Assembly (NCBI GenBank): GCA_022828085.1
Contig: JAJEIY010000001.1
Span: 35,180-99,179, forward strand
Length of the DNA stretch: 64,000 nt
Direction of reading: 5' to 3'
Source of the DNA: Acidobacteriota bacterium
GTDB taxonomy: Bacteria; Acidobacteriota; Vicinamibacteria; Marinacidobacterales; Marinacidobacteraceae
Part shown: positions 1 through 64,000 of the stretch, one piece after another
How positions within the stretch are numbered: position 1 is the first letter of the stretch
Layout: each line of letters opens with the position of its first letter
Program-made: the position numbers and the translations under genes
The notes under the pieces: model-generated
Database searches by the model: none
What the model was told of the DNA's origin: nothing
What the model saw: only the letters and a program-made list of their open reading frames with translations

Positions 1-189
1 ACCCCGTCCACCGCGACCTCGCCGGCCTCCGGCGCCATCAGGCCGTAGAGCATCCGCAGCGTCGTGGACTTCCCGGCGCCGTTCGGGCCGAGGAGCCCCG
101 TGATCGCTCCGTCTTCCGCGGCGAAGCTCACGTCGTCCACCGCGACGACCTCGCCGAAGGTCTTGCGAAGACCCGAGACCCGGATCATT
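1..189 (-). CDS. ABC transporter ATP-binding protein (N-terminal part only; gene continues beyond window start)
   Basis: The reverse-strand translation from the ATG at 189 reads MIRVSGLRKTFGEVVAVDDVSFAAEDGAITGLLGPNGAGKSTTLRMLYGL, which contains a Walker A motif GPNGAGKST. Its start overlaps the stop of the upstream hydrolase as ATGA. Confidence 0.8.
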
Positions 190-1702
190 GTTGGTTGCCC
201 GGTCTGGGATCGACCGGTCCGGTGGCCGACCGCCAGAACGGCGGCCGCGCGACGCCGGACAGACAGGACGCATCCAGGCCCGCCGGATCGGCGCCATCGA
301 AGAACTCGCCGATCAGCCGCGTCGCGCAGCCGGCCCGGAGGGTGCCGTGCCCGGTCCCCGGGACGACCAGATGCCGCGAATTCGGCAGCGTCGCCGCCGC
401 GTGCTCCCCCCACCGCGGCGGGGTGACCGGATCGAGCTCCCCGGACAGGATGAGGACCGGCGCGTCCGAACGCACCGGTTCGCGGTAGCCGTCCGGGATC
501 TCGCCGCGTGGCCAGACGGCGCACGCCTCGAGCATCTGCTCGGTCATGAGTTCGCCGACGAAACTCTCCTCGGCGGCGTCCGCGGCCTCGTCGAGCGTCA
601 GGAAGGGAACGTCCTCGGCGCACAGGACCGACAGGAACATGCCGATCGCCAGTTGGGGCCCGGCGACCGGGTCGGCGAACACCATCAGGGGTCCGAAGTC
701 ACCGTCGAGGGCGCTCTCCACCATCAGGGGCACGAGGGCGGCGCTCGACGGGCTGTAGAGGACCGCCCGCAGCACGCCGGCCACCAGCTCGCGGTTGATG
801 GGGACCTCCTGCCAGTCCCCGGTTCGCGGGTGGCGGATCCGGTACTCGCGGGGCGGGTCCTGATCGAGGCTCGCGAGGAGCGTCTCGATCGAGTCCCGCA
901 GGCCGGGAAAGCGGGCGTCGCACGCCGGGTCGGCGCCGCAGGCGGCGGTGAGCAGGTTCAACGCCCGTTCGCCGTCCTCGGGAAAGTGGAGCGGGATCCG
1001 CATGTCCACCGGCGCCACTCCGTCGAGGACGACGCTCCGCACGCTGTCCGGATGCCGGCGGAGGAACACGGTGGCCGCCCGGGTGCCGTAGGAGCCGCCC
1101 CAGAGATTGACGGGTCCGTATCCCAGGGCGACCCGCACCTCCTCCAGATCGTCCATGGCGACCGGGGTGGTGTAGTGCTCCGGGCTCGCGTCCAGCGAGT
1201 CCAGGCAGTCCTGCCAGTCTTCCTCCGACAGTTCTTCGGGCATGCTGTCGAAGTACCCGGTCCGCTCTTCGAGGAAATCGCAAGTGAGCGGGTTGGATTC
1301 GCCCGTGCCGCGCTGGTCCACGAACACGGAGTCGCGATTCCGGAACAGGTCCGGGGCCAGGCCCCGCAGGAGCGGCGCGAGTTCCGTGGCCGCCTGCCCC
1401 GGCCCGCCGGCCAGGTAGAACACGGGGTCCGGCTCGGCGTTTTGTTCGGTGGCCGGGAGGACCATGATGTTCAGGCCGATCTTCCGTCCTTCGGGATCGG
1501 CCCGGTTCTCCAGAACCTCGAGGACCCCGCAGAGCGCGCCTTCGGGTCCCTCGCCGGGCGCGCAGTCCGAAACGACGCTCGCCGGCTCCGCTTCCCCGTC
1601 GGCCGGCTCCTCCGGGTCCTCGGACCCGGATCGGAGAAGGACCACGCCCCCGGCAATTCCCAGCGCGGCGAGGAGGCGCCACCTGCGTGGAATTCCTGAC
1701 AA
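185..1702 (-). CDS. Secreted alpha/beta hydrolase, S33 (TAP-like / proline iminopeptidase-like) peptidase family
   Basis: The ORF is 505 aa with an N-terminal signal-like region (LLAALGIAGGVVLL) and a nucleophile elbow GGSYG in an alpha/beta-hydrolase context. Its stop TGA overlaps the ATG of the downstream ABC ATPase, which suggests translational coupling. Confidence 0.75.
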   Translation of the reverse strand: MSGIPRRWRLLAALGIAGGVVLLRSGSEDPEEPADGEAEPASVVSDCAPGEGPEGALCGVLEVLENRADPEGRKIGLNIMVLPATEQNAEPDPVFYLAGGPGQAATELAPLLRGLAPDLFRNRDSVFVDQRGTGESNPLTCDFLEERTGYFDSMPEELSEEDWQDCLDSLDASPEHYTTPVAMDDLEEVRVALGYGPVNLWGGSYGTRAATVFLRRHPDSVRSVVLDGVAPVDMRIPLHFPEDGERALNLLTAACGADPACDARFPGLRDSIETLLASLDQDPPREYRIRHPRTGDWQEVPINRELVAGVLRAVLYSPSSAALVPLMVESALDGDFGPLMVFADPVAGPQLAIGMFLSVLCAEDVPFLTLDEAADAAEESFVGELMTEQMLEACAVWPRGEIPDGYREPVRSDAPVLILSGELDPVTPPRWGEHAAATLPNSRHLVVPGTGHGTLRAGCATRLIGEFFDGADPAGLDASCLSGVARPPFWRSATGPVDPRPGNQQ

Positions 1703-1798
1703 CTTGCCGAATCCTATTTCGTTCTCGTTCGGGGGCTTGCTACGCCGATGCCTGGCCGAACGTTCCCCTCCCGGACTCGGGAGTGGGGCCCGAACCCG

Positions 1799-4291
1799 TC
1801 AGGCGAGCCAGCTCTTCCGCGCCTGCGGGTGCTCGGACCGGAGCGCCTGCACCACATTCAGGCGGGAGGCGGCGGTGGCGGGCTGAAGCGCCGCCGCCAG
1901 TACGGCGGCGAGGAGCAGCAGCGGCACCAGGGCGTAGACGACCGGGTCGAGCGGCGTGATCTCGAAGAGCAGGGGACTCAGTTCACTGCCGGCCACGCGG
2001 ACGAGCACGAAGGCGAGGAGCAGCCCCGGTAACAGCCCGAAAGCCGCGATGCGCAGCGCGTCGCGGAGCACCAGCCGGCGGATGTCCGCCGGGGTGGCGC
2101 CGAATGCCATGCGCACGCCGTGCGACGGGACCCGCGCGTTCGCCTGGAACCCGACGACCCCGAAGACGCCCCAGGCGGCGAGCAGCAGCGCCGCGGCGGC
2201 GAAGCCGCCGAGAAGCAACGCGTAGAGCCGGGGCTGGGCGACCGATTCCCGGATGCGGTCTCCCAGCGTGCGGGGATTCAGGGCGGCCAACTCGGCGTCG
2301 ACTTCCCCGAGCCGGGCCGTGGCGGCTTCCAGGACGGAGGCGCCCGGCGCGTGCCGGAGCACCACGCTCCTCCGGATGACGTCTCCGCCGCCCGGCATCC
2401 GTTCGTCGCCGTCCAGGCGATAGAGGATCGGCTCGGGCGGCGTGTCCACGCCTTCCTCGTACACGTCGCCCACCACCCCGACGATCATGCCCATGCCCGC
2501 CAGTTCGAGACCGACCGGCGGGTCCGACAGGTACCGCTGGACGAGGCTCTCGTTCACGATCGAGACCGCGCCCGGGTTGGACCGGTCGCTCTCCTCGAAC
2601 GCCCGCCCCTCCCGGAGCGGGATCCCCATGGCCTGGAAATATCCCGGCGACACGCGGCGGAAAAGGGCGCGCGGCACCCGGTTCGGGTCGGTCGTGGGTG
2701 CTTCGTCGATCCGCTGGAAACCGATGACCGCCCGCTCCCCGCTCAGCGGAAGTGTGTCCACGACGCCTGCGTGGGTGACCCCGGGGACCGCAGCCAGGGA
2801 CTCGCGGATACGGTCGAACAGCGCGGTCTGTCCCGCGGTGTCCGGGTAGCGGTCGGCGGCGACCTGGACCTCGAAGACCGCGGTGTTCGCCGGCTCGTAC
2901 CCCGGCGGCGCGCTGACCAGGGCCAGGAAACTCCGGGTCAGCAGGCCGGCGCCGATCAGCAGCGGGAGCGCCAGCGCGAGCTGGAGGGCCGCGAAGAGGC
3001 CCCGGTATCCCAGGCCGCGCGAACTCGCGCCGAGCGGAGCCGATTCGCCCCGCGCCGAGGCGTCGAGCGCCGCTGCCGGGTCGCGCGAAGACGCCTTCAG
3101 CGCCGGGAGGGTTCCGAACAACAGCGCCGCAAGCCCGGCGACCCCGAACGTGAAGCCGACGACCCGGAGATCCACGCTCGCCGCCGCGAGCTGGGGCAGG
3201 CCGAGGACCGTCAGGGAACGCACCAGGCCGGCCCCGGCCACCGCCAGGAGGGCGCCGAAGGCCCCGGCGACCGCAGCCAGCAGCACGCTTTCCGCGAGCA
3301 GCCGGCGCACGAGGCGCGACCGGCCGGCGCCGAGGGCGCTCCGTACCGCGAGTTCCCGTTCCCGCCAGGCGGCGCGGGTGAGCAGCAGGTTCGCCACGTT
3401 CCCGCAGACGATGAGCAGCACGAGCAGGGTGACCCCGAAGAGCGCCATGAGCGGCTGCCGGATCCGGCGCGTGGAGCGCTCGGTGAACGAGCCGAGGTGC
3501 ACGCTCACGCCCTCGTTCAGCATCCGCTGGACCTCGCTCTCCTCGCTCAGCCGGGCGATGAGCGCCGCCGCTTCGTCCTCGGCCTGCTCGATGCCGACGC
3601 CGTCCCGCAGCCGGCCCACCACCTGGACCAGTTCGAGCCGGACCTGGCCGGGCTGGAGGTTGGCGGGCGGCTCCGTCGGGTAGGGGACGTAGATCTCGGT
3701 GGTGGGAATCGGGAAGCCGAAGTCCGGAGGCATGACGCCGACGATCTGAAAGCTCCGGTCGTTGAGACTGAGGGCCTGCCCGAGAATCCCGGGATCGCCT
3801 CCGAACTCCCGCACCCAGAAGGCGTGGCTCAGGATCACGACGGCGTCGCGCCCGGGGATCGCCTCTTCGGAACGGAAGGATCGCCCGAGTGCGGGTGGGA
3901 CGCCCAGGATCTCGAACAGCTCGGGTGACACCTGTTCCGCGGACAGCGGGCGCGGCTCGCCGGGAGCCGCCGAGAGTCCGCGGTAGGCGACCGGGCGGTC
4001 GCCGTACATCGCGAGCCCGTCGAACACCGTATTCGCGTCGCGCCAGCGGCGGAAGTGGTCGGTGGAGAACGCCGCCACCTCGTCCGGCATCGGAAGGCGG
4101 GGACGCCGTTCCCACACCTGCATCAGGCGTTCCGGCTCGTGGTAGTCGGGCGCCTTCAGCAGCACTCCGTAGACCGCCGAGAAGACGGTCGAAGTCGCCC
4201 CGATCCCGAGGGCGAGCGGAACGCACACCAGCAGCGCGAACCCCGGCCGCTTCGAGAGGCTCTTCAGCGCTTCAGCGAACTCGTGGAACAT
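1799..4291 (-). CDS. ADOP/MacB-like ABC transporter permease with duplicated FtsX domains
   Basis: The protein is about 830 aa with two 4-TM FtsX-like blocks separated by a large periplasmic domain. It begins with the typical N-terminus MFHEFAEALKSLSKRPGFALLV. The track ORF extends to 4318 (MRENCRGTAMFHEF); the ATG at 4291 is preferred. Confidence 0.8.
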   Translation of the reverse strand: MFHEFAEALKSLSKRPGFALLVCVPLALGIGATSTVFSAVYGVLLKAPDYHEPERLMQVWERRPRLPMPDEVAAFSTDHFRRWRDANTVFDGLAMYGDRPVAYRGLSAAPGEPRPLSAEQVSPELFEILGVPPALGRSFRSEEAIPGRDAVVILSHAFWVREFGGDPGILGQALSLNDRSFQIVGVMPPDFGFPIPTTEIYVPYPTEPPANLQPGQVRLELVQVVGRLRDGVGIEQAEDEAAALIARLSEESEVQRMLNEGVSVHLGSFTERSTRRIRQPLMALFGVTLLVLLIVCGNVANLLLTRAAWRERELAVRSALGAGRSRLVRRLLAESVLLAAVAGAFGALLAVAGAGLVRSLTVLGLPQLAAASVDLRVVGFTFGVAGLAALLFGTLPALKASSRDPAAALDASARGESAPLGASSRGLGYRGLFAALQLALALPLLIGAGLLTRSFLALVSAPPGYEPANTAVFEVQVAADRYPDTAGQTALFDRIRESLAAVPGVTHAGVVDTLPLSGERAVIGFQRIDEAPTTDPNRVPRALFRRVSPGYFQAMGIPLREGRAFEESDRSNPGAVSIVNESLVQRYLSDPPVGLELAGMGMIVGVVGDVYEEGVDTPPEPILYRLDGDERMPGGGDVIRRSVVLRHAPGASVLEAATARLGEVDAELAALNPRTLGDRIRESVAQPRLYALLLGGFAAAALLLAAWGVFGVVGFQANARVPSHGVRMAFGATPADIRRLVLRDALRIAAFGLLPGLLLAFVLVRVAGSELSPLLFEITPLDPVVYALVPLLLLAAVLAAALQPATAASRLNVVQALRSEHPQARKSWLA

Positions 4292-4364
4292 GGCGGTGCC
4301 GCGGCAATTCTCCCGCATGTCAGAACGCGCCCCGGACCGGCCCGTTCCCGCTCGGAGCGCCGGC

Positions 4365-5849
4365 CTACTCGCTGCGGGTCTTGGCCCGCTCTGCGAGTGG
4401 GCTTGGATAGATTTCGAGCAGCCCCGGTTCCGCCATCAGCGCCTCAATCGCATCCATTTCCATCGGCACGAACTCGGAGAGGTTCTCGGCGCCGTCCTCG
4501 GTGATCAGGATCACGTCCTCGAGGCGGATGTAGATCCGGTCCTCCGGCACCCGGAACTGGGGTTCGATGGTGAACACCATCCCCGGGGTCAGCGTGCCGT
4601 CGGCGTCACCCACGTCGTGGACCGCCATCCCCACGCCGTGCCCCATCGAGCTGCGTCCCGAAGCGCGGCGCCGGTAGGCGGCGACGAACGCTTCGGCGGC
4701 CGGCCGGTAGTGAGGCTTCGTGAAAGGCCACGTCCGCGCCAGCTCCTCCATCCGGGTGGCCGCTTCGCCCATGATGGTGGCCACGTCTCCCGGCCGGATG
4801 GCGTCCAGGATCGCCTCGTAACACGCCAGGTAGAACCCGTAGAGGTCGCGCTGCCAGGCGCTGAAGACGCCGTTCACCGGCCACATCCGGGTGACGTCGC
4901 TCGTGTAGTAACCGATGTCCGGGGCGTAGTCCATGAGGATCAGTTGCCCGTCTTCGAGCCGGCTCGCCCCGCGGTGGTAGTGCGGGTACCAGGCATTGGT
5001 CCCGGTCGCCACCAGCGAGTAGTAGGCCTCCGACTGGGCGCCGTCCCGGAAGAAGATGAACTTCCCGACGGCGTCGAGTTCGTGCTCGTAGATCCCGGGA
5101 CGGGTCGAGCGCATCGCCTCCATGAGCGTCAGTCCGGAGAGATCGGTCGCCTTGCGGATGAGGGCGACCTCCCGTTCGCTCTTGACCAGCCGCAGCCGGT
5201 CGAGCACCGGTGACAGGTCCTCGATGTCCAGCTTGGGGAAGCGGTTCCGGAGCCGGGCGGCGAAGTTCGCCTCCCGGGAGGGCCGGCCGTCCCACGGGTC
5301 GTTGGCGATGTCGGAGTTGCCCCGGGTGGCGAGGTCGCGGCTCATGCCGGCGAGCTCGGCGGGGCTGAGCGGGGTGTGAAGGGTCGGCGGGCGATTGCTC
5401 CAGGCCATCCGGGCTAGGTCGTCGCTCAGCTTCCAGGTTCCGAACACGTCGTCCACCCCGGTGAGTTCCCGGGCCAGGTCCGCGTCTTCCGCCGTCAGGA
5501 GGCGCCCCTCGGAGGCTTCCCGCCGGTCGTTCCGGTGCGGCAGGTAGAGCACCGAGCGCCGGGAGGCGCCGTCGAGCAGGAGGTAGGCGTGCGGCGTCTC
5601 CACCCCGGTGAGGTAGTAGAAGGAGTTGGTCTGCCGGAAGCGCTGGTAGGCGAGGGGGGAGCCGGCTCCCTGGAGGACCGCCGCGCCTCCCGGTCCGACC
5701 GCGTCGAGGACGGCGTCGCGGCGGGTCTGGAACTCTTCGGCGGGGAAATCCCGGGTGAAGATCGGGGCGTCCTGGGCCGTCGCGATCGAGGCGAACAGGC
5801 AGCCGATCAGGGCGGAGGTACAACGAACGGGAGTGGGCGTTGGGATCAT
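4365..5849 (-). CDS. Xaa-Pro aminopeptidase / prolidase (M24B family), secreted
   Basis: M24B signatures are present (HGVGMAVHDVG, pita-bread C-terminal domain), together with an N-terminal aminopeptidase-P-like domain. A signal peptide MIPTPTPVRCTSALIGCLFASIATAQ starts at the 31st codon of the track ORF. Confidence 0.85.
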   Translation of the reverse strand: MIPTPTPVRCTSALIGCLFASIATAQDAPIFTRDFPAEEFQTRRDAVLDAVGPGGAAVLQGAGSPLAYQRFRQTNSFYYLTGVETPHAYLLLDGASRRSVLYLPHRNDRREASEGRLLTAEDADLARELTGVDDVFGTWKLSDDLARMAWSNRPPTLHTPLSPAELAGMSRDLATRGNSDIANDPWDGRPSREANFAARLRNRFPKLDIEDLSPVLDRLRLVKSEREVALIRKATDLSGLTLMEAMRSTRPGIYEHELDAVGKFIFFRDGAQSEAYYSLVATGTNAWYPHYHRGASRLEDGQLILMDYAPDIGYYTSDVTRMWPVNGVFSAWQRDLYGFYLACYEAILDAIRPGDVATIMGEAATRMEELARTWPFTKPHYRPAAEAFVAAYRRRASGRSSMGHGVGMAVHDVGDADGTLTPGMVFTIEPQFRVPEDRIYIRLEDVILITEDGAENLSEFVPMEMDAIEALMAEPGLLEIYPSPLAERAKTRSE

Positions 5850-5926
5850 GGTCGGAGGGTCCCCCGGGTGGTTCGAACCGCACATTGGAGAGCGGAGTCG
5901 GGCGCTAGGCTTCCAATAGAAACAGA

Positions 5927-6838
5927 GTGAACATGACATTGGAAACTGAAAACGGACCTTCGCTTCCCCAGCCCGGCGTGCTGGCCGAGATCCCGTCCCA
6001 CGCGCGCTATCTGACCTTCCGGAGGCGCGCGTCCTCGCCCGGCCCGCGCGATGCGCTGGAGCGCCTCGCCGATCCCCATCCCGGGCTGCCGCTCGTCTTC
6101 GGCCTGGGCGCGTCCCTGGTGCGCGAACTGGGCGCCGAGGTCCCGGGGCTCCGGGAGTTCCCGGCCTCGAGCGGACCGGGGTTCACCGTCCCCTCCTCTC
6201 CCGCCGCGCTCTGGGTCTGGCTGCGGTCGGAGGAGCGCGGCGAGTTGGTCCATGAGACCCGCCGGGTGGAGAAGGCGCTCGCCGGCGTCTTCGTGCTGGA
6301 GGACGTGCTTGACGCATTCCGCTACCGGACGGGCCTCGACCTCACCGGCTACGAGGACGGAACCGAGAACCCGAAGGGCGAGGCGGCGGCGGAGGCGGCC
6401 ATCGTTTCCGGCAGCGGCCCCGGTCTGGACGGGTCGTCGTTCGCGGCGGTGCAGCAGTGGGTCCACGACCTCGACCGCTTCGAGTCCTTCTCGTCCCGGA
6501 CGCGGGACCACATCATCGGGCGCCGAAAGAGCGACAACGTGGAGCTCAAGGACGGGCCCGATGCGGCCCACGTCCAACGCACCGAACAGGAAGCCCCGGA
6601 CCCGCCCGTCTTTCTGCTCCGCCGCTCCATGCCCTGGGCGGACGCGCGCCGGGCAGGCCTCGTGTTCGTCGCCTTCAGCCGCAGCCTGGACGCCTTCGAG
6701 TACCACCTGTCTCGGATGACCGGGGCCGCCGACCGGATCGCGGATCACCTGTTCCGGTTCACCCGGCCGGTGACCGGGGCGTACTTCTGGTGTCCGCCCA
6801 TGCGGGACGGACGCGCCGACCTGAGCCTCCTCGGCTGA
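5927..6838 (+). CDS. Dyp-type peroxidase
   Basis: The DyP GXXDG motif DLTGYEDGTENPKG is present, and the length (about 300 aa) is typical of the DyP family. There is a GTG start at 5927 and an alternative ATG at 5933. Confidence 0.85.
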   Translation: MNMTLETENGPSLPQPGVLAEIPSHARYLTFRRRASSPGPRDALERLADPHPGLPLVFGLGASLVRELGAEVPGLREFPASSGPGFTVPSSPAALWVWLRSEERGELVHETRRVEKALAGVFVLEDVLDAFRYRTGLDLTGYEDGTENPKGEAAAEAAIVSGSGPGLDGSSFAAVQQWVHDLDRFESFSSRTRDHIIGRRKSDNVELKDGPDAAHVQRTEQEAPDPPVFLLRRSMPWADARRAGLVFVAFSRSLDAFEYHLSRMTGAADRIADHLFRFTRPVTGAYFWCPPMRDGRADLSLLG

Positions 6839-6893
6839 GTACCCGAACCGCCGCGGCGGACTGAGGGATTACCGTACGCGGCGCGGAACTTCC

Positions 6894-7562
6894 ATGCTGA
6901 CCCGTCGCCTCGTCGCCGAATTCCTCGGCACCGCCGGCCTGCTCGCGGTGATCATCGGCGCCGGCATCATGGCGGTCAACCTGTCGGGTGGGAACGACGG
7001 GGTGGCGCTCATCGGGACCACGGCGGCCATCGGCGCGGGCCTGGTCGTCCTCATCTGGCTCTTCGCCCCGGTGTCCGGTTGCCACATCAATCCCGCGGTG
7101 ACCTTGGCCTTCCTGCTCCGGAAGGAGATTTCCGGGCGCGACGCCGGGCTCTACGTGCTCGTGCAGGCGGCGGGCGGCCTCGCCGGGATGCTCGTGACCC
7201 ACCTGATGTTCGACCTGCCGCTCCTGCAGACCGCGACCCAGGTGCGGACCGGTCCGGGACAGTGGGTGTCCGAGGTGGTGGCCACCTTCGGGTTGATCCT
7301 GACGATCTTCGGCTGCATCAAGGTCCGCCCGCAGGCGGTGGCGGCCGCGGTGGGCATCTACATCTTCGCGGCCTGCTGGTTCACCGCTTCGACCTCGTTC
7401 GCGAACCCGGCGGTGACGCTCGCGCGGAGCTTCACGGACACCTTCTGTGGCATCCGCCCCCAGGACGCTCCCATGTTCGTGCTCATGGAGATCGTCGGCG
7501 CGCTCATCGCAACGCCGTTCGCAGCCTGGTTGTACCGCGCGAAGGACTCACCGGGATCCTGA
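6894..7562 (+). CDS. Aquaporin (MIP family channel)
   Basis: Two NPA boxes are present (HINPAVT and ANPAVTLAR), the protein has six hydrophobic segments, and it is 222 aa long. Confidence 0.9.
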   Translation: MLTRRLVAEFLGTAGLLAVIIGAGIMAVNLSGGNDGVALIGTTAAIGAGLVVLIWLFAPVSGCHINPAVTLAFLLRKEISGRDAGLYVLVQAAGGLAGMLVTHLMFDLPLLQTATQVRTGPGQWVSEVVATFGLILTIFGCIKVRPQAVAAAVGIYIFAACWFTASTSFANPAVTLARSFTDTFCGIRPQDAPMFVLMEIVGALIATPFAAWLYRAKDSPGS

Positions 7563-7563
7563 C

Positions 7564-8805
7564 TTGACGGAGCGCCCGGCGAAACCGGTGGAGGCCGTCG
7601 GGCGGATCGCCAGCCTGGACGTGCTGCGCGGTTTCGCGCTGCTCGGCATCCTGGTGATGAACATCCAGCTCTTTGCGATGCCGTTCGCCGCGTACCAGAA
7701 CCCGACGGCGTGGGGCGATCTCTCGGGGATCAACCTCGGCGTCTGGACCCTCAGTCACGGGTTGTTCGCGCTCAAATTCGTCACGCTGTTCTCGATCCTG
7801 TTCGGCGCCGGCATCGCCCTCTTCGCTGACCGGATCGAGGCGCGGGGCGGCCGGCCGGCGGGACTGCACTACCGGCGCATGTGGTGGCTCCTGGTCTTCG
7901 GGATGGCCCATGCCTATCTGCTGTGGAGCGGCGACATCCTGGTGGGGTATGCCCTCTGCGGCTCGGTGGTCTATCTGCTGCGCCGCCGCCGTCCACGGAC
8001 CCTGCTGGCGGCCGGCATCGCCCTCTTCTCGGTATCGAGCCTGGTGTTCCTGCTCCTGGGAGCCGTGCTGTCGCTGCCGGATGTCCCGGACGAAGCGATC
8101 CGGGAGATCGAGGCGCAGTGGGCTCCCTCTGCCACCGAACTCGATGACGAGGTTTTCGCCTACCGCGGGGACTGGAGCGAGCAGCAGGCCCAGCGGGTGG
8201 AGCATTCGCTCGGCGCTCAACTCTCCGTGTTTCCGTTGTTGCTGTTCTGGTTCAGCGGCGGCCTGATGCTGATCGGGATGGCGCTCTATCGCTGGGGGGT
8301 GCTGAGCGCCGAGCGGAGCGACGCGTTCTACGCCCGGCTGGCCACCGCCGGATTCCTGGTGGGTGCGCCGCTCATCGCGTTCGGCATCTGGTGGAACTTC
8401 GCCGGCGGCTGGAGTTGGGAGCGCTCGATGTTCTTCGGCACGCAGTTCAACCAGTGGGGCGCGGTGCCGATGGCGCTTGGGTATCTCGGCCTGGTGATGC
8501 TCGCGGTGCGCCGGGGCTTCCTGCCGGGTCTCCAGGCGCGCCTCGCGGCGGTGGGCCGGATGGCCTTCACGAACTACCTCCTGCAGACCATCCTCTGCAC
8601 CGCGATCTTCTACGGTCACGGGCTCAGCCTCTTCGCGAGCGTCGAGCGCTCCCAGCAGCTCCTGGTCGTCTTCGCGGTGTGGGCGCTCCAGCTCTGGCTG
8701 TCCCCGATCTGGCTGCGGCGGTTCTCCTATGGCCCGCTCGAATGGCTGTGGCGAACGCTGACCTACGGCCGCTTGCCCAGGGTCACCCGGAGCTCCGCCG
8801 CCTGA
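7564..8805 (+). CDS. DUF418 (YeiB-like) membrane protein
   Basis: The polytopic membrane protein carries the motif ASLDVLRGFALLGILVMN typical of the YeiB/DUF418 family. Its start is inferred as the TTG immediately after the aquaporin stop. The track ORF begins at 7447 inside the aquaporin gene. Confidence 0.6.
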   Translation: MTERPAKPVEAVGRIASLDVLRGFALLGILVMNIQLFAMPFAAYQNPTAWGDLSGINLGVWTLSHGLFALKFVTLFSILFGAGIALFADRIEARGGRPAGLHYRRMWWLLVFGMAHAYLLWSGDILVGYALCGSVVYLLRRRRPRTLLAAGIALFSVSSLVFLLLGAVLSLPDVPDEAIREIEAQWAPSATELDDEVFAYRGDWSEQQAQRVEHSLGAQLSVFPLLLFWFSGGLMLIGMALYRWGVLSAERSDAFYARLATAGFLVGAPLIAFGIWWNFAGGWSWERSMFFGTQFNQWGAVPMALGYLGLVMLAVRRGFLPGLQARLAAVGRMAFTNYLLQTILCTAIFYGHGLSLFASVERSQQLLVVFAVWALQLWLSPIWLRRFSYGPLEWLWRTLTYGRLPRVTRSSAA

Positions 8806-8914
8806 AGCCGGTAACGCCCGATCGGGTGCTGCTGCACAACCCACCCGTCATGGAAGCGGCGGAAGCGGCCTGAAACGGCGACCTCCAGTCGCCATCACCA
8901 CGCGTCAGTGCAGC

Positions 8915-9015
8915 AAGAGGGCGTTCCAAGCCGGGGGTGCCATCCGGGCAGACAGCCCTACGCGCTTGCGGGCCTGCGGCCCGCGTGCCGGTCGGAGACC
9001 GGCGTTCCAAGCCGT
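8915..9015 (-). repeat. Intergenic repeat element copy C (GGCTTGGAACGCC core plus two hairpins; reverse orientation)
   Basis: The copy contains CGCGTGCCGGTCGGAGACCGGCGTTCCAAGCCG, the reverse complement of the core seen at 28388, 62495 and 15543. Hairpin 2 is GCGGGCC-TGC-GGCCCGC. It is flanked by direct GCGTTCCAAGCC repeats at 8919 and 9001 and lies between convergent genes. Confidence 0.7.
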
Positions 9016-9017
9016 CA

Positions 9018-9048
9018 CGCCGCCGGTCGCTTCCGGCGGTGTCTTTCT
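9018..9048 (+). terminator. Candidate intrinsic terminator (plus strand)
   Basis: A stem GCCGCCGG/CCGGCGGT (8 bp including one GU) with loop TCGCTT is followed by GTCTTTCTAT. It lies between convergent genes downstream of repeat copy C. Confidence 0.35.
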
Positions 9049-10462
9049 ATGGTGCGGCGGGTCGCTCCGCGATGAGGTGTCCGATCGAGTTGGCGTAGTA
9101 GTCGACGAAGTGGCGGCGCGGCTCGAGGATCCGTAGGCGCCCCTTGTCGGCCTTCACCATCTGCCGTTGAATCAGGAGTTGGACTCCGAGTTCTACTGCC
9201 GGCTCCCAGTCTTCCCGGGGGATGTCGGGCTCGCCGAGGCGGGCCGCCAGCGTCTCCAGGATCTCGAAGGCGGCCGCCCGCGCCTCGGTCTTCGTGACGC
9301 CTTGATCGCCCCGGTCCCGAATGACCGTGGCCATCAGCGGTACCGGGAGCACCGGCATGATGTCCGCGATGCGCCGCATGAGGTCGTCGGCCAGCACCCC
9401 CACCTCGGCGAAGCGTTCCTCGCGGTCGACCGCCCGCGGGTCGAAGTCCCGACTCCGTAGCCACTCCCGGAGCGAGACCGGTGCGCCCACGCTGAGGGTC
9501 GCATGACCGAAGGGCTTCCAACGGCGGTTGAGCCGTAGCCAGAACTGGTGGCCCACGAACGCCGCGGTCGCTCGCCAGGACCCGAACCGCGTCGCCCGTT
9601 TGCCGCTGGCCTTCATGATCTGGAGGTTCTTGTCCTCGATGACCCGGTCGTAGTTCACCGCCACGGGCACGAACGCCACGTCGCGGCCCGTTTCGGGGTC
9701 GAAGGACCGCACCGCGTAGTCGAGGAGACCGAGACGCGGCCTCCTGAGCTTCCCGTCTTCCGAGAAGCGTCCCTCGATGAAGAACGCCTGCGGCACGCCG
9801 GCGCCGACGGCGGTCTTCACGTGAGCGGCCAGCACGGCGCGGTAGAGGGGACTCCCGGATCCACGGCGGACGAAGAAGCCGCCGAGGGCGCGGAGGAGGC
9901 CCTCGAGAGGCCAGTAGCGCGCCCATTCGCCCACCGCGAAGGAAAGGATGGCCCGGTCCGCGAGCGAGGTGGCCGCGATCACGTAGTCGAGGTTGCTGCG
10001 GTGGTTGAGGACGAAGACCGGGGTGGAGGTCCGGGCGGCCCGCACGATCGCCCCTTCGTCCACGTAACGGACCCGCACGCGGAAGAGATTCAGCATGATC
10101 CGCTTCACCGGGCCGTGAATGACCCGGAAGTAGAGGCCGGCGCTGAGCGAGGGAACGATCTCCTGGGCGTAACTGCGTGCCTCCGCGAGGGCGTCGCACT
10201 GGTCGGCTTCGCTCCGCTCCGTCTCCTTGAGGATCGCGTCCTGCACGAGCGGGTCCACCATCAGCAGGTCGGCCGTGCTGGTCGGCTTCAGGAGCTGGAA
10301 GGCGGACGGCTGGATCGCGAGCCGGCCCTGCGCCTCGTGGAAGGCGTGCGCGTTGCGCCGCTCCCGGCGCCGGCGCCAGAGCGGCCGGACGACCAGTCCG
10401 TAGAGGCACCCCGCCACCAGCAGCGCGAAGACGGGAAGCGGAACGGAGATGGATTCGAACAC
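9047..10462 (-). CDS. Glycerol-3-phosphate / lysophospholipid acyltransferase (PlsB-like GPAT family)
   Basis: The acyltransferase H(X)4D motif VLNHRSNLDY is present in a PlsB-like domain. The GTG start at 10462 is preferred because the upstream ATG at 10597 would overlap proS by 115 bp. Confidence 0.65.
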   Translation of the reverse strand: MFESISVPLPVFALLVAGCLYGLVVRPLWRRRRERRNAHAFHEAQGRLAIQPSAFQLLKPTSTADLLMVDPLVQDAILKETERSEADQCDALAEARSYAQEIVPSLSAGLYFRVIHGPVKRIMLNLFRVRVRYVDEGAIVRAARTSTPVFVLNHRSNLDYVIAATSLADRAILSFAVGEWARYWPLEGLLRALGGFFVRRGSGSPLYRAVLAAHVKTAVGAGVPQAFFIEGRFSEDGKLRRPRLGLLDYAVRSFDPETGRDVAFVPVAVNYDRVIEDKNLQIMKASGKRATRFGSWRATAAFVGHQFWLRLNRRWKPFGHATLSVGAPVSLREWLRSRDFDPRAVDREERFAEVGVLADDLMRRIADIMPVLPVPLMATVIRDRGDQGVTKTEARAAAFEILETLAARLGEPDIPREDWEPAVELGVQLLIQRQMVKADKGRLRILEPRRHFVDYYANSIGHLIAERPAAP

Positions 10463-10481
10463 GGCCTTCCGCCCCCGCCCG

Positions 10482-12239
10482 TCAGCCGAATTCCGGGACC
10501 CGGACGGCCTCCTCGATGCGGTCCAGGAGTTCCGTCCGGCGCGCGGTGAGGGCTTCGGCGAGGCTCTCCAGCGGCACGATTGCGGACGCGTCCTCACCCC
10601 GGATGCGAACCTCCGCTCCGCCGCGGCCCAGCGAGCGCCCCGAGATCACCACCCGCAGGGGGATGCCGATGAGGTCGGCGTCCGCGAACTTCACCCCCGC
10701 CCGCTCGTCCCGGTCGTCGAGCAGGACTTCGAGCCCGGCGTCCTGGAGTTCGTCGTGCAGTCGTTCCGCTGCCGCACCCGCCTGGTCCTCCGGCGCGCGC
10801 CCGGTCAGCGGAATCAGGTGGACGTCGTACGGGGACACGCTCATCGGCCAGCGGAGGCCGTTCTCGTCGTGGTGCTCTTCCGCCACGCAGGCGAGGAGCC
10901 GGCCCGAGCCGATGCCGTAGGAACCCATCCAGATGGGCCGCTCGGCGCCCTCGTCGTCGAGGAAGCGGGCGCCGGCGGCGTCGCCGTAGCGGGTGCCGAG
11001 CTGGAAGATGTTGCCGACCTCCACGCCCCGCGACGTGCGAAGCGCCTCCCCGCAGTCCGCGCAGGCGTGCCCGTCGTCCGCCACCGCGATGTCGGTAACC
11101 AGACCCGGGTCGTAGTCCCGCCCCGCGTTCACGTTCCGGAAGTGGACGTCGCGCTCGTTCGCGCCGGCCACCAGGTTCGGCGACGCCGGAATCGAGTCAT
11201 CGACCACCACGGTGCCCGTGGTCAAGCCGATCGGCGAGGCGTATCCCGGCGTGGCGCCGGCGTTCAGGATCGCCTCGTCCTCCGCGGGACGGAGCCACGA
11301 GGCGCCGACCGCGTTCGCGAGCTTGGTTTCGTTGACGTCCATGTCGCCGCGGATGATCGCGACCACGAGCTCCTCCCGGGCGCCGCCGTCGAGCCCCGCC
11401 GTGAGGAACACCGCCTTCGCCGTGCGGGCGGCCGGAATCTCCAGGAACGCGCTGAGTTCGTCGATGGTGCGGGCGCCCGGGGTATCGACCCGCTCGAGGG
11501 GCAGCGGGGCCTCCGGCTCCGCCGGGGTCTTGGCGAAGCGGGCGATCTGGCGGTTCGCCGAGTAGCCGCAGGCGTCGCAGAGGACCAGGGTGTCCTCGCC
11601 CACCGGCGTCAGGTACATGAACTCGTGCGCCTGGCTGCCGCCCATCATGCCGACGTCGGAGCCGACGGCGATCGTGGGCAGCCCGCAGCGCCAGAAGATG
11701 CGGAAGTAGGCCTCGTAGTGGGCGCGGTACTGGCGCTCGAGTCCCGCGGCGTCATGGTCGAGGGTGTAGGAGTCCTTCATGGTGAACTCGCGCACCCGGA
11801 TCAGTCCCGCCCGGGGCCGTGGATCGTCCCGGAACTTGGTCTGGATGTGGTAGACGAGCTGGGGGAGCTGCCGGTGGGAGCGGATCTCGCTCCGGCAGAG
11901 GTCGGCCACGACCTCTTCGTGGGTCATGGCGAGGACGAGATCGCTGTTCTTGCGGTCCTTGAACCGCGCCATCTCCGGCCCGACGGCGTCGTAGCGTCCC
12001 GACCGGCGCCAGATCTCGGCCGGATGGACGACCGGCATGGTCATCTCCTGGCCGCCGATCCGGTTCATTTCCTCCCGCAGGATGTCCTCGATGCGGGTGA
12101 TCGAGCGGTGCGCCAGCGGCAGGTAGGAATAAAGACCCTGGCCGAGCTGCCGGATGAAGCCCGCGCGGAGCAGCATCCGGTGGCTCTCGGCCTCGATTCC
12201 GGCGGGGGCCTCGCGCAGGGTGAGACCGAAGTGGTGGGA
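10482..12239 (-). CDS. proS: Proline--tRNA ligase (bacterial type)
   Basis: The protein runs from MRLSHHFGLTLREAPAGIEAESHRMLLRAGFIRQLGQGLYSYLPL to the C-terminus. It has class II aaRS motifs plus insertion/editing and anticodon-binding domains, and is about 585 aa long. The upstream part of the track ORF is a frame artefact. Confidence 0.92.
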   Translation of the reverse strand, partial: SHHFGLTLREAPAGIEAESHRMLLRAGFIRQLGQGLYSYLPLAHRSITRIEDILREEMNRIGGQEMTMPVVHPAEIWRRSGRYDAVGPEMARFKDRKNSDLVLAMTHEEVVADLCRSEIRSHRQLPQLVYHIQTKFRDDPRPRAGLIRVREFTMKDSYTLDHDAAGLERQYRAHYEAYFRIFWRCGLPTIAVGSDVGMMGGSQAHEFMYLTPVGEDTLVLCDACGYSANRQIARFAKTPAEPEAPLPLERVDTPGARTIDELSAFLEIPAARTAKAVFLTAGLDGGAREELVVAIIRGDMDVNETKLANAVGASWLRPAEDEAILNAGATPGYASPIGLTTGTVVVDDSIPASPNLVAGANERDVHFRNVNAGRDYDPGLVTDIAVADDGHACADCGEALRTSRGVEVGNIFQLGTRYGDAAGARFLDDEGAERPIWMGSYGIGSGRLLACVAEEHHDENGLRWPMSVSPYDVHLIPLTGRAPEDQAGAAAERLHDELQDAGLEVLLDDRDERAGVKFADADLIGIPLRVVISGRSLGRGGAEVRIRGEDASAIVPLESLAEALTARRTELLDRIEEAVRVPEFG

Positions 12240-12298
12240 GAGTCGCATCGGGGAAGCGGGGCGGAGTGTACTGACGACCCGAATGGTCGCCCCGCGTC

Positions 12299-13705
12299 TC
12301 AGGCGGCGGAAGATCGCCGCTCGGCGCTCGTCCGGCCCGCAGGTCCCGGCGGGAGCAACGGCATCTCGATCACTTCCTGATCGAGGTGGTCGCCCTTCGC
12401 CTCGCGGAGCAGTCGAAGCGCGTCCCCGAGGAGGAAGATGGAGCCGGCGATCACCACCTCGCCCTTCCGGCCGGCGAGCCGGCAGGCCTTGGCGAGCGCC
12501 TGCGGAACGTCCTCGACGGTTTCCGCGCGGGTGCCATTTCCGGCAAACACCCGCTCCGCGCTGTCCTTCAGGTCGGCAGTGGGGAGCGCGCGCCGGGTCG
12601 CCGCGGCGGTCAGCAAGACCCGCTCGAAGTGCGGCGCCAGCGGCGCCAGCATTTCCTCGACCCGCTTGTCGCGACTTGCCCCGAAGACCAGTACCCGCCG
12701 CCCGTTCGTGCCCAGGGTGTCCAGGTACTCCGAAAGTCGTTCGGCGCCGCTCGGATTGTGGGCGGCGTCGAGAAGAAATCGCGGACGGCCGTCGTCGGCG
12801 GGCAGCCATTCCAGCCGTCCCGGCCACCGGACCGCCGAGATGCCCTGGCGGACCCGGACCGGGTCGAGGGTTCCGAGCCTTTCCCGCGCGAAGAGCCGCT
12901 CCGCTCCCCGGACCGCGAGCGCCAGGTTGTCCAGTTGATGCCTGCCGGGAAGCGGCAACCAGAGGTCGTCGTAGGTCGCTACGGGGGTCGAAAGGGATCC
13001 GCAAGCGCCGGTTCGGTGGACGGTGCAATCGAGAGTCGTTTCCCGGGCCACGTCCCGGAAGCGGGCGCCGCGGTCCCGGGCGCTGGCCACGAGGACCTCG
13101 GCCGCTTCGGGATCCTGCCGGGCGATCAGCAGTTCACCGCCCGGCCGCGCCACCGCCCCCTTCTCTCCGGCGATCTCGCGCACCGTCTTCCCCAGATAGC
13201 GCTCGTGATCCAGGGCGATGCGGGTTACGAGTCCGAGCGGCGCGTCGGTCGCGGTCGTGGCGTCCCAGCGGCCGCCCATCCCCACCTCGAAGACCGCCGC
13301 GTCGACCTCGTGCCGGGCGAAGGCAAGGAAGGCGGCGCCGGTGATGGTCTCGAAGAACGACGGCTGCTGATCCGGCGGCAGACGCTCCGCCGCGCTGGCG
13401 ATATCGCCGATCAGGCCGGCGAATTCGTCCTCCGGAAGCTGGCGGCCGTTCACCAGAACGCGTTCGCCGATGGAAACGAGATGGGGCGAGGTGAAGCGCC
13501 CGGTTCGAAGCCCGTGGGCCCGGAGGATCGAGTCCAGGATGGCCACGGTCGAGCCCTTCCCGTTCGTCCCCGCGACGACCACCGACGGGAACCGGTGCTC
13601 GGGGTGGCCGAGCGCCCGGGCGAGCAGCCGGATGTTCCGGGTCCCCACCTTGACGTGGAACTGCTCGCGGCTCTTCAGGAAAGCGAGCGCCTCCTCGTAC
13701 CTCAT
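12299..13705 (-). CDS. folC: Bifunctional folylpolyglutamate synthase / dihydrofolate synthase
   Basis: A Mur-ligase family P-loop VVVAGTNGKGST is present within a FolC-like architecture. The start MRYEEALAFL lies 29 bp downstream of the accD stop, the classic accD-folC arrangement. Confidence 0.85.
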   Translation of the reverse strand: MRYEEALAFLKSREQFHVKVGTRNIRLLARALGHPEHRFPSVVVAGTNGKGSTVAILDSILRAHGLRTGRFTSPHLVSIGERVLVNGRQLPEDEFAGLIGDIASAAERLPPDQQPSFFETITGAAFLAFARHEVDAAVFEVGMGGRWDATTATDAPLGLVTRIALDHERYLGKTVREIAGEKGAVARPGGELLIARQDPEAAEVLVASARDRGARFRDVARETTLDCTVHRTGACGSLSTPVATYDDLWLPLPGRHQLDNLALAVRGAERLFARERLGTLDPVRVRQGISAVRWPGRLEWLPADDGRPRFLLDAAHNPSGAERLSEYLDTLGTNGRRVLVFGASRDKRVEEMLAPLAPHFERVLLTAAATRRALPTADLKDSAERVFAGNGTRAETVEDVPQALAKACRLAGRKGEVVIAGSIFLLGDALRLLREAKGDHLDQEVIEMPLLPPGPAGRTSAERRSSAA

Positions 13706-13733
13706 GGAAGTGAAGCGGAAGGAACCGCCGGCT

Positions 13734-14669
13734 CTACCGGGCGGTGCGGGCCAGCGCCGGCTCCGGTGCGGTCTGCACCGTGGCGGCGGTGTCCTTCTCC
13801 ACCGAAGCCGCGGCTTCGGCGGGTTCGTACATGAATCGCAGGAAACCGCCCAACACACCCCGAAGGTCCCGGCGGTGGACCACCCGGTCGAGCATCCCGT
13901 GGCGGAGCAGGAACTCCGAACGCTGGAAGCCGGGAGGCAGCTCGCCGCGGATCGTCTGCTGGATCACGCGGGGGCCGGCGAATCCGATCAGCGCTCCGGG
14001 CTCGGCAAGGTTCATGTCGCCGAGCATCGCGTAGCTGGCGGTGACACCCCCGGTCGTCGGATGGGTGAGCACCGAGATGTACGGCAGGCCCGCATCGTCG
14101 AGCACCGCGAGCGCCGCTGAGATCTTGGCCATCTGCATCAGCGAGAGGGCGCCCTCCTGCATCCGGGCGCCGCCCGAACAGGAGACCACGATCAGCGGGA
14201 TCCGGGCCTCGCAGGCCGCTTCCACCGCGCGGGTGATCTGCTCGCCCACCACGACGCCCATGCTGCCGCCGATGAAGGCGTACTCCATGACGGCGAGGAC
14301 CACCGGCGTGCGCTCGATCTCGGCGCGCACCACGATGACGGCGTCGTCGAGGCCAGTCTTCTCCGCGCCCTTCCGGAGCCGGTCGGAATAGTCCACCCGG
14401 TCGCGGAAGCGGAGGGGATCGTTGGAGCGGATGTCCGCGGAGATCTCCCGATAGACCCCCTCGTCAACCAGCATCTCGATGCGCTCGCGGGCGCCGAGCC
14501 GCAGGTGGAAGTCGCACCGGGGACAGACTTCGAGGTTCTCCCGGAGGGCCCGTCCGTAAACGATCTCGGAACAACCCTCGCAGCGGACGAAGAGGCCCTG
14601 CGGCACCTGGGGCCCGGGGCGACTGTCTCCGCTGGCGCCGGGATTCCCGCGCCCTTCCGAGGTGGACAT
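13734..14669 (-). CDS. accD: Acetyl-CoA carboxylase carboxyltransferase subunit beta
   Basis: The start MSTSEG is followed by an N-terminal Cys4 zinc finger (CEGCSEIVYGRALRENLEVCPRCDFH), then a carboxyltransferase domain, giving about 311 aa. The upstream part of the track ORF is junk. Confidence 0.9.
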   Translation of the reverse strand: MSTSEGRGNPGASGDSRPGPQVPQGLFVRCEGCSEIVYGRALRENLEVCPRCDFHLRLGARERIEMLVDEGVYREISADIRSNDPLRFRDRVDYSDRLRKGAEKTGLDDAVIVVRAEIERTPVVLAVMEYAFIGGSMGVVVGEQITRAVEAACEARIPLIVVSCSGGARMQEGALSLMQMAKISAALAVLDDAGLPYISVLTHPTTGGVTASYAMLGDMNLAEPGALIGFAGPRVIQQTIRGELPPGFQRSEFLLRHGMLDRVVHRRDLRGVLGGFLRFMYEPAEAAASVEKDTAATVQTAPEPALARTAR

Positions 14670-14782
14670 ATGAGCCGGGCATCCTAACAGAGGGGGCGCG
14701 TCGCGGCCTGACGGGAGGGGGCGTTCCCCGGCGGGTGTCGGCCCCCGCGATCTCCGTGTTTCCGGGCGAACTTTCCGCGGGT

Positions 14783-15382
14783 TCAGTCGATAAAGAGGGG
14801 CACGATGGCGGCGACGAGCAGCAGTCCCGTCGCGACGTTGAAGATCCGGAGCCGGTTGCGGCGCTTCAGGAGCCGCCCGATCCCGACTCCGAAGAGCGTC
14901 CAGACGGAAGCGCAGGCGTAGTTGACCGAGACGAAGCTCAGGGTGATCGCGCCCACTTCGAGGAAGAGGTCTCCCTCGACGGTGGTAAAGGCGCTGACGG
15001 CCCCGACGGCAACCACCCACCCTTTGGGGTTGACCCACTGGAACGCCGCGGCCTGAAGGAAGGTGAACGGGCGGCCGGGGCGTTCCGTCGCCGGTCCGGT
15101 TCCGCTGGCCGTGGCGATCCTCCAGGCCATCCAGAGGATGGCTGCCGAGCCCACGTACTTGAGGACGACGTGCACCGCGGGGGCGGCCTCGAAGACCCCC
15201 CCGAGGCCGAACCCCACCCCGGCCACCATGGCCGGATACCCGAGGCCGATGCCCAGGAGATGCGGGATCGTCCGCCGGTAGCCGAAGTTCGCCCCCGAGG
15301 CGGTGACCATGACGTTGTTGGGCCCGGGCGTGATCGACATGGAGAACGCGAAGAGCGCGACGGGGAGGATCAGGTCGAGCAT
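14783..15382 (-). CDS. LysE/RhtB family amino-acid exporter
   Basis: The 199-aa protein has six TM segments and the LysE-family N-terminus MLDLILPVALFAFSMSITPGPNN. Confidence 0.8.
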   Translation of the reverse strand: MLDLILPVALFAFSMSITPGPNNVMVTASGANFGYRRTIPHLLGIGLGYPAMVAGVGFGLGGVFEAAPAVHVVLKYVGSAAILWMAWRIATASGTGPATERPGRPFTFLQAAAFQWVNPKGWVVAVGAVSAFTTVEGDLFLEVGAITLSFVSVNYACASVWTLFGVGIGRLLKRRNRLRIFNVATGLLLVAAIVPLFID

Positions 15383-15519
15383 GCGAGGGACTGCTTTGGC
15401 GGGGAGGAATCTACTGTTGCCTCGCTGCGCTTCACGAGGGTCGGATTCATGTCCTTCGCGGCGCTACGCGCTGCGGTGCCGGGAGAAACGCCCAGGCGCG
15501 CGTCCTCCTGCGCACCGCG

Positions 15520-15636
15520 CCCGTCATGAGAATGGCGGAAACGGCTTGGAACGCCGGTCTCCGACCGGCACGCGGCCCGAAGGGCCGCAGGCGACGTGTC
15601 GCTGTTTGCCCCGATGGGACGCCGGGACAAACAGGT
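15520..15636 (+). repeat. Intergenic repeat element copy D (core plus hairpin 1, covarying hairpin 2 GCGGCCC-GAA-GGGCCGC, and a long CTGTTTG...CAAACAG hairpin)
   Basis: The core GGCTTGGAACGCCGGTCTCCGACCGGC lies at 15543-15569. It is preceded by GTCATGAGAATGGCG, cf. GCCGTGATGGCG in copy B. It forms an inverted pair with copy E. Confidence 0.7.
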
Positions 15637-15680
15637 GCCCTCGCTTCCGGTCGGCTCCGAAGGAGAGAGCCATGCCGCGG

Positions 15681-15755
15681 GTCGGCGTCACGACGTGCGC
15701 GGGGCGGAGCACCGCGCGTGCCGGTCGGAGACCGGCGTTCCAGGCCGGCGGCGTC
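15681..15755 (-). repeat. Intergenic repeat element copy E (reverse orientation; about 94% identical to copy B over about 90 bp)
   Basis: The reverse complement reads GCGCCGTGATGACGCCGCCGGCCTGGAACGCCGGTCTCCGACCGGCACGCGCGGTGCTCCGCCCCGCGCACGTCGTG. Confidence 0.75.
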
Positions 15756-15854
15756 ATCACGGCGCTTGACCGACCCGCAGGACTGCATTCTCACAGCAAA
15801 CTCGCGACGGCAATCGTCCCCGTCGTCACCACCCAACCAGGGACGGCGCAACGA

Positions 15855-16322
15855 ATGAAGCGCCTCAACCGCGTCCTCGTAGCGGCCGAAACCTGCGCAG
15901 CCGGCGCCCTCGTGGTCGCGGTCTGCGCCGTCGTCCTCCTTCAGGTCCTGATGCGCTACCTCTTCGCCGCCCCGAACCCCTGGAGCGAGGAGCTCTCGCG
16001 CTTCGCCTTCATCTGGGTGTCGCTGCTCGGGGCCTCGCTGGCGGTGGAGCACCGGGCCCACTTCGGGTTCGACCAGGTCACGAAGAAGCTGGCCCCACGG
16101 GTGAGGCGGACGGTGGAGCGGTTTGCCTGGGCGGTCGTGCTGGCGTTCTCCCTCGTCCTCATCACGACCGGAATCGCCTTGATGGACCTCACCCTGGGCG
16201 AGCGCTCCGCGGCGCTGAACCTGCCCGTCGCGCTCGTCTATGCGGCGGCGCCGGTGTCGGGGCTGCTGATGGCGATCCACCTGCTCGCCGGGCGGGCAGG
16301 CCGCGGCGAGGAGAACGGATGA
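15855..16322 (+). CDS. dctQ: TRAP transporter small permease subunit
   Basis: The 155-aa protein has four TM segments. Its start MKRLNRVLVAAE is in frame with the track ORF at its 185th codon. Its stop overlaps the dctM start as ATGA. Confidence 0.8.
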   Translation: MKRLNRVLVAAETCAAGALVVAVCAVVLLQVLMRYLFAAPNPWSEELSRFAFIWVSLLGASLAVEHRAHFGFDQVTKKLAPRVRRTVERFAWAVVLAFSLVLITTGIALMDLTLGERSAALNLPVALVYAAAPVSGLLMAIHLLAGRAGRGEENG

Positions 16323-17596
16323 TGGGCGGCCTGCTCCTCGGCGCCTTCGGCGCGCTGGTGGCGGCGGCGGTACCCATCGGCTTCGCGCTCGCCACCGCCG
16401 CCGTCATCGCCATCGTGGCGGCGGATCTGCCGCTCGTCCTCATCCCGCAGCAGATCGTCGCCGGGATGGACTCCTTCCCGATGCTCGCGGTGCCGCTTTT
16501 CATCCTGGCGGGCTTCCTCATGGACGTCGGGGGCATCAGCCGCCGGCTGGTGGCGCTCGCGCGTTCCCTGGTCGGACACCTCCCCGGGGGTCTCGGACAG
16601 GTGGTGATCATGGCCGAGATGTTCTTCTCGGGCGTCTCGGGCTCCACGTCCGCGGACGCGGCCGCCATCGGGGGCATCATGGTGCCCCAGCTCACCGCGA
16701 ACGGATACAGCCGGGAGCGCTCCACCGCGATCGTCTCGGCGGCGTGCGGGATGGGGATCCTGATTCCGCCGGCCATCGTGATGGTCATCTACGGCGTGAT
16801 CGGGGGCGTCTCCATCGGCGCCCTGTTCGTCGCCTCCATCGCGCCCGCCCTCCTCATCGCCGCGGGCCTGATGGCGCAGATCGGGTGGCAGGCGCGGCGG
16901 CAGGGGTGGCCGGCCGGCGAGCGCGCCTCCTTCGCAGACGTTCGCCGCGCCGGGCTCGACGCCGTGCTTCCGCTCTTCATGATCGTGGTCATCCTGGGCG
17001 GCATCCGCTTCGGCCTCTTCACGCCCACCGAGGCCGCGGCCGTCGCCGTCGCCTACGCGCTGCTGCTGGCCGGGCCGGTCTACCGGTCGCTGACCGCCCG
17101 GGGGCTCTGGGACAAGGTCGTCCAGACCGCTCTGGTGTCCGGGATGGTGCTCTTCGTGGTGGGCGCGGCCCGCCTCCTGGGCTGGGTCCTCGCGGTCGAG
17201 GAGGTGCCCCAGGCGCTCGCCTCCTCGGTGGTGGGAATGGGCGGCGGCGCGGCCGGCTTCCTGATCCTCACCATTCTCGTCTTCCTGCCGCTCGGCGCCA
17301 TCCTCGAGGGCGTGCCGGCGGTCGTCATGCTGACGCCGATCCTGCTGCCGATCGCGCGCCAGCTCGGGATCGACCCCGTGCACTACGGCGCCGTCATCGT
17401 GGCGACCCAGGGGATCTCCGTGTTCCTGCCCCCGGTGGGAGTCAGCCTCCTGGTGGCCTGCTCGGTGGGAGGGGTCGAGCCGGCGAAGGTCGCCCGGCCG
17501 CTCGCGCCCTACCTGGCGCTCATGCTGGCGCTCACCCTCGTCATCGCGTTTATGCCGGGCGTGGTGCTGTTCCTGCCGAACCTGCTCGGCTACTGA
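16319..17596 (+). CDS. dctM: TRAP transporter large permease subunit
   Basis: The 425-aa polytopic protein has DctM-family conserved blocks (FLMDVGGIS, MAEMFFSGVSGS). Confidence 0.9.
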   Translation: MMGGLLLGAFGALVAAAVPIGFALATAAVIAIVAADLPLVLIPQQIVAGMDSFPMLAVPLFILAGFLMDVGGISRRLVALARSLVGHLPGGLGQVVIMAEMFFSGVSGSTSADAAAIGGIMVPQLTANGYSRERSTAIVSAACGMGILIPPAIVMVIYGVIGGVSIGALFVASIAPALLIAAGLMAQIGWQARRQGWPAGERASFADVRRAGLDAVLPLFMIVVILGGIRFGLFTPTEAAAVAVAYALLLAGPVYRSLTARGLWDKVVQTALVSGMVLFVVGAARLLGWVLAVEEVPQALASSVVGMGGGAAGFLILTILVFLPLGAILEGVPAVVMLTPILLPIARQLGIDPVHYGAVIVATQGISVFLPPVGVSLLVACSVGGVEPAKVARPLAPYLALMLALTLVIAFMPGVVLFLPNLLGY

Positions 17597-17609
17597 GGAC
17601 CGCAAGGCG

Positions 17610-18992
17610 ATGGTGACGGACCTGTTCCTCGATTTCGCACTCATTTCCGGCCTGCTCGTCGTCGCGCACCTTCTCCGGACGTGGGTGCGGTTCTTCCAGG
17701 CCATCTTCCTGCCCACGCCGATCCTGGCCGGTCTCATCGGGCTCGCCGCGGGACCCGAGGGCGCGGATCTCCTCCCCTTCGCCCGCGACGCGTCCGGCGC
17801 TCCGGTGATGGGCCGCTACCCGGGCGAACTGATCGTGGTGCTCTTCGGCACCCTCTTCATGGGCTGGCGCCCGAACGCGCCGCGCTTCGGGCAGATGCTC
17901 CGCGACGTCGGAGACACCTTCTTCTACAACCTCTCGGCCTGGGTCGGCCAGTTCGGCCTCGCGCTCCTCTTCGCCGGCGCGGTCCTGATCCCGCTGTTCC
18001 CCGAGGTGGGCGGGCCCTTCGCCCTGATGCTTCCCGGCGGCTTCGTCGGCGGCCACGGCACCGCCACCGCCATCGGGTCGGTCCTCGCCGAACAGGGGTA
18101 CGCGGACGCCCTCCCCGTCGGATACACCTTCGCCACCATCGGACTCCTGGCGGCCGTGTTCGGTGGCGTCGCCGCGATCAACCTCGCCACCCGGGCGGGC
18201 TGGACCCGCCTCGTCTCCAGCCCGCACGAGCTTCCCGAAGACCAGCGGCGGGGCCTGATCGCACCGGAAGACGCCCGGGACGCCGTCAAGGAAACCGTCA
18301 GCCCGCTGGCCCTCGACACCCTTTCCTGGCACTTCGGACTCGTCCTGGCCGCCTACGGAGCCGCCCACGCCGCGAGCTGGGCGCTCCGGTCGGCGGGAAG
18401 CCTCTTCAACGCCCTCCCCATGTTCGCGCTCGCGGTGATCTGCGGCGCGCTGCTCCAGGGCGCGCTCAACCGGCTGGGCGTGGGCCGGAACGTGGACCGG
18501 GCCACGATGGCGCGCATCGGATCCTCCGTCTCGGACTTCCTGGTGGCCTTCGGGGTGGCCTCGATCCCGCTCTCGACGGTGGCGGCGTATGCGGCGCCCA
18601 TCCTGGTGATGTCCGCGTTCGGCTTCGCCCACGCGGCCCTCATCACCTGGTGGATCGCCCGCCGGACCTTCCGCAACTACTGGTTCGAGCGGGGCCTGTT
18701 CACGTTCGGTTACGCCACCGGCGTGGTCGGGATGGGGATCGCGCTGCTCCGCGTGGTGGACCCCCAGCGGAAGTCCGGAACGCTTGACGACTACGGCGTG
18801 GCGTACCTCCCGATCGCGGTGATCGAGATCGCCATCCTCACGACGCTGCCGCTGTGGGTCGCCGCCGGCGCCGTCTGGATGCCGGGTCTCGCGCTGACCG
18901 CCTTCGCGGCCGCGCTGCTGCTGCTCTCGTGGAAGTCGATCGGCTTCTTCCCGTCCGATCCCGGAATCCGTCGGGTGGGAGAGCCCGGATAG
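17610..18992 (+). CDS. Sodium/glutamate symporter family (GltS-like) membrane protein
   Basis: The 460-aa polytopic protein contains [16 protein letters not shown], matching the GltS signature region (SGGHGTGAA). Confidence 0.65.
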
Positions 18993-19018
18993 CTCTCGCG
19001 CGATGCGGCGCGAGGCCG

Positions 19019-19573
19019 TCAGTACCTGATGTCGGTCCGGCCGACCGTCATGCCGATGTTGCCGACCCGGCGGCCCATCGTGTAGTGCTCGCCGCTCCCG
19101 GCGGTCATCCCGAAGAACTCCACGGAAGGCACGATCAGGCGGCCACCGTCGTCAACCGCCCCCTCGACAGCGGTCGTCGCCACCACTTCCGCGATGAAAA
19201 GCTTCCGCACGGGCGGGACCTCAAGGGAAGCGATGGTGCGACACTCGCAGTGGATGGGGGACTCCTCCACGGTGGGCGCCGCGACCACGGACGCCGCGCC
19301 ACGGGTCAGGCCCGAGAGTTCGAACTTGTCGGCGACCCGGCTGGAGTTCATGTCCACGGTGTCGAACGCTTCGATCATGGAGGTCAGCGGGACGTTCAGC
19401 ACGAACTCGTCGTGGAGTTCGAGGAGTTCCCGCGCCTGATGCTCGAACCCCGCGCTCACCCCGATCTGGGGCGGGTCGCCGTTCACGACGAACGTCCAGA
19501 GCACCGAGACCTCGTCCGGGTCGCCGGGCCGGCCGTTCACGGTGAGCAGGATCGCCGGGCAGGGCGGGATCAT
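19019..19573 (-). CDS. Flavin reductase-like (FMN-binding split-barrel) domain protein
   Basis: The C-terminal 184 aa of the track ORF, from [43 protein letters not shown] onward, resemble flavin-reductase family proteins. The long upstream extension is antisense to the neighbouring beta-lactamase-like gene. Confidence 0.65.
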
Positions 19574-19846
19574 CGGGCCGGGCTCCGCCAGCGAGCGGCG
19601 CGGACCGGTGAGCGGCGGAGGGTTGGCCGGAGGCTCCATCACGCCCGGCGAGGCGCCTGTTCCCGCCCGCTCGCCGGGCCCGCATCCCCAGACCGCGGCG
19701 ATCGCTGCCGCCGCCGGTGCGTTTGCGAGAATCCGTCTTCGCGACCAGCCGGGCATGACGCCGCCGGACGATACCGCAGGTCTCGCACACCCGCGGGACC
19801 GGAAACGGGCGGACAGTGCAATGATCCGCCGCCTCGGGAGAAGGCC

Positions 19847-21175
19847 ATGAAATTCATCCGCGACAAGCCCGCGAACCGGGCCGGAGCGGCGCTGTCCGCT
19901 CTCGCAGTCGTCCTGGCAGCCCTCACCGGCGGGTGCGCGGCCCCTCCGCCCCCGGACAACTCCTCCGGACTGGACCCGGACCGGCTGGCCCGGCTCGATG
20001 CCGCCCTCGAGGACTACGTCGCCTCCGGCGCCCTTCCCGGCGCCGTGGCGCTCGTCGCCGGCCGCGAGGAAGTCCTGTACCTCAAGGCCTTCGGCTACCG
20101 CGACAAGGAGGCCGGAGATCCGCTCGAAACCGATGACATCTTCCGGATCGCCTCCCAGTCCAAGGCGGTCGTCAGCGTGGCGATCCTGATGCTGCAGGAG
20201 GAGGGACGGCTGCTGATTTCGGACCCGGTCGGCCGCCATCTCCCGGAGTACCTCGAAACCACCGTCGCGAGCGCGAACCCCGACGGAACCTACGACGTGG
20301 TCCCCGCGCGGCAGCCGATCACTATCCGGCACCTGCTCACCCACACCGCGGGGATCACGTACGGCGGGGGGACCGCCGCCGCCGCATGGGCGGAGGCGGA
20401 CATCACCGGCTGGTACTTCGCCCACCGGGAGGAGCCGGTCCGCGAAACGGTGCGCCGCATGGCCTCCCTCCCCTTCGAGGCCCACCCCGGCGACTACTGG
20501 GTCTACGGCTACGCGACGGACATCCTGGGCGCCGTGGTGGAGGTCGCCTCGGGAACGTCGCTCGACGAGTTCCTCCGGACCCGCATCTTCGAGCCACTGG
20601 GGATGGCGGACACCCACTTCTATCTCCCGCCCGAAAAGCGCGACCGCCTCACCGTGGTCTATTCGGCCGGCGAGGGCGGCTTCACCCGCGCACCCGATCC
20701 CGGCGGCATGGTGGGACAGGGGGCGTACGTGGACGGGCCGCGGACAAGCTTCTCCGGCGGCGCCGGCCTCCTTTCGACCGCCTCCGACTACGGGCGGTTC
20801 CTCCAGATGCTGCTGAACGGCGGGAAGCTCGGGGACGCCCGCATCCTCTCGCCGAAGAGCGTCGAGCTCATGACCGTGGACCATCTCGGCGGGCTGCTGG
20901 TCCGGGACCTGAACGACGCCAGCGCCGTGTTCGGCGCGGAAAGGGGGGTCGGATTCGGGCTCGGCTTCCGCGTGGTGGAGGACGTGGGCGCGCACGGCGC
21001 GCCCGGCTCGGAAGGCGTCTACGGGTGGGGCGGGGCCTACCACTCGAGCTACTGGGTGGACCCCGAGGAGGAGCTGGTCGCCGTCTATCTCGCGCAACTG
21101 ATCCCCTCCGGGAACCTGGACGACCACGCGAAGTTCCGCGCGCTCGTTTACCAGGCCATCGAGTCGGCCAACTGA
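19847..21175 (+). CDS. Serine hydrolase, beta-lactamase / DD-peptidase-like (S12 family), probable lipoprotein
   Basis: The start [30 protein letters not shown] provides a signal and lipobox-like Cys. An SxxK motif (ASQSK) and a class C beta-lactamase-like fold give about 442 aa. Confidence 0.8.
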
Positions 21176-21314
21176 CGGTGGAGGTCCCGGGACGATGTTC
21201 CGGGAGGCCCTGGCTCGATCCGGTTGACCTGAAACGGGCGCTATCGCGGAAAACGCAGGTGTACTTTCCAAAAAACCGCGTAATTTCGTAACTACGACTG
21301 CGAATGGGACACCG

Positions 21315-22736
21315 CTACGGGCGGTCCCGCGAAGGCCCGAGGATCAGTCCGTCCAGCTCGGCGTCGGGAATCGCCGCGAACTCGCGGGCGCGCCGGAAGT
21401 AGAAGAGCGCCCCGAGCGCGACCCAGGCGGCCAGGGCGATCCAGGAAGGCAGCGCCATGAAGCCGGGCATCCCGGGAACGCAGAGGAGGACCAGGAACCC
21501 GGCGGACAGGAGCGCACCGAGCACGGCTTCCACCCGCGCGCGCCGGCGGCGTGCCACCAAGAACGCCGCAAGACAGGTGTAGAGGTAGCCGCAGGCGGTG
21601 CCGACCGCGGCCATGTCCACCACCCAGACGATGACCTCGCGGCCGAACCAGGGCGCGAGCAGCGAAACCGCCCCGGTGAACAGCAGCGCGTTCCGCGGCG
21701 TGCCGCGGGCCGGGTCGACGCTGCCGAACCAGGCCGGCAGCAACCGCGCCCGTCCCATGCTGAACAGGAGGCGGCTGCTCGCCATGAAGAAGCCGTTGAT
21801 GCCCGTGAAGATGGCCGTGACGACGGCGACGCTCAGGATGGCCACGCCCGCCGCTCCCAGGCTCGCCCGCACCGTGGCGCCGGTCGCCCAGACGGACTCG
21901 CCGGCCACCAGTTCGCGCCAGGGCAGGACCACGCCGGTGGCCAAGAGCACCACCACGTACATCCCGGCACCCGCCACGATCGCCGCCGCCATCAGCCGGA
22001 ACGCCTTCCGGGCCGGGAACGCGAACTCCTCGGCGGCCTGCGGCAGGGTGTCGAAGCCGACGTAGAGCCAGGGCGAGATCGCGAGCATCGCCAGGACGCC
22101 GGTCCAGGCGGACCGGCCGGGGGCGAACCAGGGCTCCCAGTTGACCGCGCTGGCGCCGGGGGCGGTGAGCGCCCCGAGCCCCACCAGCGCCACCGCCGCC
22201 ACCATGAGGCCGGTCAGGATCGCCTGCGCCCTCCCGACGCCCTCGACGCCCCGGGAGTGAAGGGACCCGACCAGAACCACGGCGAACGCGGCAAGGGCGA
22301 CCTCCCCAGCGAACACCTCGAAGCCGGCGACCGTATAGAGGGCGCCCCGCGCGAACAACTCCGGCGCCAGGAACCTGCCGAGGACGGCGAGCGCGGTCGC
22401 GTTGAGCGGCACGATGCTCAGGTAGCCGAGGGCGAGGAGCCAGCCGCAGACCACCGCGTGGCGCCGGCCGGCGGCCCGGTAGGCGTAGGCGAACTCGGCC
22501 CCCGCCACCGGAAAGGCGCGGACCATGAGGCCGTAGCTCCGGGCGATCACGACCATCGCCAACCCGCCGAGCGCGATGCCCAGCGCCGCGCCGAGCGGCC
22601 CGGCGGTCTCGAGGAAGTCGCCGGCGAGGATGAAGCAGCCAAAGCCGATGACGCAGCCAAGCGCCAGCGACCCGACCTGGAGCGGCGCGAGAACCGGCCT
22701 CAGTCGCGGGCGGTGGCTCAGGGGTGCGTCAGGCAA
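21315..22736 (-). CDS. APC family amino acid permease
   Basis: The 473-aa protein has 12 TM segments and APC-type topology. Confidence 0.8.
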   Translation of the reverse strand: MPDAPLSHRPRLRPVLAPLQVGSLALGCVIGFGCFILAGDFLETAGPLGAALGIALGGLAMVVIARSYGLMVRAFPVAGAEFAYAYRAAGRRHAVVCGWLLALGYLSIVPLNATALAVLGRFLAPELFARGALYTVAGFEVFAGEVALAAFAVVLVGSLHSRGVEGVGRAQAILTGLMVAAVALVGLGALTAPGASAVNWEPWFAPGRSAWTGVLAMLAISPWLYVGFDTLPQAAEEFAFPARKAFRLMAAAIVAGAGMYVVVLLATGVVLPWRELVAGESVWATGATVRASLGAAGVAILSVAVVTAIFTGINGFFMASSRLLFSMGRARLLPAWFGSVDPARGTPRNALLFTGAVSLLAPWFGREVIVWVVDMAAVGTACGYLYTCLAAFLVARRRRARVEAVLGALLSAGFLVLLCVPGMPGFMALPSWIALAAWVALGALFYFRRAREFAAIPDAELDGLILGPSRDRP

Positions 22737-22828
22737 GGGTCACGTCCGGCAAGGTTCGGTTCGGTGGCGCGGATTATCCGGGTGCGGGGCATTGGTCGGT
22801 CGATCCGCGAATCCGTAGAGTTGCGGCC

Positions 22829-24031
22829 ATGAGAGTTTCCCGACGCGCCTTGCTGGGGTCAGCGCTCGCGCCCGCGGCGCTGGCGTGGGCCCCAGCCGCG
22901 CGCGCCGCGGCGCAGACCGCCGCCCGCCATTCCAGTTTCGATCCGTGGATCGAGATCCGGCCCGACCACGTGCGGCACAACGTCCGAGAGGTGAGCCGCC
23001 TCGTCGAGGGCCGCCCCATCCTGGCGGTCATCAAGAACAACGCCTACGGGATGGGCCTCAACAACATGGCGCGGATCCTGGAATCGGAGACCGCCGTAAT
23101 CGGCATGGCGGTCGTGAAGCTGAGCGAGGCCCTCGAGCTCCGCGACGCCGGGATCGCCAAGCCGGTTCTCCTGATGGGGCCTTTCGACGACGCCGACCTC
23201 GAAGAGGCGGTGATGCGCGGCATCACGCCGATGGTCTATACGCAGGTGGGCGACGCGCTCGACCGGCTGGCGGCGCGGCGGCAGTCGGCGGTCCCGGTGC
23301 AGGTCTGCGTCGACACCGGGATGGGCCGCGTCGGCATCTCGCACCGGCGCGCGGCCGGACTCATCGCCGATCTCGCCGGGCGCGACGGGGTGGACCTCGC
23401 CGGCACCATGACCACGCTGAACGAAGACCCCGAGTTCGAGAAGCTGCAACTCCGGCGGTTCCGGGAGGTCGAACAAATACTCGCCGCGAGCGGGATCGCC
23501 ATGGGCAGGCGGCACGCGGCTTCGAGCTACGGCCTGTTCGACAACCCGCCGGCCTACCTCGATGCGGTCCGGCCCGGCATGGCGCTCTTCGGTCAGTACT
23601 CGACCCAGCGGTTCCGTGAGCTGGATCTGCTCGACCTGCGACCGTCCATGAGCCTGAAGGCGCGGGTGGCGCTCGTGAAACGCCTGGAAGCGGGCGACAC
23701 CGCCGGTTACGAGGCGGCCTACCGGGCGGACCGGGACGTCTGGATCGCGACCGTCCCCGCGGGTCACGTAGACGGGGTTCCGCGGATCGCGGCCAACGGC
23801 GGGTGGGTGAGGATCCGCGACACGCGCTACCCGATCATCGCCAGCGTTTCCGCAAGCCACACGATCGTGGAGATCGGGCCGGAAAAGACCGTGGAGGCGG
23901 GTGACGTCGCCACCTATTTCGACTGGCGGGACGGTTCGCGGCCCGAGGACGCGAGCGCGGCTTCCGGCGCTTCGGTCTACGACCTCGTCATGCACCTGAA
24001 CCCCACGCTGCCGCGGCGACTCGTCTCCTGA
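22829..24031 (+). CDS. alr: Alanine racemase with twin-arginine (Tat) signal peptide
   Basis: MRVSRRALLGSALAPAALAWAPAARAAAQ is a Tat signal. The PLP-lysine motif AVIKNNAYGMG (cf. VVKANAYGHG) and an Alr fold give about 400 aa. Confidence 0.8.
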   Translation: MRVSRRALLGSALAPAALAWAPAARAAAQTAARHSSFDPWIEIRPDHVRHNVREVSRLVEGRPILAVIKNNAYGMGLNNMARILESETAVIGMAVVKLSEALELRDAGIAKPVLLMGPFDDADLEEAVMRGITPMVYTQVGDALDRLAARRQSAVPVQVCVDTGMGRVGISHRRAAGLIADLAGRDGVDLAGTMTTLNEDPEFEKLQLRRFREVEQILAASGIAMGRRHAASSYGLFDNPPAYLDAVRPGMALFGQYSTQRFRELDLLDLRPSMSLKARVALVKRLEAGDTAGYEAAYRADRDVWIATVPAGHVDGVPRIAANGGWVRIRDTRYPIIASVSASHTIVEIGPEKTVEAGDVATYFDWRDGSRPEDASAASGASVYDLVMHLNPTLPRRLVS

Positions 24032-24107
24032 ACCAGCCTTCCGGCCCTCCGCCTCGAACGGAACATTCCCCGCCACGGCGACGTTCGGGGCCATCGGGGA
24101 CGACGAA

Positions 24108-24851
24108 ATGGCGCGCCTGACCGACTACCGGGTCCTCACCTTCGACTGCTACGGGACCCTGATCGACTGGGAGGCGGGGATCTGGGAGGCGTTGCAACCG
24201 GTCATCCGGTCGAACGGCGCCGCGGGACTCACGCGGGGCGAGGTCCTCCGCGCCTTCGCGCGCTTCGAGGGACAGCACGAGCACGCGACCCCGGACCTTG
24301 CCTACCCGGACCTCCTCGCCCGCGTGCACCGGGACCTGGCGGGGAGCTTCGGCCTGCGGACCGACCCGGAGCTCGACGCCGGTTTCGGAAACTCCGTGCC
24401 CCGCTGGCCGGCGTTCCCCGACAGCGCAGCGGCCCTCCAGATCCTGAAACGCCACTTCCGGCTCGTGATCCTCTCCAACGTCCACCGGGACGGCATCGCC
24501 GCCTCCGCCCGCACGCTCGGCGTCGAGTTCGACGCCTTCTACACCGCCGAGGACATCGGCTCCTACAAGCCGTCGGACGCGAACTTCGAGTACCTGATCG
24601 ACCACCTGAAGTCGGACTTCGGGCTGGAGCGGGGTGAGGTCCTGCACACCGCGCAGAGTCTCCACCACGACCACGTCCCGGCGAACCGGTTCGGCCTCGC
24701 GAGCGCCTGGATCGATCGCCAGCGGCTCTCGGAGGGCGGGAGCTGGGGCGCGACCGCCAGGGTCGCCGCGATGCCGCGGCTCGACTTCATCTTCTTCACG
24801 CTCGGCGAGATGGCGGATGCGGTGACCGCCGAGCTGGAGGAAAGGAGCTAG
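24108..24851 (+). CDS. HAD-superfamily hydrolase (haloacid dehalogenase type II-like)
   Basis: The nucleophile motif FDCYGTLIDW (DxYGT) is present and the protein is 247 aa. Confidence 0.8.
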   Translation: MARLTDYRVLTFDCYGTLIDWEAGIWEALQPVIRSNGAAGLTRGEVLRAFARFEGQHEHATPDLAYPDLLARVHRDLAGSFGLRTDPELDAGFGNSVPRWPAFPDSAAALQILKRHFRLVILSNVHRDGIAASARTLGVEFDAFYTAEDIGSYKPSDANFEYLIDHLKSDFGLERGEVLHTAQSLHHDHVPANRFGLASAWIDRQRLSEGGSWGATARVAAMPRLDFIFFTLGEMADAVTAELEERS

Positions 24852-24890
24852 GGGACGCCCGCCCTCGCGGGTCCGGGGTTCAACGTTCGA

Positions 24891-25757
24891 TCAGCCCAGG
24901 ATCGCCCGGTCCAGCACCAGCACCAGGATCAGCGCCGGAACGTAGGCGATGGACGCTTTCAGAACCCGCCGCGCATCCGGCTTGCCCCGGCTCCACCGGA
25001 ACTCGGCGGCCGCGGTCATGAACCAGATCGCGAGCGCGGCGGCGCCGACGAAGTAGATCCATCCCGCCAGCGACAGCGCGACGGGCCAGAGGCTCAGCGC
25101 GGCGAGAAGGACCGTGAAGAACAGGGTCTGCCGCACCGTCGAACGTCCCGACGGATCCACCGCCGGGAGCATCACGAAGCCCCCCTGCCCGTAGTCCTCG
25201 CGGTACATCCAGGCGAGCGGCAGGAAGTGCGCCATCTGCCAGGCGACGAGGATCGAGAACATCGCCGCGCCGCCCCAACCCACGGACCCGGTGGCCGCGG
25301 TCCAGCCGCAGAGCGCCGGCAGGGCGCCCGGGACCGTGCCCACGAGGGTGTTCCAGTGGGTCCGGCGCTTCAGGGGCGTGTACACGAAAACGTAGAGGAG
25401 GACGGTCAGAAGCGTCAGGCCGCCGGTCAGCGGGTTGACGGCCAGCGCGAGCACCCCGGTCCCCGCCGCGGCGAGGCCGATCCCGCTGCCGAGCGCCGCC
25501 GAGGGCGCGAGGCGTCCCGACGGCAGCGGACGCCCCCGCGTCCGGCGCATGCCGGCGTCCTCTTCCCGTTCGACCCAGTGGTTCAGGGCGCCGGCGCCCC
25601 CGCTGGCGAGGGTGACGCCGAGGAGGAGCAGGAGGAGCCGGCTCCAGCCGAAGAACTCCGCCGGCGCCAGCACGAATCCTCCCGCCGACGACAGCGCGAC
25701 GACGAGCGCGATCTCGGGCTTCGTGAGCTCGAGGTACGGGGTGAGATTCGGCCGCAC
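24891..25757 (-). CDS. ctaB: Protoheme IX farnesyltransferase (heme O synthase)
   Basis: The N-terminus YLELTKPEIALVV matches the UbiA family, with CyoE/CtaB-like TM topology over 288 aa. Confidence 0.88.
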   Translation of the reverse strand: MRPNLTPYLELTKPEIALVVALSSAGGFVLAPAEFFGWSRLLLLLLGVTLASGGAGALNHWVEREEDAGMRRTRGRPLPSGRLAPSAALGSGIGLAAAGTGVLALAVNPLTGGLTLLTVLLYVFVYTPLKRRTHWNTLVGTVPGALPALCGWTAATGSVGWGGAAMFSILVAWQMAHFLPLAWMYREDYGQGGFVMLPAVDPSGRSTVRQTLFFTVLLAALSLWPVALSLAGWIYFVGAAALAIWFMTAAAEFRWSRGKPDARRVLKASIAYVPALILVLVLDRAILG

Positions 25758-25760
25758 GGG

Positions 25761-26690
25761 TCAGGTTGAGGTGACCGGGTTCCGGCCCCAGCGGTGGGTG
25801 CCGAGCGCGGCCAGCACCGCACCCGCCATCAGCAGCGCGCCGATCACCGCGTGCGAGGTGTTCACCACCACCTGCACGTTGCTCGGCTGGAGCATCCCGG
25901 CGTCGTCGAGGGTGACCAGGTAGGCAGTCAGCCCCAGGATCAGTTGCAGATCCACCAGGCCGGCGAGCACCCACGACCCCCGGTGCAGCACCCGCGAGTT
26001 CCGGTACCCGTTCCAGACCCGGAGCAGGAAGGCCGCCACCACGGCAGCCACCAGGACGGCCCCGCCGATGTGGAGTCCGACGAGCCACGGATGGATCCCG
26101 GTGCCGGGATGGCGGAGCAGGGCGCCGAGGATGATCTGGAGCCAGACGGCGGCGGGGGCGGCGAGGGCGAGCCGCCAGAGGCGTTGGTCGCGGGGACCGT
26201 CCCTCGCGGCATCCAGGCTCAGCCACCACTTCGAGGTAAAGGCCGCCAGCGCCACGACCAGCCCGAGGAAGAGTTGCGCCGTCGCGGCGTGGACGACCGC
26301 CAGGTCGAGCGACAGCCACACCACCCGCAGCCCGCCCAGCAGGCCCTGGAAGGACACGAGGGCCAGCGCGCCGAGGGCGAGCCGGCGGAGCCAGCGCCGG
26401 GACTCCGCGAACCACGTCCAGACGCCGAGGATGGTGGTCAGGAATCCGACCAGCAGCCCGAGCAGCCGGTGGCCGTGCTCGGCGAGGAGCGGCGTGACCC
26501 GCCACCATCCCGGCCAGGGATTGAAGGGGTCGTAGGAGTCGTAGGACGACGGCCAGTCGGGGACGGCGAGGCCCGCCTCGATACTGGTGACGAACGCGCC
26601 CCACCCCATGAGCAGGAGGGTGGAGAGGACCGTCAGGACGGTGAACCGGTGCCGCCACCGCATCCCTGCCGCGCCCGAGTTCCTGGCCAT
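25761..26690 (-). CDS. ctaA: Heme A synthase (CtaA/COX15 family)
   Basis: The polytopic protein has paired His-containing helices (HGHRLLG, HAATAQ), lies immediately upstream of ctaB and is about 300 aa. Confidence 0.75.
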   Translation of the reverse strand: MARNSGAAGMRWRHRFTVLTVLSTLLLMGWGAFVTSIEAGLAVPDWPSSYDSYDPFNPWPGWWRVTPLLAEHGHRLLGLLVGFLTTILGVWTWFAESRRWLRRLALGALALVSFQGLLGGLRVVWLSLDLAVVHAATAQLFLGLVVALAAFTSKWWLSLDAARDGPRDQRLWRLALAAPAAVWLQIILGALLRHPGTGIHPWLVGLHIGGAVLVAAVVAAFLLRVWNGYRNSRVLHRGSWVLAGLVDLQLILGLTAYLVTLDDAGMLQPSNVQVVVNTSHAVIGALLMAGAVLAALGTHRWGRNPVTST

Positions 26691-26720
26691 ACCGAAGCGG
26701 CGAAACGATAGCCGTGCGCC

Positions 26721-27218
26721 TCAGCCCCGCGCCCGGTAGAACGTGATCAGGTCCTGACTCGGCGGCGGCTCTGCGCCGAGTTGGCGGAGCATGGTCGTCA
26801 CCTGTCCCCGGTGGTAGCTGGCGTGGTTGACGACGTGCTGCAGCATTTCCCGGAACACCGAGCGCGCCGGCACGCCGCCGAGGGCCGCATATTCCATCTC
26901 GCGGCCGATTCCGTCCGGTCCGAGCCCGTCGACGAAGCTCCGTATCCGCCGCTCTTCCTCGTCCCAGCGAGTCCGGATGTCCTGGACCGTCCCGAAGTCC
27001 TCGGGCGCCAGGTGGGCGCTCGGCCCCTGCCCCTCCCAGCGCGAGCACCAGATCCACTCGGCCGAGACGAGGTGGACGAGCGTGCCGCGGATGGAACCAA
27101 AGCTGTTGCCGAGGTCCCGGTGGAACTCGAGGGGAGGAATCCGCGCGACGGCGTCGAGCAACCGGTCCCGGGCCCAGTAGTGGTAGTCGAGGAGGGCGAT
27201 CAGGGCTTCGTACGACAT
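26721..27218 (-). CDS. DinB/YfiT-like metal-dependent hydrolase family protein
   Basis: The 165-aa protein has DinB_2-like His motifs (HLVSAEWIW, HASYHRGQV). Confidence 0.7.
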   Translation of the reverse strand: MSYEALIALLDYHYWARDRLLDAVARIPPLEFHRDLGNSFGSIRGTLVHLVSAEWIWCSRWEGQGPSAHLAPEDFGTVQDIRTRWDEEERRIRSFVDGLGPDGIGREMEYAALGGVPARSVFREMLQHVVNHASYHRGQVTTMLRQLGAEPPPSQDLITFYRARG

Positions 27219-27275
27219 CCCCGCAGCCTACCGCCGCGCCCCGATTTCCCCGCCTCCGCGATACCGTAGAACGCC

Positions 27276-27878
27276 ATGACGCTGGCGCAGCTCGCCGCCT
27301 TCAACGTCACCCTGCTGGTGGCGATGTTCAGCCCCGGGCCGGCGCTCCTGGTCGCGGTCCAGACCAACCTGAGCGCCGGACGGCGCGCCGGAATCGCCGT
27401 TGGGTGCGGCCTCGGCCTGATGGCGGCGACCTGGACGCTGATGGCGCTCGTCGGTTTCGCGGTGGTCTTCGAGGTGTTCCCGGCGGCGTACACGGGCGCC
27501 CGGGTCGCCGGGGCGCTCTATCTCCTCTACGTCGCCTACCGGATGTGGCGGGGCGCCTCGGCTCCCGCGGGCGCGCTCCCGGAGCCGGCCCGCCGGGCCT
27601 TCCGTCAGGGCCTCTTCATCAACGTGTTCAACCCGAAGGCGGTCCTCTTCGCGGCGGCGGTCCTCATCGCGATCTTTCCGGGCGGGCTGGGCGCCGTGAA
27701 CAGTGCGCTCATCGCCGTCAACCACCTCCTGATCGAAATCTCGTTCTACACGGCCCTCGCCTTCTGCCTGAACACCGAGGCGGTCGCCGGACGCTACCTG
27801 CGGGCGAAGACCTGGATCGACCGCGGCGCGGCGGCGGTCCTCGGGGCGCTGGGACTGCGGATCCTCCTGAGCCGCTGA
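27276..27878 (+). CDS. LysE/RhtB family amino-acid exporter (second copy)
   Basis: The 200-aa protein begins MTLAQLAAFNVTLLVAMFSPGPA and has a LysE-type six-TM topology. Confidence 0.8.
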   Translation: MTLAQLAAFNVTLLVAMFSPGPALLVAVQTNLSAGRRAGIAVGCGLGLMAATWTLMALVGFAVVFEVFPAAYTGARVAGALYLLYVAYRMWRGASAPAGALPEPARRAFRQGLFINVFNPKAVLFAAAVLIAIFPGGLGAVNSALIAVNHLLIEISFYTALAFCLNTEAVAGRYLRAKTWIDRGAAAVLGALGLRILLSR

Positions 27879-27919
27879 GGTCCGGCCGGCATGCAGGGGT
27901 AGCACGCGCCGGCCCGGGA

Positions 27920-28363
27920 GTGAACGTGTTCCGCTTCGTGGCCGCTTCGGACCCGGTCGAGATCGAAGCGCCCGCGGAACGGGTGTGGGACATCCTCGTG
28001 GACTTCGAGCGCTACGGGGAATGGAACCCGTTCACCACCCGGGTCGAGGCGAGCCTCGAAATCGGTGCGCCCGTCATGCTGCACGTCAGGCTCGGGTGGC
28101 TGAAGCGGAAACAGCCCGAGCGGATCGAGACCGTCGAACCCCCGCATCTCCTGGCCTGGGGCACCACGATGGGCCATCCCGTCCTGCTGTCGGCGCTCCG
28201 GGAGCAGAGGGTGGAAGCGCTGGGCGAAACGCGCTGCCGCTACTCGACGACGGACCGGACGACCGGGCTGCTGACGCCGCTGGTGGCGCTCCTCTTCGGC
28301 CGCCTCATCCGCCAGGGCTTCAACGACCTCGCGGCCGCCCTGAAAACCCGCGCAGAAGCGTAA
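27920..28363 (+). CDS. SRPBCC (START/Bet v1-like, polyketide cyclase-like) family protein
   Basis: The roughly 147-aa protein from a GTG start contains ERVWDILVDFERYGEWNP, typical of SRPBCC ligand-binding proteins. The track ORF upstream overlaps the LysE gene. Confidence 0.55.
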   Translation: MNVFRFVAASDPVEIEAPAERVWDILVDFERYGEWNPFTTRVEASLEIGAPVMLHVRLGWLKRKQPERIETVEPPHLLAWGTTMGHPVLLSALREQRVEALGETRCRYSTTDRTTGLLTPLVALLFGRLIRQGFNDLAAALKTRAEA

Positions 28364-28375
28364 GGCGCAACGCCG

Positions 28376-28444
28376 GACGGCGCCGCCGGCTTGGAACGCC
28401 GGTCTCCGACCGGCACGCGCGGCGCTCCGAGCCGCGCACGTCGC
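28376..28444 (+). repeat. Intergenic repeat element copy A
   Basis: The copy reads GGCGCCGCCGGCTTGGAACGCCGGTCTCCGACCGGCACGCGCGGCGCTCCGAGCCGCGCACGTCG, with hairpin 1 at 28398-28414 and hairpin 2 at 28417-28437 (GCGCGGC...GCCGCGC). It lies between convergent genes. Confidence 0.75.
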
Positions 28445-28508
28445 AACCCCAACCAGCCTCACGGCGCGTGCCGCCGGGAACGCCCACCCAGCACAGATCG
28501 CCGACCGA

Positions 28509-29090
28509 TCACCGGTCGTGCATGCCCTTCCCCTCGAGAATCCGCGTCGCGTGCTTCTCGATCCGCGCCGCACGCGTCTTCGACTGTTTCGCCGCCCCGA
28601 AGAAGAGGTTGTATCCCCGCTGCCGCCCCGGCGTCAGCGCCTCGAAGGCCGCCCTGAACTCAGGGTCCGACTCCATCCTCGCCAAGAGTTCCTCCACCAG
28701 CACCAAATCGTGCTTCTGGTTGAAGTCCACCCTCAAGCCGGCCCGTTCCACCTCGATGGCGTTTTCGAGAGTGGCGCGAATGATCGGTTCCTTCTCCTCG
28801 ATTTCCTCGACGCTCGTGAACCGCAGTTGACGGGACGCCTGTGAGTGGGGTCCCGGGGGAATGAGCAGCCCGTGCGGGTTGTCCAGCAGGGCTCCCTTGA
28901 AGAAGCCAAGGTCGCAGGTGTGCTTGAACCCGCCGAGGATGACCACGTTCGCTCCCTGAAAGGTGTAGCAGGGCTGGCGCCACTTGAGCTCTTCCGAGAA
29001 CGGGTAGTCGAGCAGGATCGCCCGAAGTCGCTGCTTCTCCGCCCGCCAGTCCCTGGTGTGCTGGAAGTACCGGTCGAGTCTGGAAGCCAT
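28509..29090 (-). CDS. YdeI/OmpD-associated family protein (DUF1801-like)
   Basis: The 193-aa protein is recognised by overall family resemblance (FQGANVVILGGFKHTCDLGFFKG). It is the last gene of the minus-strand peptidase cluster. Confidence 0.5.
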   Translation of the reverse strand: MASRLDRYFQHTRDWRAEKQRLRAILLDYPFSEELKWRQPCYTFQGANVVILGGFKHTCDLGFFKGALLDNPHGLLIPPGPHSQASRQLRFTSVEEIEEKEPIIRATLENAIEVERAGLRVDFNQKHDLVLVEELLARMESDPEFRAAFEALTPGRQRGYNLFFGAAKQSKTRAARIEKHATRILEGKGMHDR

Positions 29091-29129
29091 GACGAATCAC
29101 AAGTCGCATCGCAATGCCGAGGGCCTTCC

Positions 29130-30572
29130 CTACCGCACCCGGCGCGAGTAGTTCACCCCCACGAAGATCCGGGTGACCTCGCCCGCGTCGTTCACCTCGA
29201 AGCGCACGAGCTCCCCGTGCGCACCGAAGCCGTCGCTTTCCAGCCGGAAGACGTGGGGGGTATCGGTCGGCTTCAGCACCCCCTTCGAACCGTTCGGATC
29301 CTCGGAGAGGGGCGACAGGATCACCAGGTCGTTCTCCTGGCGGAGCACGGCGGTGTCCCCGCTCCGCCTCCGGTAGGTCCCGAGGTAGATGTCCCAGTCG
29401 GAGGACCAGACTGCCGGTTTCTCCTTTTCGGCGCGGGCGGCGGCAAGCGCGGGGGCGACCCATTCGAAAGCCTTGTCGAGGTAGCGGCCGGGATTGCCGT
29501 CACCGCCGTTCGTGAACACGACGACGCCGATCTTCTCCCCCGGGCTGAGCTGCGTCTGGGTCCGGTAGCCGGGATACCCGCCGCCGTGGCCGATCAGGTC
29601 GCGGTCTTCGGTGTGGCGCACCGAGAAACCGAGGCCCCAACCGCTGTTCCAGGAGGACTGGAGCCAGTGGACCCGCTGCATCTCCAGCAGGGTGTTGCTG
29701 GCGAGGACCTCCTCGCTGCGGCGGTCGCGGACCCGCATCTGCCAGGAGAGGAAGCGGAGCATGTCGGGGACCGTGGAGGAAAGGCCGGTCGCGGGGTCGA
29801 ACGACCGCGCGTCCACGAACGGGAAGACCTCGCGGGGGCCATCGGGAATCCGGCGGCCGTAGCCGGTCGCGAGCCGGTCCTGCTGGTCTGCCGGGACCTG
29901 GCCGACGCTGGTGGAGTCCATCCCCAGCGGTTTCAGAATCCCGTCGGTCACGAGGTCGGCGAAGGAGTCGCCGGTGGCGGCTTCGGCCACCATGCCGGCG
30001 AGGGTGAACCCGAGGTTCGAGTACTTCCACTTGGTCTCGGTGGCGTAGGTGGTCTCCTGATCCGAGACCGTTTCCCGCAGGGCCTCGACCTCCGGGAACT
30101 CGAAGTCGGTCCAGGCGGGATGGATGGACTCGCGCGGCAGCCCCGCGGTGTGGGTCAGCAGGTGGCGGACGGTGACCGGCCGCGCCTCCGGATGCCGGTT
30201 CCGGATGTCGAACCACGGCAGGTGCTCGGTGACCGGGTCGTCGAGGCGGAGCTTCCCGGCGTCGCGGGCGCGCATCACCGCGATCGCGGTGAAGAGCTTC
30301 GAGTGGGAGGCGATCCGGAAGATGGAGTCCGCGCTCATCGGGACCGGGGGATCCAGCGAGGCGTGGCCATAGGCCTTCACCCACACCGGTTCCTGGTCGT
30401 GAACGATGCCGATCACCAGCCCGGGCAGGCCGCCGAATTCCATCTGGCTCTGGATCCACGTGTCCAGCAGGGTGATGCCCGCCTGCACCGGGGAGTCGGG
30501 GCTCTCCTGGGCGACGGCCGGGGCCGCCGCGAAGAGCAGGACGAAGAGCAGGGCTCGTACCCGCATGGTCAT
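29130..30572 (-). CDS. Secreted serine hydrolase, beta-lactamase / D-aminopeptidase-like (S12 family) with C-terminal extra domain
   Basis: A signal peptide MTMRVRALLFVLLFAAAPAVAQ precedes an SxxK motif (ASHSK), giving about 480 aa. The track ORF extends to 31232 but the upstream part overlaps the M14 gene. Confidence 0.8.
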   Translation of the reverse strand: MTMRVRALLFVLLFAAAPAVAQESPDSPVQAGITLLDTWIQSQMEFGGLPGLVIGIVHDQEPVWVKAYGHASLDPPVPMSADSIFRIASHSKLFTAIAVMRARDAGKLRLDDPVTEHLPWFDIRNRHPEARPVTVRHLLTHTAGLPRESIHPAWTDFEFPEVEALRETVSDQETTYATETKWKYSNLGFTLAGMVAEAATGDSFADLVTDGILKPLGMDSTSVGQVPADQQDRLATGYGRRIPDGPREVFPFVDARSFDPATGLSSTVPDMLRFLSWQMRVRDRRSEEVLASNTLLEMQRVHWLQSSWNSGWGLGFSVRHTEDRDLIGHGGGYPGYRTQTQLSPGEKIGVVVFTNGGDGNPGRYLDKAFEWVAPALAAARAEKEKPAVWSSDWDIYLGTYRRRSGDTAVLRQENDLVILSPLSEDPNGSKGVLKPTDTPHVFRLESDGFGAHGELVRFEVNDAGEVTRIFVGVNYSRRVR

Positions 30573-30604
30573 TCCTCCCGTCGGAAGACGATGGCGCCGT
30601 CCCC

Positions 30605-33600
30605 CTAGTTCGAGAACTGGTCCCGCCGCGCCGCCTTGACCGGCCGGGGCCGGAAGAGTGACAGCCGCACCCCGTCGGTGAAGTCCTCCTCGAAGCGCTG
30701 GACCTCCCAGTCGCTCTCGTACATGAGCTTCACCACCGACATCAGGTAGCCGAACTGGCCGCGGGCCGCGATCTTGTCCATCCACTCCGGACCCGCCGTC
30801 TCGTCGGGCATGTCGCAGCCGAGATCGAGCACGGTGATCTGCGGGTGGCGCTCGATGAACATCCTCCCGTTCGGATCCGGCCGCTTCCACATCGAGCTCA
30901 CGTAGATCTCGTCGCTGAACGAACCGCCCTCCTGGAACGAATAGGAGTGGTCGAAGAGGATGTTCATCCCTTCGTAGATCTCGAGCCGGAACGGGTCGGG
31001 CTGGTAGCGGCGGGCGTACTTCTCGAAGCGGTGGACGAGACGCTCGTTCGCGGCGCGGATGTCGGCGACGCCCTGCACCTCCTCGATGATCCGCTCCCGC
31101 AGCTCGGCTCCCACGGGCTTGTGGTCCGGGTAGTTCGGATCGTCGATGTGATGCAGGTTGATGTGGTAGCCGCGGGGGATCCAGAAAGCCAGGAACCAGG
31201 GCACCTTGTAGCCGGCGAACTGGTGGACCCACTCGTGGCTCGGGTAGCCGTGGGGGTTCATGTAGACGTCCGGGAGCCAGCGGTAGTAGATCTGCCGGCG
31301 CACCAGGGCCTCGGGCAAAAGCGGATCGTCATCCCAGATATAGGCGCCCACGTCCCGCGCCACCGAACTCCAGTAGCCGCCGTGCAGGATGTAGGTCGGC
31401 CGGAGCTTGTGGAACTCGAAGTGGTTCGCCGCCCCGTCCGGGTTCTCCATCGGGTGGTAGACGATGTTCATCCGTTCCAGGTACTTCCGGTAGTCGGGAT
31501 CGGTCGCCACCAGTTCCATGAACCGCATGGCCCCACTGGTCGCCGAGACCTCGTTCGAGTGCTGGCGGGTGGTGATGAAGAGGACGGGCTTCAGCGCGCT
31601 TGCCTTCGCCTGCGAGAAGAGCTGGGCCTCGTGCGGCAGCATCACGTCCATCGCCCAGACGTTCCGGCCGCGGTAGGTGCGGCCCGCGACGTAGGCGTTG
31701 AACTCGGGGAAGCTTTGGAGCCGCGGGATGAGTTCCTCCTCCAGTTCGTCCGGTCCGATCACATGGTCCCAGGTGACGAACTGCTCGCCGGGGGTCGGCT
31801 CGATGGTCTCGATACCGCCCGGCTGGGTGAGGAGCGTCGGGTCCACCGGCCGCACCGACTCCTCGATCGCCGCGTTCCCGATCCGCGCCGACAGCGCCAA
31901 TTCCTCAAGCCGCGCGTAGCCGAGCGCCGTCCGGAGCGCGCCGGCGGCCTGCATCTCTCGGAGACCCTCCACCATCCGCCCGACGGTCCGGGCCGTCTCG
32001 AAGTCCTCGGCATCCACACTGGCCGTAAGCCGCGCGGCGCCCTCGGCGCCCGCCCGCACCTTCACCGAAGTGATCCGGGGCCGCGATACGTCCAGCTCGG
32101 TCAGCCCGATCCGGCGCTCGCCCACCGCGCCGTCCCGCGTCGTCCACTGCACCGCGATCTCGGGGTGCGGCACGGCGTTGCCCACGAACCGCACCCGCAC
32201 CTCGGGCGGACCCTCCCGCGGCGGATGGATCATCGGCATGAGCCGCCCGGGGGCAACCTCCCGGCTCCCCGATTCCTGGCCGCTGAAGATGCCCCAGAAG
32301 TCGATGGTGCTGAAGGTGAGGTCCTCGTGGAGCGAGTCCATCGGGGAGATCCGCTCCTCATCGAGGTCCAGCCGGAAGTCCGGCTCGCTCATCTTGATGT
32401 CCAGGAAGAAGTCCCGGAAGAAGGGCTGGTTCCTGAGGCTCAGGTCGCCCCGGGTGTACTCCCGCGCGTACTCGAACATCCTCGGCTGCGCGTCGTGCTG
32501 GTAGTAGTCCCAGAGGCGCTCGGGATCGGTGCGGACGTGGACGTCGGCGATCTCCTCGCCGTTCACCAACGCCCGGAACCCGCCGGTCGTGGCGTGGATG
32601 CTGGCGGTCGGGACGTAGGGGAAGTACTCGCGCGTCATGAAGCGCGGCGCGAAGCGGTCCTCGTGCAGCACCCGTCCCACGTCGTCCGTGACCTCCACCT
32701 CGTACTCCATCGGCCCCTCGTCCACCTTCACGAACTCGGTGTCATCCACGTCGATCCCCAGTTCCCGCGCCAGGATCCAGTCGATCGGGAAGATCTCCTG
32801 GAGCCAGCGGATGTCCTGCCCGTACCAGCGCTCGTTCGCCGGGTAGTGCGCGGTCGGGAACCGCACCGTGATCCGGCCGACGTCCTGGCCCTGGACCGCG
32901 GGGAGCACGTAGTCGGCGAGCCAGCTGAACCCCTGCTTGTAGGCGCAGATGACCCGGACCCGGGTCTCCGCGGCGCCGGCTTCACGGAGCGCGGACTCGA
33001 ACTCCTCCTGGAGCCGCATCCGGATTTCGGGCGACTCGCTGACCAGGATCTCGACCTCCACCCGGTCCCCGGCGCCGACCCGCGACACGACGTCGGCGGT
33101 GAACCGCTCCCGCAGTTCGTCCACCTCCCAGCCGAGGTCGAGTTCCTCGTCGAAGACGGTGACCGGCCCGTAGCGTGAGGCCGCCGTGACGGAGACCTCC
33201 GGTACCCCGGTCGCCTCCCGGAGCCGCTCCTCCAGGAACACCCCCACTTCCGCGCTGGCCTCTTCGAGGAAGACGTCCACTTCCAGCGACGTGATGTCAC
33301 CGCCGGACCACATCCCGCTCAGGTCGTCGAGGTGGACGAGCGCCCGGGCCGCCTGCCCGGCGCTGGAGCGCGACCGCAGGAAGGCGCGAGCGTCCTCCTC
33401 GATGGCGCTGAAGTCCACCTCGCCGCGGCGGGTCTCCCAGAGCGAGGGGAGCCGTCCGGCCAGATACGCCGCCGCGGCGTCGAGCCCGGAGGCGTCACCG
33501 CCGCGGACCCGCACCGCCGGGGAGTCTCCGAACGCGCCCGGGACGATCTCCACGACTCCCTCGCCGGGGTCGAGCGCCCGGCCGCCCGGTAGCGACGCCG

Positions 33601-34765
33601 CGAGATTCCCCGGGCCGATCAGCACCGGATTCGGGAGCACCGACGGATCCTCGATGTCCCCCTCCACGAAGGCGATCGGGAGGGTCAGGCCGGTGGTCTC
33701 GAGCCCGATGCGGGCGGCGAGGTCCACCGCGCCCAGTACCGGGCCGGCCCCGGCGCCGATGACGAGCACCGTCTCGGACTCGTCGGGGATCATGTCGTCC
33801 CCGCGCGAGTCGCCGAGCAGGCCGTCCGTCGTGTAGAGCTTCGTCAGATTCAGCGGCGCGGCTTTCGGCTGCCACGGGTTCTCCGGGAAACGGCTCTTGT
33901 AGGGAGGCCCGAACCGGTCCACCACCACCCCGTTCCCGTCGGGGAGCTGGAAATCGAGGGCTCCCGCGCCGTAGTAGTTGAGCCGCACCGCCCGGCGGTC
34001 GGTGAACCGCGCCTGTCCCACGCGGTGGTCGGCGGCGAGCTCGTCGAGAACCTCGGCGGCGTTCCCGGGATCCACCACGTCGAGCGCCATGACGAGGCGG
34101 GTGACCTGCTCCCGGCCGTCTTCGTAGACGGCTTCGGTGGCCCGGACCCCGTCCACGTCCACCCGGCTCTCGCCCAGAAACTCCTCGACGTCGTCCATCA
34201 CCGAGGAGATCGTGTCGCTCCGGAGCTGCCACAGGTAGGGCAATCGGGCGGAGGCCGAGTTCGCCGCGTAGAGCGTCCCCGCCGGGTCGGCGCCGGCGAC
34301 CACGACCGCGTCCGGACCCCCGAACGGGGCCGGGACGATGGCGAAGAGCCCCTGCCCCGGCGTCAGTCCGGCGAGGCTGATGCGCCCATCCTCCTCGAGT
34401 TGCCGGACCCAGCGGTTCGACCGGCCCACCAGGAAGAGCGGCGGGGTCTCCGCGCCGGGTTCGATGTCCGCATCGAGGACCGCCAGGCCGGGCGTGAAGG
34501 CCGACGACTCGAAGCCCAGCCGGGCCGCGATGTTGGCGGCGGCCGCCACCTCCTCGGGCGCCGGACTGGCGGGCAGCACGATCCGGGCGTTGATGAAGTC
34601 CACCACGCCGTCGCCGTTCCGGTCCTCGAGGAAGACGCCGGGAGCGAAGACGTCCTCGAGTCCGGCGAGGGACTGGTCCTGTTGCGCCTTTCCCGCCGGG
34701 GCGGAGTAGAGCAGGGTGAGGGCCGTGAGCGGCCCCACGATCCACGCGGTGCGCTTCGGACGCAT
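30605..34765 (-). CDS. Very large secreted protein (1386 aa) with C-terminal M14 zinc carboxypeptidase domain
   Basis: A signal peptide MRPKRTAWIVGPLTALTLLYSAPAGKAQ precedes about 1000 aa with no recognised domain. The C-terminal region has M14 motifs HSNE (HxxE zinc ligands) and HPMENPDG. Confidence 0.75.
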   Translation of the reverse strand: MRPKRTAWIVGPLTALTLLYSAPAGKAQQDQSLAGLEDVFAPGVFLEDRNGDGVVDFINARIVLPASPAPEEVAAAANIAARLGFESSAFTPGLAVLDADIEPGAETPPLFLVGRSNRWVRQLEEDGRISLAGLTPGQGLFAIVPAPFGGPDAVVVAGADPAGTLYAANSASARLPYLWQLRSDTISSVMDDVEEFLGESRVDVDGVRATEAVYEDGREQVTRLVMALDVVDPGNAAEVLDELAADHRVGQARFTDRRAVRLNYYGAGALDFQLPDGNGVVVDRFGPPYKSRFPENPWQPKAAPLNLTKLYTTDGLLGDSRGDDMIPDESETVLVIGAGAGPVLGAVDLAARIGLETTGLTLPIAFVEGDIEDPSVLPNPVLIGPGNLAASLPGGRALDPGEGVVEIVPGAFGDSPAVRVRGGDASGLDAAAAYLAGRLPSLWETRRGEVDFSAIEEDARAFLRSRSSAGQAARALVHLDDLSGMWSGGDITSLEVDVFLEEASAEVGVFLEERLREATGVPEVSVTAASRYGPVTVFDEELDLGWEVDELRERFTADVVSRVGAGDRVEVEILVSESPEIRMRLQEEFESALREAGAAETRVRVICAYKQGFSWLADYVLPAVQGQDVGRITVRFPTAHYPANERWYGQDIRWLQEIFPIDWILARELGIDVDDTEFVKVDEGPMEYEVEVTDDVGRVLHEDRFAPRFMTREYFPYVPTASIHATTGGFRALVNGEEIADVHVRTDPERLWDYYQHDAQPRMFEYAREYTRGDLSLRNQPFFRDFFLDIKMSEPDFRLDLDEERISPMDSLHEDLTFSTIDFWGIFSGQESGSREVAPGRLMPMIHPPREGPPEVRVRFVGNAVPHPEIAVQWTTRDGAVGERRIGLTELDVSRPRITSVKVRAGAEGAARLTASVDAEDFETARTVGRMVEGLREMQAAGALRTALGYARLEELALSARIGNAAIEESVRPVDPTLLTQPGGIETIEPTPGEQFVTWDHVIGPDELEEELIPRLQSFPEFNAYVAGRTYRGRNVWAMDVMLPHEAQLFSQAKASALKPVLFITTRQHSNEVSATSGAMRFMELVATDPDYRKYLERMNIVYHPMENPDGAANHFEFHKLRPTYILHGGYWSSVARDVGAYIWDDDPLLPEALVRRQIYYRWLPDVYMNPHGYPSHEWVHQFAGYKVPWFLAFWIPRGYHINLHHIDDPNYPDHKPVGAELRERIIEEVQGVADIRAANERLVHRFEKYARRYQPDPFRLEIYEGMNILFDHSYSFQEGGSFSDEIYVSSMWKRPDPNGRMFIERHPQITVLDLGCDMPDETAGPEWMDKIAARGQFGYLMSVVKLMYESDWEVQRFEEDFTDGVRLSLFRPRPVKAARRDQFSN

Positions 34766-34776
34766 GACGTACTCCC

Positions 34777-37700
34777 TTATTGGCGTTCGGATTCCACGAT
34801 GCCGCGGAGCTCCGCGAGCAGTCCGGTGAGCACCGGATCCAGGTCGTCGAACCGCTCGAACGCGGAATCGGTCGGCTGCGAGTCAGCCCCCTCGACGTAC
34901 CCGTACAGAAGGTCGAGCTGCTGGATGAGCTTCGGGGCGTAGTCCTGGTCCTCGCGGTCGAAGTCCTCGGGAAGCGGCACCAGTTCCCGTTCGATCCGGG
35001 TGAGCCGTTCCGCGACGGACGCCGACGCCCCCTCGCGCAGCTCCCGGATCTCCGCCACCGCCCGGTGGAGATCCGTGATCCGGTCCCGGATCCTGAGCAG
35101 CAGATCGAACTGGCTCTGGAACTCCTCGGCCGTCGTCGTCACCCGCGGATCGGGCAGCACCTCGATCGGCTGCGTCCCGCTCCAACCCTCGGTCGAGACC
35201 CGGACCTGGTACGTCCCCGGCACCACCAGCGGCCCGAGCGGCGCCCCGCCGAACGCCGAGGGATGCCTGAGATCCCATACGAAGCGGTTCAGCCCCGCAT
35301 TGAAGAAGGTGCTCTCCTCCTTGAAGAAGGGCGCCTCCGGCCGGGCGATCACCGAGGGGTCCCTGGGGTCGTCCTCGCTTGAGAACCGCCGGAGGACCTC
35401 CCCCGCCCCGTCGAGGATCTCGAGGGTCACCTCACCCTCGGGAGCCTCGGCGAACCAGGTGTAGATCGTCGTGCCGTTCGGCGCGTCGGTGCCCTGCCGG
35501 TCCCGGGTGATGCGGGCGCCACCGTAGAGGTCCCGCGGGTTGGCCACCGACCGCCAGCCTCCCACGTACTCGTCCACGGCCTCCTCTTCCGCGGTCCGCA
35601 CCCGGTGGGCGTCCCGCGGCGCGAAGAGATGCGCGCCCGACGCCGCCACCTCATCCGTCAACTGGTGGAGCGGGGACAGGTCGTCGAGGATCCAGAAGGA
35701 ACGGCCCTTCGTCGAGAGCACCAGGTCTTTCTCGTGGACGACCAGGTCGGTCACGGGGGCCACCGGGAAGTTGAGCTGGAGCGACTGCCAGTGCGCGCCG
35801 TCGTCGAAGGACACGAACACCCCGTATTCGGTGCCGGCGTAGAGCAGACCTTTCCGGTCGGGATCCTCCCGGACCACCCGTACCCATTGGTCGGCGGGGA
35901 TCCCGTTCGTCCCGTCGGTGAGCAGCGTCCAGGTCTCCCCGAAGTCGTCGGTGCGGAAGACGTAGGGCCGGAAGTCGTCGAGGCGGAAACGCACTACCGA
36001 GATGAAGGCGCGCCCCGCGGTGTGCGGGGAGACCTCCAGGATGTTCACCGTCCCCGAGTCCGGCATGTCCGCCGGGGTGATGTTCCGCCAGTTCTCCCCG
36101 CCGTCCCGGGAGAGGTGGACGAGCCCGTCGTCGGTGCCGGCCCAGAGCACGCCGGGAATGTGCTTCGATTCGGCCAGCGCGAAGATCGTGCAGTAGACCT
36201 CCTCGCTCGTCACCTCCCGGGTGATGGGGCCGCCCCAGGTGTTCATCCGCTCCGGGTCGCCCGTCGTCAGGTCGGGGCTGATGATCTCCCAGGTCTGGCC
36301 CTCGTTCGTCGAGCGGTGGACCACGTGCGAGGCGTGGTAGAGCACGTTCGGGTCGTGCGGCGAGAGCACGATGGGCGCGGTCCGCTGGAACCGGTAGCGG
36401 AGATGTTTCGCCGGCATCCCCCCCACCTCGGGATACGCCTTGATGGGCCGGATCTGGCCGGTCGCGCGGTCGAAACGGGTGATCGCTCCGCTCGTGCTCC
36501 CGGAGAAGACGATGTTCGGGTTGTCGGGCCGGATGACCGCAACCCCGCCCTCCATGCCGCCGACGCCGTCCCAGTGCTGGAGCTGGAGGCGCATTCCGTA
36601 GTGGCCGGACCGGCTCGGCACCGAGATCACCTCCCAGGTGTCCTGCGCCGAGCCGTAGACCCGGTAGGGGAACTGGTTGTCCACGCTCACCCGGTACATC
36701 TCGGAAGTCGGCTGGTTTAACTGGCTCGACCAGGTGCGGCCGGCATTCCAGGAGACGTTCGCGCCGCCGTCGTTGCCCTGCACCATGATCCGGTTGTTGC
36801 CGGGGTTGATCCAGAGGTCGTGGTTGTCGCCGTGCGGGGTTGCGATGAGGTCGAACGTCTCCCCGGCGTCGTCCGAGCGGTGGAAGTAGCGGCTCACCAC
36901 GTAGACCCGGTCCACGTCCACCGGGTCCGCGTAGATGTGCATGTAGTACCAGGGCCGGTTCTGGAGTTCGCGGTCGTCGTTGATGAGCTGGAAGGACGCG
37001 CCGGCGTCGTCCGAGCGGTAGACGCCGCCGTCCCGGGCCTCCACGAGGGCCCAGACCCGGTTCGGATTCGCGGCGGACACGGAGACTCCCGTCCGCCCGA
37101 TCATTCCCGTGGGAAGTCCGTTCGTGAGTTCGGTCCAGGTATCCCCGCCGTCCGTGGTCTTGTAGATGCCGCCCTCCTCACTGCCCGAGATGATGGTCCA
37201 GGGCTTCCGCTCCGCGGTCCACATGGTGGCGTAGAGCACGCTCGGGTCGGACGGGTCCATCGCGATGTCGTTCGCACCGGTCCGCTCGCTGACGTAGAGC
37301 ACCTTCTCCCAGGTGGCGCCGCCGTCGGTGGTCCGGAACACCCCGCGCATCTCGTTCGGCCCGAAGGCGTGGCCCAGGACCGCCGCGAAGGCGACGTCGG
37401 GATCTTGCGGATGGATCACCACGCGGCCGATCTGCCCGGCGTCATGAAGCCCGACGTTCGTCCAGCTTTCGCCACCGTCGGTGGACTTGTAGATCCCGTC
37501 TCCGGGGGAGATGTTGCCCCGGATGCAGGCCGAGCCGCTGCCGGCGTAAACGACGGCCGGGTCGGAGTCTGCCACATCGATGGCGCCGATCGAACTCGAG
37601 CCGTAGTACCCGTCCGAGACGTTGACCCAGCTCTCGCCGGCGTCCGTGGTCTTCCAGAGCCCGCCGCCGTTCGTGCCCATGAAGTAGGTCCAGGGCTCTT

Positions 37701-37863
37701 CGGCGATGCCGGTCACCGCGGTGACCCGGGAGCCCTTGTGGGGCCCGATCATGCGGTACTTGAGCGCCTGGTAAGTGGCGGGGTCGTAGACGTCGTTCTG
37801 CGTGCCGCCAGCGGCCGGCGCCGCGAAGAGCGTCAGGGCCAGTAGCCGGGTGGTGAGTCTCAT
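34777..37863 (-). CDS. Secreted BNR/Asp-box repeat double beta-propeller protein (sialidase/GH74/sortilin-like)
   Basis: At least nine Asp-box-like repeats are present (TTDGGATWEKV, TTDGGDTWTEL, STNEGQTWEII, SRDGGENWRNI, TDDFGETWTLL and others). A signal peptide MRLTTRLLALTLFAAPAAG leads a protein of about 1030 aa. Confidence 0.8.
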   Translation of the reverse strand: MRLTTRLLALTLFAAPAAGGTQNDVYDPATYQALKYRMIGPHKGSRVTAVTGIAEEPWTYFMGTNGGGLWKTTDAGESWVNVSDGYYGSSSIGAIDVADSDPAVVYAGSGSACIRGNISPGDGIYKSTDGGESWTNVGLHDAGQIGRVVIHPQDPDVAFAAVLGHAFGPNEMRGVFRTTDGGATWEKVLYVSERTGANDIAMDPSDPSVLYATMWTAERKPWTIISGSEEGGIYKTTDGGDTWTELTNGLPTGMIGRTGVSVSAANPNRVWALVEARDGGVYRSDDAGASFQLINDDRELQNRPWYYMHIYADPVDVDRVYVVSRYFHRSDDAGETFDLIATPHGDNHDLWINPGNNRIMVQGNDGGANVSWNAGRTWSSQLNQPTSEMYRVSVDNQFPYRVYGSAQDTWEVISVPSRSGHYGMRLQLQHWDGVGGMEGGVAVIRPDNPNIVFSGSTSGAITRFDRATGQIRPIKAYPEVGGMPAKHLRYRFQRTAPIVLSPHDPNVLYHASHVVHRSTNEGQTWEIISPDLTTGDPERMNTWGGPITREVTSEEVYCTIFALAESKHIPGVLWAGTDDGLVHLSRDGGENWRNITPADMPDSGTVNILEVSPHTAGRAFISVVRFRLDDFRPYVFRTDDFGETWTLLTDGTNGIPADQWVRVVREDPDRKGLLYAGTEYGVFVSFDDGAHWQSLQLNFPVAPVTDLVVHEKDLVLSTKGRSFWILDDLSPLHQLTDEVAASGAHLFAPRDAHRVRTAEEEAVDEYVGGWRSVANPRDLYGGARITRDRQGTDAPNGTTIYTWFAEAPEGEVTLEILDGAGEVLRRFSSEDDPRDPSVIARPEAPFFKEESTFFNAGLNRFVWDLRHPSAFGGAPLGPLVVPGTYQVRVSTEGWSGTQPIEVLPDPRVTTTAEEFQSQFDLLLRIRDRITDLHRAVAEIRELREGASASVAERLTRIERELVPLPEDFDREDQDYAPKLIQQLDLLYGYVEGADSQPTDSAFERFDDLDPVLTGLLAELRGIVESERQ

Positions 37864-37909
37864 CGTTGCTCCTTTCTGCGGAAGGGACGATCGGGGCACG
37901 GCCTCCCCG

Positions 37910-38422
37910 TTACTCGAGCCGACGATAGATCACCTGAACGGCGGGCCCGGACTCCTCGGTACGGCGGGGCAGGTCCACGAACATCCGGTCGCCCTCCACC
38001 CGGACTTTGGCGACCGATTCGAGGCCGATGATGTCCGGCCCGAGGCTGACGTCCCACTGGCGCCGGAGCGTGTCCCCCTCGATCTGGTAGGTGCCGGCGG
38101 TACCGGAGTAGTTGAGAAGCTGCTCGTAGTGCGCCACCTGTTCCTCGGGCGGGAGTTCCGCGAGTTCCGCGGCCGAACGGGCGGTCCGGTTGTTGTCCAT
38201 GCGGGCAAGGCAGTGGTAGCCGTTCGTGAAGACCCAGATGCCGCTCCAGGTGGAGTCGTCCCGGACCAGCTCCCCAGTCTCGGTGTTCGTCTCCGAGACG
38301 AAGGCCCAGACCCCGGTGATGAGGGTGCCCTCGTCCTCCTCTTCCATCGGGGGCGCCGGGGTGCAAGCGGCCAGCAAGAGCGCAGCACTCGCCGCGAGCA
38401 GCAACAGATCGGTGGTCTTCAT
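37910..38422 (-). CDS. Lipoprotein, lipocalin-like small secreted protein (hypothetical)
   Basis: MKTTDLLLLAASAALLLAAC supplies a signal and lipobox Cys, and the protein is 170 aa. Confidence 0.55.
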   Translation of the reverse strand: MKTTDLLLLAASAALLLAACTPAPPMEEEDEGTLITGVWAFVSETNTETGELVRDDSTWSGIWVFTNGYHCLARMDNNRTARSAAELAELPPEEQVAHYEQLLNYSGTAGTYQIEGDTLRRQWDVSLGPDIIGLESVAKVRVEGDRMFVDLPRRTEESGPAVQVIYRRLE

Positions 38423-38450
38423 ATCGGATCTCCCCTGAGTTCTTCGGATC

Positions 38451-39800
38451 TCACACCGCCTCCGAAGGCCGGTAGAAGTTGAAGTTCGCGACCCGGAGCG
38501 CCGGCATCAGGTTGCCGTTCAGGCCCGAGGACCCGAAGCTCGCCGCGTTGTAGGGACGTGACGCGTCCTCGATGTTGTTTGCGAACTCGTCGAGCCGCAG
38601 CGAATACCAGGCGTTTTCGAGCGGCCCGGCGAGCTGGCCGTCCTCGATCCGGAAGAGACCGTTCCGCGTCATCCCGTTGACATGCGGCGGATCGATGGTC
38701 CGGAGCATGGTGTTCCAGTTCTGGGTCATCAGGATCCCCCGGTCCACGCCCGCGATCACGTCTTCGAGCGACTTCGACGCACCGTCCCCCACCAGGTGGA
38801 CCGCGGGACCGTTCTCCCCGCCCGGCACGTTGCGGAGCACGCCTTCCTCGACCCAGACCCGTTCCCCGAGCGGCATGCCGCCGGGACCGTAGGGGCTCCC
38901 CATGATCTGCGGATGGCCGGGTTGGGTGCTGAGACTCAGGTGTTCGCTCGCCACCCGGGCGCCCGCCTCGGACGGGGTCCCCCAGGCGCCCACGGTGCGC
39001 GCCGACCCGCTCCAGAGCCGCATCAGGAGCCCGATGAAAGAGGCAGCCGCCGACGGCTCGAGCACGACCGTGTGCGGCCCCATCTCGAACGGCTGCGGGT
39101 CCACCGAACCGAGCGCCTTCCGGGTCGCGACGTCGGTGATCCCGGGGATGTCCAGATCGGCGAAGCGCCGCCGGTCCCCGACCGCCGCCCAGCCGGAACC
39201 GACACGGCTCGAATCGCGCCCGGTGGTGGCGTCGGAACGCACGGTGACCGCGTACCCGGTCTTGGTCGCCCGCCGGTAGAACCAGGCGCCGGCGCTGTTC
39301 GCGTGCGCCTCCAGCGTGTCGTCCACGTGGAAGTAGCCCGAGCCGTTCAGCCCCTCGGCTTGCAGGCGCTCGATCACCCCGGCCACGGGCTGGTGTCGCT
39401 CCTCGTCGGTGAGCGCCGCGGTCGCCTCGTCGAAACCCGGGATTTCCGGGTACTCCTCGGGACCATGGAGCGGCCGGTGGGACCCGTTCGGGGCGGCCGC
39501 CCGGGCGATCGCCTCCGCGCGCGCCACCGCATCGCGGATCCCCGCCGGGTCGAGCTGATTCGTGATCGCGGCCCCTTCCCGGTTGCCGAAGGCCACGTGC
39601 ACCTGGAGCGGGTGGCAGGGCATCACCACCGTGTCGTCCCGGATGTAGCTGTTCGAGAAGCGGATGACCTTGGTGGATCCGCAGACGACCTCCCGGTTCA
39701 CCTCGTGGTACCAGGCCATCGTGAGTTCGACCTCGTCCGCGGTGGCCGCCTCGAACGCGGTGTCGAAAATGCCGCGGACCTGCTCTTCAGTGAGGATCAA
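38451..39800 (-). CDS. pmbA: TldD/PmbA family metallopeptidase (PmbA/TldE-like partner), no signal peptide
   Basis: TldD/PmbA-family homology runs from LILTEEQVRGIFDTAFEAATADEVELTMAWYHEVN to the C-terminus. The inferred TTG start overlaps the tldD stop as TTGA. The upstream part of the track ORF is antisense/frame junk. Confidence 0.65.
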   Translation of the reverse strand: MILTEEQVRGIFDTAFEAATADEVELTMAWYHEVNREVVCGSTKVIRFSNSYIRDDTVVMPCHPLQVHVAFGNREGAAITNQLDPAGIRDAVARAEAIARAAAPNGSHRPLHGPEEYPEIPGFDEATAALTDEERHQPVAGVIERLQAEGLNGSGYFHVDDTLEAHANSAGAWFYRRATKTGYAVTVRSDATTGRDSSRVGSGWAAVGDRRRFADLDIPGITDVATRKALGSVDPQPFEMGPHTVVLEPSAAASFIGLLMRLWSGSARTVGAWGTPSEAGARVASEHLSLSTQPGHPQIMGSPYGPGGMPLGERVWVEEGVLRNVPGGENGPAVHLVGDGASKSLEDVIAGVDRGILMTQNWNTMLRTIDPPHVNGMTRNGLFRIEDGQLAGPLENAWYSLRLDEFANNIEDASRPYNAASFGSSGLNGNLMPALRVANFNFYRPSEAV

Positions 39801-41416
39801 CTCGCCGGCCCTCCCACGTTCAGGTTCCGGAACCGCGCCCAGGGCGCCCCGTGGGTGTTGTGGTTCCGCTGGGTCGGCTGCCCGATGTCGTCCGAATCGA
39901 GCGCCGCCGGCTCCCAGGACGCCGGGTCCGTGACCGTCTCCAGCCGGTGCCAGAGCTCGCTCGGGTTCTTGCCGTAGTAGTGGGCGCCCCGGAGCATCCG
40001 GGTCGTCCGGCCGTTCTCGATCTCCCAGACCGCGTTCCCGGTGTAGGTGTGGTAGCGCCGCTGGTAGTCCTGGACGATCCGGCTCGAGAACCCGCGGAAG
40101 AGGAGCCCGCGCCGGGTGTCGGCGATGAGTTCCTCCGGTGAGGGAGCGTCCTGGCCACCCGGTTCGAGGCTCAGGTTCGGCATCCGCCCCTGCGGCACCC
40201 GGTCCCACGACTCGGTCATGCAGCAGCCGCGGCTCGCCTCTTCACCCACGTAGGTGGCGAACTCGCGGGTGGTCTGGAAACCCACCAGCTTCCCCTCCCG
40301 CACCACGTCCCATTCCTGCGTCTTGACCCCTTCGTCGTCATAGCCGCAGGTGGAACGGAGCATCGGGCGGCTGCGGTCGCCCACGAAGTTCATGACCGGG
40401 GAGCCGAACTCGTAGCTCCCCATGTCCTCGGCGGCGAGGAAGGTGCTGCCCGCGAAGTTCGTCTCCACCAGCACCGTCCGGTTGAGTTCGGTCGGATGTC
40501 CGATCGTCTCGTGCTCGAAGAGGCAGATGTTCTGCGGGTCCATGACCACGTCCAGCTGGCCGCTGAAGTCGATGATCGGGGCTTTCGCCTTCTCCACCGC
40601 CTCGGCGGCGATCCGCTCGGCGTGGCTGGGCAAGTCGAGCCCGCGGATGTACTCGTAGCCGATGTTCAGCGGGTTGACGAAGAACCGCCGCTGCGCGGTG
40701 ACCCCATCCACCCGGGCTCGGGCGAAGAAGGACCCGTCCGAGCGGACGAGGCGCTGCTGGATCTCCGCGCCCTCCGAGTTTGCGTAGAACTTGTTCTCGT
40801 CCCAGAAGTCGAGCCAGGAGAAGGCCCGGTCCGTCTGGGGATTCTTCCGGACCTCTTCATTGATCCGGAGCAGGAGAGCGACCTTCTCGTCGAGAGGCAC
40901 CGTGAACGGGTCCTCCTCGTGGGGCGTGACCCAGGTGTCCACATGCACGGGCTCCGGGACCAGCCGGATCGGCTCGGGCACCGTCAGCGCGGCCTTCTCC
41001 GCCAGGTCGCACGCCAGTCCGGCCACCGCGACCGCCTCGTCCTCGCTGAGCACGGGGCTGGCGGCAAATCCCCAGGCGCCGTTCTTGAGGACCCGGACGT
41101 TGAGCCCGATGTCCACCTTCTCCAGCACGTGCTCGGGCGAGGACCCGTAGTGCCACTCGCCGGGGACGCCCTTGATCGCCTGGTCGTCGGCGGCGATCGT
41201 CTGGATGAGGTTCCGGACCACCCGCACATCCGCGAACGTCGAGCCGCGGCTGGTGGTCACGCGGAGGGCCGCGTCCGCGAGCCCCTTCTTCCACTCGACG
41301 TCCTCGATGAGTTCGTGGGCCGGACGGGGGGCGGCGCAACGTGTGAGCCCGAAGGGCAGGACGACCGCGGCCGTGCCCCCGCAAAGCCGCACGAACTGGC
41401 GACGGGTGATGTCCAT
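39797..41416 (-). CDS. tldD: TldD family metallopeptidase with twin-arginine signal peptide
   Basis: MDITRRQFVRLCGGTAAVVLPFGLTRC is a Tat signal. A TldD-like domain of 539 aa follows, with the HExxxH-like region FEHETIGH. Confidence 0.8.
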   Translation of the reverse strand: MDITRRQFVRLCGGTAAVVLPFGLTRCAAPRPAHELIEDVEWKKGLADAALRVTTSRGSTFADVRVVRNLIQTIAADDQAIKGVPGEWHYGSSPEHVLEKVDIGLNVRVLKNGAWGFAASPVLSEDEAVAVAGLACDLAEKAALTVPEPIRLVPEPVHVDTWVTPHEEDPFTVPLDEKVALLLRINEEVRKNPQTDRAFSWLDFWDENKFYANSEGAEIQQRLVRSDGSFFARARVDGVTAQRRFFVNPLNIGYEYIRGLDLPSHAERIAAEAVEKAKAPIIDFSGQLDVVMDPQNICLFEHETIGHPTELNRTVLVETNFAGSTFLAAEDMGSYEFGSPVMNFVGDRSRPMLRSTCGYDDEGVKTQEWDVVREGKLVGFQTTREFATYVGEEASRGCCMTESWDRVPQGRMPNLSLEPGGQDAPSPEELIADTRRGLLFRGFSSRIVQDYQRRYHTYTGNAVWEIENGRTTRMLRGAHYYGKNPSELWHRLETVTDPASWEPAALDSDDIGQPTQRNHNTHGAPWARFRNLNVGGPAS

Positions 41417-41438
41417 CGTGCCCTCCCCGAAGGCCGGT

Positions 41439-41466
41439 GGCGCGGTCCTCCGGAGAGGACCGCGCC
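41439..41466 (-). promoter_or_regulatory. Intercistronic perfect 12-bp stem-loop between TBDR stop and tldD start (attenuator / mRNA-processing candidate)
   Basis: The sequence is GGCGCGGTCCTC-CGGA-GAGGACCGCGCC. No U-run follows, and tldD starts about 20 nt downstream. Confidence 0.45.
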
Positions 41467-41480
41467 AAATGTGAGTCGGC

Positions 41481-44333
41481 CTAGAAGCGAATCCGGAGCG
41501 CCAGCTCGATCTGCCGGGCCTCGGACACCTGCGTCGACTGTCCGAAGCCTCCGGAACGGAGGTTGCCGTTCGGAGGGAAGTAGTTGGCGCGGTTCAGCAG
41601 GTTGAACACCTGGAAGATGGCCTCGGCGTAGGCGTTGTCGCCGAACCGGAACTCCTTCGCCGCCAGCACGTCCACGGTGGCGTAGGCGGGACACTCGACC
41701 GAGGAAACCGTCGACAGCCCGTTCGCGGTCCGGTAGGCGTTCGCCGCATTCAGATCGAGATCGCGGCAGCCGTCCCGGAGGTTGATCCCCGGTGGCCGGT
41801 CTCCGCCGATGCCGTCCCCGTTCAGGTCGCTGCCCGCCGTGACGTTGAACGGCAGGGCGCTCTGGTAGCGGACGATGCCGCTCAGGTTGACACCCCCCGG
41901 CAGCATCGCGAGGCCGCTGAGGGTGAGGCGGTGCCGCCGGTCCGCGGGCACGTGCCCGTAGTCGGAACCACGGTTGTAGTGGTCGGCGGGGAACGTCTCC
42001 GAGTCGGCCTGCACGTCAGCCAGCGTGTAGGAGCCGAGCATCTGCCAGTTGTCCGCGAGCCGCTTCGTCACTCTCGCCGACAGGGCGCGGTACTTCATCT
42101 CGCCGTCCGTCATGCCGGCCGTGACCCGGCCGATCGGGGCGTAGGGTCGTTCGCCTCCCGCCGTCAACGGGTAGTTGAAGTCGATCTGCGTGTGCTGGTT
42201 GAAACCGTCGGCGGCGATGCCGTCGAGGCTGATGCTCAGATCGTCCCCGAGCTGGATGCTGTAGCCCAGGCTGTACTGGTTGGTGTAAGGCGTCCGGTTC
42301 TCGTTGCCCTGGACGGAGTAGTTCCGCTGGGAACGCGCTACCTCGAAGGGGTCCTGCCCCTGATACGGATCGGGATAGCTGGGATTCTGGATCACCACCA
42401 GCAGGTCCTCGGGATTCCGCTCGGCGCGGGGCGCGCCGTTGGCCCGGTAACGGTTGTAGAAGACCCCCCAGGCGGCCCGCACCGACTGGCGGCCGTCGCC
42501 GGTCGGATCCCACACCAATCCCAGCCGGGGGCCGAAGTTGTCGTTGTCCCCGCGGGTGCTGTTGTCGTAGAACGGGAAGAGGGACGGATCGAGCCGGCCG
42601 GCCGGGCGCACGACCCGGTCCCGGACCAGGATCTCGGGCACCGTTTCCTCGAGCAGGTTCTCGTTCCAGACGCCCTGCTGCAGGTCATACCGCAGACCGA
42701 GGTTCAGCGTGAGCCGGGGGTTCACGATCCAGGTATCGCTGATGTAGATGGAGTGCTCCGTGTTCTCGAAATCGTCGTAGCGGGGCAGAAGCCGCTGCCG
42801 GAACCGGTCGGGGTGGGTGGACGGATCGTTCGGGTCGTACGGCGCGTCGGAGGAGAACCACCACTCTTCGGCGACGCCGACGTTGTCCGGTTCCCAGTCA
42901 ATGAACGTGAGGTCCACGCCGAGCTTCAGCTCGTGGCCCCCAACGTAGTGGGAGATGTCGTTCTTGACCTGGATGTGGAGTTCCGGCCCCAGGAACGCGG
43001 ACTGGCTCCCGGTGCGGAGACTGGGGCGGTTGATGAGGGGCCCGACATCCACGCGCTCGGCCGGGAACTCGCCGGAGGCGCTCCACTTCTGGTGTCCGGG
43101 GGGCCAGCCGATGTAGGTGGCGTGCGCCACCTGGACCCGGAAGTCGTTGAAAGTGTTGGGGCTCAGGAACCAGGTCTCGCCCAGCACCAGTGAGTGCCGT
43201 GGAGCCCCGAAGCTGAAGCCGCTGCTCGCCGCCCGGATGCCGCCGGAGCCGCGGTGAGTCAGTTCGTTGTTGTGGTGCGCGTAGCGGGCGAACAGGCGGT
43301 GATCGTCGTTGATGGCGTAATCGAGGCGCGCGAACCCCATGAAGTTCCAGTCCGGCTTCTCAAAGGTGCCCTCCTCGGAAGGAAACGCGCCTCCGGTGTT
43401 CACCGTGAAGAAGGAGGTCTCGTCGGTGTACTCGGCGGAGAGGTAGAAATGGGCCTTGTCCTCGACGATCGGGCCACCGAGCGATCCGCCGAACTGGTGG
43501 CGGGAGAAATCGGGCTTTTCGTCCTGAAACACCGTCTTCGAGTTCAGCGCCTTGGTGCGGAAGAACTCGAAGACGCTGCCGCTGACCCGGTTCGTGCCAC
43601 TTTTGGTGACCACGTTCAGGTAGCCGCCCTGCGCGAAACCGAAGTCGGCGCTGGCGTTGAACGCCTGGACCTTGAACTCGGCAATGCCTTCCTGCGGAAA
43701 GTCCTGCCGCGGCTCGCCCTGCTGCTGCCAGTTGTTGCTCACCCCGTCCACGTAGAAACCGTTCGAATAGAACGTGACGCCGGCGCCGATGTTGACGTTG
43801 TTGTAGAAAACGCCGCGGATCGCATCCTGACTGGTGGCGGGACTCAGCGTGGCCAGATCGAGCCACTTCCGTCCCTGCATCGGCAGGACCTCCACCTGTT
43901 CCTCGGTGATGATGGTGGAGAAGTCCGCCTGCCGGGACTCGATGAGTGGGGCGGATGCGGTGACGGTGACCGCCTCCTCGACTCCGGCCAGTTCCAGCGA
44001 GATGTTGAGCGTCACCTGCTGCGCCACCTGCAGCCGCAGGCCCTCGTTGGTGACGGTCTGGAACCCATCGAGGCTCGCCATCACCGCGTAGGTGCCGACC
44101 GGAAGCGAGGGCACCTGGTACAGGCCGTCCCCTCCGGAGGTCACCGTCCGCTGCAGCCCGGTTTCGGCGTTCGTGACGGTGACGGTCACTCCGGGCAACG
44201 CGTCCCCGGTGGCGTCGGTTACGCGCCCGTAGACGCCTGCTTCCTGGGCGGCCGCGGTGACGGCCACTCCGACGAGCAGCGCTGCGAACAGCACCGCCAG
44301 GGGCCTCGCCCCGATGCAGTTACCGAAATTCAT
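41481..44333 (-). CDS. TonB-dependent outer-membrane receptor with N-terminal carboxypeptidase-regulatory-like (CarbopepD_reg) domain
   Basis: A signal peptide MNFGNCIGARPLAVLFAALLVGVAVTAAAQ is followed by GRVTDATGDALPGVTVTVTNAETG, a CarbopepD_reg domain. Plug and barrel regions follow, the C-terminus ends in aromatic F, and the protein is about 950 aa. Confidence 0.88.
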   Translation of the reverse strand: MNFGNCIGARPLAVLFAALLVGVAVTAAAQEAGVYGRVTDATGDALPGVTVTVTNAETGLQRTVTSGGDGLYQVPSLPVGTYAVMASLDGFQTVTNEGLRLQVAQQVTLNISLELAGVEEAVTVTASAPLIESRQADFSTIITEEQVEVLPMQGRKWLDLATLSPATSQDAIRGVFYNNVNIGAGVTFYSNGFYVDGVSNNWQQQGEPRQDFPQEGIAEFKVQAFNASADFGFAQGGYLNVVTKSGTNRVSGSVFEFFRTKALNSKTVFQDEKPDFSRHQFGGSLGGPIVEDKAHFYLSAEYTDETSFFTVNTGGAFPSEEGTFEKPDWNFMGFARLDYAINDDHRLFARYAHHNNELTHRGSGGIRAASSGFSFGAPRHSLVLGETWFLSPNTFNDFRVQVAHATYIGWPPGHQKWSASGEFPAERVDVGPLINRPSLRTGSQSAFLGPELHIQVKNDISHYVGGHELKLGVDLTFIDWEPDNVGVAEEWWFSSDAPYDPNDPSTHPDRFRQRLLPRYDDFENTEHSIYISDTWIVNPRLTLNLGLRYDLQQGVWNENLLEETVPEILVRDRVVRPAGRLDPSLFPFYDNSTRGDNDNFGPRLGLVWDPTGDGRQSVRAAWGVFYNRYRANGAPRAERNPEDLLVVIQNPSYPDPYQGQDPFEVARSQRNYSVQGNENRTPYTNQYSLGYSIQLGDDLSISLDGIAADGFNQHTQIDFNYPLTAGGERPYAPIGRVTAGMTDGEMKYRALSARVTKRLADNWQMLGSYTLADVQADSETFPADHYNRGSDYGHVPADRRHRLTLSGLAMLPGGVNLSGIVRYQSALPFNVTAGSDLNGDGIGGDRPPGINLRDGCRDLDLNAANAYRTANGLSTVSSVECPAYATVDVLAAKEFRFGDNAYAEAIFQVFNLLNRANYFPPNGNLRSGGFGQSTQVSEARQIELALRIRF

Positions 44334-44713
44334 ACCCGTCTCCTTTCTGGGTGAACGCGCCTGTCGGGAGGCGCTACGGACAGATGCAGTCGCGCAACCG
44401 GGCAACCGGAGGAACGCGATCCGTCCATGAACTCAACGGAGAGCCCGCCCGGAGGCGGCCCGCGACGCCCGCTTGAGCCAAAGCGCGCCGTCCAGCGGAC
44501 AGGTTGCTTCGAGACATGTCGCGGTTAGCTCTCCTCGGTTGCGCGTAACAGCCGCAACCGATTTGGAAACCCCATTAACTCGCCTCGGGGGGGTGCGCCG
44601 TCAAATGCGACTCCTTCACTCCGACTTTGCGCCTCCACCACCGGGTCGGCCACCGGGGCCAGGGGGCCGCCGGCGGCGCCACCACAGTCCTCCCTGCTAA
44701 TCTCCCCAGTCCC

Positions 44714-45166
44714 ATGCAAAGACGCGATGCGCTCCGGGCGACGCTGCTCCTGATCGCCGCTCCCGCGGTCACGAGAGCCGCCCGCGACGGCCGCGAGGTC
44801 ATCGTTGCCGGCCGCGCGGTCTGCCTGAGGAACGGCGAGCCGGGACCGGTGGCGGACTGCTCCTTCGGCGAGCAGTTCGGAATCGAGACGCCGGACGGCA
44901 CGATCCACCGGCTGGATCCGACGGACCTGCGCGTCGAGATCCTCACCGACGAACGGGTGAGCCGGCATCCGCTGGAAGTTGCGCTCTGGCAGGAGGACGG
45001 GCTCGGCAAGATCATCCGCCTCTACACGATCCAGGACGGCGAGACGATCGAGCCCTACTACTTCTGCTTCACCTGCAACATCACCTCGCACCTCCCGGGA
45101 CCCTGCTGGTGCTGCCAGGAGGATTTCGAGTTCCAGGAGCGCTCCGCGCACCCGTCCACGGACTGA
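44714..45166 (+). CDS. Small secreted Cys-rich hypothetical protein (Tat-like signal)
   Basis: The signal MQRRDALRATLLLIAAPAVTRAARDG is followed by a mature region with 7 Cys, including YYFCFTCNITSHLPGPCWCCQ. No family was recognised. Confidence 0.5.
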   Translation: MQRRDALRATLLLIAAPAVTRAARDGREVIVAGRAVCLRNGEPGPVADCSFGEQFGIETPDGTIHRLDPTDLRVEILTDERVSRHPLEVALWQEDGLGKIIRLYTIQDGETIEPYYFCFTCNITSHLPGPCWCCQEDFEFQERSAHPSTD

Positions 45167-45202
45167 CCGCCGGCCCCCCTCGGGGGCAAGGGCCGCGGCC
45201 CC

Positions 45203-45631
45203 TCAGCGAACCGGATTGCGCCAGCGCAATCCGGAGAAACGCGCGAAGTCCCAGTCGTTCGAATGCAGTTCCGCCTGGTGCTCAATGGCAAGTGCCGCCA
45301 GGTGCGCGTCCATCACCAGTGAGGAACCGATTGCGGGGCCGCGCAGGAGCCCTTCCAGCACGTCGAGATGGGACGGCCCCGGCGCCAGAATACGCGCGCA
45401 GGGTTCCGCGAGCCAGCGCCGGCACTCGGCGAGCGCTTCCTCGACACTCATGGGTGTCGCGACCGCCCGCCGGCTGGAAACCACTCTGGCGAAACCCAGC
45501 ATGACCATCCAGGAGAGACCCACTGGTTCGTTCCCTGAAAGGCACTGTTCCCACCAGCTTCGGGCGGCCTCGTGTTGCGGGGAATCCTTGTTGTAGGCGT
45601 AGACCAGAAGGTTGACGTCGGGAACGACCAA
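45203..45631 (-). CDS. vapC: Type II toxin-antitoxin system VapC toxin (PIN domain)
   Basis: The 142-aa protein has PIN acidic residues (MVVPDVNLLVYA...D...E...D) and lies 4 bp downstream of vapB. Confidence 0.8.
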   Translation of the reverse strand: MVVPDVNLLVYAYNKDSPQHEAARSWWEQCLSGNEPVGLSWMVMLGFARVVSSRRAVATPMSVEEALAECRRWLAEPCARILAPGPSHLDVLEGLLRGPAIGSSLVMDAHLAALAIEHQAELHSNDWDFARFSGLRWRNPVR

Positions 45632-45635
45632 GGCT

Positions 45636-45923
45636 CTAGGAACCGCCGATATCCCGGCGAGCCTTCTCGAGGAACCGGTCCACTTCGAGTTCGTCCACCA
45701 ACTGGTTCAGCTTGAGGGGATCGACCCCGGGAGCCCACCCCAGGGGCCGGGCCTTCACTCGGAAGGGTTCCCGAGGAGCCGCTGGTTTCTCGCCAACAGC
45801 GATGCCGCGCCGGAGAACCTCGTTCACCACGCTCTTGAACGACCTGCCGCTGTGGCGGGCGGTCTCCCGAAGAACTCGTCCGAGGTCGTCGTCAATCGTC
45901 AGGGTCGTTCGCACGCTGAACAT
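45636..45923 (-). CDS. vapB: Type II antitoxin VapB (RHH/CopG-like)
   Basis: The 95-aa protein has an N-terminus MFSVRTTLTIDDDLGRVLRETAR typical of VapB antitoxins. Confidence 0.75.
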   Translation of the reverse strand: MFSVRTTLTIDDDLGRVLRETARHSGRSFKSVVNEVLRRGIAVGEKPAAPREPFRVKARPLGWAPGVDPLKLNQLVDELEVDRFLEKARRDIGGS

Positions 45924-45943
45924 CTTAGCATCACATCAACTAG

Positions 45944-45955
45944 ACATCATGATGT
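45944..45955. promoter_or_regulatory. Perfect 12-bp palindrome ACATCATGATGT 21 bp upstream of vapB (candidate VapB operator)
   Basis: The palindrome was read directly from the sequence. Type II antitoxins commonly autoregulate via palindromic operators. Confidence 0.45.
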
Positions 45956-46022
45956 GTCACAGTGGGCCGCCCCCGCTTTTCCAGAGCGAGGCCCCACCCC
46001 TTCCCCGCGCTAGGTTTCCGTC

Positions 46023-47444
46023 GTGCCGATTGTCCTGCTTGCCGCCCTGCTGTTGATGGTCCCGGCGGCTGTTCCCGCCCAGGGACGCGACCGGCCCACG
46101 GACACTGAACTGGGCTGGCTGGAGTCTTTCCTGATGACCGAGGAAGAGCGCGGCGCCGCCATCGAGGCGTTCACGCACGGCGACCGGGAGGCCTTCCGGC
46201 GTCTGTTCTGGATGCGCCGGGACCCGGACCCGTCCACTCCCCAGAACGAGACCCTCGACCTCTATCTGGCGCGGGTCCGGCTCGCCGATTCGAACTTCTC
46301 CGAGGACGGCGGGTACGGCGGGGATGACCGGTCGCGCGTCTTCGTGCTGCTCGGCATGCCGGTGCAGGCGCTCCCCCAGCCCGCCACCGAAGAGACTCCG
46401 GAAGGCCTCCTCTGGGCCTTCCCTCCCGACCCGGAGAACGGCCTTGCGGACACCCTGGAGGCGCTCTATTACCGGGACGAGGAGGGCCTGCTCTTCCTCG
46501 AGAACCGCGCCGCCGTTGACGGGAGCCTGGAAGCGATGAGGCGGCGTCTCATCGCCCGGCCGGGGATCGGCTTCGAACGCGACGAGGAGGGGCGGCTCGT
46601 GATCCCGAACCTCCCGGCGGGAGGATCGGAACGAGCCCGGCGCGTGCTCGCCGGCCTGAGCGGCGACGGTCCGCCCGGGGACGGGTTTTCCTTCCGGGTC
46701 ACCCCGGCCTACTTCCGGGTGGACGACCGCGCGACCTACGTGGCGCTGCTTTTCGAGACTCCCGCGGATGCGCTCGCCCCCGGGACGGATGGCCAGTTGG
46801 CGGCTTCGCTGTTCGCCAAGACCGCATCCGCCGAGGCGGAAGGCCCGGGAGCCGCAACCTACCGGCTCGAGACGGCGCACACCGAGATCCGGTCCGCGGA
46901 AGGCCTCGTCCGTTTCGAGGCCTCGCTGGTGCTGCCTCCGGGCCGGCACCGACTGCTGCTCGGCGTCGTGGACGAGCAGTCGGACGCCTTCGGCACCGCC
47001 CGGCTGGACATCGAGACGCCGGCCTTTCCCGAGGCCGAGCCCGGGTTCTCCTCGGTGGTCCTCTACGGGGACACCACCATGCAGGAATACAGCGGCCGCG
47101 TTCCCGGACGAGCCTTTCAATTCGGGCGCACCCACTTCGAGCCCCGGTCAACGGCGGTGTTCCGGCAGGACGAGACGCTCGGCGCGTTCTATTTCTTCTA
47201 CCCGGGGGAACGCGTGGACGACGGGGAGCTACCGGAGATCGTGGCCGAGTACACCCTGAGCCGGGAGGGACGGGACACCGGTTTCGTCCGTCCGGAGGCG
47301 CTTCCCACGAGTACCCGCCAGGCCGCTGCGAATGCGGAGATCGAATTGAGCGACTTCGCGCCCGGCCGCTACGAACTCGGAATCCGCGTCCTCTACGGCG
47401 AGCAGGTCTACGAGACGCGGAAGGCGTTCACGCTGGTCCGCTGA
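46023..47444 (+). CDS. Secreted GWxTD-domain-like protein
   Basis: A signal peptide MPIVLLAALLLMVPAAVPAQ is followed by the block FWMRRDPDPSTPQNETLDLYLARVRLADSNFSEDGGYGGDDRSRVFVLLGMP. This resembles the GWxTD family (W..RDPDP.TP.NE...Y..R......G[WY]..DR....G.P), with a degenerate GWxTD (GYGGDD). Confidence 0.45.
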   Translation: MPIVLLAALLLMVPAAVPAQGRDRPTDTELGWLESFLMTEEERGAAIEAFTHGDREAFRRLFWMRRDPDPSTPQNETLDLYLARVRLADSNFSEDGGYGGDDRSRVFVLLGMPVQALPQPATEETPEGLLWAFPPDPENGLADTLEALYYRDEEGLLFLENRAAVDGSLEAMRRRLIARPGIGFERDEEGRLVIPNLPAGGSERARRVLAGLSGDGPPGDGFSFRVTPAYFRVDDRATYVALLFETPADALAPGTDGQLAASLFAKTASAEAEGPGAATYRLETAHTEIRSAEGLVRFEASLVLPPGRHRLLLGVVDEQSDAFGTARLDIETPAFPEAEPGFSSVVLYGDTTMQEYSGRVPGRAFQFGRTHFEPRSTAVFRQDETLGAFYFFYPGERVDDGELPEIVAEYTLSREGRDTGFVRPEALPTSTRQAAANAEIELSDFAPGRYELGIRVLYGEQVYETRKAFTLVR

Positions 47445-47454
47445 GCCAGTAGGC

Positions 47455-47508
47455 GCGTTTCGCCTTCCTGCGGTCGGCGATGCCGGCCGGAGGCCGGCGC
47501 TCCAGCGT
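47455..47508 (-). repeat. Diverged member of the repeat family (subfamily GCGTTTCGC...GCCGGCCGGAGGCCGGCGCTCC)
   Basis: Hairpin GCCGGC-CGGAG-GCCGGC lies at 47482-47498 between convergent genes. The copy shares the GCGTTTCGC leader and GCGCTCC tail with the copy at 52779. Confidence 0.55.
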
Positions 47509-48000
47509 TCAGGGCCGGCACTGCCCCGTGACGACCGTGTCGTTGTCCTCCATGTAGTGGACTTCGTACGGGCATTCGATCCCGGTGATTCCGGCGAACT
47601 TCCCGGTGCCGCCGGTGAACACGAAGGCACCCTGGCCGCCGCCCCCGGCCTCGACGTCGCCCGAGTCCCGATGGGCCTCCAGAAACACCTCGTCCTCGTC
47701 GGGATCGTGGAGCGTGCAATGCGAGTCGATGTCGATCGCGGAACCCTCGACCTTGATGGCGGTGGCGCAGGTCCCGTGGAGCCGGGATTCCTCGGTGAAC
47801 GGGCTGTCCGGACCCGCGTAGGGAATGGTCAGCACGCCATGCAGCGAGCCGGCCGTAAGCGAGTGATCCCCGTGCCCGATGGTGGTGTAGTCCCGCTGCC
47901 CGACGAAGACGAAGCGGAAAACGTCGTCGGCCTGCGCGAAGGCGGACGCGGAGGCACCCGCGAGCATGGCGGCGAGCAACGACAGACGCGTCAGGAACAT
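47509..48000 (-). CDS. Secreted hypothetical protein
   Basis: The 163-aa protein has a signal peptide MFLTRLSLLAAMLAGASASAFAQ, 4 Cys and no recognised domain. Confidence 0.5.
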   Translation of the reverse strand: MFLTRLSLLAAMLAGASASAFAQADDVFRFVFVGQRDYTTIGHGDHSLTAGSLHGVLTIPYAGPDSPFTEESRLHGTCATAIKVEGSAIDIDSHCTLHDPDEDEVFLEAHRDSGDVEAGGGGQGAFVFTGGTGKFAGITGIECPYEVHYMEDNDTVVTGQCRP

Positions 48001-48035
48001 GAGTACCTCCTTTGACGTCCCCGGGAATTCCGGGT

Positions 48036-48875
48036 TCAGGAACCGAGATGTTCCCGGAAGAAGCGGACGGTCATCGGCCAGGCCTGCGAGGACGCCGTCA
48101 GATTCCGTCCCTCGCGGCCGTCCTGGGCGCGCAGGAACCCGTGCCCCGCGCCGTCGAAGATCTCCACCTGGAAGGACTTGCCGAGTTCCTCCATCCGGTT
48201 CTGCGCCGGCGGAATCGTCTCGTTCACCCGCGCGTCGTCCTCGCCGTAGAGGCCGAGCACGGGGGCCTCGACGGCGGCGAGCGCCTCGCTGTCAGGTGAG
48301 GTCCCGTAGTAGACGATCGCCGCGCCGAGCTCCGGATCGTGGGTGGCGAAGGTGAAGCTCGTGCGCCCGCCCCAGCAGAAGCCGACCACCCCGTAGGAAT
48401 CGCGGGCGGCAGGAAGCGCGGTGGCCCAGTCCGCCACCGCCTTCAGCCGGGTGTGCACCTCATCGCGGTCGAGCGCCCGGATCAGCGCCCGCGCCCCGTC
48501 GCCATCCACCGAATCGGTCCGCCCCCCGTCCGGCCCCTTGCCGGTCAGCAGGTCGGGAGCGACCGCGATGAAGCCCTGCGCCGCCAGCTCGTCGGCCACC
48601 CCCCGGATCCAGTCGGTGAGCCCGAAGATCTCGTGAATGACCACGACCACCGGCGCGGTATCCGACCGCTCCGGATAGACGATCCAGGACTCGACGGCGT
48701 CGCCGCCCGGCGCCGGCACCGAGACCCACTCCCCGTGCCGCGGGGAGGTGTTCAGCCGGTCGCGGGCGGTGTCGGCGGAGCCGGGGAGCTGCTGAGCGTA
48801 AGCCGACCCGGCGGTCAGAAAAACGGCGCCGACGAGCGGCGCGGCAAAACGCGGAAGGGAGCGGAACGGGCGCAT
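48036..48875 (-). CDS. Dienelactone hydrolase family protein, secreted
   Basis: A signal MRPFRSLPRFAAPLVGAVFLTAGSAYAQ precedes a DLH fold with nucleophile GFCWGG and a HGF His motif, giving about 279 aa. The upstream track extension is junk. Confidence 0.8.
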   Translation of the reverse strand: MRPFRSLPRFAAPLVGAVFLTAGSAYAQQLPGSADTARDRLNTSPRHGEWVSVPAPGGDAVESWIVYPERSDTAPVVVVIHEIFGLTDWIRGVADELAAQGFIAVAPDLLTGKGPDGGRTDSVDGDGARALIRALDRDEVHTRLKAVADWATALPAARDSYGVVGFCWGGRTSFTFATHDPELGAAIVYYGTSPDSEALAAVEAPVLGLYGEDDARVNETIPPAQNRMEELGKSFQVEIFDGAGHGFLRAQDGREGRNLTASSQAWPMTVRFFREHLGS

Positions 48876-48921
48876 TCGCCGAGTATAGTCCTGGCCAACC
48901 GAGCCGATTCCAACCGAAAGA

Positions 48922-49656
48922 ATGAGCAGCGAGACACCCGGTAACCGCCCGGGAAGCATGCACGGCGGCGCCCCGCCGCGCGGCGGGTGGTGGGCGGCGC
49001 CGGCCGCCCTGGGCCTCCTGGTGTCCATCTGGGCGGTCTTCTTCTACGCGCCCACGGAACTCACGATGGGTGACCTGCAGCGGCTCTTCTACTTCCACAT
49101 TTCCTCGTGGTGGCTCGCCTTCGCCGCCTTCCTGCTGGTCGCGGGGGCCAGCGTCGCGTGGCTCCGCACCCGGGACCCGCGCTACGACACGGCGGCTCTC
49201 GCTGCGGCCGAGATCGGGACGCTCTTCGCCACCACCGGACTCGCGATGGGGATCATCTGGGCAAAGCCCGCGTGGGGCATCTGGTGGACGTGGGACGCCC
49301 GGCTGACCACCGCCTTCGTCCTCTGGCTGATCTACGTCGGCTACCTGATGCTTCGCGGCTATGTGGACGACCCGACCCGGCGGGCGAACCTGGCCGCCGT
49401 GCTCGGCATCCTCGGCGGCGCCGACGTCCCCATCGTCTATTTCTCGATCCGCTGGTGGCGCACCCAGCATCCGGCGCCGGTGATCATGGGCGGGCCGGAT
49501 TCCGGGTTGCATCCCGACATGTGGATCACGCTGCTCATTTGCCTCGCCGCGTTCACCTTCCTCTTCATCTGGCTCTTCCAGTGGCGAATGGAGCTCGGGC
49601 GGGAAGCGCGCGCCCTGGAAGCGCTTCGGCAGCAGCGGCTCGCGGAAGCGCCATGA
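48922..49656 (+). CDS. ccmC: Heme exporter protein CcmC (cytochrome c maturation, system I)
   Basis: The WWD domain motif WGIWWTWDARLT is present in a six-TM protein of 244 aa. Confidence 0.85.
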   Translation: MSSETPGNRPGSMHGGAPPRGGWWAAPAALGLLVSIWAVFFYAPTELTMGDLQRLFYFHISSWWLAFAAFLLVAGASVAWLRTRDPRYDTAALAAAEIGTLFATTGLAMGIIWAKPAWGIWWTWDARLTTAFVLWLIYVGYLMLRGYVDDPTRRANLAAVLGILGGADVPIVYFSIRWWRTQHPAPVIMGGPDSGLHPDMWITLLICLAAFTFLFIWLFQWRMELGREARALEALRQQRLAEAP

Positions 49657-49796
49657 ACGACTGGCTTTCCGCCGGCTACACCGCCTTCTTCGTGCTGCTC
49701 GGGGCGTACGTGGTCCGCTTGGGACTCCTCGAACGCACTCTCCGCCGTGAACGGGCGCGGCTGGCAGAACACGAAGCCCGATCGGAAGACCCGTGA
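49650..49796 (+). CDS. ccmD: Heme exporter protein CcmD (small single-TM protein)
   Basis: The 48-aa protein MNDWLSAGYTAFFVLLGAYVVRLGLLERTLRRERARLAEHEARSEDP overlaps the ccmC stop as ATGA. Its size and position fit CcmD. Confidence 0.5.
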   Translation, partial: AMNDWLSAGYTAFFVLLGAYVVRLGLLERTLRRERARLAEHEARSEDP

Positions 49797-50518
49797 GACG
49801 GCTCGACGGCGTTGCGGCGCTGATCACCGGCGCCTCCTCGGGGATCGGGCGCGGCCTCGCCGGGGTCTTCCTCCGGGAAGGAGCGCGGGTCTTCCTCACG
49901 GCACGCGGTGAGGACCGCCTCCGGGAGACCGCCGGGGAACTCGAAGCGGCGCACCCGGGGCGGATCGGCCACGCCGCCTCGGACGTCGGCGATCCGGAAT
50001 CGGCCGGGACGATGGTTCTGGCCGCGCTCGCCCGCTTTCCCGACCTTTCGGTCCTCGTCAACAACGCGTCGATCCTGGGGGTGCGGGCGCCCATCATCGA
50101 GCAGGATCCCAAGGTCTGGGAGGACACTTTGCGAATCAATACCGCGAGCCTCCTCTACGTGACGAAGCCGCTCCTCCCGGCCTTCCTCGAACGGGAAACC
50201 GCTTCCATCATCAATGTCAGCTCGACGGTCGGCCGGATCGGCAAGCCCAACTGGGGCCCGTACGCGGTGTCCAAGTTCGGCCTCGAGGGGTTCACCCAGA
50301 CGCTCGCCGCGGAGCTCGAGGACACCGGCGTCCGGGTGAACAGCGTCAATCCGGGAGCCACCCGCACCCCGATGCGGGCCGCCGCCTATCCGGCGGAGGA
50401 TCCCCTCACCCTCCCGACACCGGAGGACATCGCCGAGGTCTTCGTCTACCTCGCGTCTCGGGAATCGGCCGGGATCACCGGCCAGGCCCTGAACGCCCGC
50501 GACTACTTCCGGTCGTAA
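49793..50518 (+). CDS. SDR family short-chain dehydrogenase/reductase
   Basis: The motifs TGASSGIG (NAD(P) binding) and YAVSK (catalytic YxxxK) are present. A GTG start overlaps the ccmD stop as GTGA. Confidence 0.85.
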   Translation: MRRLDGVAALITGASSGIGRGLAGVFLREGARVFLTARGEDRLRETAGELEAAHPGRIGHAASDVGDPESAGTMVLAALARFPDLSVLVNNASILGVRAPIIEQDPKVWEDTLRINTASLLYVTKPLLPAFLERETASIINVSSTVGRIGKPNWGPYAVSKFGLEGFTQTLAAELEDTGVRVNSVNPGATRTPMRAAAYPAEDPLTLPTPEDIAEVFVYLASRESAGITGQALNARDYFRS

Positions 50519-50528
50519 TCCCAGCCAG

Positions 50529-51830
50529 ATGAGCGTCGGCGAGCGCTTCGGGACCCGCTTCGGGACCGCGATGACGCTCATCGGGGTCGCCGTGGGTCTC
50601 GCGAACGTCTGGCGGTTCCCCTACATGGCGGGGCAATACGGGGGTGGGGCGTTCGTCGCCATCTACGTCGCCTTCGTCCTGCTGCTCGGGGCCCCGGCGC
50701 TGATCGCCGAGTGGAGCCTGGGAAGGCTGACCCGCGCGGGTCCCGGCGGCGCCTTCACCAGCATCGGGATGCCCGGCGGCCGCTTCATCGGCGGCCTGCT
50801 CTTCCTGACCGTGTTCATGGCCTGCTCCTACTACACGGTCGTGGTGGCCCAGGTCCTCTTCTACGCCGCGCTCGGTGGTGTGGTCGTCGAGCCCGAGGCG
50901 TTCTACGCCCGGAACTTCGGCGGCATGACGGGGCTGAACCTCAGCCTCACCGTGCTCGTGTTCGGGGCGATGGGCCTGGTCGCCGCCTTCGGGGTGCAGC
51001 GGGGCGTCGAGCGCCTGTCACGGATCGCCATGCCGCTCGTCGCGATCGGCCTCGTCGTCGTCGCCGTCCGGTCGGTCACGCTGCCGGGCGCCTCCGAGGG
51101 CATCCGCTACCTCCTCTGGCCCGATCTCGGAAGCGTGAGCGCCGAGACGTTCCTGGCCGCGCTCGGGCAGGCGTTCTTCAGCCTCTCGCTCGGCGGCACC
51201 TTCTTCCTCGCCTACGGCAGCTACCTGCCCTCGAACGCCAACCTGCGCCGACTGTCGGGCACGACGATCTTCGGCGACTCGGGCGCCGCCATCCTGGGCG
51301 GGCTCGCGGTGCTGCCGGCGGCCTTCGCCCTCGGAGTGGAGCCGGCCTCGGGTCCGCCGCTCGTCTTCTTCACCCTGCCCCGCGTCTTCGCCGCCATGCC
51401 CGGCGGCGAGTTCTTCGGGCCGGTCTTCTTCCTCGCCCTCTTCCTGGCCGCCTTCCTTTCGGCCCTCGCCGCGCTCGAAGTCATCGTCAACTCGGCGGTT
51501 CCCTGGACCGGCTGGAGCCGGCGGACGGTGGTCGGCGCAGCGGTCGCCCTTCAGATCCCCCTGGCGCTCCCTTCGATGGTCAGCTCCGACTACCTGGGCT
51601 GGAGCGACCTGATCTGGGGCTCGACCATGCAGCCCATCGGCTCGGCGCTCACCCTGATCGGCCTCGGGTTCTTCGTCTCCCGGGGCCGGGCGCTCGCCGA
51701 GGCGAGCCGGGGCTCGGCGCAGCCGCTCGGCGGCCTCTGGCTCTTCTGGATCCGCTGGGTCATCCCCGCGGCCATCGTGGTGGTGCTGTTCTGGGGCTGG
51801 AGCGGGACGCTGCGGGAGCTCTTCTCGTGA
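50529..51830 (+). CDS. Sodium-dependent transporter, NSS/SNF family
   Basis: The NSS signature GLANVWRFPY is present in a polytopic protein of 433 aa. Confidence 0.85.
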   Translation: MSVGERFGTRFGTAMTLIGVAVGLANVWRFPYMAGQYGGGAFVAIYVAFVLLLGAPALIAEWSLGRLTRAGPGGAFTSIGMPGGRFIGGLLFLTVFMACSYYTVVVAQVLFYAALGGVVVEPEAFYARNFGGMTGLNLSLTVLVFGAMGLVAAFGVQRGVERLSRIAMPLVAIGLVVVAVRSVTLPGASEGIRYLLWPDLGSVSAETFLAALGQAFFSLSLGGTFFLAYGSYLPSNANLRRLSGTTIFGDSGAAILGGLAVLPAAFALGVEPASGPPLVFFTLPRVFAAMPGGEFFGPVFFLALFLAAFLSALAALEVIVNSAVPWTGWSRRTVVGAAVALQIPLALPSMVSSDYLGWSDLIWGSTMQPIGSALTLIGLGFFVSRGRALAEASRGSAQPLGGLWLFWIRWVIPAAIVVVLFWGWSGTLRELFS

Positions 51831-52750
51831 GCGGGGAAGGAGCGCCGCTCCGCGTCCGGCACGGGGCGCTCCACTTCTTCGTCCGGGAAGCGCTGAAGCG
51901 CGTTCGCCTGGCGCCGGAACTGGCGTCGCAGACGGCGGACGCAATGGTGGCGGCCAACCTCGCCGGCGAGGACGCGGACGGGGTGGCCTGGCTGCCCGAC
52001 CTGGCCGGCAAGCTCTCCACCCGGCACGTCAACACCGCGCCGGAAATGAAGCTGGTGGCCTCCTCGGGCGGGACGGCGGTCCTCGACGGCGACAACGGAC
52101 CGGGACCCGCCGTCGCCCATCGGGCAATGACCGAGGCCATCGGCGGAGCGAACCGGCACGGCGTCGGCAGCACCGCGGTGCGCCGCGGGAACCGTCTGGG
52201 CTCGGCGGGAAACGCCGCAGCCCTGGCCCTGCCCCACCAGATGGCGGGCATCGCGATCGCCGGCGATCCGCAGCATCCGGAAGCCGGCGCCCCTCCCGCC
52301 GCGGCCCAGCCGGTGGCGCTCGGCATCGCGGTGCCGACCGCGGAAACCGCCGCGCCGCTCGTCCTGAATCTCCGCTTCCCCGACGGCGGCGACCGGGATC
52401 TGGCGCTCGCGCTGGCGCTCGAATTCCTCGTCAGTCTCGGGGGCGCCGCGCTCCCCGCGGAATTCACCGCCGAACCCCGGCCCGAACCCGTGCACGGCGG
52501 GACCGGACAGTTGTTCCTCGCCTTCCGGGTCCGGGCCTTCGCTCCCTGGGCCGGCTTCCGCAACCGGATGGTGGAACGGCTCGCCCAACTGCGGCGGGCC
52601 CGGATCGACTATCCGGGGCAGGAAGCCGCCGCCGTCGAGGAGGAACGCCGCACCCGGGGAATCCTCCTCGACCTGAAGACAACGGACTCCCTGCGCCAGC
52701 TCGCCTACCAGCTCGGCATGAACGAGATCTGGGACCGCCTGGGGAAGTAG
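51827..52750 (+). CDS. Ldh_2 family (malate/L-lactate/sulfolactate dehydrogenase-like) oxidoreductase, tentative
   Basis: A GTG start overlaps the NSS stop as GTGA, giving 307 aa. The region AANLAGEDADGVAWLPDLAGKL resembles the Ldh_2 N-terminal block, but the canonical SHG is missing. Confidence 0.45.
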   Translation: MSGEGAPLRVRHGALHFFVREALKRVRLAPELASQTADAMVAANLAGEDADGVAWLPDLAGKLSTRHVNTAPEMKLVASSGGTAVLDGDNGPGPAVAHRAMTEAIGGANRHGVGSTAVRRGNRLGSAGNAAALALPHQMAGIAIAGDPQHPEAGAPPAAAQPVALGIAVPTAETAAPLVLNLRFPDGGDRDLALALALEFLVSLGGAALPAEFTAEPRPEPVHGGTGQLFLAFRVRAFAPWAGFRNRMVERLAQLRRARIDYPGQEAAAVEEERRTRGILLDLKTTDSLRQLAYQLGMNEIWDRLGK

Positions 52751-52778
52751 CGGGAGACGCCAAGAGCTGGCAGCGGCG

Positions 52779-52825
52779 TGCGTTTCGCGGCCTGCGGCCG
52801 CGATGCCGGCTGGAGGCCGGCGCTC
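52779..52825 (-). repeat. Diverged member of the repeat family between convergent genes
   Basis: Hairpin GCGGCC-TGC-GGCCGC lies at 52787-52801 and hairpin GCCGGC-TGGAG-GCCGGC at 52806-52822, with the shared tail GCGCTCC. Confidence 0.55.
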
Positions 52826-54886
52826 CTAACGATGGACGAAGGTCGCCGGGGTGCGGGGGCCGTTCTCGATGAAGTTCCGGACCCCGATGCGCATGTCCTC
52901 GAGCGCGCAGCCCTCACCGAAGAGCCGTATCTCGTGCTCCAGTCCGGCGGCGAGATCCATCGCGGCGCCCTCGCGGACCGCCCGCTGGATGAACCCGTCC
53001 ACAGCGCGGGAGAGATGGCCGAGGTCCACGTCCGGACACGTCCCCGGGGTGGAGATCGGTCCCGCCGGCATCGCCGGCAGCACGCGTTCACCCCGCGCGG
53101 CTTCGGCGACGACCTGAACCGCCCGCTCCCGGAGCCGCTCGCCGGGGACCAGCTCGCTGACGAGTCCGAGTTCGAGCGCCTCCGCCGCCGAAACCGGCCG
53201 CCCGGTCCGCAGGATTTCCCAGGCGGCCTCCACCCCGATGAGCCGGGGCAGCCGCTGGGTGCCGCCGGCGCCCGGAATGATCCCCAGATTCGGCTCCGGC
53301 TGCATCGCGAGCACCCTGAGCCCCTCGCGGCCGATCCGGGCGTGGCAGGCCATGGCCAGCTCGTTGCCACCGCCGACCGCCATTCCGTTCAGGGCGCAGA
53401 CGACGGGCTTCGGAAGGCCGGCGATGCGGTTCAGCACCTCGTGCGAGGCCCGGGAGAGCCGCTCGCCGTCCTCCGGGCCCCCGATCCGCGCCAGCGTCCG
53501 CACGTCGGCGCCGGAAACGAACGCCTTCACCCCGAAGCCGGTGATCACCATTCCGAGGACGCGGTCGTCCGCCGCCACTTCGGCCAGGTGGGCATCCAGC
53601 TCCCGGAAGACGTCCTCGTCCAGCGCGCCGAGCACCTCCGGCCGCCGGATGGTCAGCACCGCCACCGCGCCCGGCCCCGCCGGAACGTCGCGCCGGCCCA
53701 CCCGGGAGACCGGCCGGGATGTCCACTCGGGCAGGTGTCCGGCGAACCCGGCGGGATCGAAGAAGTCCGGCTCCCGCTCCCGGTAGGAGGCGAGGAGGTC
53801 CGAGACCCGCGCCACCCCCAGTTTCCGCATGAGCCCGAAGGGATGCACCACCGCCAGGGCGAGATGGCAGGACATGTCCAGATCCGGGACGGAGATCGCT
53901 CCGTCCGCGGCGGTCCAGGCGGCAAGTCCCAGATACGCGGCGGTGATCCGTTCCTCGATCCGCGCCCGGCGGTCCTCGGGAACGAACACCTCTTCACCGC
54001 GCGCGGGCACGTCCCACACCCGGCCGGTGGGCCCCTCCTCCGCCACCGCCTCCTCGAGCAGCCGCGGAACCCGGAACCAGGGGTGGAGACGCTCGTGCAT
54101 CTCGGCAAACCCCTCGTAGGTGATCGGGTTGCCGCCGGTCAGGTTCATGGCGGTGAATGGTCCGATCCCGAGCCGGAGCGCCCGGCGGGCGACGTCGTCC
54201 ACCTCCTTCGAGGTCCCGAGCCCCTCCTCGACCGCAAGCGCCGCCGCCAGGAAGAGCCCTTCGAAGATGGGGTTCAGGGCGTGGCCGAACCGGCTCGCGA
54301 CGGCCACCGGCACCTTGCCGATCTCTTCGTAAAAGCCCAGCAACCACGGCACGAGGCCGCGCGCGGGTTCGGCGGCGACGATCTCCACGACCGGGTTGCG
54401 CTCCGCCGGGAAGAAGTAGTGCGCCACCGCCGCGCGGCGCGGTTCGGCCAGCCCGGAGAAGATCCGGGACGGCTCGATGTGGGAGGAGTTCGAGAGCAGC
54501 ACCGCCTCGGGGCCGGCGAGCTCCTCAACCGAGGCGAAGATGCGCCGCTTGATCGCGAGGTCCTCGGATGCCGCCTCGATGACGAGGTCCACCCCGGCGA
54601 GCCGGCTGTAGTCGCTCGTGAACCCGACGGAGCCGCGCATCCGTTCGGCCTGGGAATCCCGAAACGCGCCCGAGCGGACCCCCTTGTCGATCTTGCCGAA
54701 CACCTTCTCGCGGCCGGACGCGAGCGCGGCCTCGGAGATGTCGAGGACGACCGTGCCCACCCCGTGGGGGGAGAGGGTCTTGACCAGATGAAGGGCGATG
54801 TCGGGTCCGATCTGACCCGAGCCGATGACGGCGGCGCGGCGGATCTCCCGGCCGCGCCAGGAAAAGCTCCCTGGCTGACTGTCCAC
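52826..54886 (-). CDS. Fused 3-hydroxyacyl-CoA dehydrogenase (N-terminal) / enoyl-CoA hydratase (C-terminal) fatty-acid oxidation protein
   Basis: The N-terminal Rossmann motif AVIGSGQIGPDIA belongs to an HCDH domain. The C-terminal crotonase fold (VITGFGVKAFVSGADV, NGMAVGGGNELAM) completes a 686-aa protein. Confidence 0.85.
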   Translation of the reverse strand: MDSQPGSFSWRGREIRRAAVIGSGQIGPDIALHLVKTLSPHGVGTVVLDISEAALASGREKVFGKIDKGVRSGAFRDSQAERMRGSVGFTSDYSRLAGVDLVIEAASEDLAIKRRIFASVEELAGPEAVLLSNSSHIEPSRIFSGLAEPRRAAVAHYFFPAERNPVVEIVAAEPARGLVPWLLGFYEEIGKVPVAVASRFGHALNPIFEGLFLAAALAVEEGLGTSKEVDDVARRALRLGIGPFTAMNLTGGNPITYEGFAEMHERLHPWFRVPRLLEEAVAEEGPTGRVWDVPARGEEVFVPEDRRARIEERITAAYLGLAAWTAADGAISVPDLDMSCHLALAVVHPFGLMRKLGVARVSDLLASYREREPDFFDPAGFAGHLPEWTSRPVSRVGRRDVPAGPGAVAVLTIRRPEVLGALDEDVFRELDAHLAEVAADDRVLGMVITGFGVKAFVSGADVRTLARIGGPEDGERLSRASHEVLNRIAGLPKPVVCALNGMAVGGGNELAMACHARIGREGLRVLAMQPEPNLGIIPGAGGTQRLPRLIGVEAAWEILRTGRPVSAAEALELGLVSELVPGERLRERAVQVVAEAARGERVLPAMPAGPISTPGTCPDVDLGHLSRAVDGFIQRAVREGAAMDLAAGLEHEIRLFGEGCALEDMRIGVRNFIENGPRTPATFVHR

Positions 54887-54892
54887 CGGCCC

Positions 54893-56452
54893 CTACCGAT
54901 CCTCGTCCGAAATCCGTGACTGCCAGCGCTCGATCTGCCGGGCCGCGGCGTCCCGGCCGCCGAGGCCGAAGGCCACCGCGAACGCCACCGCCACCGCGCC
55001 CAGCACGATGCCGAAGGCCAGCTCGATGATCTCGTTGGCAATGCCCATCTGGCGGAGGCCCACCGCGGTCGTGAACAGCAGGATGCCGACCCGCGCCGCC
55101 AGCGCGAGCAGCCGCGCCTGCGGGACCCGGCTGGCGCTGATGGCGCGCGCCGACAGGTTCGCGAGGAAGACCCCGAAGCCCAGGAACACCACCCCCAGCA
55201 GGAACTGGCCGGTGAACTGGAGGAGCCGGGTGAGCAGCCCCGCCGCGTTGTCGAACCCCACCAGGCTCGCCGCCTCGATGCTCGCGAACAGCATGATGAG
55301 CGCGAGCACCACCACCCGCACGACGTTCGAGGCCGTGTGGTCGTCGGCCGTCGCGGTGCTGGTCAGCCCGATCCGGGTCAGGACGTGGTCGAAGCCGGCC
55401 TGCCGGAGGAGGTCGCAGGTCAGGTTCGCGATGACGCGTCCCACCACGTAGGCGGTGAGCAGGAGCGCCACCGCGACCAGCAGGAGCGGCAACGCGCTGA
55501 AGACCCGCCCGAGCATGTCGCTCGCCGGCCGCGTGATCACGTCGAGGCTCAGCCGGTCGAGCCCGGTCAGGATCACCGGGAAGAGCACCAGCAGGTAGGT
55601 GATCCCGCCGAGCAGCGCCGACGGGGTCCGCGAACCCAGGATCCGCCGGAGCCCGAGCCGCTCCGTCGCCCGGTCGAGCCCCACCGCGGCGAGCAGGTTC
55701 GTGACGACCGCCTTCGCGATCCGGGCAATGAACCACCCGACCAGGAAGATGATGATGGCGCCGAGCGCGTTCGGCAGGAAGGTGATGACCTGATTCACGA
55801 CCGTCTCGATCGGGAGCAGCACCCCCTCCAGGTCGAGCGCCGCCAGGATAGGCGGCAGGAACAGGAGGAGGACGACCCAGTAGACGATCTCGGGCACCGC
55901 GTGCGAGACCCGGCCCGGCGGCCGCTCGCTCCCCCGGTCGAGCCGCTCGTCCACGCCGGCCGCCTCGAGGGCGACCCGCACCGCGCGGCGGAGCACGGCG
56001 GCGAGGACCCAGGCCGCAAGGAGCAGCACGAGCGCCCGCCCCAACTGGGCGACCATCCCCATGATGCGGCCCAGCAGGGTCCCGCCGATGCCTCCGATCG
56101 CGGAGACGTCCACGACCGACGCGACCGCGGCCACGACCAGGATCAGGAGCCCCCAGAAGACGATCCGGCCCGCGATCGCCTCGACGTCCTGCTGGGAGGC
56201 CCGTTCGGGCCCGAGCGCCAGCCGGACGCCGCCGGCGACCCGGGAGGCGATCCGCTCGCGAAGACCCAGCCGGAAAAGGGCCCGGCGGAGCAGGATGACC
56301 ACCACCAGCGCGAAACCGAAAGCGGCCACCAGGACGCCCAGCGCGATCACCAGGTGACCCACGGTCGTGTCGAAGATCGGGGGCATCCGGCGCAGCAGGT
56401 CCGACAGGGCTTCGAGCATTTGCGGGATGGTAGTGAATCCGTCGTCCGCCAT
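54893..56452 (-). CDS. Polytopic membrane protein with conserved TM-helix repeats (MscS-like N-terminal region; no MscS beta-domain seen)
   Basis: The 519-aa protein has repeated hydrophobic helix pairs. No catalytic motif was recognised. Confidence 0.45.
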   Translation of the reverse strand: MADDGFTTIPQMLEALSDLLRRMPPIFDTTVGHLVIALGVLVAAFGFALVVVILLRRALFRLGLRERIASRVAGGVRLALGPERASQQDVEAIAGRIVFWGLLILVVAAVASVVDVSAIGGIGGTLLGRIMGMVAQLGRALVLLLAAWVLAAVLRRAVRVALEAAGVDERLDRGSERPPGRVSHAVPEIVYWVVLLLFLPPILAALDLEGVLLPIETVVNQVITFLPNALGAIIIFLVGWFIARIAKAVVTNLLAAVGLDRATERLGLRRILGSRTPSALLGGITYLLVLFPVILTGLDRLSLDVITRPASDMLGRVFSALPLLLVAVALLLTAYVVGRVIANLTCDLLRQAGFDHVLTRIGLTSTATADDHTASNVVRVVVLALIMLFASIEAASLVGFDNAAGLLTRLLQFTGQFLLGVVFLGFGVFLANLSARAISASRVPQARLLALAARVGILLFTTAVGLRQMGIANEIIELAFGIVLGAVAVAFAVAFGLGGRDAAARQIERWQSRISDEDR

Positions 56453-56583
56453 CCGGCGGCGGGCCCAAAGAAAGGCTGCCGGACCGGCGGCTACCCCCGA
56501 TCCCGGTGGTAAATTCCGCCGAATTCAGGGCCCCGCCCGCCGATTCCGGTCTGGATTCCGGGTTCCCTCAAAGGAGTTGAATC

Positions 56584-57888
56584 ATGCGGCGCAGGCGGTT
56601 TCTGAGTTCGGTGGGCGAAGCCGGCGGCGCCGCGCTCGTCACCACCCTGTTCGGCCCGGAAACGATCCGGAACGTCGAGGCCGCGGCGCAGCGGACCGCG
56701 GGAACAAGCCCGGAAGACCTCGCGCGCGACGAGAACTACTGGAGCGAGATCCAGCAGGCGTTCAGCGTCACGCGTTCGATCATCAACCTGAACAACGGTG
56801 GGGTCTGCCCCTCACCCCGCATGGTCACCGAGGCGTTCGTCCGCTACATCTGGGAATCGGAGGAGGCCCCCGTCTACACGATGTGGCAGATCCTCCAGCC
56901 CCGGAAGGAAAACGTCCGCCAGCGGCTCGCGGTGCTGTTCGGATGCGACCCCGAGGAGGTCGCGCTCGTCCGCAACACCTCGGAAGCCATGGAGATCCTG
57001 CTGCTGGGCATGGATCTCCAGTCCGGCGACGAGATCCTCACCACCACCCAGGACTACGGTCGGATGCTCACCACCATCCGCCAGCGGACGCGCCGCGAGG
57101 GCATCGATCTCAAGTTCATCCAGATCCCGACCCCGGCCGAGACCGACGAGGAGGTCGTGGAGGGGTTCCGCGGCGCCATCACCGACAAGACCCGGATCAT
57201 CCTGATGTCCCACCAGATCAACCTCACCGGGCAGATCCTGCCGGTGAAGGCGGTCTGCGACCTGGCCCGCGAACGCGGCATCGAGGTCATGGTGGACGGG
57301 GCGCACTCGTTCGCCCAGTTCGACTTCAAGCTCGAAGACATCGGCTGCGACTACTTCGGCACCAGCCTTCACAAGTGGCTCCTCGCCCCCAAGGGCACCG
57401 GGATGCTCTACGTGAAGAAGGACAAGATCCCGAAGATCTGGCCCATGATGCCCGCCCCCGAGCGCATGGACGAGGACATCCGCAAGTACGAGGAGATCGG
57501 CACCCATCCCGCCGCCAACTTCGTGGCGGTCGGAGAAGCGATCACCTTCCACAACACGGTGGGCGCGAAGAACAAGGAGGCCCGGCTCCGCTATCTGAAG
57601 GACACCTGGGCCGATCGCCTGTCAGCACTCCCCAATACCGAACTCCACACTTCGCGCAACCCCAGGTTGAGCTGCGCCATCGGCAACATCAACCTGACGA
57701 CCGTCGAACCGCCCCGGCTCCGCGACTACTTCTGGGAGAAGCACCACATCATCGTCACTCCCATCATGCACGAGGAGTTCCAGGGACTCCGGATCACTCC
57801 GAACCTCTACACGACCATGGCCGAGCTCGACTACTTCTGCAACGTGTACGAGGACATCGCGCGGAACGGCCTTCCCAAGTCGGCCTGA
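56584..57888 (+). CDS. Class V aminotransferase / cysteine-desulfurase-like PLP enzyme with twin-arginine signal
   Basis: MRRRRFLSSVGEAGGAALVTTLFGP is a Tat signal. The PLP-lysine motif is SLHKWLLAPKGTG, and the protein is 434 aa. A strong RBS AAAGGAG lies 8 nt upstream. Confidence 0.8.
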   Translation: MRRRRFLSSVGEAGGAALVTTLFGPETIRNVEAAAQRTAGTSPEDLARDENYWSEIQQAFSVTRSIINLNNGGVCPSPRMVTEAFVRYIWESEEAPVYTMWQILQPRKENVRQRLAVLFGCDPEEVALVRNTSEAMEILLLGMDLQSGDEILTTTQDYGRMLTTIRQRTRREGIDLKFIQIPTPAETDEEVVEGFRGAITDKTRIILMSHQINLTGQILPVKAVCDLARERGIEVMVDGAHSFAQFDFKLEDIGCDYFGTSLHKWLLAPKGTGMLYVKKDKIPKIWPMMPAPERMDEDIRKYEEIGTHPAANFVAVGEAITFHNTVGAKNKEARLRYLKDTWADRLSALPNTELHTSRNPRLSCAIGNINLTTVEPPRLRDYFWEKHHIIVTPIMHEEFQGLRITPNLYTTMAELDYFCNVYEDIARNGLPKSA

Positions 57889-57943
57889 TTCTCATGAACG
57901 TCGGTCCCGGTCCGGCGCGCGGCACGCCGGTGCGGCTGTTCTC

Positions 57944-59446
57944 ATGACCCACACCGCCGTGCATCCCGGCGCCGCTCCCGCGTTCCGCCAGTACGACCAC
58001 AACCCGACGTTCTACGACGAGATGTTCGAAGGCGACGGGTCTCCGCGCCAGCACTGCTCCGATTTCTTCGAGACCATCCGGGAGACGCCGCCGGATGACC
58101 TGCGGCAGATTCAGGAGCGGGTCACGCGGTCGTTCCTTCACGAGGGGATCACCTTCACCGTCTACGGCGACGAACAGACCATCGAGCGCGTCTTCCCGAT
58201 CGACTGCCTCCCCCGGATCGTGCGCGGAGACGAATGGGACGACGTCGCCCGCGGGCTGGAACAGCGGCTCCGGGCGCTCAACCTGTTCCTCCACGACATC
58301 TACCACCGGGGCCACATCATCCGCGACGGGGTGATCCCCGCCGAACTGGTCTACGGCAACAAGCACTACCGGATCGAGATGCGGGGCGTCGAGGTCCCCC
58401 ACGGCGCCTACGTCTCGGTCTGCGGCACCGACCTCGTGCGCACCCACGACGGGTTCGCGGTGCTCGAGGACAACCTCCGGGTGCCGTCCGGCGTCAGCTA
58501 CATGCTCGCCTGCCGGGATGCGATCAAGCGCAGCATGCCGCGCCTGTTCCGGCGTTCCCGGGTCCGGGACGTGGAGCAGTACAGCCGGCTGCTGCTCGAG
58601 ACGCTCCGGTCGCTCGCGCCGCCGCAGGTGAGCGATCCGAGCATCGTCCTGCTCACCCCCGGCGTCTACAACTCGGCCTACTACGAGCACGCCTTCCTCG
58701 CCCGCCAGATGGGCATCGAACTCGTCGAGGGACGCGACCTGCTCGTCCACAACCGGCGGGTGTACATGCGGACGACCGCCGGGCTCCGGCAGGTGGACGT
58801 GATCTACCGGCGCATCGACGACGACTTCATCGACCCGGTCACGTTCCGCGAGGACTCGGTGCTCGGAGTGCCCGGGCTCTTCCACGCGTACCGGGCGGGC
58901 CGGGTGGTGATCGCGAACGCCCCCGGGACCGGCGTGGCCGACGACAAGGCCGTCTATGCCTACGTGCCGCGCATCATCAAGTACTACCTGGGCGAGGAAT
59001 CGCTCATCAAGCCCATTCCAACCACTCTTTGCCGGGAGCGGGAGGGCCTTGCCTACACCCTCGCCAATCTGGACAAGCTGGTCGTGAAGATGGTGGGTGA
59101 GTCCGGCGGCTACGGGATGCTGGTCGGTCCTCACGCCTCGGCAACCGAACAAAAGGAGTTCGCGGCGGCGCTCCGGGCGAACCCGGACGACTACATCTCC
59201 CAGCCGACGCTCGCCCTGTCCCGGGCCCCCTGCCTTATCGGGGCCCATATCGAGCCGCGGCACGTGGACCTGCGGCCGTTCATCCTGCAGTCGGAACGGA
59301 CCGAGATCGTGCCCGGCGGCCTCTGCCGGGTCGCGCTCAAGAAGGGCAGCCTGGTGGTGAATTCCAGCCAGGGCGGCGGCTCCAAGGACGCCTGGATCGT
59401 GGATGTTCCGGAGGCGGCCGGGCCTGCTGCCGCCGCAAGCGCCTGA
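57944..59446 (+). CDS. Circularly permuted ATP-grasp type 2 protein (DUF404/DUF407)
   Basis: The 500-aa protein has conserved blocks (VIANAPGTGVADDKAVYAYVP, SGGYGMLVGPHA) characteristic of the cp-ATP-grasp family. It is the first gene of the cpATP-grasp / alpha-E / transglutaminase triad. Confidence 0.85.
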   Translation: MTHTAVHPGAAPAFRQYDHNPTFYDEMFEGDGSPRQHCSDFFETIRETPPDDLRQIQERVTRSFLHEGITFTVYGDEQTIERVFPIDCLPRIVRGDEWDDVARGLEQRLRALNLFLHDIYHRGHIIRDGVIPAELVYGNKHYRIEMRGVEVPHGAYVSVCGTDLVRTHDGFAVLEDNLRVPSGVSYMLACRDAIKRSMPRLFRRSRVRDVEQYSRLLLETLRSLAPPQVSDPSIVLLTPGVYNSAYYEHAFLARQMGIELVEGRDLLVHNRRVYMRTTAGLRQVDVIYRRIDDDFIDPVTFREDSVLGVPGLFHAYRAGRVVIANAPGTGVADDKAVYAYVPRIIKYYLGEESLIKPIPTTLCREREGLAYTLANLDKLVVKMVGESGGYGMLVGPHASATEQKEFAAALRANPDDYISQPTLALSRAPCLIGAHIEPRHVDLRPFILQSERTEIVPGGLCRVALKKGSLVVNSSQGGGSKDAWIVDVPEAAGPAAAASA

Positions 59447-59448
59447 TC

Positions 59449-60423
59449 ATGCTCGCGCGCGTCGCCGACAACCTCTACTGGATGAGCCGGTACCTGGAGC
59501 GGTCGGACCAGACGATCCGTCTCCTGGGGGTCCAGGTGCGCTCGGTGACCGACAACACCTCCGCCCAGGTGGCTGCCGGCTGGACCCGGCTCTTCCGCAG
59601 CCTGAAGGTGGCGCCTCCCGGGGGCGACCCGCTCTACGGCGATCAGCTCGAGGACTCGTTCCTGCTCGCCGACGCCTACACGCTCGCGGACTTCATGAGT
59701 TTCGAGCGCGACAACCCCGGCTCGATGGTGTCCCTGTGGGGCATGTCGCGGGAGAACGCCCGGCAGGCGCGGCAGGAAATCACCCAGGAGATGTGGGGTC
59801 AGCTCAACCGAACCTACCTCTCGCTCCGCGACACGCAACTGCACTTCTTCTGGAACAAGGAACCCGAGAACTTCTACAAGGAGACATCCGCGCAGATCTA
59901 CCTCTTCCGGGGAGTGACCGACAACGGCCTGCGGCACGGACTTGCCTGGGACTTCATCCGGCTCGGGCGGTTCATGGAGCGCATCCAGGTGACCACCGAG
60001 ATTCTCGACAACTACCGCCCGGCCCTCGACGACGAGGACACCGACCTGGACTGGTCGCTCCTGCTCCGCAACTGCGCCAGTTTCGAGCCCTACTGCCGCC
60101 ACTACACGCCCGAAATCGATCCCTGGAAGGTGATGACCTTCCTGATCCACGAACCGGAGTCACCCCACACCCTCCGCTTCGCCGCCGAGGAGATCAGAAA
60201 CGGCCTGGGACGCATCGATCCCGCCGGCGGCGCCCGCCACCCCCTGCAGGCCGCGCACCGGATCGCCGGGCAGCTTCGGGCGCTGCTCGTCTACGGATCC
60301 CAGGACCGGGAGGACCTTGCGGGCACGCTTGCCGAGGTGCGCCGGCTCTCCCGCGGGCTCCACGACGAGATCTACCGCCGCTACATCTTCTATCCCGCGG
60401 ACCAGGCCCTGCCGGGAAGATAA
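59449..60423 (+). CDS. Alpha-E domain protein (DUF403)
   Basis: The 324-aa protein has the characteristic start MLARVADNLYWMSRYLERSDQTIRLL. Its start lies 3 bp after the ATP-grasp stop. Confidence 0.85.
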   Translation: MLARVADNLYWMSRYLERSDQTIRLLGVQVRSVTDNTSAQVAAGWTRLFRSLKVAPPGGDPLYGDQLEDSFLLADAYTLADFMSFERDNPGSMVSLWGMSRENARQARQEITQEMWGQLNRTYLSLRDTQLHFFWNKEPENFYKETSAQIYLFRGVTDNGLRHGLAWDFIRLGRFMERIQVTTEILDNYRPALDDEDTDLDWSLLLRNCASFEPYCRHYTPEIDPWKVMTFLIHEPESPHTLRFAAEEIRNGLGRIDPAGGARHPLQAAHRIAGQLRALLVYGSQDREDLAGTLAEVRRLSRGLHDEIYRRYIFYPADQALPGR

Positions 60424-60443
60424 GGGCCCGCGCGACCAGCCAC

Positions 60444-61364
60444 GTGACCTCCGAAGACACCCTCTACCGCATCGAACACGTGACCCGGTTCCGGTATTCG
60501 GAACCGATCCGGGAAGCCGTCGTCACGCTCTACCTCGAGCCCCGCAGCGACGCTTCCCAGCATCTCAGGTCCTTCCAGATCCTCACGGATCCCGGCGCCG
60601 AACTCGGCAGCTACGAGGACTGCTTCGGAAACGCGGTGCACTTCTTCGACGTGCCCGGCGAGCACGAACAACTGACGGTCACCTCCCGGTCCCTCGTTGC
60701 CCTCCACGCCAGCGATCCCGATGAAGCCAGGGGATCGGCCTGGGACGATCTGCAGGAACTGCGGACCCCTTCGACGTGGCATCTGCTCCACCCCACCCCG
60801 CTGACCCGGCCGACCGCCGCGCTGGACGCCTTCGTCGCCCGGCACGGGATCGAGCGCGGCGAAACGCCGCTGGCGTCCGTTCGCGAACTGACTTCCCGCA
60901 TTCACGAAGCGCTCGACTTCGAGCGGGGACGAACGCGGGTGGACTCACCGATCGACGATGCCCTGGCGGCGGAAAGCGGGGTCTGTCAGGACTTCTCCCA
61001 CATCATGCTCGCCATCGTGCGGGGCTGGGGGATCCCCGCTCAATACGTCTCGGGGTACCTCTTCCCGGTTCACAAGGGACGGGAGCAGGCCATGGCGCAG
61101 GCCAGCCACGCCTGGATCGAGTGCCTCCTCCCGGGCCTCGGCTGGGTGGGCGCCGACCCCACCAACAACACGGTTTCTCCGAGACATCACGTCCGGGTCG
61201 CGAGCGGGCGGGACTATCGTGACGTTCCACCCACCCGCGGCACCTTTCGGGGATCCGCTCAGCAGGAGCTGGAGGTCGGCGTCAAGATTTCGATGGTGGA
61301 TCCGGAACCCTCGGGCGGTCCCGCGCCCCCCGCAGACGTGCAATCCCCAACCCGCGGGCGGTGA
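60444..61364 (+). CDS. Transglutaminase-like family protein (N-terminal transglutaminase-N domain plus cysteine-protease core)
   Basis: The protein starts at GTG (VTSEDTLYRIEHVTRFRYSEP). The catalytic Cys motif GVCQDFSH and downstream His/Asp residues give about 306 aa. The long upstream track extension is junk. Confidence 0.8.
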   Translation: MTSEDTLYRIEHVTRFRYSEPIREAVVTLYLEPRSDASQHLRSFQILTDPGAELGSYEDCFGNAVHFFDVPGEHEQLTVTSRSLVALHASDPDEARGSAWDDLQELRTPSTWHLLHPTPLTRPTAALDAFVARHGIERGETPLASVRELTSRIHEALDFERGRTRVDSPIDDALAAESGVCQDFSHIMLAIVRGWGIPAQYVSGYLFPVHKGREQAMAQASHAWIECLLPGLGWVGADPTNNTVSPRHHVRVASGRDYRDVPPTRGTFRGSAQQELEVGVKISMVDPEPSGGPAPPADVQSPTRGR

Positions 61365-61440
61365 CGGACCGCGGAGGAACCCGCCTTTGTGTGTTGCGAT
61401 TCGCCCGGAAAACGCCGAGTATTCCTCTGTCGCGCGGCGC

Positions 61441-61474
61441 GTCCGCCGGGTTTCTGACCGGTTTCCCGGCGGAC
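61441..61474. promoter_or_regulatory. Perfect 10-bp inverted repeat GTCCGCCGGG-N14-CCCGGCGGAC upstream of the rsbW-like gene
   Basis: The repeat lies 40 bp upstream of the 61512 start, has no U-run, and a TTGACG hexamer lies just downstream. Confidence 0.35.
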
Positions 61475-61511
61475 GTGGGTTCCACCACAGGCTGCTAAAG
61501 TTGACGCCCCG

Positions 61512-61988
61512 ATGGCACCGAGGCGCGGCCCAGCCGGTAAGTCGAAGGCTCCCGCCTTCTCCTGCAAGCTGGACAAGAACCTGGGCGAACTCAGCGAGAT
61601 GCTCGTGGCGCTCGAGGAGTTCGCAGAGAAACATGGCGTGTCGCCGCTCCAGAGCCAGCGAATCACGCTCTCGGTGGACGAACTGGTCACCAACATCATC
61701 AAGTATGGAACCCAGGCACTCGAACACACCCACATCCACTTGTGGGCCACGATCGTGGACGGGACGTTTCACATCGAAATCGAGGATCACGGGATACCAT
61801 TCGACCCGTTTCACGAGGCGCCGGTCCCCGACACGACCCTTCCCCTCGAGGAGAGGCCGATCGGAGGGCTTGGTGTTTTTCTCGTTCAGTCCCTCATGAC
61901 CACGACCAATTACGAACGAATCAAGGATCGAAACCGGATCACCCTGACCCGGTCGCTAACAGCCGGCGACCAGGAGGAAACTCAATGA
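61512..61988 (+). CDS. Anti-sigma regulatory factor, RsbW/SpoIIAB-like Ser/Thr kinase (HATPase_c)
   Basis: The 158-aa protein has HATPase_c G-boxes (IEDHGIPFDP, GGLGVFLVQSLM). Confidence 0.75.
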   Translation: MAPRRGPAGKSKAPAFSCKLDKNLGELSEMLVALEEFAEKHGVSPLQSQRITLSVDELVTNIIKYGTQALEHTHIHLWATIVDGTFHIEIEDHGIPFDPFHEAPVPDTTLPLEERPIGGLGVFLVQSLMTTTNYERIKDRNRITLTRSLTAGDQEETQ

Positions 61989-62323
61989 ACCTGACGGATG
62001 AAACGAAGAACGGAGTTCTCGTGCTGTCGCCCCAGGGGCGCATCGACACCCGCACGAGCAGCGAGTTCGAGCAGGCGGTGATGGCGCACGCCATCGGGCC
62101 GGAAGGCGCGACCCAGGTGGTGATGAATTTCGGCGGGCTGGACTACATCAACTCGACGGGGATGCGCGTCCTGCTGATCCTCGCCAAGCGGCTGGCCGGC
62201 GTGAAGGGCAAGCTGGTGCTCTGCGAGATGAAGGAGCACATTCTCGAAGTCTTCAAGATCAGCGGCTTCAACCAGATCCTGACGATCACCGACACCGAAG
62301 CCGACGCTCTCGAGCGCTTCTAG
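61985..62323 (+). CDS. STAS-domain anti-sigma factor antagonist (RsbV/SpoIIAA-like)
   Basis: The 112-aa protein has the conserved phospho-acceptor region DYINSTGMRVLL. An ATGA overlap joins it to the upstream kinase gene. Confidence 0.8.
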   Translation: MNLTDETKNGVLVLSPQGRIDTRTSSEFEQAVMAHAIGPEGATQVVMNFGGLDYINSTGMRVLLILAKRLAGVKGKLVLCEMKEHILEVFKISGFNQILTITDTEADALERF

Positions 62324-62480
62324 CACCGCGCGTCAGTCCCGGGCGGGCTGACCGGCGGGTGCCAAGACCGCGCTTCGCCGGGTCCCGGGACCAAGATGAC
62401 ACGGGAGCGTGACACGCCTGACAACGGCCGGGAACGCCCGCCAGTGGCTGTGAAGATGCCGTCCCGCGGGTCGGCCAAGA

Positions 62481-62563
62481 GCCGTGATGGCGCCGCCGGC
62501 TTGGAACGCCGGTCTCCGACCGGCACGCGCGGTGCTCCGCACCGCGCACGTCGTGGCGTCGAC
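62481..62563 (+). repeat. Intergenic repeat element copy B
   Basis: The copy reads GCCGTGATGGCGCCGCCGGCTTGGAACGCCGGTCTCCGACCGGCACGCGCGGTGCTCCGCACCGCGCACGTCGTGGCGTCGACC. Hairpin 1 lies at 62508-62524 and hairpin 2 at 62527-62547 (GCGCGGTG/CACCGCGC). Confidence 0.75.
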
Positions 62564-62751
62564 CTGCTGGATGGTTGCTCGCTAGTGCCCGCAACTGAGC
62601 AGACCGGAGGTTCCCGGATCTCTGGCGCCCGTGGACTGGCCCACGGCGAAGCGCCGTCGGCGTCCGACGGCCCGGGCGTCCGTCGCCCGGACGCCAGCAC
62701 ACCTATACTCCGGCGGCTGGTCCCACCGCACGCCTCAAGACGTGGATTCCG

Positions 62752-63546
62752 ATGGCTGACATCCCCTGGCGCATCATCAGCGGCGACGGTCCGCTGGTAG
62801 CCACCGCGATCCACCACGGACACGACGTCCGTCCGGAAATCCGGGAACGAATGGCGCTCCCCGAACACAAGCGACTCAACGAGGAGGACCCCTTCACCGG
62901 CCCGTTCACCGCCGTTGCGCCCACCCGGATTGTCGTGGAGCGCTCGCGTTTCGAGGTGGACCTCAACCGTCCGCGCGAAAACGCCGTCTACCGCCGCCCC
63001 GAGGACGCCTGGGGCCTCCGCGTTTGGCGGGACGAACTCCCGGATGACGTCTGCGCCCGATCGCTGGCCATCCACGACGCGTTCTATGCAACGCTTCGGG
63101 GAATCCTCGAGGAGAAGGAACGACGCTACGGCGCCTTCGTGGTGTTCGACCTCCACAGCTACAACCACCGCCGCGACGGTCCGGACGCTCCCGCGCAGGA
63201 TCCCGCCGCGAACCCGGAGGTCAACCTGGGGACCGGGTCCATGGACCGGCACCGCTGGGGAGCCCTCGCCGACCGGTTCATGGAGGACCTGCGGTCCTTC
63301 GACTTCGGAGGGCGCCACCTCGACGTCCGGGAAAACGTCCGGTTCCGCGGCGCTCAGCTCTGCCGCTTCGTCCACACCAACTTCGCCGAGAGCGGCTGCG
63401 GGCTCGCGATCGAGTTCAAGAAGTTCTTTATGGACGAATGGACCGGCGAGACCCATCCGGGAATCCACGGGCGGATTCCGCAGGCGCTGCGCGCCACCGT
63501 CCCGGGGATCCTCGAAGAGTTGGAGAAGGTGCGCGCCGGGCGCTGA
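62752..63546 (+). CDS. N-formylglutamate amidohydrolase family protein
   Basis: The 264-aa protein has FGase-family blocks (FVVFDLHSY, CGLAIEFKK). Confidence 0.7.
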   Translation: MADIPWRIISGDGPLVATAIHHGHDVRPEIRERMALPEHKRLNEEDPFTGPFTAVAPTRIVVERSRFEVDLNRPRENAVYRRPEDAWGLRVWRDELPDDVCARSLAIHDAFYATLRGILEEKERRYGAFVVFDLHSYNHRRDGPDAPAQDPAANPEVNLGTGSMDRHRWGALADRFMEDLRSFDFGGRHLDVRENVRFRGAQLCRFVHTNFAESGCGLAIEFKKFFMDEWTGETHPGIHGRIPQALRATVPGILEELEKVRAGR

Positions 63547-63570
63547 GATGGCGCCGCAACCGCGCTGCCG

Positions 63571-64000
63571 GTGATACCCGCCCGCTTTCTGCGCTCGGCC
63601 GCCGGGCGGCTGGCCGCGGACCAACCCCTCCGGCGCCAGCTTCCGGACTGGGGCCGGGTCCACATCGACCGGCAGCTCCCCTTTGTCTGCGTGTACCGGC
63701 GTCCGCGGAGGGCGCCGGACGGCCTCACCGGGCGGCTGATCACCACGCAGGCGTCGTACGTGGTCGGCGCCGAGGACGAAATCGCCCCCTTGGTACGAAC
63801 CGTCGCGACCACCCTCTCGCCGGTTTTCGGCGGGTTTCTGGTTCTCGAAGTCTGGGAGACGCCCATCCGGGAACTGCCGGGAGAACCCGGCGCCGTCGCT
63901 CCGGGTTTCCGGATCCTCGCCCCGCGCGGGGAGGGCCTCTCCTCCACAGTCCAGGCGCTGGCCGCCGGGCTGACGGGAGTCCGCGTCTACAAGCATCCCG
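63571..64000 (+). CDS. Hypothetical protein, 5' fragment running off the window; possibly DUF1704 / QEGLA-motif family
   Basis: An open frame from a GTG translates as VIPARFLRSAAGRLAADQPLRRQLPDWGRVHIDRQLPFVCVYRRP... with no stop before the window end. The family assignment rests on recollection of N-terminal blocks only. Confidence 0.3.
   Translation, partial: MIPARFLRSAAGRLAADQPLRRQLPDWGRVHIDRQLPFVCVYRRPRRAPDGLTGRLITTQASYVVGAEDEIAPLVRTVATTLSPVFGGFLVLEVWETPIRELPGEPGAVAPGFRILAPRGEGLSSTVQALAAGLTGVRVYKHP

What the first reader, a model, noticed from the sequence alone, without database searches (positions are those of the whole stretch)
56584..64000. cpATP-grasp / alpha-E / transglutaminase triad embedded between a Tat-exported PLP aminotransferase and a partner-switching pair, with a second amidoligase-type pair at the window edge
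The genes at 57944-61364 form the conserved triad of circularly permuted ATP-grasp, alpha-E (DUF403) and transglutaminase-like protein. Comparative genomics (established knowledge: Iyer and Aravind-type analyses) predicts this to be a peptide-ligation or tagging system, but it has no experimental characterisation. Here it is preceded by a Tat-signal class V aminotransferase, which has an RBS, then a 55-bp gap. It is followed by an RsbW-like kinase and STAS antagonist. Next comes an N-formylglutamate-amidohydrolase-like gene and a 5' fragment of a DUF1704/QEGLA-like gene. FGase-like proteins belong to the M14/AstE-AspA-like hydrolase fold, which also recurs in ATP-grasp amidoligase neighbourhoods. 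A second RimK-like ATP-grasp may therefore lie just beyond the window.
Basis: partly seen in the sequence, partly recalled or inferred. Interest (0 to 1): 0.72.

Follow-up and report, generated by a model that had tools for sequence, protein, structure and literature searches.

The report
Two unrelated peptide-ligase gene cassettes, side by side

Summary
Every gene call was confirmed on the + strand: a Tat-signal PvdN-like PLP enzyme, circularly permuted ATP-grasp, Alpha-E, transglutaminase-like protein, an RsbW-like kinase and STAS protein, an FGase, and the start of a DUF1704/QEGLA (now Pfam 'MATCAP') gene. A 100%-identical contig extends the window. The last ORF is a 627-aa MATCAP-family protein, followed by a 348-aa GshB/RimK-type ATP-grasp, as predicted. 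No 7TM transglutaminase follows.

The implied functional unity is not supported.
- In 80 loci anchored on the ATP-grasp, Alpha-E and the transglutaminase almost always follow.
- The PLP enzyme is adjacent only in close relatives that share the whole local synteny (2 of 73).
- The FGase cassette is never nearby (0 of 63).
- FGase–MATCAP–GshB-like is a separate conserved cassette, usually beside mechanosensitive-channel and ion-transport genes. Here it arrived with such genes as a lineage-specific insertion.

Only the kinase/STAS pair recurs next to ATP-grasp/Alpha-E in other phyla. There it is part of a larger binding-protein/sensor-kinase/phosphatase module, often with an ammonium transporter. 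This fits published nitrogen-limitation induction of the triad.

One extra result: the in-window fragment of the last gene is an FGase-fold domain, not the DUF1704 domain.

Verdict: a new member of known kinds, of moderate to low interest.

The parts
56453..56583 (.). 131-bp divergent intergenic region between the MS-channel gene (54893-56452, minus strand) and the PLP enzyme. AAGGAG Shine-Dalgarno at 56571-56576.
   Evidence: Sequence. No sigma-70-like or sigma-54-like match.
56584..57888 (+). Class V PLP-dependent enzyme, PvdN-like, with a twin-arginine signal (MRRRRFLS...) and PLP lysine in SLHK (K264). Predicted periplasmic.
   Evidence: Aminotran_5 E 3.6e-39. Best NCBIfam hit is PvdN, 150.5 bits against a cut-off of 650. 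Best PDB hits are PvdN 5i90 and 5hh9, E about 1e-30. Motifs.
57944..59446 (+). Circularly permuted ATP-grasp (DUF404/DUF407 type), the presumed amide-bond ligase of the triad.
   Evidence: CP_ATPgrasp_2 E 4.9e-161. PDB 3n6x, E 1.7e-163. 58-65% identical to homologues in 78 loci from many phyla.
59449..60423 (+). Alpha-E (DUF403) all-helical protein. Starts 2 bp after the ATP-grasp stop.
60444..61364 (+). Transglutaminase-like cysteine protease/transamidase (Bact_transglu_N + Transglut_core). GTG start. Cys181/His222/Asp238 intact.
   Evidence: Pfam. Catalytic motifs GVCQDF, HAW, DPT.
61365..61511 (.). 147-bp spacer with an 11-nt perfect inverted repeat (61440-61450 / 61465-61475). The spacer is only 3-13 bp in the relatives L176 and L007.
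   Evidence: The repeat arms are not conserved in L003, so no function is claimed.
61512..61988 (+). RsbW-like serine kinase (HATPase_c_2). N-box and G-boxes present.
   Evidence: HATPase_c_2 E 1.1e-22. RsbW and SpoIIAB models score far below their cut-offs. Invariant E57, N61, D92, G94 and G118-G121 in alignment A1.
61985..62323 (+). STAS-domain anti-anti-sigma-type antagonist. Overlaps the kinase gene by 4 bp.
   Evidence: STAS E 7.5e-18. TIGR00377 77.2 bits against a cut-off of 53.45.
62324..62751 (.). 428-bp non-coding spacer: the junction between the triad array and the inserted FGase block. Weak sigma-54-like element CGGCAC-N5-GGTGC at 62521-62535.
   Evidence: No coding signal. No Rfam hit. 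The motif is conserved in L001 and L003 but is not above chance.
62752..63546 (+). N-formylglutamate-amidohydrolase-family (FGase) protein, first gene of the second cassette.
   Evidence: FGase E 1e-21. The HutG equivalog model scores only 19.4 bits. Precedes MATCAP in the window lineage and in 4 of the 5 other contexts sampled.
63571..64000 (+). First 143 codons (GTG start) of a 627-aa long-form QEGLA/MATCAP (DUF1704) protein. This part is an FGase-fold N-terminal domain. The metallopeptidase domain (HEVGTH at 438-443, QEGFA at 469-473) and a 348-aa GshB/RimK-type ATP-grasp lie beyond the window, at about 64.3-65.45 kb and 65451-66497 in window numbering.

Best explanation
The region holds two independent, already-catalogued but experimentally uncharacterised amide-ligase cassettes. 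They are adjacent only in this lineage of marine Vicinamibacteria (Acidobacteriota).

Cassette A, 56584-62323. Its core is the cpATP-grasp / Alpha-E / transglutaminase-like triad.
- Inferred from family chemistry: the ATP-grasp activates a carboxylate as an acyl-phosphate and ligates an amine or amino acid. Alpha-E, the fastest-diverging partner, acts as the specificity or regulatory subunit. The Cys-His-Asp transglutaminase-like protein hydrolyses or transfers the amide product.
- From literature and gene context: the system belongs to the nitrogen-limitation response.
- Inferred: the RsbW-like kinase and STAS pair immediately downstream is a partner-switching regulator of the triad. It looks like a reduced version of a larger module (periplasmic binding protein, HAMP sensor kinase, response-regulator PP2C phosphatase, RsbW-like kinase, STAS) that flanks cpATP-grasp/Alpha-E in other phyla.
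- The upstream Tat-exported PvdN-like PLP enzyme is most likely a syntenic passenger, possibly co-transcribed, and not a conserved component.

Cassette B, 62752 to about 66497, running off the window. It comprises FGase, a protein with an FGase-like N-domain fused to a MATCAP-type HExxxH metallocarboxypeptidase, and a GshB-paralogous ATP-grasp.
- Inferred: this is a ligase/hydrolase cycle acting on a glutamate-containing peptide or a protein C-terminal tail. It is analogous to RimK, or to the TTL/MATCAP cycle on tubulin.
- From gene context and one transcriptome: it is linked to osmotic or ion homeostasis, not to cassette A.
For: Gene identities.

Organism and synteny
- The closest ATP-grasp loci are Ca. 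Marinacidobacterium (89%) and a Vicinamibacteria MAG (85%).

The triad is the conserved unit
- Alpha-E follows the ATP-grasp in 74 of 75 loci with room, and the transglutaminase in 71 of 73.
- Outside the clade, median identity is ATP-grasp 62%, transglutaminase 44% and Alpha-E 34%. Alpha-E drops from at least 61% inside the clade to at most 42% outside it.

A and B are independent
- The B cassette is in 0 of 63 triad loci.
- Five MATCAP contexts from other taxa all have MATCAP followed by the 348-aa ligase, with overlapping or abutting genes. Four have FGase upstream and none has a triad.
- L176 and L007 go from STAS straight to the CSD/ABC_ATPase genes. In the window lineage the same genes lie beyond an inserted block of FGase, MATCAP, ligase, CNNM, MgtE and an MS channel.

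The PLP enzyme is a passenger.

The kinase/STAS pair
- It is contiguous with the triad genes on the same strand in the window clade (gap 3-147 bp), in L009 (Gammaproteobacteria), and in L030 and L051 (Dehalococcoidia).
- It lies within 3-9 kb in three Longimicrobiales loci and in L119. In all of these (L009, L030, L051, the Longimicrobiales loci and L119) Response_reg-SpoIIE, Peripla_BP_6 and HAMP-HisKA genes are also present.
- An ammonium transporter is adjacent in L014, L019, L021, L026, L029, L030 and L119.

Nitrogen link in the literature
- The B. cenocepacia DUF404/407-DUF403-transglutaminase cluster is 6- to 9.4-fold NtrC-dependent under nitrogen limitation (PMC5491218).
- Anbu is up in nitrogen-limited P. 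putida (PMC5666114).

Cassette B chemistry
- The ligase is nearest E. coli GshB (1gsa, E 8.6e-37) and then RimK.

Osmotic or ion link
- MS-channel genes lie within 10 kb in 5 of 6 contexts. CorA, MgtE, CNNM, TrkA_C, CLC, Na/Ca-exchanger or trehalose genes also occur.
- The adjacent 'GshB' and QEGLA genes of Photobacterium damselae are induced 38- and 27.5-fold at low salinity (PMC10308900).
Against: - No biochemical function is known for either cassette. Every mechanistic step is inferred from family chemistry.
- The pair-triad link is not reciprocal. Of 80 loci anchored on relatives of the kinase (a capped sample), only L087 (same lineage) and L119 carry triad genes. Most are generic RR-PP2C/kinase/STAS modules.
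- By similarity, the window's kinase does not cluster with most triad-linked kinases. L009 ranks 3rd, L119 17th, and the rest rank near the bottom of 88.
- Partner-switching genes are common in these phyla. A STAS and a SpoIIE gene sit by chance about 7 kb from the MATCAP cassette in L167.
- The close relative L008 has the triad without the pair.
- The window has no PP2C phosphatase, binding protein, sensor kinase or ammonium transporter.
- The PLP enzyme is separated from the ATP-grasp by only 8-55 bp across the clade. Co-transcription, and hence a clade-specific role, cannot be excluded.
- The osmotic link for B rests on six contexts, two of which (L168, L173) are related, and on one transcriptome.
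Confidence: 0.6

Rival explanations
1. One integrated nine-gene pathway. The PLP enzyme, triad, partner-switching pair and FGase/MATCAP/second ATP-grasp would cooperate to build, tailor and recycle a single peptide or peptide tag.
For: All genes are co-directional within 10 kb. Both cassettes combine an ATP-grasp ligase with hydrolases.
Against: - The B cassette is in 0 of 63 triad loci, and 0 of 5 MATCAP contexts have a triad.
- The relatives L007 and L176 lack B at this position.
- A 428-bp non-coding spacer separates the two.
- The PLP enzyme is linked only within one syntenic clade.
Confidence: 0.05
2. In this Vicinamibacteria clade the PvdN-like PLP enzyme is a true member of cassette A. 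The cytoplasmic triad would make a glutamyl- or peptide-type product that is exported and then tailored in the periplasm, as PvdN tailors the glutamate side chain of pyoverdine.
For: - Same strand, with gaps of 8 bp (L176) to 55 bp (window).
- Retained in all clade members examined, while Alpha-E diverges to 63-67%.
- PvdN is the closest characterised relative.
Against: - The unrelated upstream genes FadB, MS channel and Ldh_2 are retained equally in the same clade, so this is general synteny.
- Absent from the other 71 triad loci with room upstream.
- Orthologues at 62-69% identity, including another Vicinamibacteria, sit elsewhere.
- No exporter gene in the array.
- The PvdN equivalog cut-off is missed by a wide margin: 150.5 against 650 bits.
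Confidence: 0.15
3. The RsbW-like kinase and STAS pair is an unrelated neighbour, for example controlling a sigma factor encoded elsewhere. Its proximity to the triad would be coincidence.
For: - The reciprocal search is largely negative.
- The similarity ranking is ambiguous.
- Background density of such genes is high, as the L167 example shows.
- L008 has the triad without the pair.
Against: - Same-strand, contiguous placement next to cpATP-grasp/Alpha-E in three phyla: the window clade (Acidobacteriota), L009 (Gammaproteobacteria), and L030 and L051 (Dehalococcoidia).
- Placement within 3-9 kb in Gemmatimonadota loci.
- The accompanying RR-PP2C and binding-protein genes are 52-60% identical across phyla.
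- Repeated co-location with Amt.
- No sigma-factor gene lies nearby in the clade.
Confidence: 0.3
4. The second ATP-grasp is simply the organism's glutathione synthetase, and FGase and MATCAP are unrelated housekeeping hydrolases.
For: NF009110 'glutathione synthetase' subfamily scores 459.8 bits, above its cut-off of 408. The closest solved structure is E. coli GshB.
Against: - The canonical GshB equivalog models are missed: TIGR01380 182.8 against 299, and NF003573 196.3 against 272.
- The gene overlaps or abuts the MATCAP gene in every context sampled, and FGase is present in 5 of 6.
- L167 has two tandem copies.
Confidence: 0.15

Closest known systems
cpATP-grasp / Alpha-E / transglutaminase system of the 'Anbu operon' (Valas & Bourne 2008; Iyer et al. 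2009, Mol Biosyst 5:1636, as described in PMC5666114)
   Same: Same three families in the same order, with tight spacing. The ATP-grasp is 58-65% identical to homologues across phyla, and the catalytic Cys-His-Asp is intact.
   Different: No Anbu/proteasome-type gene in the array or within about 10 kb (Pfam annotation of L001-L003 and L176). An RsbW-like kinase and STAS pair follows the transglutaminase instead. A PvdN-like gene precedes the array. Alpha-E belongs to a divergent clade.
Burkholderia cenocepacia I35_5080-5083 (DUF404/407, DUF403, two transglutaminase-like proteins), sigma-54/NtrC-dependent under nitrogen limitation (PMC5491218)
   Same: Same core families. Its nitrogen link parallels the Amt and amino-acid-binding-protein sensor genes beside the triad in other phyla.
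   Different: No NtrC or sigma-54 signature was found upstream here. There is no large second transglutaminase protein. Regulation here would be by partner switching, not by an enhancer-binding protein.
RsbW/RsbV and SpoIIAB/SpoIIAA partner-switching modules
   Same: HATPase_c_2 serine-kinase fold with N- and G-boxes. The STAS antagonist passes TIGR00377. The two genes are overlapping.
   Different: Gene order is kinase then antagonist. No sigma factor or PP2C gene is nearby. The RsbW and SpoIIAB equivalog scores are far below their cut-offs. The target is unknown.
PvdN, the periplasmic Tat-exported PLP enzyme that tailors pyoverdine (PDB 5i90, 5hh9)
   Same: Best NCBIfam and PDB match, full-length alignment, twin-arginine signal, PLP lysine.
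   Different: 150.5 bits against a cut-off of 650. No pyoverdine genes. Its orthologues sit in varied contexts.
Bacterial TIGR02421 'QEGLA' / DUF1704 proteins with an adjacent GshB-like ligase (for example Photobacterium damselae A0J47_RS17020/17025), and eukaryotic MATCAP/TMCP tubulin carboxypeptidases working opposite the ATP-grasp ligases TTL/TTLL
   Different: The TIGR02421 cut-off is narrowly missed (309.6 against 338.65). This is a long form with an extra FGase-fold N-domain of about 245 aa. phmmer finds no match to human MATCAP. The substrate is unknown, and bacteria have no tubulin tails.
RimK (ribosomal protein S6 poly-glutamate ligase) and GshB
   Same: The ATP-grasp has GSH-S_N, GSH-S_ATP and RimK domains. 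The nearest structures are 1gsa (GshB), then RimK 4iwx and 5zct.
   Different: It passes neither the RimK nor the canonical GshB equivalog model. It is translationally coupled to a carboxypeptidase.

Membership tests
cpATP-grasp / Alpha-E / transglutaminase triad | CP_ATPgrasp_1/2 domain protein | tested here: met
   536.3 bits against a cut-off of 32. 3n6x E 1.7e-163.
cpATP-grasp / Alpha-E / transglutaminase triad | Alpha-E (PF04168) gene immediately downstream | tested here: met
   231.4 bits against a cut-off of 20.8; 2-bp gap. The same adjacency holds in 74 of 75 loci.
cpATP-grasp / Alpha-E / transglutaminase triad | Bact_transglu_N + Transglut_core protein with the Cys-His-Asp triad | tested here: met
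   C181, H222 and D238.
Anbu operon (full form) | Anbu (proteasome beta-like Ntn hydrolase) gene in the operon | tested here: not met
   No Proteasome-family gene among the called genes from about 52 kb to 74 kb (window numbering) in L001-L003, or in L176. The rest of the genome was not examined.
Peptide-ligation or tagging function of the triad | Demonstrated ATP-dependent amide ligation to a peptide or protein | not testable with these tools
   No experimental paper found.
RsbW/RsbV-type partner switching | HATPase_c_2 kinase plus STAS antagonist encoded together | tested here: met
   4-bp overlap. TIGR00377 77.2 bits against a cut-off of 53.45.
RsbW/RsbV-type partner switching | Cognate sigma factor and PP2C phosphatase | tested here: not met
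   No PP2C in the window by tblastn. No sigma-factor Pfam among the neighbours in L001-L003 and L176. The RsbW equivalog scores 35.7 against a cut-off of 145.
PvdN (NF051467 equivalog) | Score above the curated cut-off | tested here: not met
   150.5 against 650 bits. A homologue, not an orthologue.
Tat-exported protein | Twin-arginine motif followed by a hydrophobic stretch and an AxA-like site | tested here: met
   MRRRRFLSSVGEAGGAALVTTLFG...VEAAAQ, by inspection. No dedicated predictor was run.
MATCAP / DUF1704 (PF08014) | Pfam domain, HExxxH and QEGxA motifs, MATCAP fold | tested here: met
   [not shown]
TIGR02421 QEGLA (hypothetical equivalog) | Score above the curated cut-off | tested here: not met
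   309.6 against 338.65 bits: a narrow miss, for a long-form variant.
RimK-like amidoligase neighbourhood with 7TM inactive transglutaminase | 7TM transglutaminase-like gene next to the ligase | tested here: not met
   Not among the genes in the 10 kb downstream or in five other contexts.
Glutathione synthetase | Canonical GshB equivalog models (TIGR01380, NF003573) | tested here: not met
   182.8 against 299.05 and 196.3 against 272. Only the subfamily model NF009110 is passed, at 459.8 against 408.
N-formylglutamate amidohydrolase HutG (TIGR02017) | Equivalog score | tested here: not met
   19.4 against 278.75 bits. Only the Pfam FGase family is met, at 78.6 against 28.9.

The most novel reading that the evidence does not exclude
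The cpATP-grasp/Alpha-E ligase is an output of a nitrogen- or amino-acid-sensing partner switch.
- In several phyla a periplasmic binding protein and a HAMP kinase would control a response-regulator PP2C phosphatase.
- The phosphatase would set the phosphorylation state of a STAS protein.
- The STAS protein would then free or restrain an RsbW-like kinase that acts directly on the ligase complex, not on a sigma factor.
- The Vicinamibacteria array would be a minimal version of this circuit.

A parallel novel reading concerns the neighbouring cassette. FGase, the fused FGase-like/MATCAP protein and the ATP-grasp could form a salinity-responsive ligase/carboxypeptidase cycle on glutamate-rich peptides or protein tails. 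That would make it a prokaryotic counterpart of the tubulin tail code.
Probability: 0.2. Interest if true: 0.65.

Novelty: new member of a known kind. Interest (0 to 1): 0.33.

Why it matters
The triad is one of the most widespread bacterial gene clusters with a predicted enzymatic function and no known product. The MATCAP/ATP-grasp cassette is the bacterial relative of enzymes that edit tubulin tails.

This locus does not solve either problem, but the analysis does three useful things:
- It removes a tempting false lead, namely that the two cassettes and the PLP enzyme form one pathway.
- It gives two testable regulatory handles: a partner-switching and ammonium-transporter context for the triad, and an osmotic or ion-channel context for the MATCAP cassette.
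- It shows that long-form QEGLA proteins carry a previously unannotated FGase-fold domain.

Tried and rejected
- Rfam scan of 56300-64000 at E up to 1: nothing.
- Sigma-70 promoter and intrinsic-terminator scan: no more than the shuffles give.
- Sigma-54 consensus scan: 23 window matches against 42 expected. One weak + strand site at 62521 lies upstream of FGase and is conserved in L001 and L003, but it is not significant. No site lies upstream of the PLP enzyme, the ATP-grasp or the kinase.
- The 11-nt perfect inverted repeat in the transglutaminase-kinase spacer: its arms are not maintained in L003, and the spacer is absent in L007 and L087. I dropped it as a functional element.
- Orthology of the window kinase with triad-linked kinases by similarity ranking: inconclusive.
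- Alpha-E fold search: only generic helical bundles.
- phmmer of Alpha-E, FGase and the MATCAP-like protein against PDB: no hits.
- Iyer et al. 2009 (PMC3268129) could not be retrieved. Its content is cited only through PMC5666114 or marked as my recollection.
- Looking up a window gene at 46 kb showed only TonB-receptor and TldD/PmbA genes upstream, which are irrelevant here.
- tblastn for PP2C, binding protein, sensor kinase and Amt in the window: none.

Full report
**1. What is in the sequence**

The region has about 65-72% G+C. Mechanical ORF lists are therefore full of spurious overlapping ORFs.

Pfam confirms each gene:
- Aminotran_5, 56584-57888, E 3.6e-39.
- CP_ATPgrasp_2, 57944-59446, E 4.9e-161.
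- Alpha-E, 59449-60423, E 2.4e-68.
- Bact_transglu_N + Transglut_core, 60444-61364 (GTG start).
- HATPase_c_2, 61512-61988, E 1.1e-22.
- STAS, 61985-62323, E 7.5e-18.
- FGase, 62752-63546, E 1e-21.

Gaps between genes are 55, 2, 20 and 147 bp, then a 4-bp overlap, then 428 and 24 bp.

The PLP enzyme has an AAGGAG Shine-Dalgarno seven bases before its ATG, a twin-arginine N-terminus (MRRRRFLS...) and the PLP lysine in SLHK. Its best NCBIfam and PDB relatives are the periplasmic pyoverdine-tailoring enzyme PvdN. It scores far below the equivalog cut-off, at 150.5 against 650 bits.

The transglutaminase-like protein keeps Cys181, His222 and Asp238. The kinase keeps the N- and G-box residues.

Upstream, on the opposite strand, lie an MS-channel gene and a FadB-like gene. 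The array therefore starts at a divergent 131-bp intergenic region.

**2. Beyond the window**

The exact FGase protein occurs on 11 public contigs. L005 is 100% identical to the last 1475 bases of the window. L003 is 97% identical and L001 and L002 are 94% identical.

The truncated last ORF starts at GTG 63571 and encodes a 627-aa protein. PF08014 (MATCAP, formerly DUF1704) covers aa 270-605, and TIGR02421 'QEGLA' covers aa 247-606 at 309.6 bits against a cut-off of 338.65. The protein carries HEVGTH and QEGFA motifs.

A 348-aa GSH-S_N/GSH-S_ATP/RimK ATP-grasp follows with a 4-bp overlap. It passes NF009110 but falls below the canonical GshB models. Convergent CNNM, MgtE and MS-channel genes come next.

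The predicted 7TM inactive transglutaminase is absent. The 143 codons inside the window hit no family model, because they lie upstream of the DUF1704 domain.

**3. Is it one system?**

I anchored a scan of one genome per species on the ATP-grasp. It returned 80 loci at 58-89% identity. The two closest are Ca. Marinacidobacterium and a Vicinamibacteria MAG, which places the window in Acidobacteriota, class Vicinamibacteria.

tblastn with the window proteins gave these counts:

| Feature near the ATP-grasp | Loci with the feature | Loci with room |
|---|---|---|
| Alpha-E following | 74 | 75 |
| Transglutaminase following | 71 | 73 |
| PLP enzyme adjacent | 2 | 73 |
| FGase, MATCAP or second ligase | 0 | 63 |

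The two loci with the PLP enzyme are the two closest relatives. They also retain FadB and the MS channel, so this is general synteny.

Further lines of evidence:
- PLP-enzyme orthologues at 62-69% identity, including another Vicinamibacteria, sit in three unrelated neighbourhoods.
- Long-form MATCAP proteins are widespread at about 50% identity across phyla.
- In five contexts from other taxa, MATCAP is always followed by the 348-aa ligase, with overlapping or abutting genes. Four have FGase upstream, and none has a triad.
- In relative L176 (Alpha-E 67% identical) the array is PLP enzyme, ATP-grasp, Alpha-E, transglutaminase, kinase and STAS, with gaps of 3-15 bp. It runs straight into CSD and ABC_ATPase genes. 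L007 lacks the cassette in the same way.
- In the window lineage those same genes lie beyond an inserted block of FGase, MATCAP, ligase, CNNM, MgtE and an MS channel.

The second cassette is thus a lineage-specific insertion. It travelled with ion-transport genes, not with the triad.

**4. The partner-switching pair**

The kinase and STAS genes recur near the triad in 7 of 80 loci.
- L007, in the same clade.
- L009, a gammaproteobacterium, where they directly follow Alpha-E.
- L030 and L051, Dehalococcoidia.
- L019, L021 and L029, Longimicrobiales.

Outside the clade they belong to a five-gene module: STAS, Response_reg-SpoIIE phosphatase, HATPase_c_2 kinase, Peripla_BP_6 binding protein, and a HAMP-HisKA sensor kinase. 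The phosphatase and binding protein are 52-60% identical across phyla.

L030 reads Amt, STAS, PP2C, kinase, binding protein, sensor kinase, ATP-grasp, Alpha-E, all on one strand. In Longimicrobiales an ammonium transporter sits directly upstream of the ATP-grasp.

The reverse test is weak. Of 80 metagenome loci anchored on kinase relatives (a capped sample), only L087 (same lineage) and L119 carry triad genes, and L119 again has Amt next to them. Amt also lies beside the pair in L088, L122 and L144. The window's kinase is not consistently most similar to the triad-linked ones.

I conclude that the association is real but loose. It is best read as shared nitrogen-status regulation, and the window holds only a minimal kinase/STAS version. 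No PP2C, binding protein, sensor kinase or Amt gene is in the window.

Published transcriptomics agree with a nitrogen link. The Burkholderia cenocepacia DUF404/407-DUF403-transglutaminase cluster is strongly NtrC-dependent under nitrogen limitation (PMC5491218). Anbu is induced in nitrogen-limited Pseudomonas putida (PMC5666114).

**5. How cassette A probably works**

This section is inference. The ATP-grasp is 58-65% identical across phyla and matches the structural-genomics entry 3n6x. Alpha-E and the transglutaminase diverge much faster, with medians of 34% and 44%. This clade's Alpha-E drops from at least 61% inside the clade to at most 42% outside it. That pattern fits a conserved catalytic ligase with a rapidly evolving specificity or regulatory partner.

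The Alpha-E model is confidently all-helical, and its only structural matches are generic four-helix bundles. No Anbu gene is in the neighbourhood.

No paper in the library reports a substrate or product. The Anbu authors state that co-expression with the operon proteins gave no modified form.

**6. How cassette B probably works**

This section is also inference.
- Profile comparison of this N-domain with the cassette's own FGase gives E 2.6e-4. Shared motifs are CVYRRP and AVYRRP, FGGFLVFEVWE and YGAFVVFDLHS, and GC..GLEVRP and GCGLAIEFKK. The FGase 'DLHS' histidine is replaced by a conserved tryptophan, so the domain is probably non-catalytic.

The cassette therefore combines an ATP-grasp ligase nearest GshB and RimK with a MATCAP-type carboxypeptidase and two FGase-fold modules. 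All of these enzyme types act on glutamate-containing amides or on C-terminal residues. The reading as a ligase/hydrolase cycle, analogous to RimK or to TTL/MATCAP, is my inference.

Context points to osmotic or ion homeostasis. MS-channel genes lie within 10 kb in 5 of 6 contexts, with CorA, MgtE, CNNM, TrkA_C, CLC, Na/Ca-exchanger or trehalose genes also present. In Photobacterium damselae the adjacent 'GshB' and QEGLA genes are induced 38- and 27.5-fold at low salinity (PMC10308900).

**7. Verdict**

The integrative interpretation is only partly right.

This is a new member of two known, predicted-only systems that sit next to each other by lineage-specific rearrangement. One possibly meaningful regulatory neighbour, the partner-switching pair, accompanies the triad. 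Interest is moderate to low. The value lies in the regulatory clues and in the newly recognised FGase-fold domain of long-form QEGLA proteins.

Noticed in passing
[not shown]
   Followed up: partly
L001/L003 13766-17993; L167; L168; L169; L173; L174: The FGase-MATCAP-GshB-like cassette repeatedly lies beside mechanosensitive channels and Mg2+/K+/Cl- transport genes (CorA, MgtE, CNNM, TrkA_C, CLC, MgtC, Na/Ca exchanger) or trehalose genes. The Photobacterium damselae counterpart is induced 27- to 38-fold at low salinity.
   Followed up: partly
L030 3245-12394; L051 4091-12487; L009 10001-17966; L019/L021/L029 1100-13300; L119 10001-20430: A conserved five-gene signalling module sits next to cpATP-grasp/Alpha-E in Dehalococcoidia, Longimicrobiales, a gammaproteobacterium and one unassigned metagenome contig (L119). 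It comprises Peripla_BP_6, a HAMP sensor kinase, Response_reg-SpoIIE, an RsbW-like kinase and STAS. An ammonium transporter is adjacent in L030, L119 and the Longimicrobiales loci. In L009, L030 and L051 no transglutaminase follows Alpha-E.
   Followed up: partly
L168 6853-6868; L169 2804-4216; window 62521-62535: L168 has a sigma-54 activator gene and a near-consensus -24/-12 element (TGGCACACTTCTTGCT) just upstream of YtxH and the FGase cassette. L169 has a PAS-sigma-54 activator 3 kb upstream. The window has only a weak, non-significant CGGCAC-N5-GGTGC, conserved in L001 and L003.
   Followed up: partly
window 61440-61475: An 11-nt perfect inverted repeat (CGTCCGCCGGG / CCCGGCGGACG, 14-nt loop) lies in the 147-bp transglutaminase-kinase spacer. 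The spacer is missing in L007, L087 and L176, and the arms are not maintained in L003.
   Followed up: yes
window 59449-60423 compared with L009-L086: Alpha-E (median 34% identity) and the transglutaminase (44%) evolve much faster than the ATP-grasp (62%). This clade's Alpha-E forms a separate group, at least 61% identical within it and at most 42% to everything else.
   Followed up: partly
L167 9908-12135 and 1-1294: One acidobacterial context has two tandem GshB-like ligases after MATCAP. The same locus has unrelated STAS and SpoIIE genes about 7 kb away, which shows how common partner-switching genes are in these genomes.
   Followed up: no
window 62320-63996 (- strand): This 558-aa ORF antisense to FGase and MATCAP is a high-GC artefact. 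Its third-position G+C is lower than that of the + strand frame.
   Followed up: yes
window about 36-46 kb (L175): Upstream region: a TonB-dependent receptor with a CarboxypepD_reg domain, a TldD/PmbA protease pair and a lipocalin-like gene. No apparent link to the finding.
   Followed up: no

What the first reader, a model, noticed from the sequence alone, without database searches (positions are those of the whole stretch)
56584..57888. Class V aminotransferase/desulfurase-like PLP enzyme carrying a twin-arginine signal
MRRRRFLSSVGEAGGAALVTTLF precedes a fold that is normally cytoplasmic (IscS/isopenicillin-N-epimerase-like). Together with the Tat-Alr and Tat-TldD, this gives three cofactor- or metal-containing enzymes apparently exported folded. 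The gene is co-directional with the peptide-ligase triad and 55 bp upstream of it. A periplasmic epimerase or transaminase could supply or modify the triad's substrate.
Basis: partly seen in the sequence, partly recalled or inferred. Interest (0 to 1): 0.5.

Follow-up and report, generated by a model that had tools for sequence, protein, structure and literature searches.

The report
Tat-exported PvdN-like PLP enzyme
This gene encodes a vitamin-B6 (PLP) enzyme with a conserved twin-arginine export signal, so it is almost certainly sent folded to the periplasm like its closest characterised relative PvdN, but it belongs to a widespread uncharacterised family and shows no conserved link to the peptide-ligase genes next to it.

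Summary
The ORF (56584-57888, +, 434 aa) is real. It starts at the first start codon after an in-frame stop and has a good Shine-Dalgarno site. It is a class-V-fold PLP enzyme with the PLP lysine K264.

The RRxFL leader is not chance. It is present in 118 of the 120 best homologues and in 83 of 83 species loci from at least five phyla. It is also present in most relatives at 32-51% identity.

The closest characterised relative by family model, sequence and fold is PvdN of Pseudomonas. PvdN is an experimentally proven Tat-exported periplasmic PLP enzyme, so the export principle is already known. The protein scores far below the PvdN family cut-off and lacks the SufS-type catalytic cysteine loop. 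It is therefore neither PvdN nor a cysteine desulfurase, and its reaction is unknown.

The proposed link to the ATP-grasp/Alpha-E/transglutaminase triad is not supported. Adjacency occurs only in 4 close relatives (at least 84% identity). In one of them, 800 bp of repeats separate the genes. It is absent in 79 other loci.

Orthologues elsewhere sit between gcvPA and gcvPB (18 loci) or just downstream of a Sec-exported amidohydrolase (24 loci).

Verdict: a new member of a known kind, of moderate-to-low interest.

The parts
56570..56576 (+). Shine-Dalgarno-like AAAGGAG, 7 nt before the ATG; an in-frame TGA at 56578-56580 closes the frame upstream
   Evidence: Sequence read directly
56584..57888 (+). 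Whole gene: 434-aa precursor of a class-V-fold PLP enzyme (stop codon included)
56584..56682 (+). Predicted Tat signal peptide, residues 1-33. It has the n-region motif R3-R4-R5-F6-L7, a weakly hydrophobic h-region A13-P25, a c-region with R29, and V31-E32-A33 as the likely signal-peptidase site (A33-A34-A35 is an alternative).
   Evidence: Motif conserved in 118/120 homologues and 83/83 loci. Rule-based analysis. pLDDT below 50 for residues 1-24. The cleavage site is inferred, not measured.
56590..56604 (+). Twin-arginine core R3-R4-R5-F6-L7
   Evidence: R3, R4 and L7 are invariant and F6 nearly invariant in alignment A1.
56683..57885 (+). Predicted mature enzyme, residues 34-434, with the fold-type-I / class-V aminotransferase fold
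   Evidence: Pfam Aminotran_5. AlphaFold model with a well-predicted core. Foldseek: PvdN 5i90 has TM 0.72/0.80, followed by C-DES and SufS.
57295..57297 (+). D238 in the DGAH motif, the expected partner of the PLP pyridine nitrogen
   Evidence: Invariant in A1. Aligned with the DG(A/V)(H/Q) motif of PvdN, SufS and C-DES. The role is inferred from the fold family.
57373..57375 (+). K264 in SLHKW, the PLP Schiff-base lysine
   Evidence: Invariant in A1. Aligned with the HK of PvdN, SufS and C-DES.
57790..57792 (+). R403 in GLRITPN, the expected binder of the substrate alpha-carboxylate
   Evidence: Invariant in A1. The role is inferred from fold-type-I enzymes in general.
57889..57943 (+). 55-bp spacer to the ATP-grasp gene; no terminator-like or promoter-like site was found
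57944..61364 (+). Neighbouring triad, which is not part of the feature: CP_ATPgrasp (57944-59446), Alpha-E (59449-60423) and a transglutaminase-like gene (about 60444-61364)
   Evidence: Pfam. Adjacency is limited to 4 close relatives.

Best explanation
The gene encodes a PLP-dependent enzyme of the class-V aminotransferase fold. It is made with a cleavable twin-arginine signal peptide of about 33 residues. The most likely course is as follows. The protein folds, probably dimerises and binds PLP at K264 in the cytoplasm. The Tat translocase then exports it in the folded state, and signal peptidase cleaves it near VEA/A. It then acts in the periplasm on an alpha-amino acid or an amino-acid moiety of a larger molecule. 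This is the same logic as for PvdN, its closest characterised relative. It belongs to a large, uncharacterised and mostly Tat-bearing clade found in Acidobacteriota, Verrucomicrobiota, Bacteroidota, Ignavibacteria and Fidelibacterota. It is not a cysteine desulfurase and not a PvdN orthologue. Its position in front of the ATP-grasp/Alpha-E/transglutaminase triad is lineage-local synteny rather than a functional coupling. Shown here: the ORF, the fold, the PLP residues, the conservation of the leader and the lack of conserved linkage. Inferred: actual export, the cleavage site, PLP loading before export, and the chemistry. The chemistry is most plausibly one that needs no co-substrate, such as a lyase, decarboxylase, aldolase or epimerase reaction.
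For: - ORF and start.
- Fold and PLP residues.
- Closest family and structure is PvdN: NCBIfam NF051467 at 5.5e-44; PDB 5i90 at 1.3e-30, rising to 1.7e-44 with a profile; best TM-score.
- PvdN and PtaA are experimentally Tat-exported with bound PLP, and a PvdN mutant of the active-site lysine is not exported (PMC6206403).
- The PvdN leader MNDRRTFLKQAGILAAGLPLLSAAQSLRA (PMC6085387) resembles the family consensus DRRxFLSxxGKGLGLAAL.
- Leader conservation: 118/120 homologues and 83/83 loci.
- Among 115 full-length representatives at 32-51% identity, 79 have RR and 6 have RK or KR.
- Signal-peptide anatomy: the h-region has a median of 16 uncharged residues and a mean Kyte-Doolittle score of about 1.35. 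A basic c-region residue occurs in 114/119 sequences and an AxA-like site in 96/119.
- Synonymous changes exceed non-synonymous changes in leader codons against L005 (15 vs 8) and L007 (12 vs 5), so the leader is translated.
- Other RR-leader enzymes occur in the same window.
- No conserved triad linkage.
Against: - The generic Tat-signal HMMs (Pfam TAT_signal, TIGR01409) do not report the window's own leader. A homologue's leader reaches only 15.3 bits against a 16.7-bit cut-off.
- The window's h-region is short, at 13 uncharged residues, and is preceded by E12.
- No tatA or tatC gene was found in the 64-kb window or the fetched loci. This is uninformative because so little of the genome was examined.
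- No dedicated predictor (TatP, SignalP 6, PRED-TAT) could be run.
- No experiment exists for any member of this orthologous group, and nothing was found in the literature.
- The 55-bp gap without a predicted terminator allows co-transcription with the triad in this lineage.
- In the closest relative with substantial divergence tested (L001), leader codons show more non-synonymous than synonymous changes (13 vs 10).
Confidence: 0.75

Rival explanations
1. One reading: the enzyme is a functional partner of the adjacent ATP-grasp/Alpha-E/transglutaminase triad. In this view it supplies or modifies the triad's substrate as part of one operon.
For: The genes are co-directional, the gap is 55 bp and no terminator-like site is found. 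The same order is present in 4 related genomes: L001, L004, L005 and L007.
Against: All 4 of those loci are close relatives (84-97% identity). In 79 other loci with the orthologue, no triad gene lies within 10 kb (examples). In L007 the spacer has grown to about 800 bp and is filled with MITE-like repeats. The ATP-grasp protein has no leader and needs ATP, so it is cytoplasmic, whereas this enzyme is predicted to be periplasmic. Orthologues have other, tighter operon contexts elsewhere.
Confidence: 0.07
2. The leader is an annotation artefact. The real protein would start at an internal codon and be an ordinary cytoplasmic class-V enzyme.
For: The Tat-signal HMMs do not hit the window's leader. 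An in-frame GTG exists at codon 10.
Against: A strong SD sits 7 nt before ATG 56584, and none precedes the GTG. RRxFL is conserved in 83/83 loci across phyla, while the rest of the leader varies. There is an excess of synonymous changes in the leader against L005 and L007. The first internal ATG (M80) would remove invariant residues.
Confidence: 0.03
3. It is a periplasmic cyst(e)ine-directed enzyme. It could be a cysteine desulfurase of the IscS/SufS type, or a cystine C-S lyase like C-DES that acts on oxidised cystine outside the cytoplasm.
For: SufS and C-DES are the next-best sequence and fold matches. JGI names for homologues read 'selenocysteine lyase/cysteine desulfurase'. A lyase needs no co-substrate, which suits the periplasm.
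Against: The desulfurase version fails. Alignments to SufS stop before the catalytic loop. The co-linear segment here is TPIMHEEFQGLR, with no cysteine where SufS has RxGHHCA (the SufS motif is from general knowledge). The invariant C364 aligns with Ala/Ser in SufS and PvdN. No SufE or SufU-type partner gene was noted among the recurrent neighbour clusters. The C-DES-like lyase version is not excluded, but nothing specific supports it.
Confidence: 0.12
4. The leader is an uncleaved Tat signal-anchor. The enzyme would then stay tethered to the outer face of the inner membrane rather than being soluble in the periplasm.
For: Tat substrates with N-terminal anchors are known (PMC6085387). Here the c-region between the h-region and the VEA site is rather long, at 10 residues.
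Against: The h-region is short and only weakly hydrophobic (13-16 residues, Kyte-Doolittle about 1.2-1.35). An AxA-like site is conserved in 96/119 sequences. PvdN is released as a soluble protein.
Confidence: 0.08

Closest known systems
PvdN (Pseudomonas pyoverdine-tailoring periplasmic PLP enzyme; NCBIfam NF051467; PDB 5i90/5hh9)
   Same: It is the best family, sequence and structure match. Both have the class-V fold and share the DG(A/V)H and HKW(L) motifs. Both lack a SufS-type catalytic cysteine. Both carry an N-terminal twin-arginine leader of similar form. PvdN is proven to be exported by Tat with PLP bound.
   Different: Identity is only about 24%. The score is 150 bits against a family cut-off of 650. 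No pvdM/pvdO or other pyoverdine genes are nearby. The host is an acidobacterium, and such organisms are not known to make pyoverdine. The PvdN substrate, the pyoverdine glutamate side chain, is therefore not expected here.
PtaA (periplasmic transaminase A of Pseudomonas)
   Same: It is a PLP enzyme exported folded through Tat. It shows that periplasmic PLP chemistry is an established principle.
   Different: PtaA is described as a normal transaminase encoded elsewhere in the genome. No sequence comparison with it was made here.
Group II cysteine desulfurases (SufS/CsdA) and the cystine C-S lyase C-DES
   Same: They share the fold, the PLP lysine, the aspartate and the carboxylate-binding arginine.
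   Different: They are cytoplasmic and have no leader. SufS has a catalytic cysteine loop that is absent here. Identity is about 20-23%.
Isopenicillin N epimerase CefD (the name some sources give to homologues)
   Same: Same broad class-V subfamily. JGI names several homologues this way.
   Different: No beta-lactam biosynthesis context is present. No model or structure for CefD was available to test. The name is an automatic transfer, not evidence.

Membership tests
Twin-arginine (Tat) signal peptide | Consensus (S/T)-R-R-x-F-L-K near the N-terminus | tested here: met
   The window has R3-R4-R5-F6-L7-S8. R, R and L are invariant and F occurs in 118/119 homologues. The motif is present in 83/83 loci.
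Twin-arginine (Tat) signal peptide | Moderately hydrophobic, uncharged h-region of about 12-20 residues after the motif | tested here: met
   The window has AGGAALVTTLFGP: 13 residues with a mean Kyte-Doolittle score of 1.2. The family median is 16 residues and 1.35. The window is at the short end and has E12 just before the stretch.
Twin-arginine (Tat) signal peptide | c-region with a basic 'Sec-avoidance' residue and an A-x-A type cleavage site | tested here: met
   The window has R29 and V31-E32-A33 (or A33-A34-A35). A basic residue occurs in 114/119 sequences and an AxA-like site in 96/119.
Twin-arginine (Tat) signal peptide | Recognition by curated Tat-signal profile models (TIGR01409, Pfam TAT_signal) | tested here: not met
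   There was no hit for the window's leader. The homologue P0092 reached 15.3 bits against a cut-off of 16.7. These are short and insensitive models.
Twin-arginine (Tat) signal peptide | Tat-dependent export shown experimentally, and TatA/TatC present in the genome | not testable with these tools
   Only 64 kb of the genome is available. No tatA or tatC was found in it or in the fetched loci, which is uninformative.
Aminotransferase class V fold (Pfam PF00266) | Profile match above the gathering score, with the PLP lysine and the aspartate | tested here: met
   The score is 135 bits against a cut-off of 21.5. K264 and D238 are invariant. The fold is confirmed by the model and Foldseek.
PvdN (NCBIfam NF051467, equivalog) | Score at or above the curated cut-off of 650 bits | tested here: not met
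   The score is 150.5 bits.
PvdN (NCBIfam NF051467, equivalog) | Location in a pyoverdine (pvdMNO) gene context | tested here: not met
   The neighbours are an MS-channel-like gene, a FadB-like gene, an SNF transporter and the ATP-grasp triad. None of the recurrent neighbour clusters that were profiled in the 83 loci is a pvd gene.
Cysteine desulfurase (SufS/IscS/NifS) | Catalytic persulfide-forming cysteine in the C-terminal loop (SufS RxGHHCA) | tested here: not met
   SufS model and PDB alignments end before the loop: TIGR01979 positions 18-341 of 403, and 1t3i up to residue 359. The co-linear segment TPIMHEEFQGLR has no cysteine. C364 aligns with Ala/Ser. The placement of the loop rests on co-linearity, not on a residue-level structural alignment.
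Cysteine desulfurase (SufS/IscS/NifS) | Score above the curated cut-offs of the SufS, IscS, NifS or CsdA models | tested here: not met
   Scores are 116 bits against 475 for SufS, 74 against 548 for IscS and 76 against 531 for NifS.
CP-ATP-grasp / Alpha-E / transglutaminase operon (as an accessory member) | Conserved co-location with the triad across lineages | tested here: not met
   The triad is within 10 kb in 4 of 83 loci, all at least 84% identical. The spacer is expanded by repeats in L007.
Isopenicillin N epimerase (CefD) | Orthology to characterised CefD and a beta-lactam biosynthesis context | not tested
   No CefD model or structure is in the libraries used. The name appears only as a source annotation.

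The most novel reading that the evidence does not exclude
This tightly conserved orthologous group shows 57-69% identity across five phyla and always carries a Tat leader. It could be a periplasmic PLP enzyme with a reaction not yet described, serving amino-acid scavenging. One possibility is that it produces or consumes glycine, given its insertion between gcvPA and gcvPB in 18 species. Another is that it processes the product of the Sec-exported amidohydrolase that precedes it in 24 species. Either would define a new periplasmic branch of amino-acid metabolism in abundant soil and marine bacteria.
Probability: 0.2. Interest if true: 0.55.

Novelty: new member of a known kind. Interest (0 to 1): 0.3.

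Why it matters
PLP enzymes in the periplasm are rare. Only PvdN, PtaA and some racemases are characterised. This work shows that the PvdN-like fold with a Tat leader is not a Pseudomonas oddity. It forms a large clade, with 976 clusters at 50% identity at E <= 1e-30, and most of the nearest 115 full-length representatives carry RR leaders. The clade is spread over Acidobacteriota, Verrucomicrobiota, Bacteroidota and other phyla. Knowing its substrate would reveal what these abundant, poorly cultured bacteria do to amino acids outside the cytoplasm. For annotation of this window, the practical points are two. The gene should not be called a cysteine desulfurase or an isopenicillin N epimerase. 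It should also not be used to infer the function of the ATP-grasp triad.

Tried and rejected
- Tat-signal profile HMMs on the leader alone gave no hit for the window and a sub-threshold hit for a homologue. They were judged too insensitive to outweigh the conservation data.
- A search of solved structures with only the C-terminal 97 residues, meant to align the SufS cysteine loop, found nothing. A profile search was used instead.
- Rfam on the window and four gcv-context loci, looking for a glycine or other riboswitch, found only a tRNA.
- NCBIfam typing of the recurrent neighbours gave only generic superfamily hits. The neighbours were the amidohydrolase, a beta-lactamase-family protein, an FAD oxidoreductase and a DUF-like protein. 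No substrate clue emerged.
- The promoter and terminator scan of 56300-58100 found nothing.
- A search for tatA/tatC in the window and loci, by motif and by tblastn with E. coli sequences written from memory, found nothing. Too little of the genome was covered for this to be informative.
- Literature searches for this family returned nothing relevant. The terms combined isopenicillin N epimerase or class V aminotransferase with twin-arginine or periplasm. A search on the triad gave no useful paper.
- The afdb50 fold library was not available.
- The PvdN primary paper PMC5104919 is not held. The review PMC6206403 was used instead.

Full report
**1. Observation**

An in-frame TGA lies at 56578-56580, so ATG 56584 is the first possible start. 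AAAGGAG at 56570-56576 sits 7 nt upstream of it. The next gene is a circularly permuted ATP-grasp gene that starts at 57944, 55 bp downstream on the same strand. The window has 69.5% G+C. The nearest genomes are Acidobacteriota of the class Vicinamibacteria. An uncultured Acidobacteriota MAG is 97% identical and a Candidatus Marinacidobacterium MAG is 91% identical.

**2. What the protein is**

- Pfam gives Aminotran_5 at 3.6e-39 over residues 70-390.
- Among NCBIfam models the best is the pyoverdine-tailoring periplasmic protein PvdN (NF051467) at 5.5e-44. The score is only 150 bits against a cut-off of 650. SufS, NifS, IscS, EgtE and others score lower.
- Among solved structures PvdN (5i90, 5hh9) is also first, at 1.3e-30 with the single sequence and 1.7e-44 with a family profile. 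It is followed by SufS enzymes and the cystine lyase C-DES.
- An AlphaFold model built from 16 family members has a mean pLDDT of 77. The core is well predicted, residues 1-24 are below 50, and residues 61-95 are also poorly predicted.
- Foldseek places PvdN at the best TM-scores (0.72/0.80, 24% identity). C-DES and SufS follow at 0.65-0.77.
- In an alignment spanning 60-85% identity, several residues are invariant: D238 (DGAH), H241, K264 (SLHKW, the Schiff-base lysine), R403 (GLRITPN) and C364.
- Alignments to SufS models and structures stop before the catalytic cysteine loop. The co-linear stretch here reads TPIMHEEFQGLR and contains no cysteine. SufS has RxGHHCA at that place; this motif is from general knowledge. 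C364 aligns with Ala or Ser in SufS and PvdN.
- The protein is therefore a PvdN/C-DES-like member of the class-V fold. It is not a persulfide-forming desulfurase, and by score and context it is not a PvdN orthologue.

**3. The leader**

- Of the 120 best database homologues (59-99% identity), 118 carry RR in the first 35 residues. The two exceptions are shortened gene calls that begin inside the leader.
- A scan of one genome per species returned 576 confirmed relatives. Besides those 80 scan loci they include three loci fetched earlier by exact-protein look-up. These genomes are labelled Acidobacteriota (Vicinamibacteria, Pyrinomonadaceae, Blastocatellia, Chloracidobacterium, Aminicenantia), Verrucomicrobiota (including Udaeobacter), Bacteroidota, Ignavibacteria and Fidelibacterota.
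- Position by position, R, R and L are invariant and F occurs in 118 of 119 sequences. The residue after the motif is mostly S or K.
- After the motif comes an uncharged stretch with a median of 16 residues and a mean Kyte-Doolittle score of 1.35. A basic residue occurs in the c-region in 114 of 119 sequences, and an AxA-like site in 96 of 119.
- The window's own leader is at the weak end of this range. It has E12, then 13 uncharged residues, then R29 and V31-E32-A33.
- The rest of the leader varies freely while the motif stays fixed. Against L005 and L007 the leader codons show more synonymous than non-synonymous changes (15 vs 8 and 12 vs 5). The leader is therefore translated and under selection.
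- An exhaustive HMMER search of 1.84 billion cluster representatives found 976 clusters at E <= 1e-30. Of the 115 near-full-length representatives listed (32-51% identity), 79 have RR leaders and 6 have RK or KR variants. Several of the remaining 30 are RR variants or truncated calls. The Tat leader is thus a clade-wide and probably ancestral property.
- Against this, the generic Tat-signal HMMs did not report the window's leader, and a homologue's leader scored just below threshold. No dedicated predictor could be run. No tat genes lie in the small amount of sequence available.

**4. Precedent**

The review PMC6206403 states that PvdN is a PLP enzyme transported by Tat as a folded protein. 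[quoted passage not shown] A second PLP enzyme, PtaA, is likewise exported by Tat with its cofactor. PMC6085387 lists PvdN among the validated Tat substrates, with the leader MNDRRTFLKQAGILAAGLPLLSAAQSLRA. This resembles the family consensus found here. It does not hold for the branch this protein belongs to.

**5. Relation to the triad**

The three downstream genes are a CP_ATPgrasp gene, an Alpha-E gene and a transglutaminase-like gene with the Bact_transglu_N domain. This arrangement is known from comparative genomics as a predicted peptide-ligase system (general knowledge; no useful paper was retrieved).

- tblastn of the window's neighbours against all 83 loci finds the triad next to the orthologue only in L001, L004, L005 and L007 (84-97% identity). 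These loci also share the upstream MS-channel-like and FadB-like genes, so whole-region synteny is preserved among close relatives.
- In 79 loci at 69% identity or less, no triad gene lies within 10 kb.
- In L007 the spacer is about 800 bp. It consists of three copies of a 145-220-nt element with terminal inverted repeats.
- The ATP-grasp protein has no leader and needs ATP, so the two products would sit in different compartments.
- Co-transcription in this lineage cannot be excluded, because the gap is 55 bp and no terminator was found. A conserved functional coupling is not supported.

**6. Other contexts of the orthologue**

Neighbouring ORFs in the 83 loci were clustered and profiled. Two recurrent operon-like arrangements emerged.

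- In 18 loci of the Blastocatellia/Chloracidobacterium/Pyrinomonadaceae type, the gene sits between the two halves of the glycine-cleavage P protein: gcvT-gcvH-gcvPA-X-gcvPB. In several loci the gaps are as small as 11 and 17 nt (L049) or 25 and 6 nt (L070).
- In 24 Pyrinomonadaceae-type loci, an Amidohydro_3 protein of about 562 residues with a Sec-type signal peptide lies immediately upstream on the same strand. The gaps are sometimes only 5-7 nt.
- Verrucomicrobial loci share no conserved neighbour.
- Bacteroidota and Ignavibacteria loci share a secreted protein of about 300 residues, a sodium:solute-symporter-like membrane protein and a large protein. None of these three was assigned to a family here.
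- No riboswitch was detected in the gcv-context loci, and NCBIfam gave only generic hits for the neighbours.

These contexts point vaguely to amino-acid metabolism. They do not identify the substrate.

**7. Mechanism proposed**

The precursor folds, probably dimerises (all structurally known relatives are dimers; not tested here) and binds PLP at K264 in the cytoplasm. The RRRFL motif then targets it to TatBC, and it crosses the membrane folded. Signal peptidase I cleaves after VEA (33/34) or AAA (35/36). The mature enzyme of about 400 residues works in the periplasm on a substrate with a free alpha-amino and alpha-carboxylate group, the latter bound by R403. Keto-acid acceptors and other co-substrates are scarce in the periplasm. 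A lyase, decarboxylase, aldolase or epimerase type of reaction is therefore more plausible than a transaminase cycle, although PtaA shows that the latter is possible. The chemistry is inference only.

**8. Novelty and verdict**

The principle is already established for the closest known relative, and the proposed connection to the triad fails the synteny test. This is a new, uncharacterised member of a known kind. Its residual interest lies in the size and conservation of the family and in its odd placement inside gcv operons in other lineages.

Noticed in passing
window 22829-24031 (+): An alanine racemase (Pfam Ala_racemase_N and Ala_racemase_C) carries the RR leader MRVSRRALLGSALAPAALAWAPAARAAAQ. 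It is a second PLP enzyme in this window that looks Tat-exported.
   Followed up: partly
window 39797-41416 (-): A TldD/PmbA-family metallopeptidase carries the leader MDITRRQFVRLCGGTAAVVLPFGLTRCAAP.
   Followed up: partly
window 19019-19756 (-): A flavin-reductase-like protein (Pfam Flavin_Reduct) has the N-terminus [27 protein letters not shown]. It has an RR motif followed by a possible lipobox cysteine, so it may be a Tat-exported lipoprotein.
   Followed up: no
L007 11300-12110; window about 61390-61500: A MITE-like repeat of about 145-220 nt has the terminal inverted repeats CTAGCTGCCTGTGGTGAAACCCAGG / CCCGGGTTCCACCACAGGCTGCTAG. Three copies fill the spacer between the PLP-enzyme gene and the ATP-grasp gene in the Marinacidobacterium MAG. 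The window carries one partial copy just after the transglutaminase stop, with an exact 20-mer at 61477-61496.
   Followed up: partly
L028, L031, L032, L037, L039, L042, L044, L046, L049, L052, L059, L060, L066, L070, L072, L073, L075, L078 (match at about 10001-11296 in most): In 18 species the Tat-leader orthologue is inserted between gcvPA and gcvPB of a gcvT-gcvH-gcvPA-X-gcvPB cluster. The intergenic gaps are often below 60 nt. In five of these loci a further gap of 1.2-2.2 kb lies before gcvPB. No glycine riboswitch was found.
   Followed up: partly
L010, L011, L014, L019, L021, L022, L035, L036, L041, L050, L055, L057, L062, L065, L074 and others: In 24 Pyrinomonadaceae-type loci an Amidohydro_3 protein of about 562 aa with a Sec-type signal peptide lies directly upstream and co-directional. 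The gaps are as small as 5-7 nt. This suggests a two-enzyme periplasmic operon.
   Followed up: partly
P0001: The 99%-identical database protein is labelled 'Gammaproteobacteria bacterium' by NCBI. All other close relatives and the synteny point to Vicinamibacteria (Acidobacteriota). This is probably a mis-binned or mislabelled MAG contig.
   Followed up: no
window 54893-56452 (-): The divergently transcribed upstream gene encodes a 519-aa membrane protein with three copies of the MS_channel_1st_1 helix repeat. It stays next to the PLP-enzyme gene in the four closely related genomes only.
   Followed up: no
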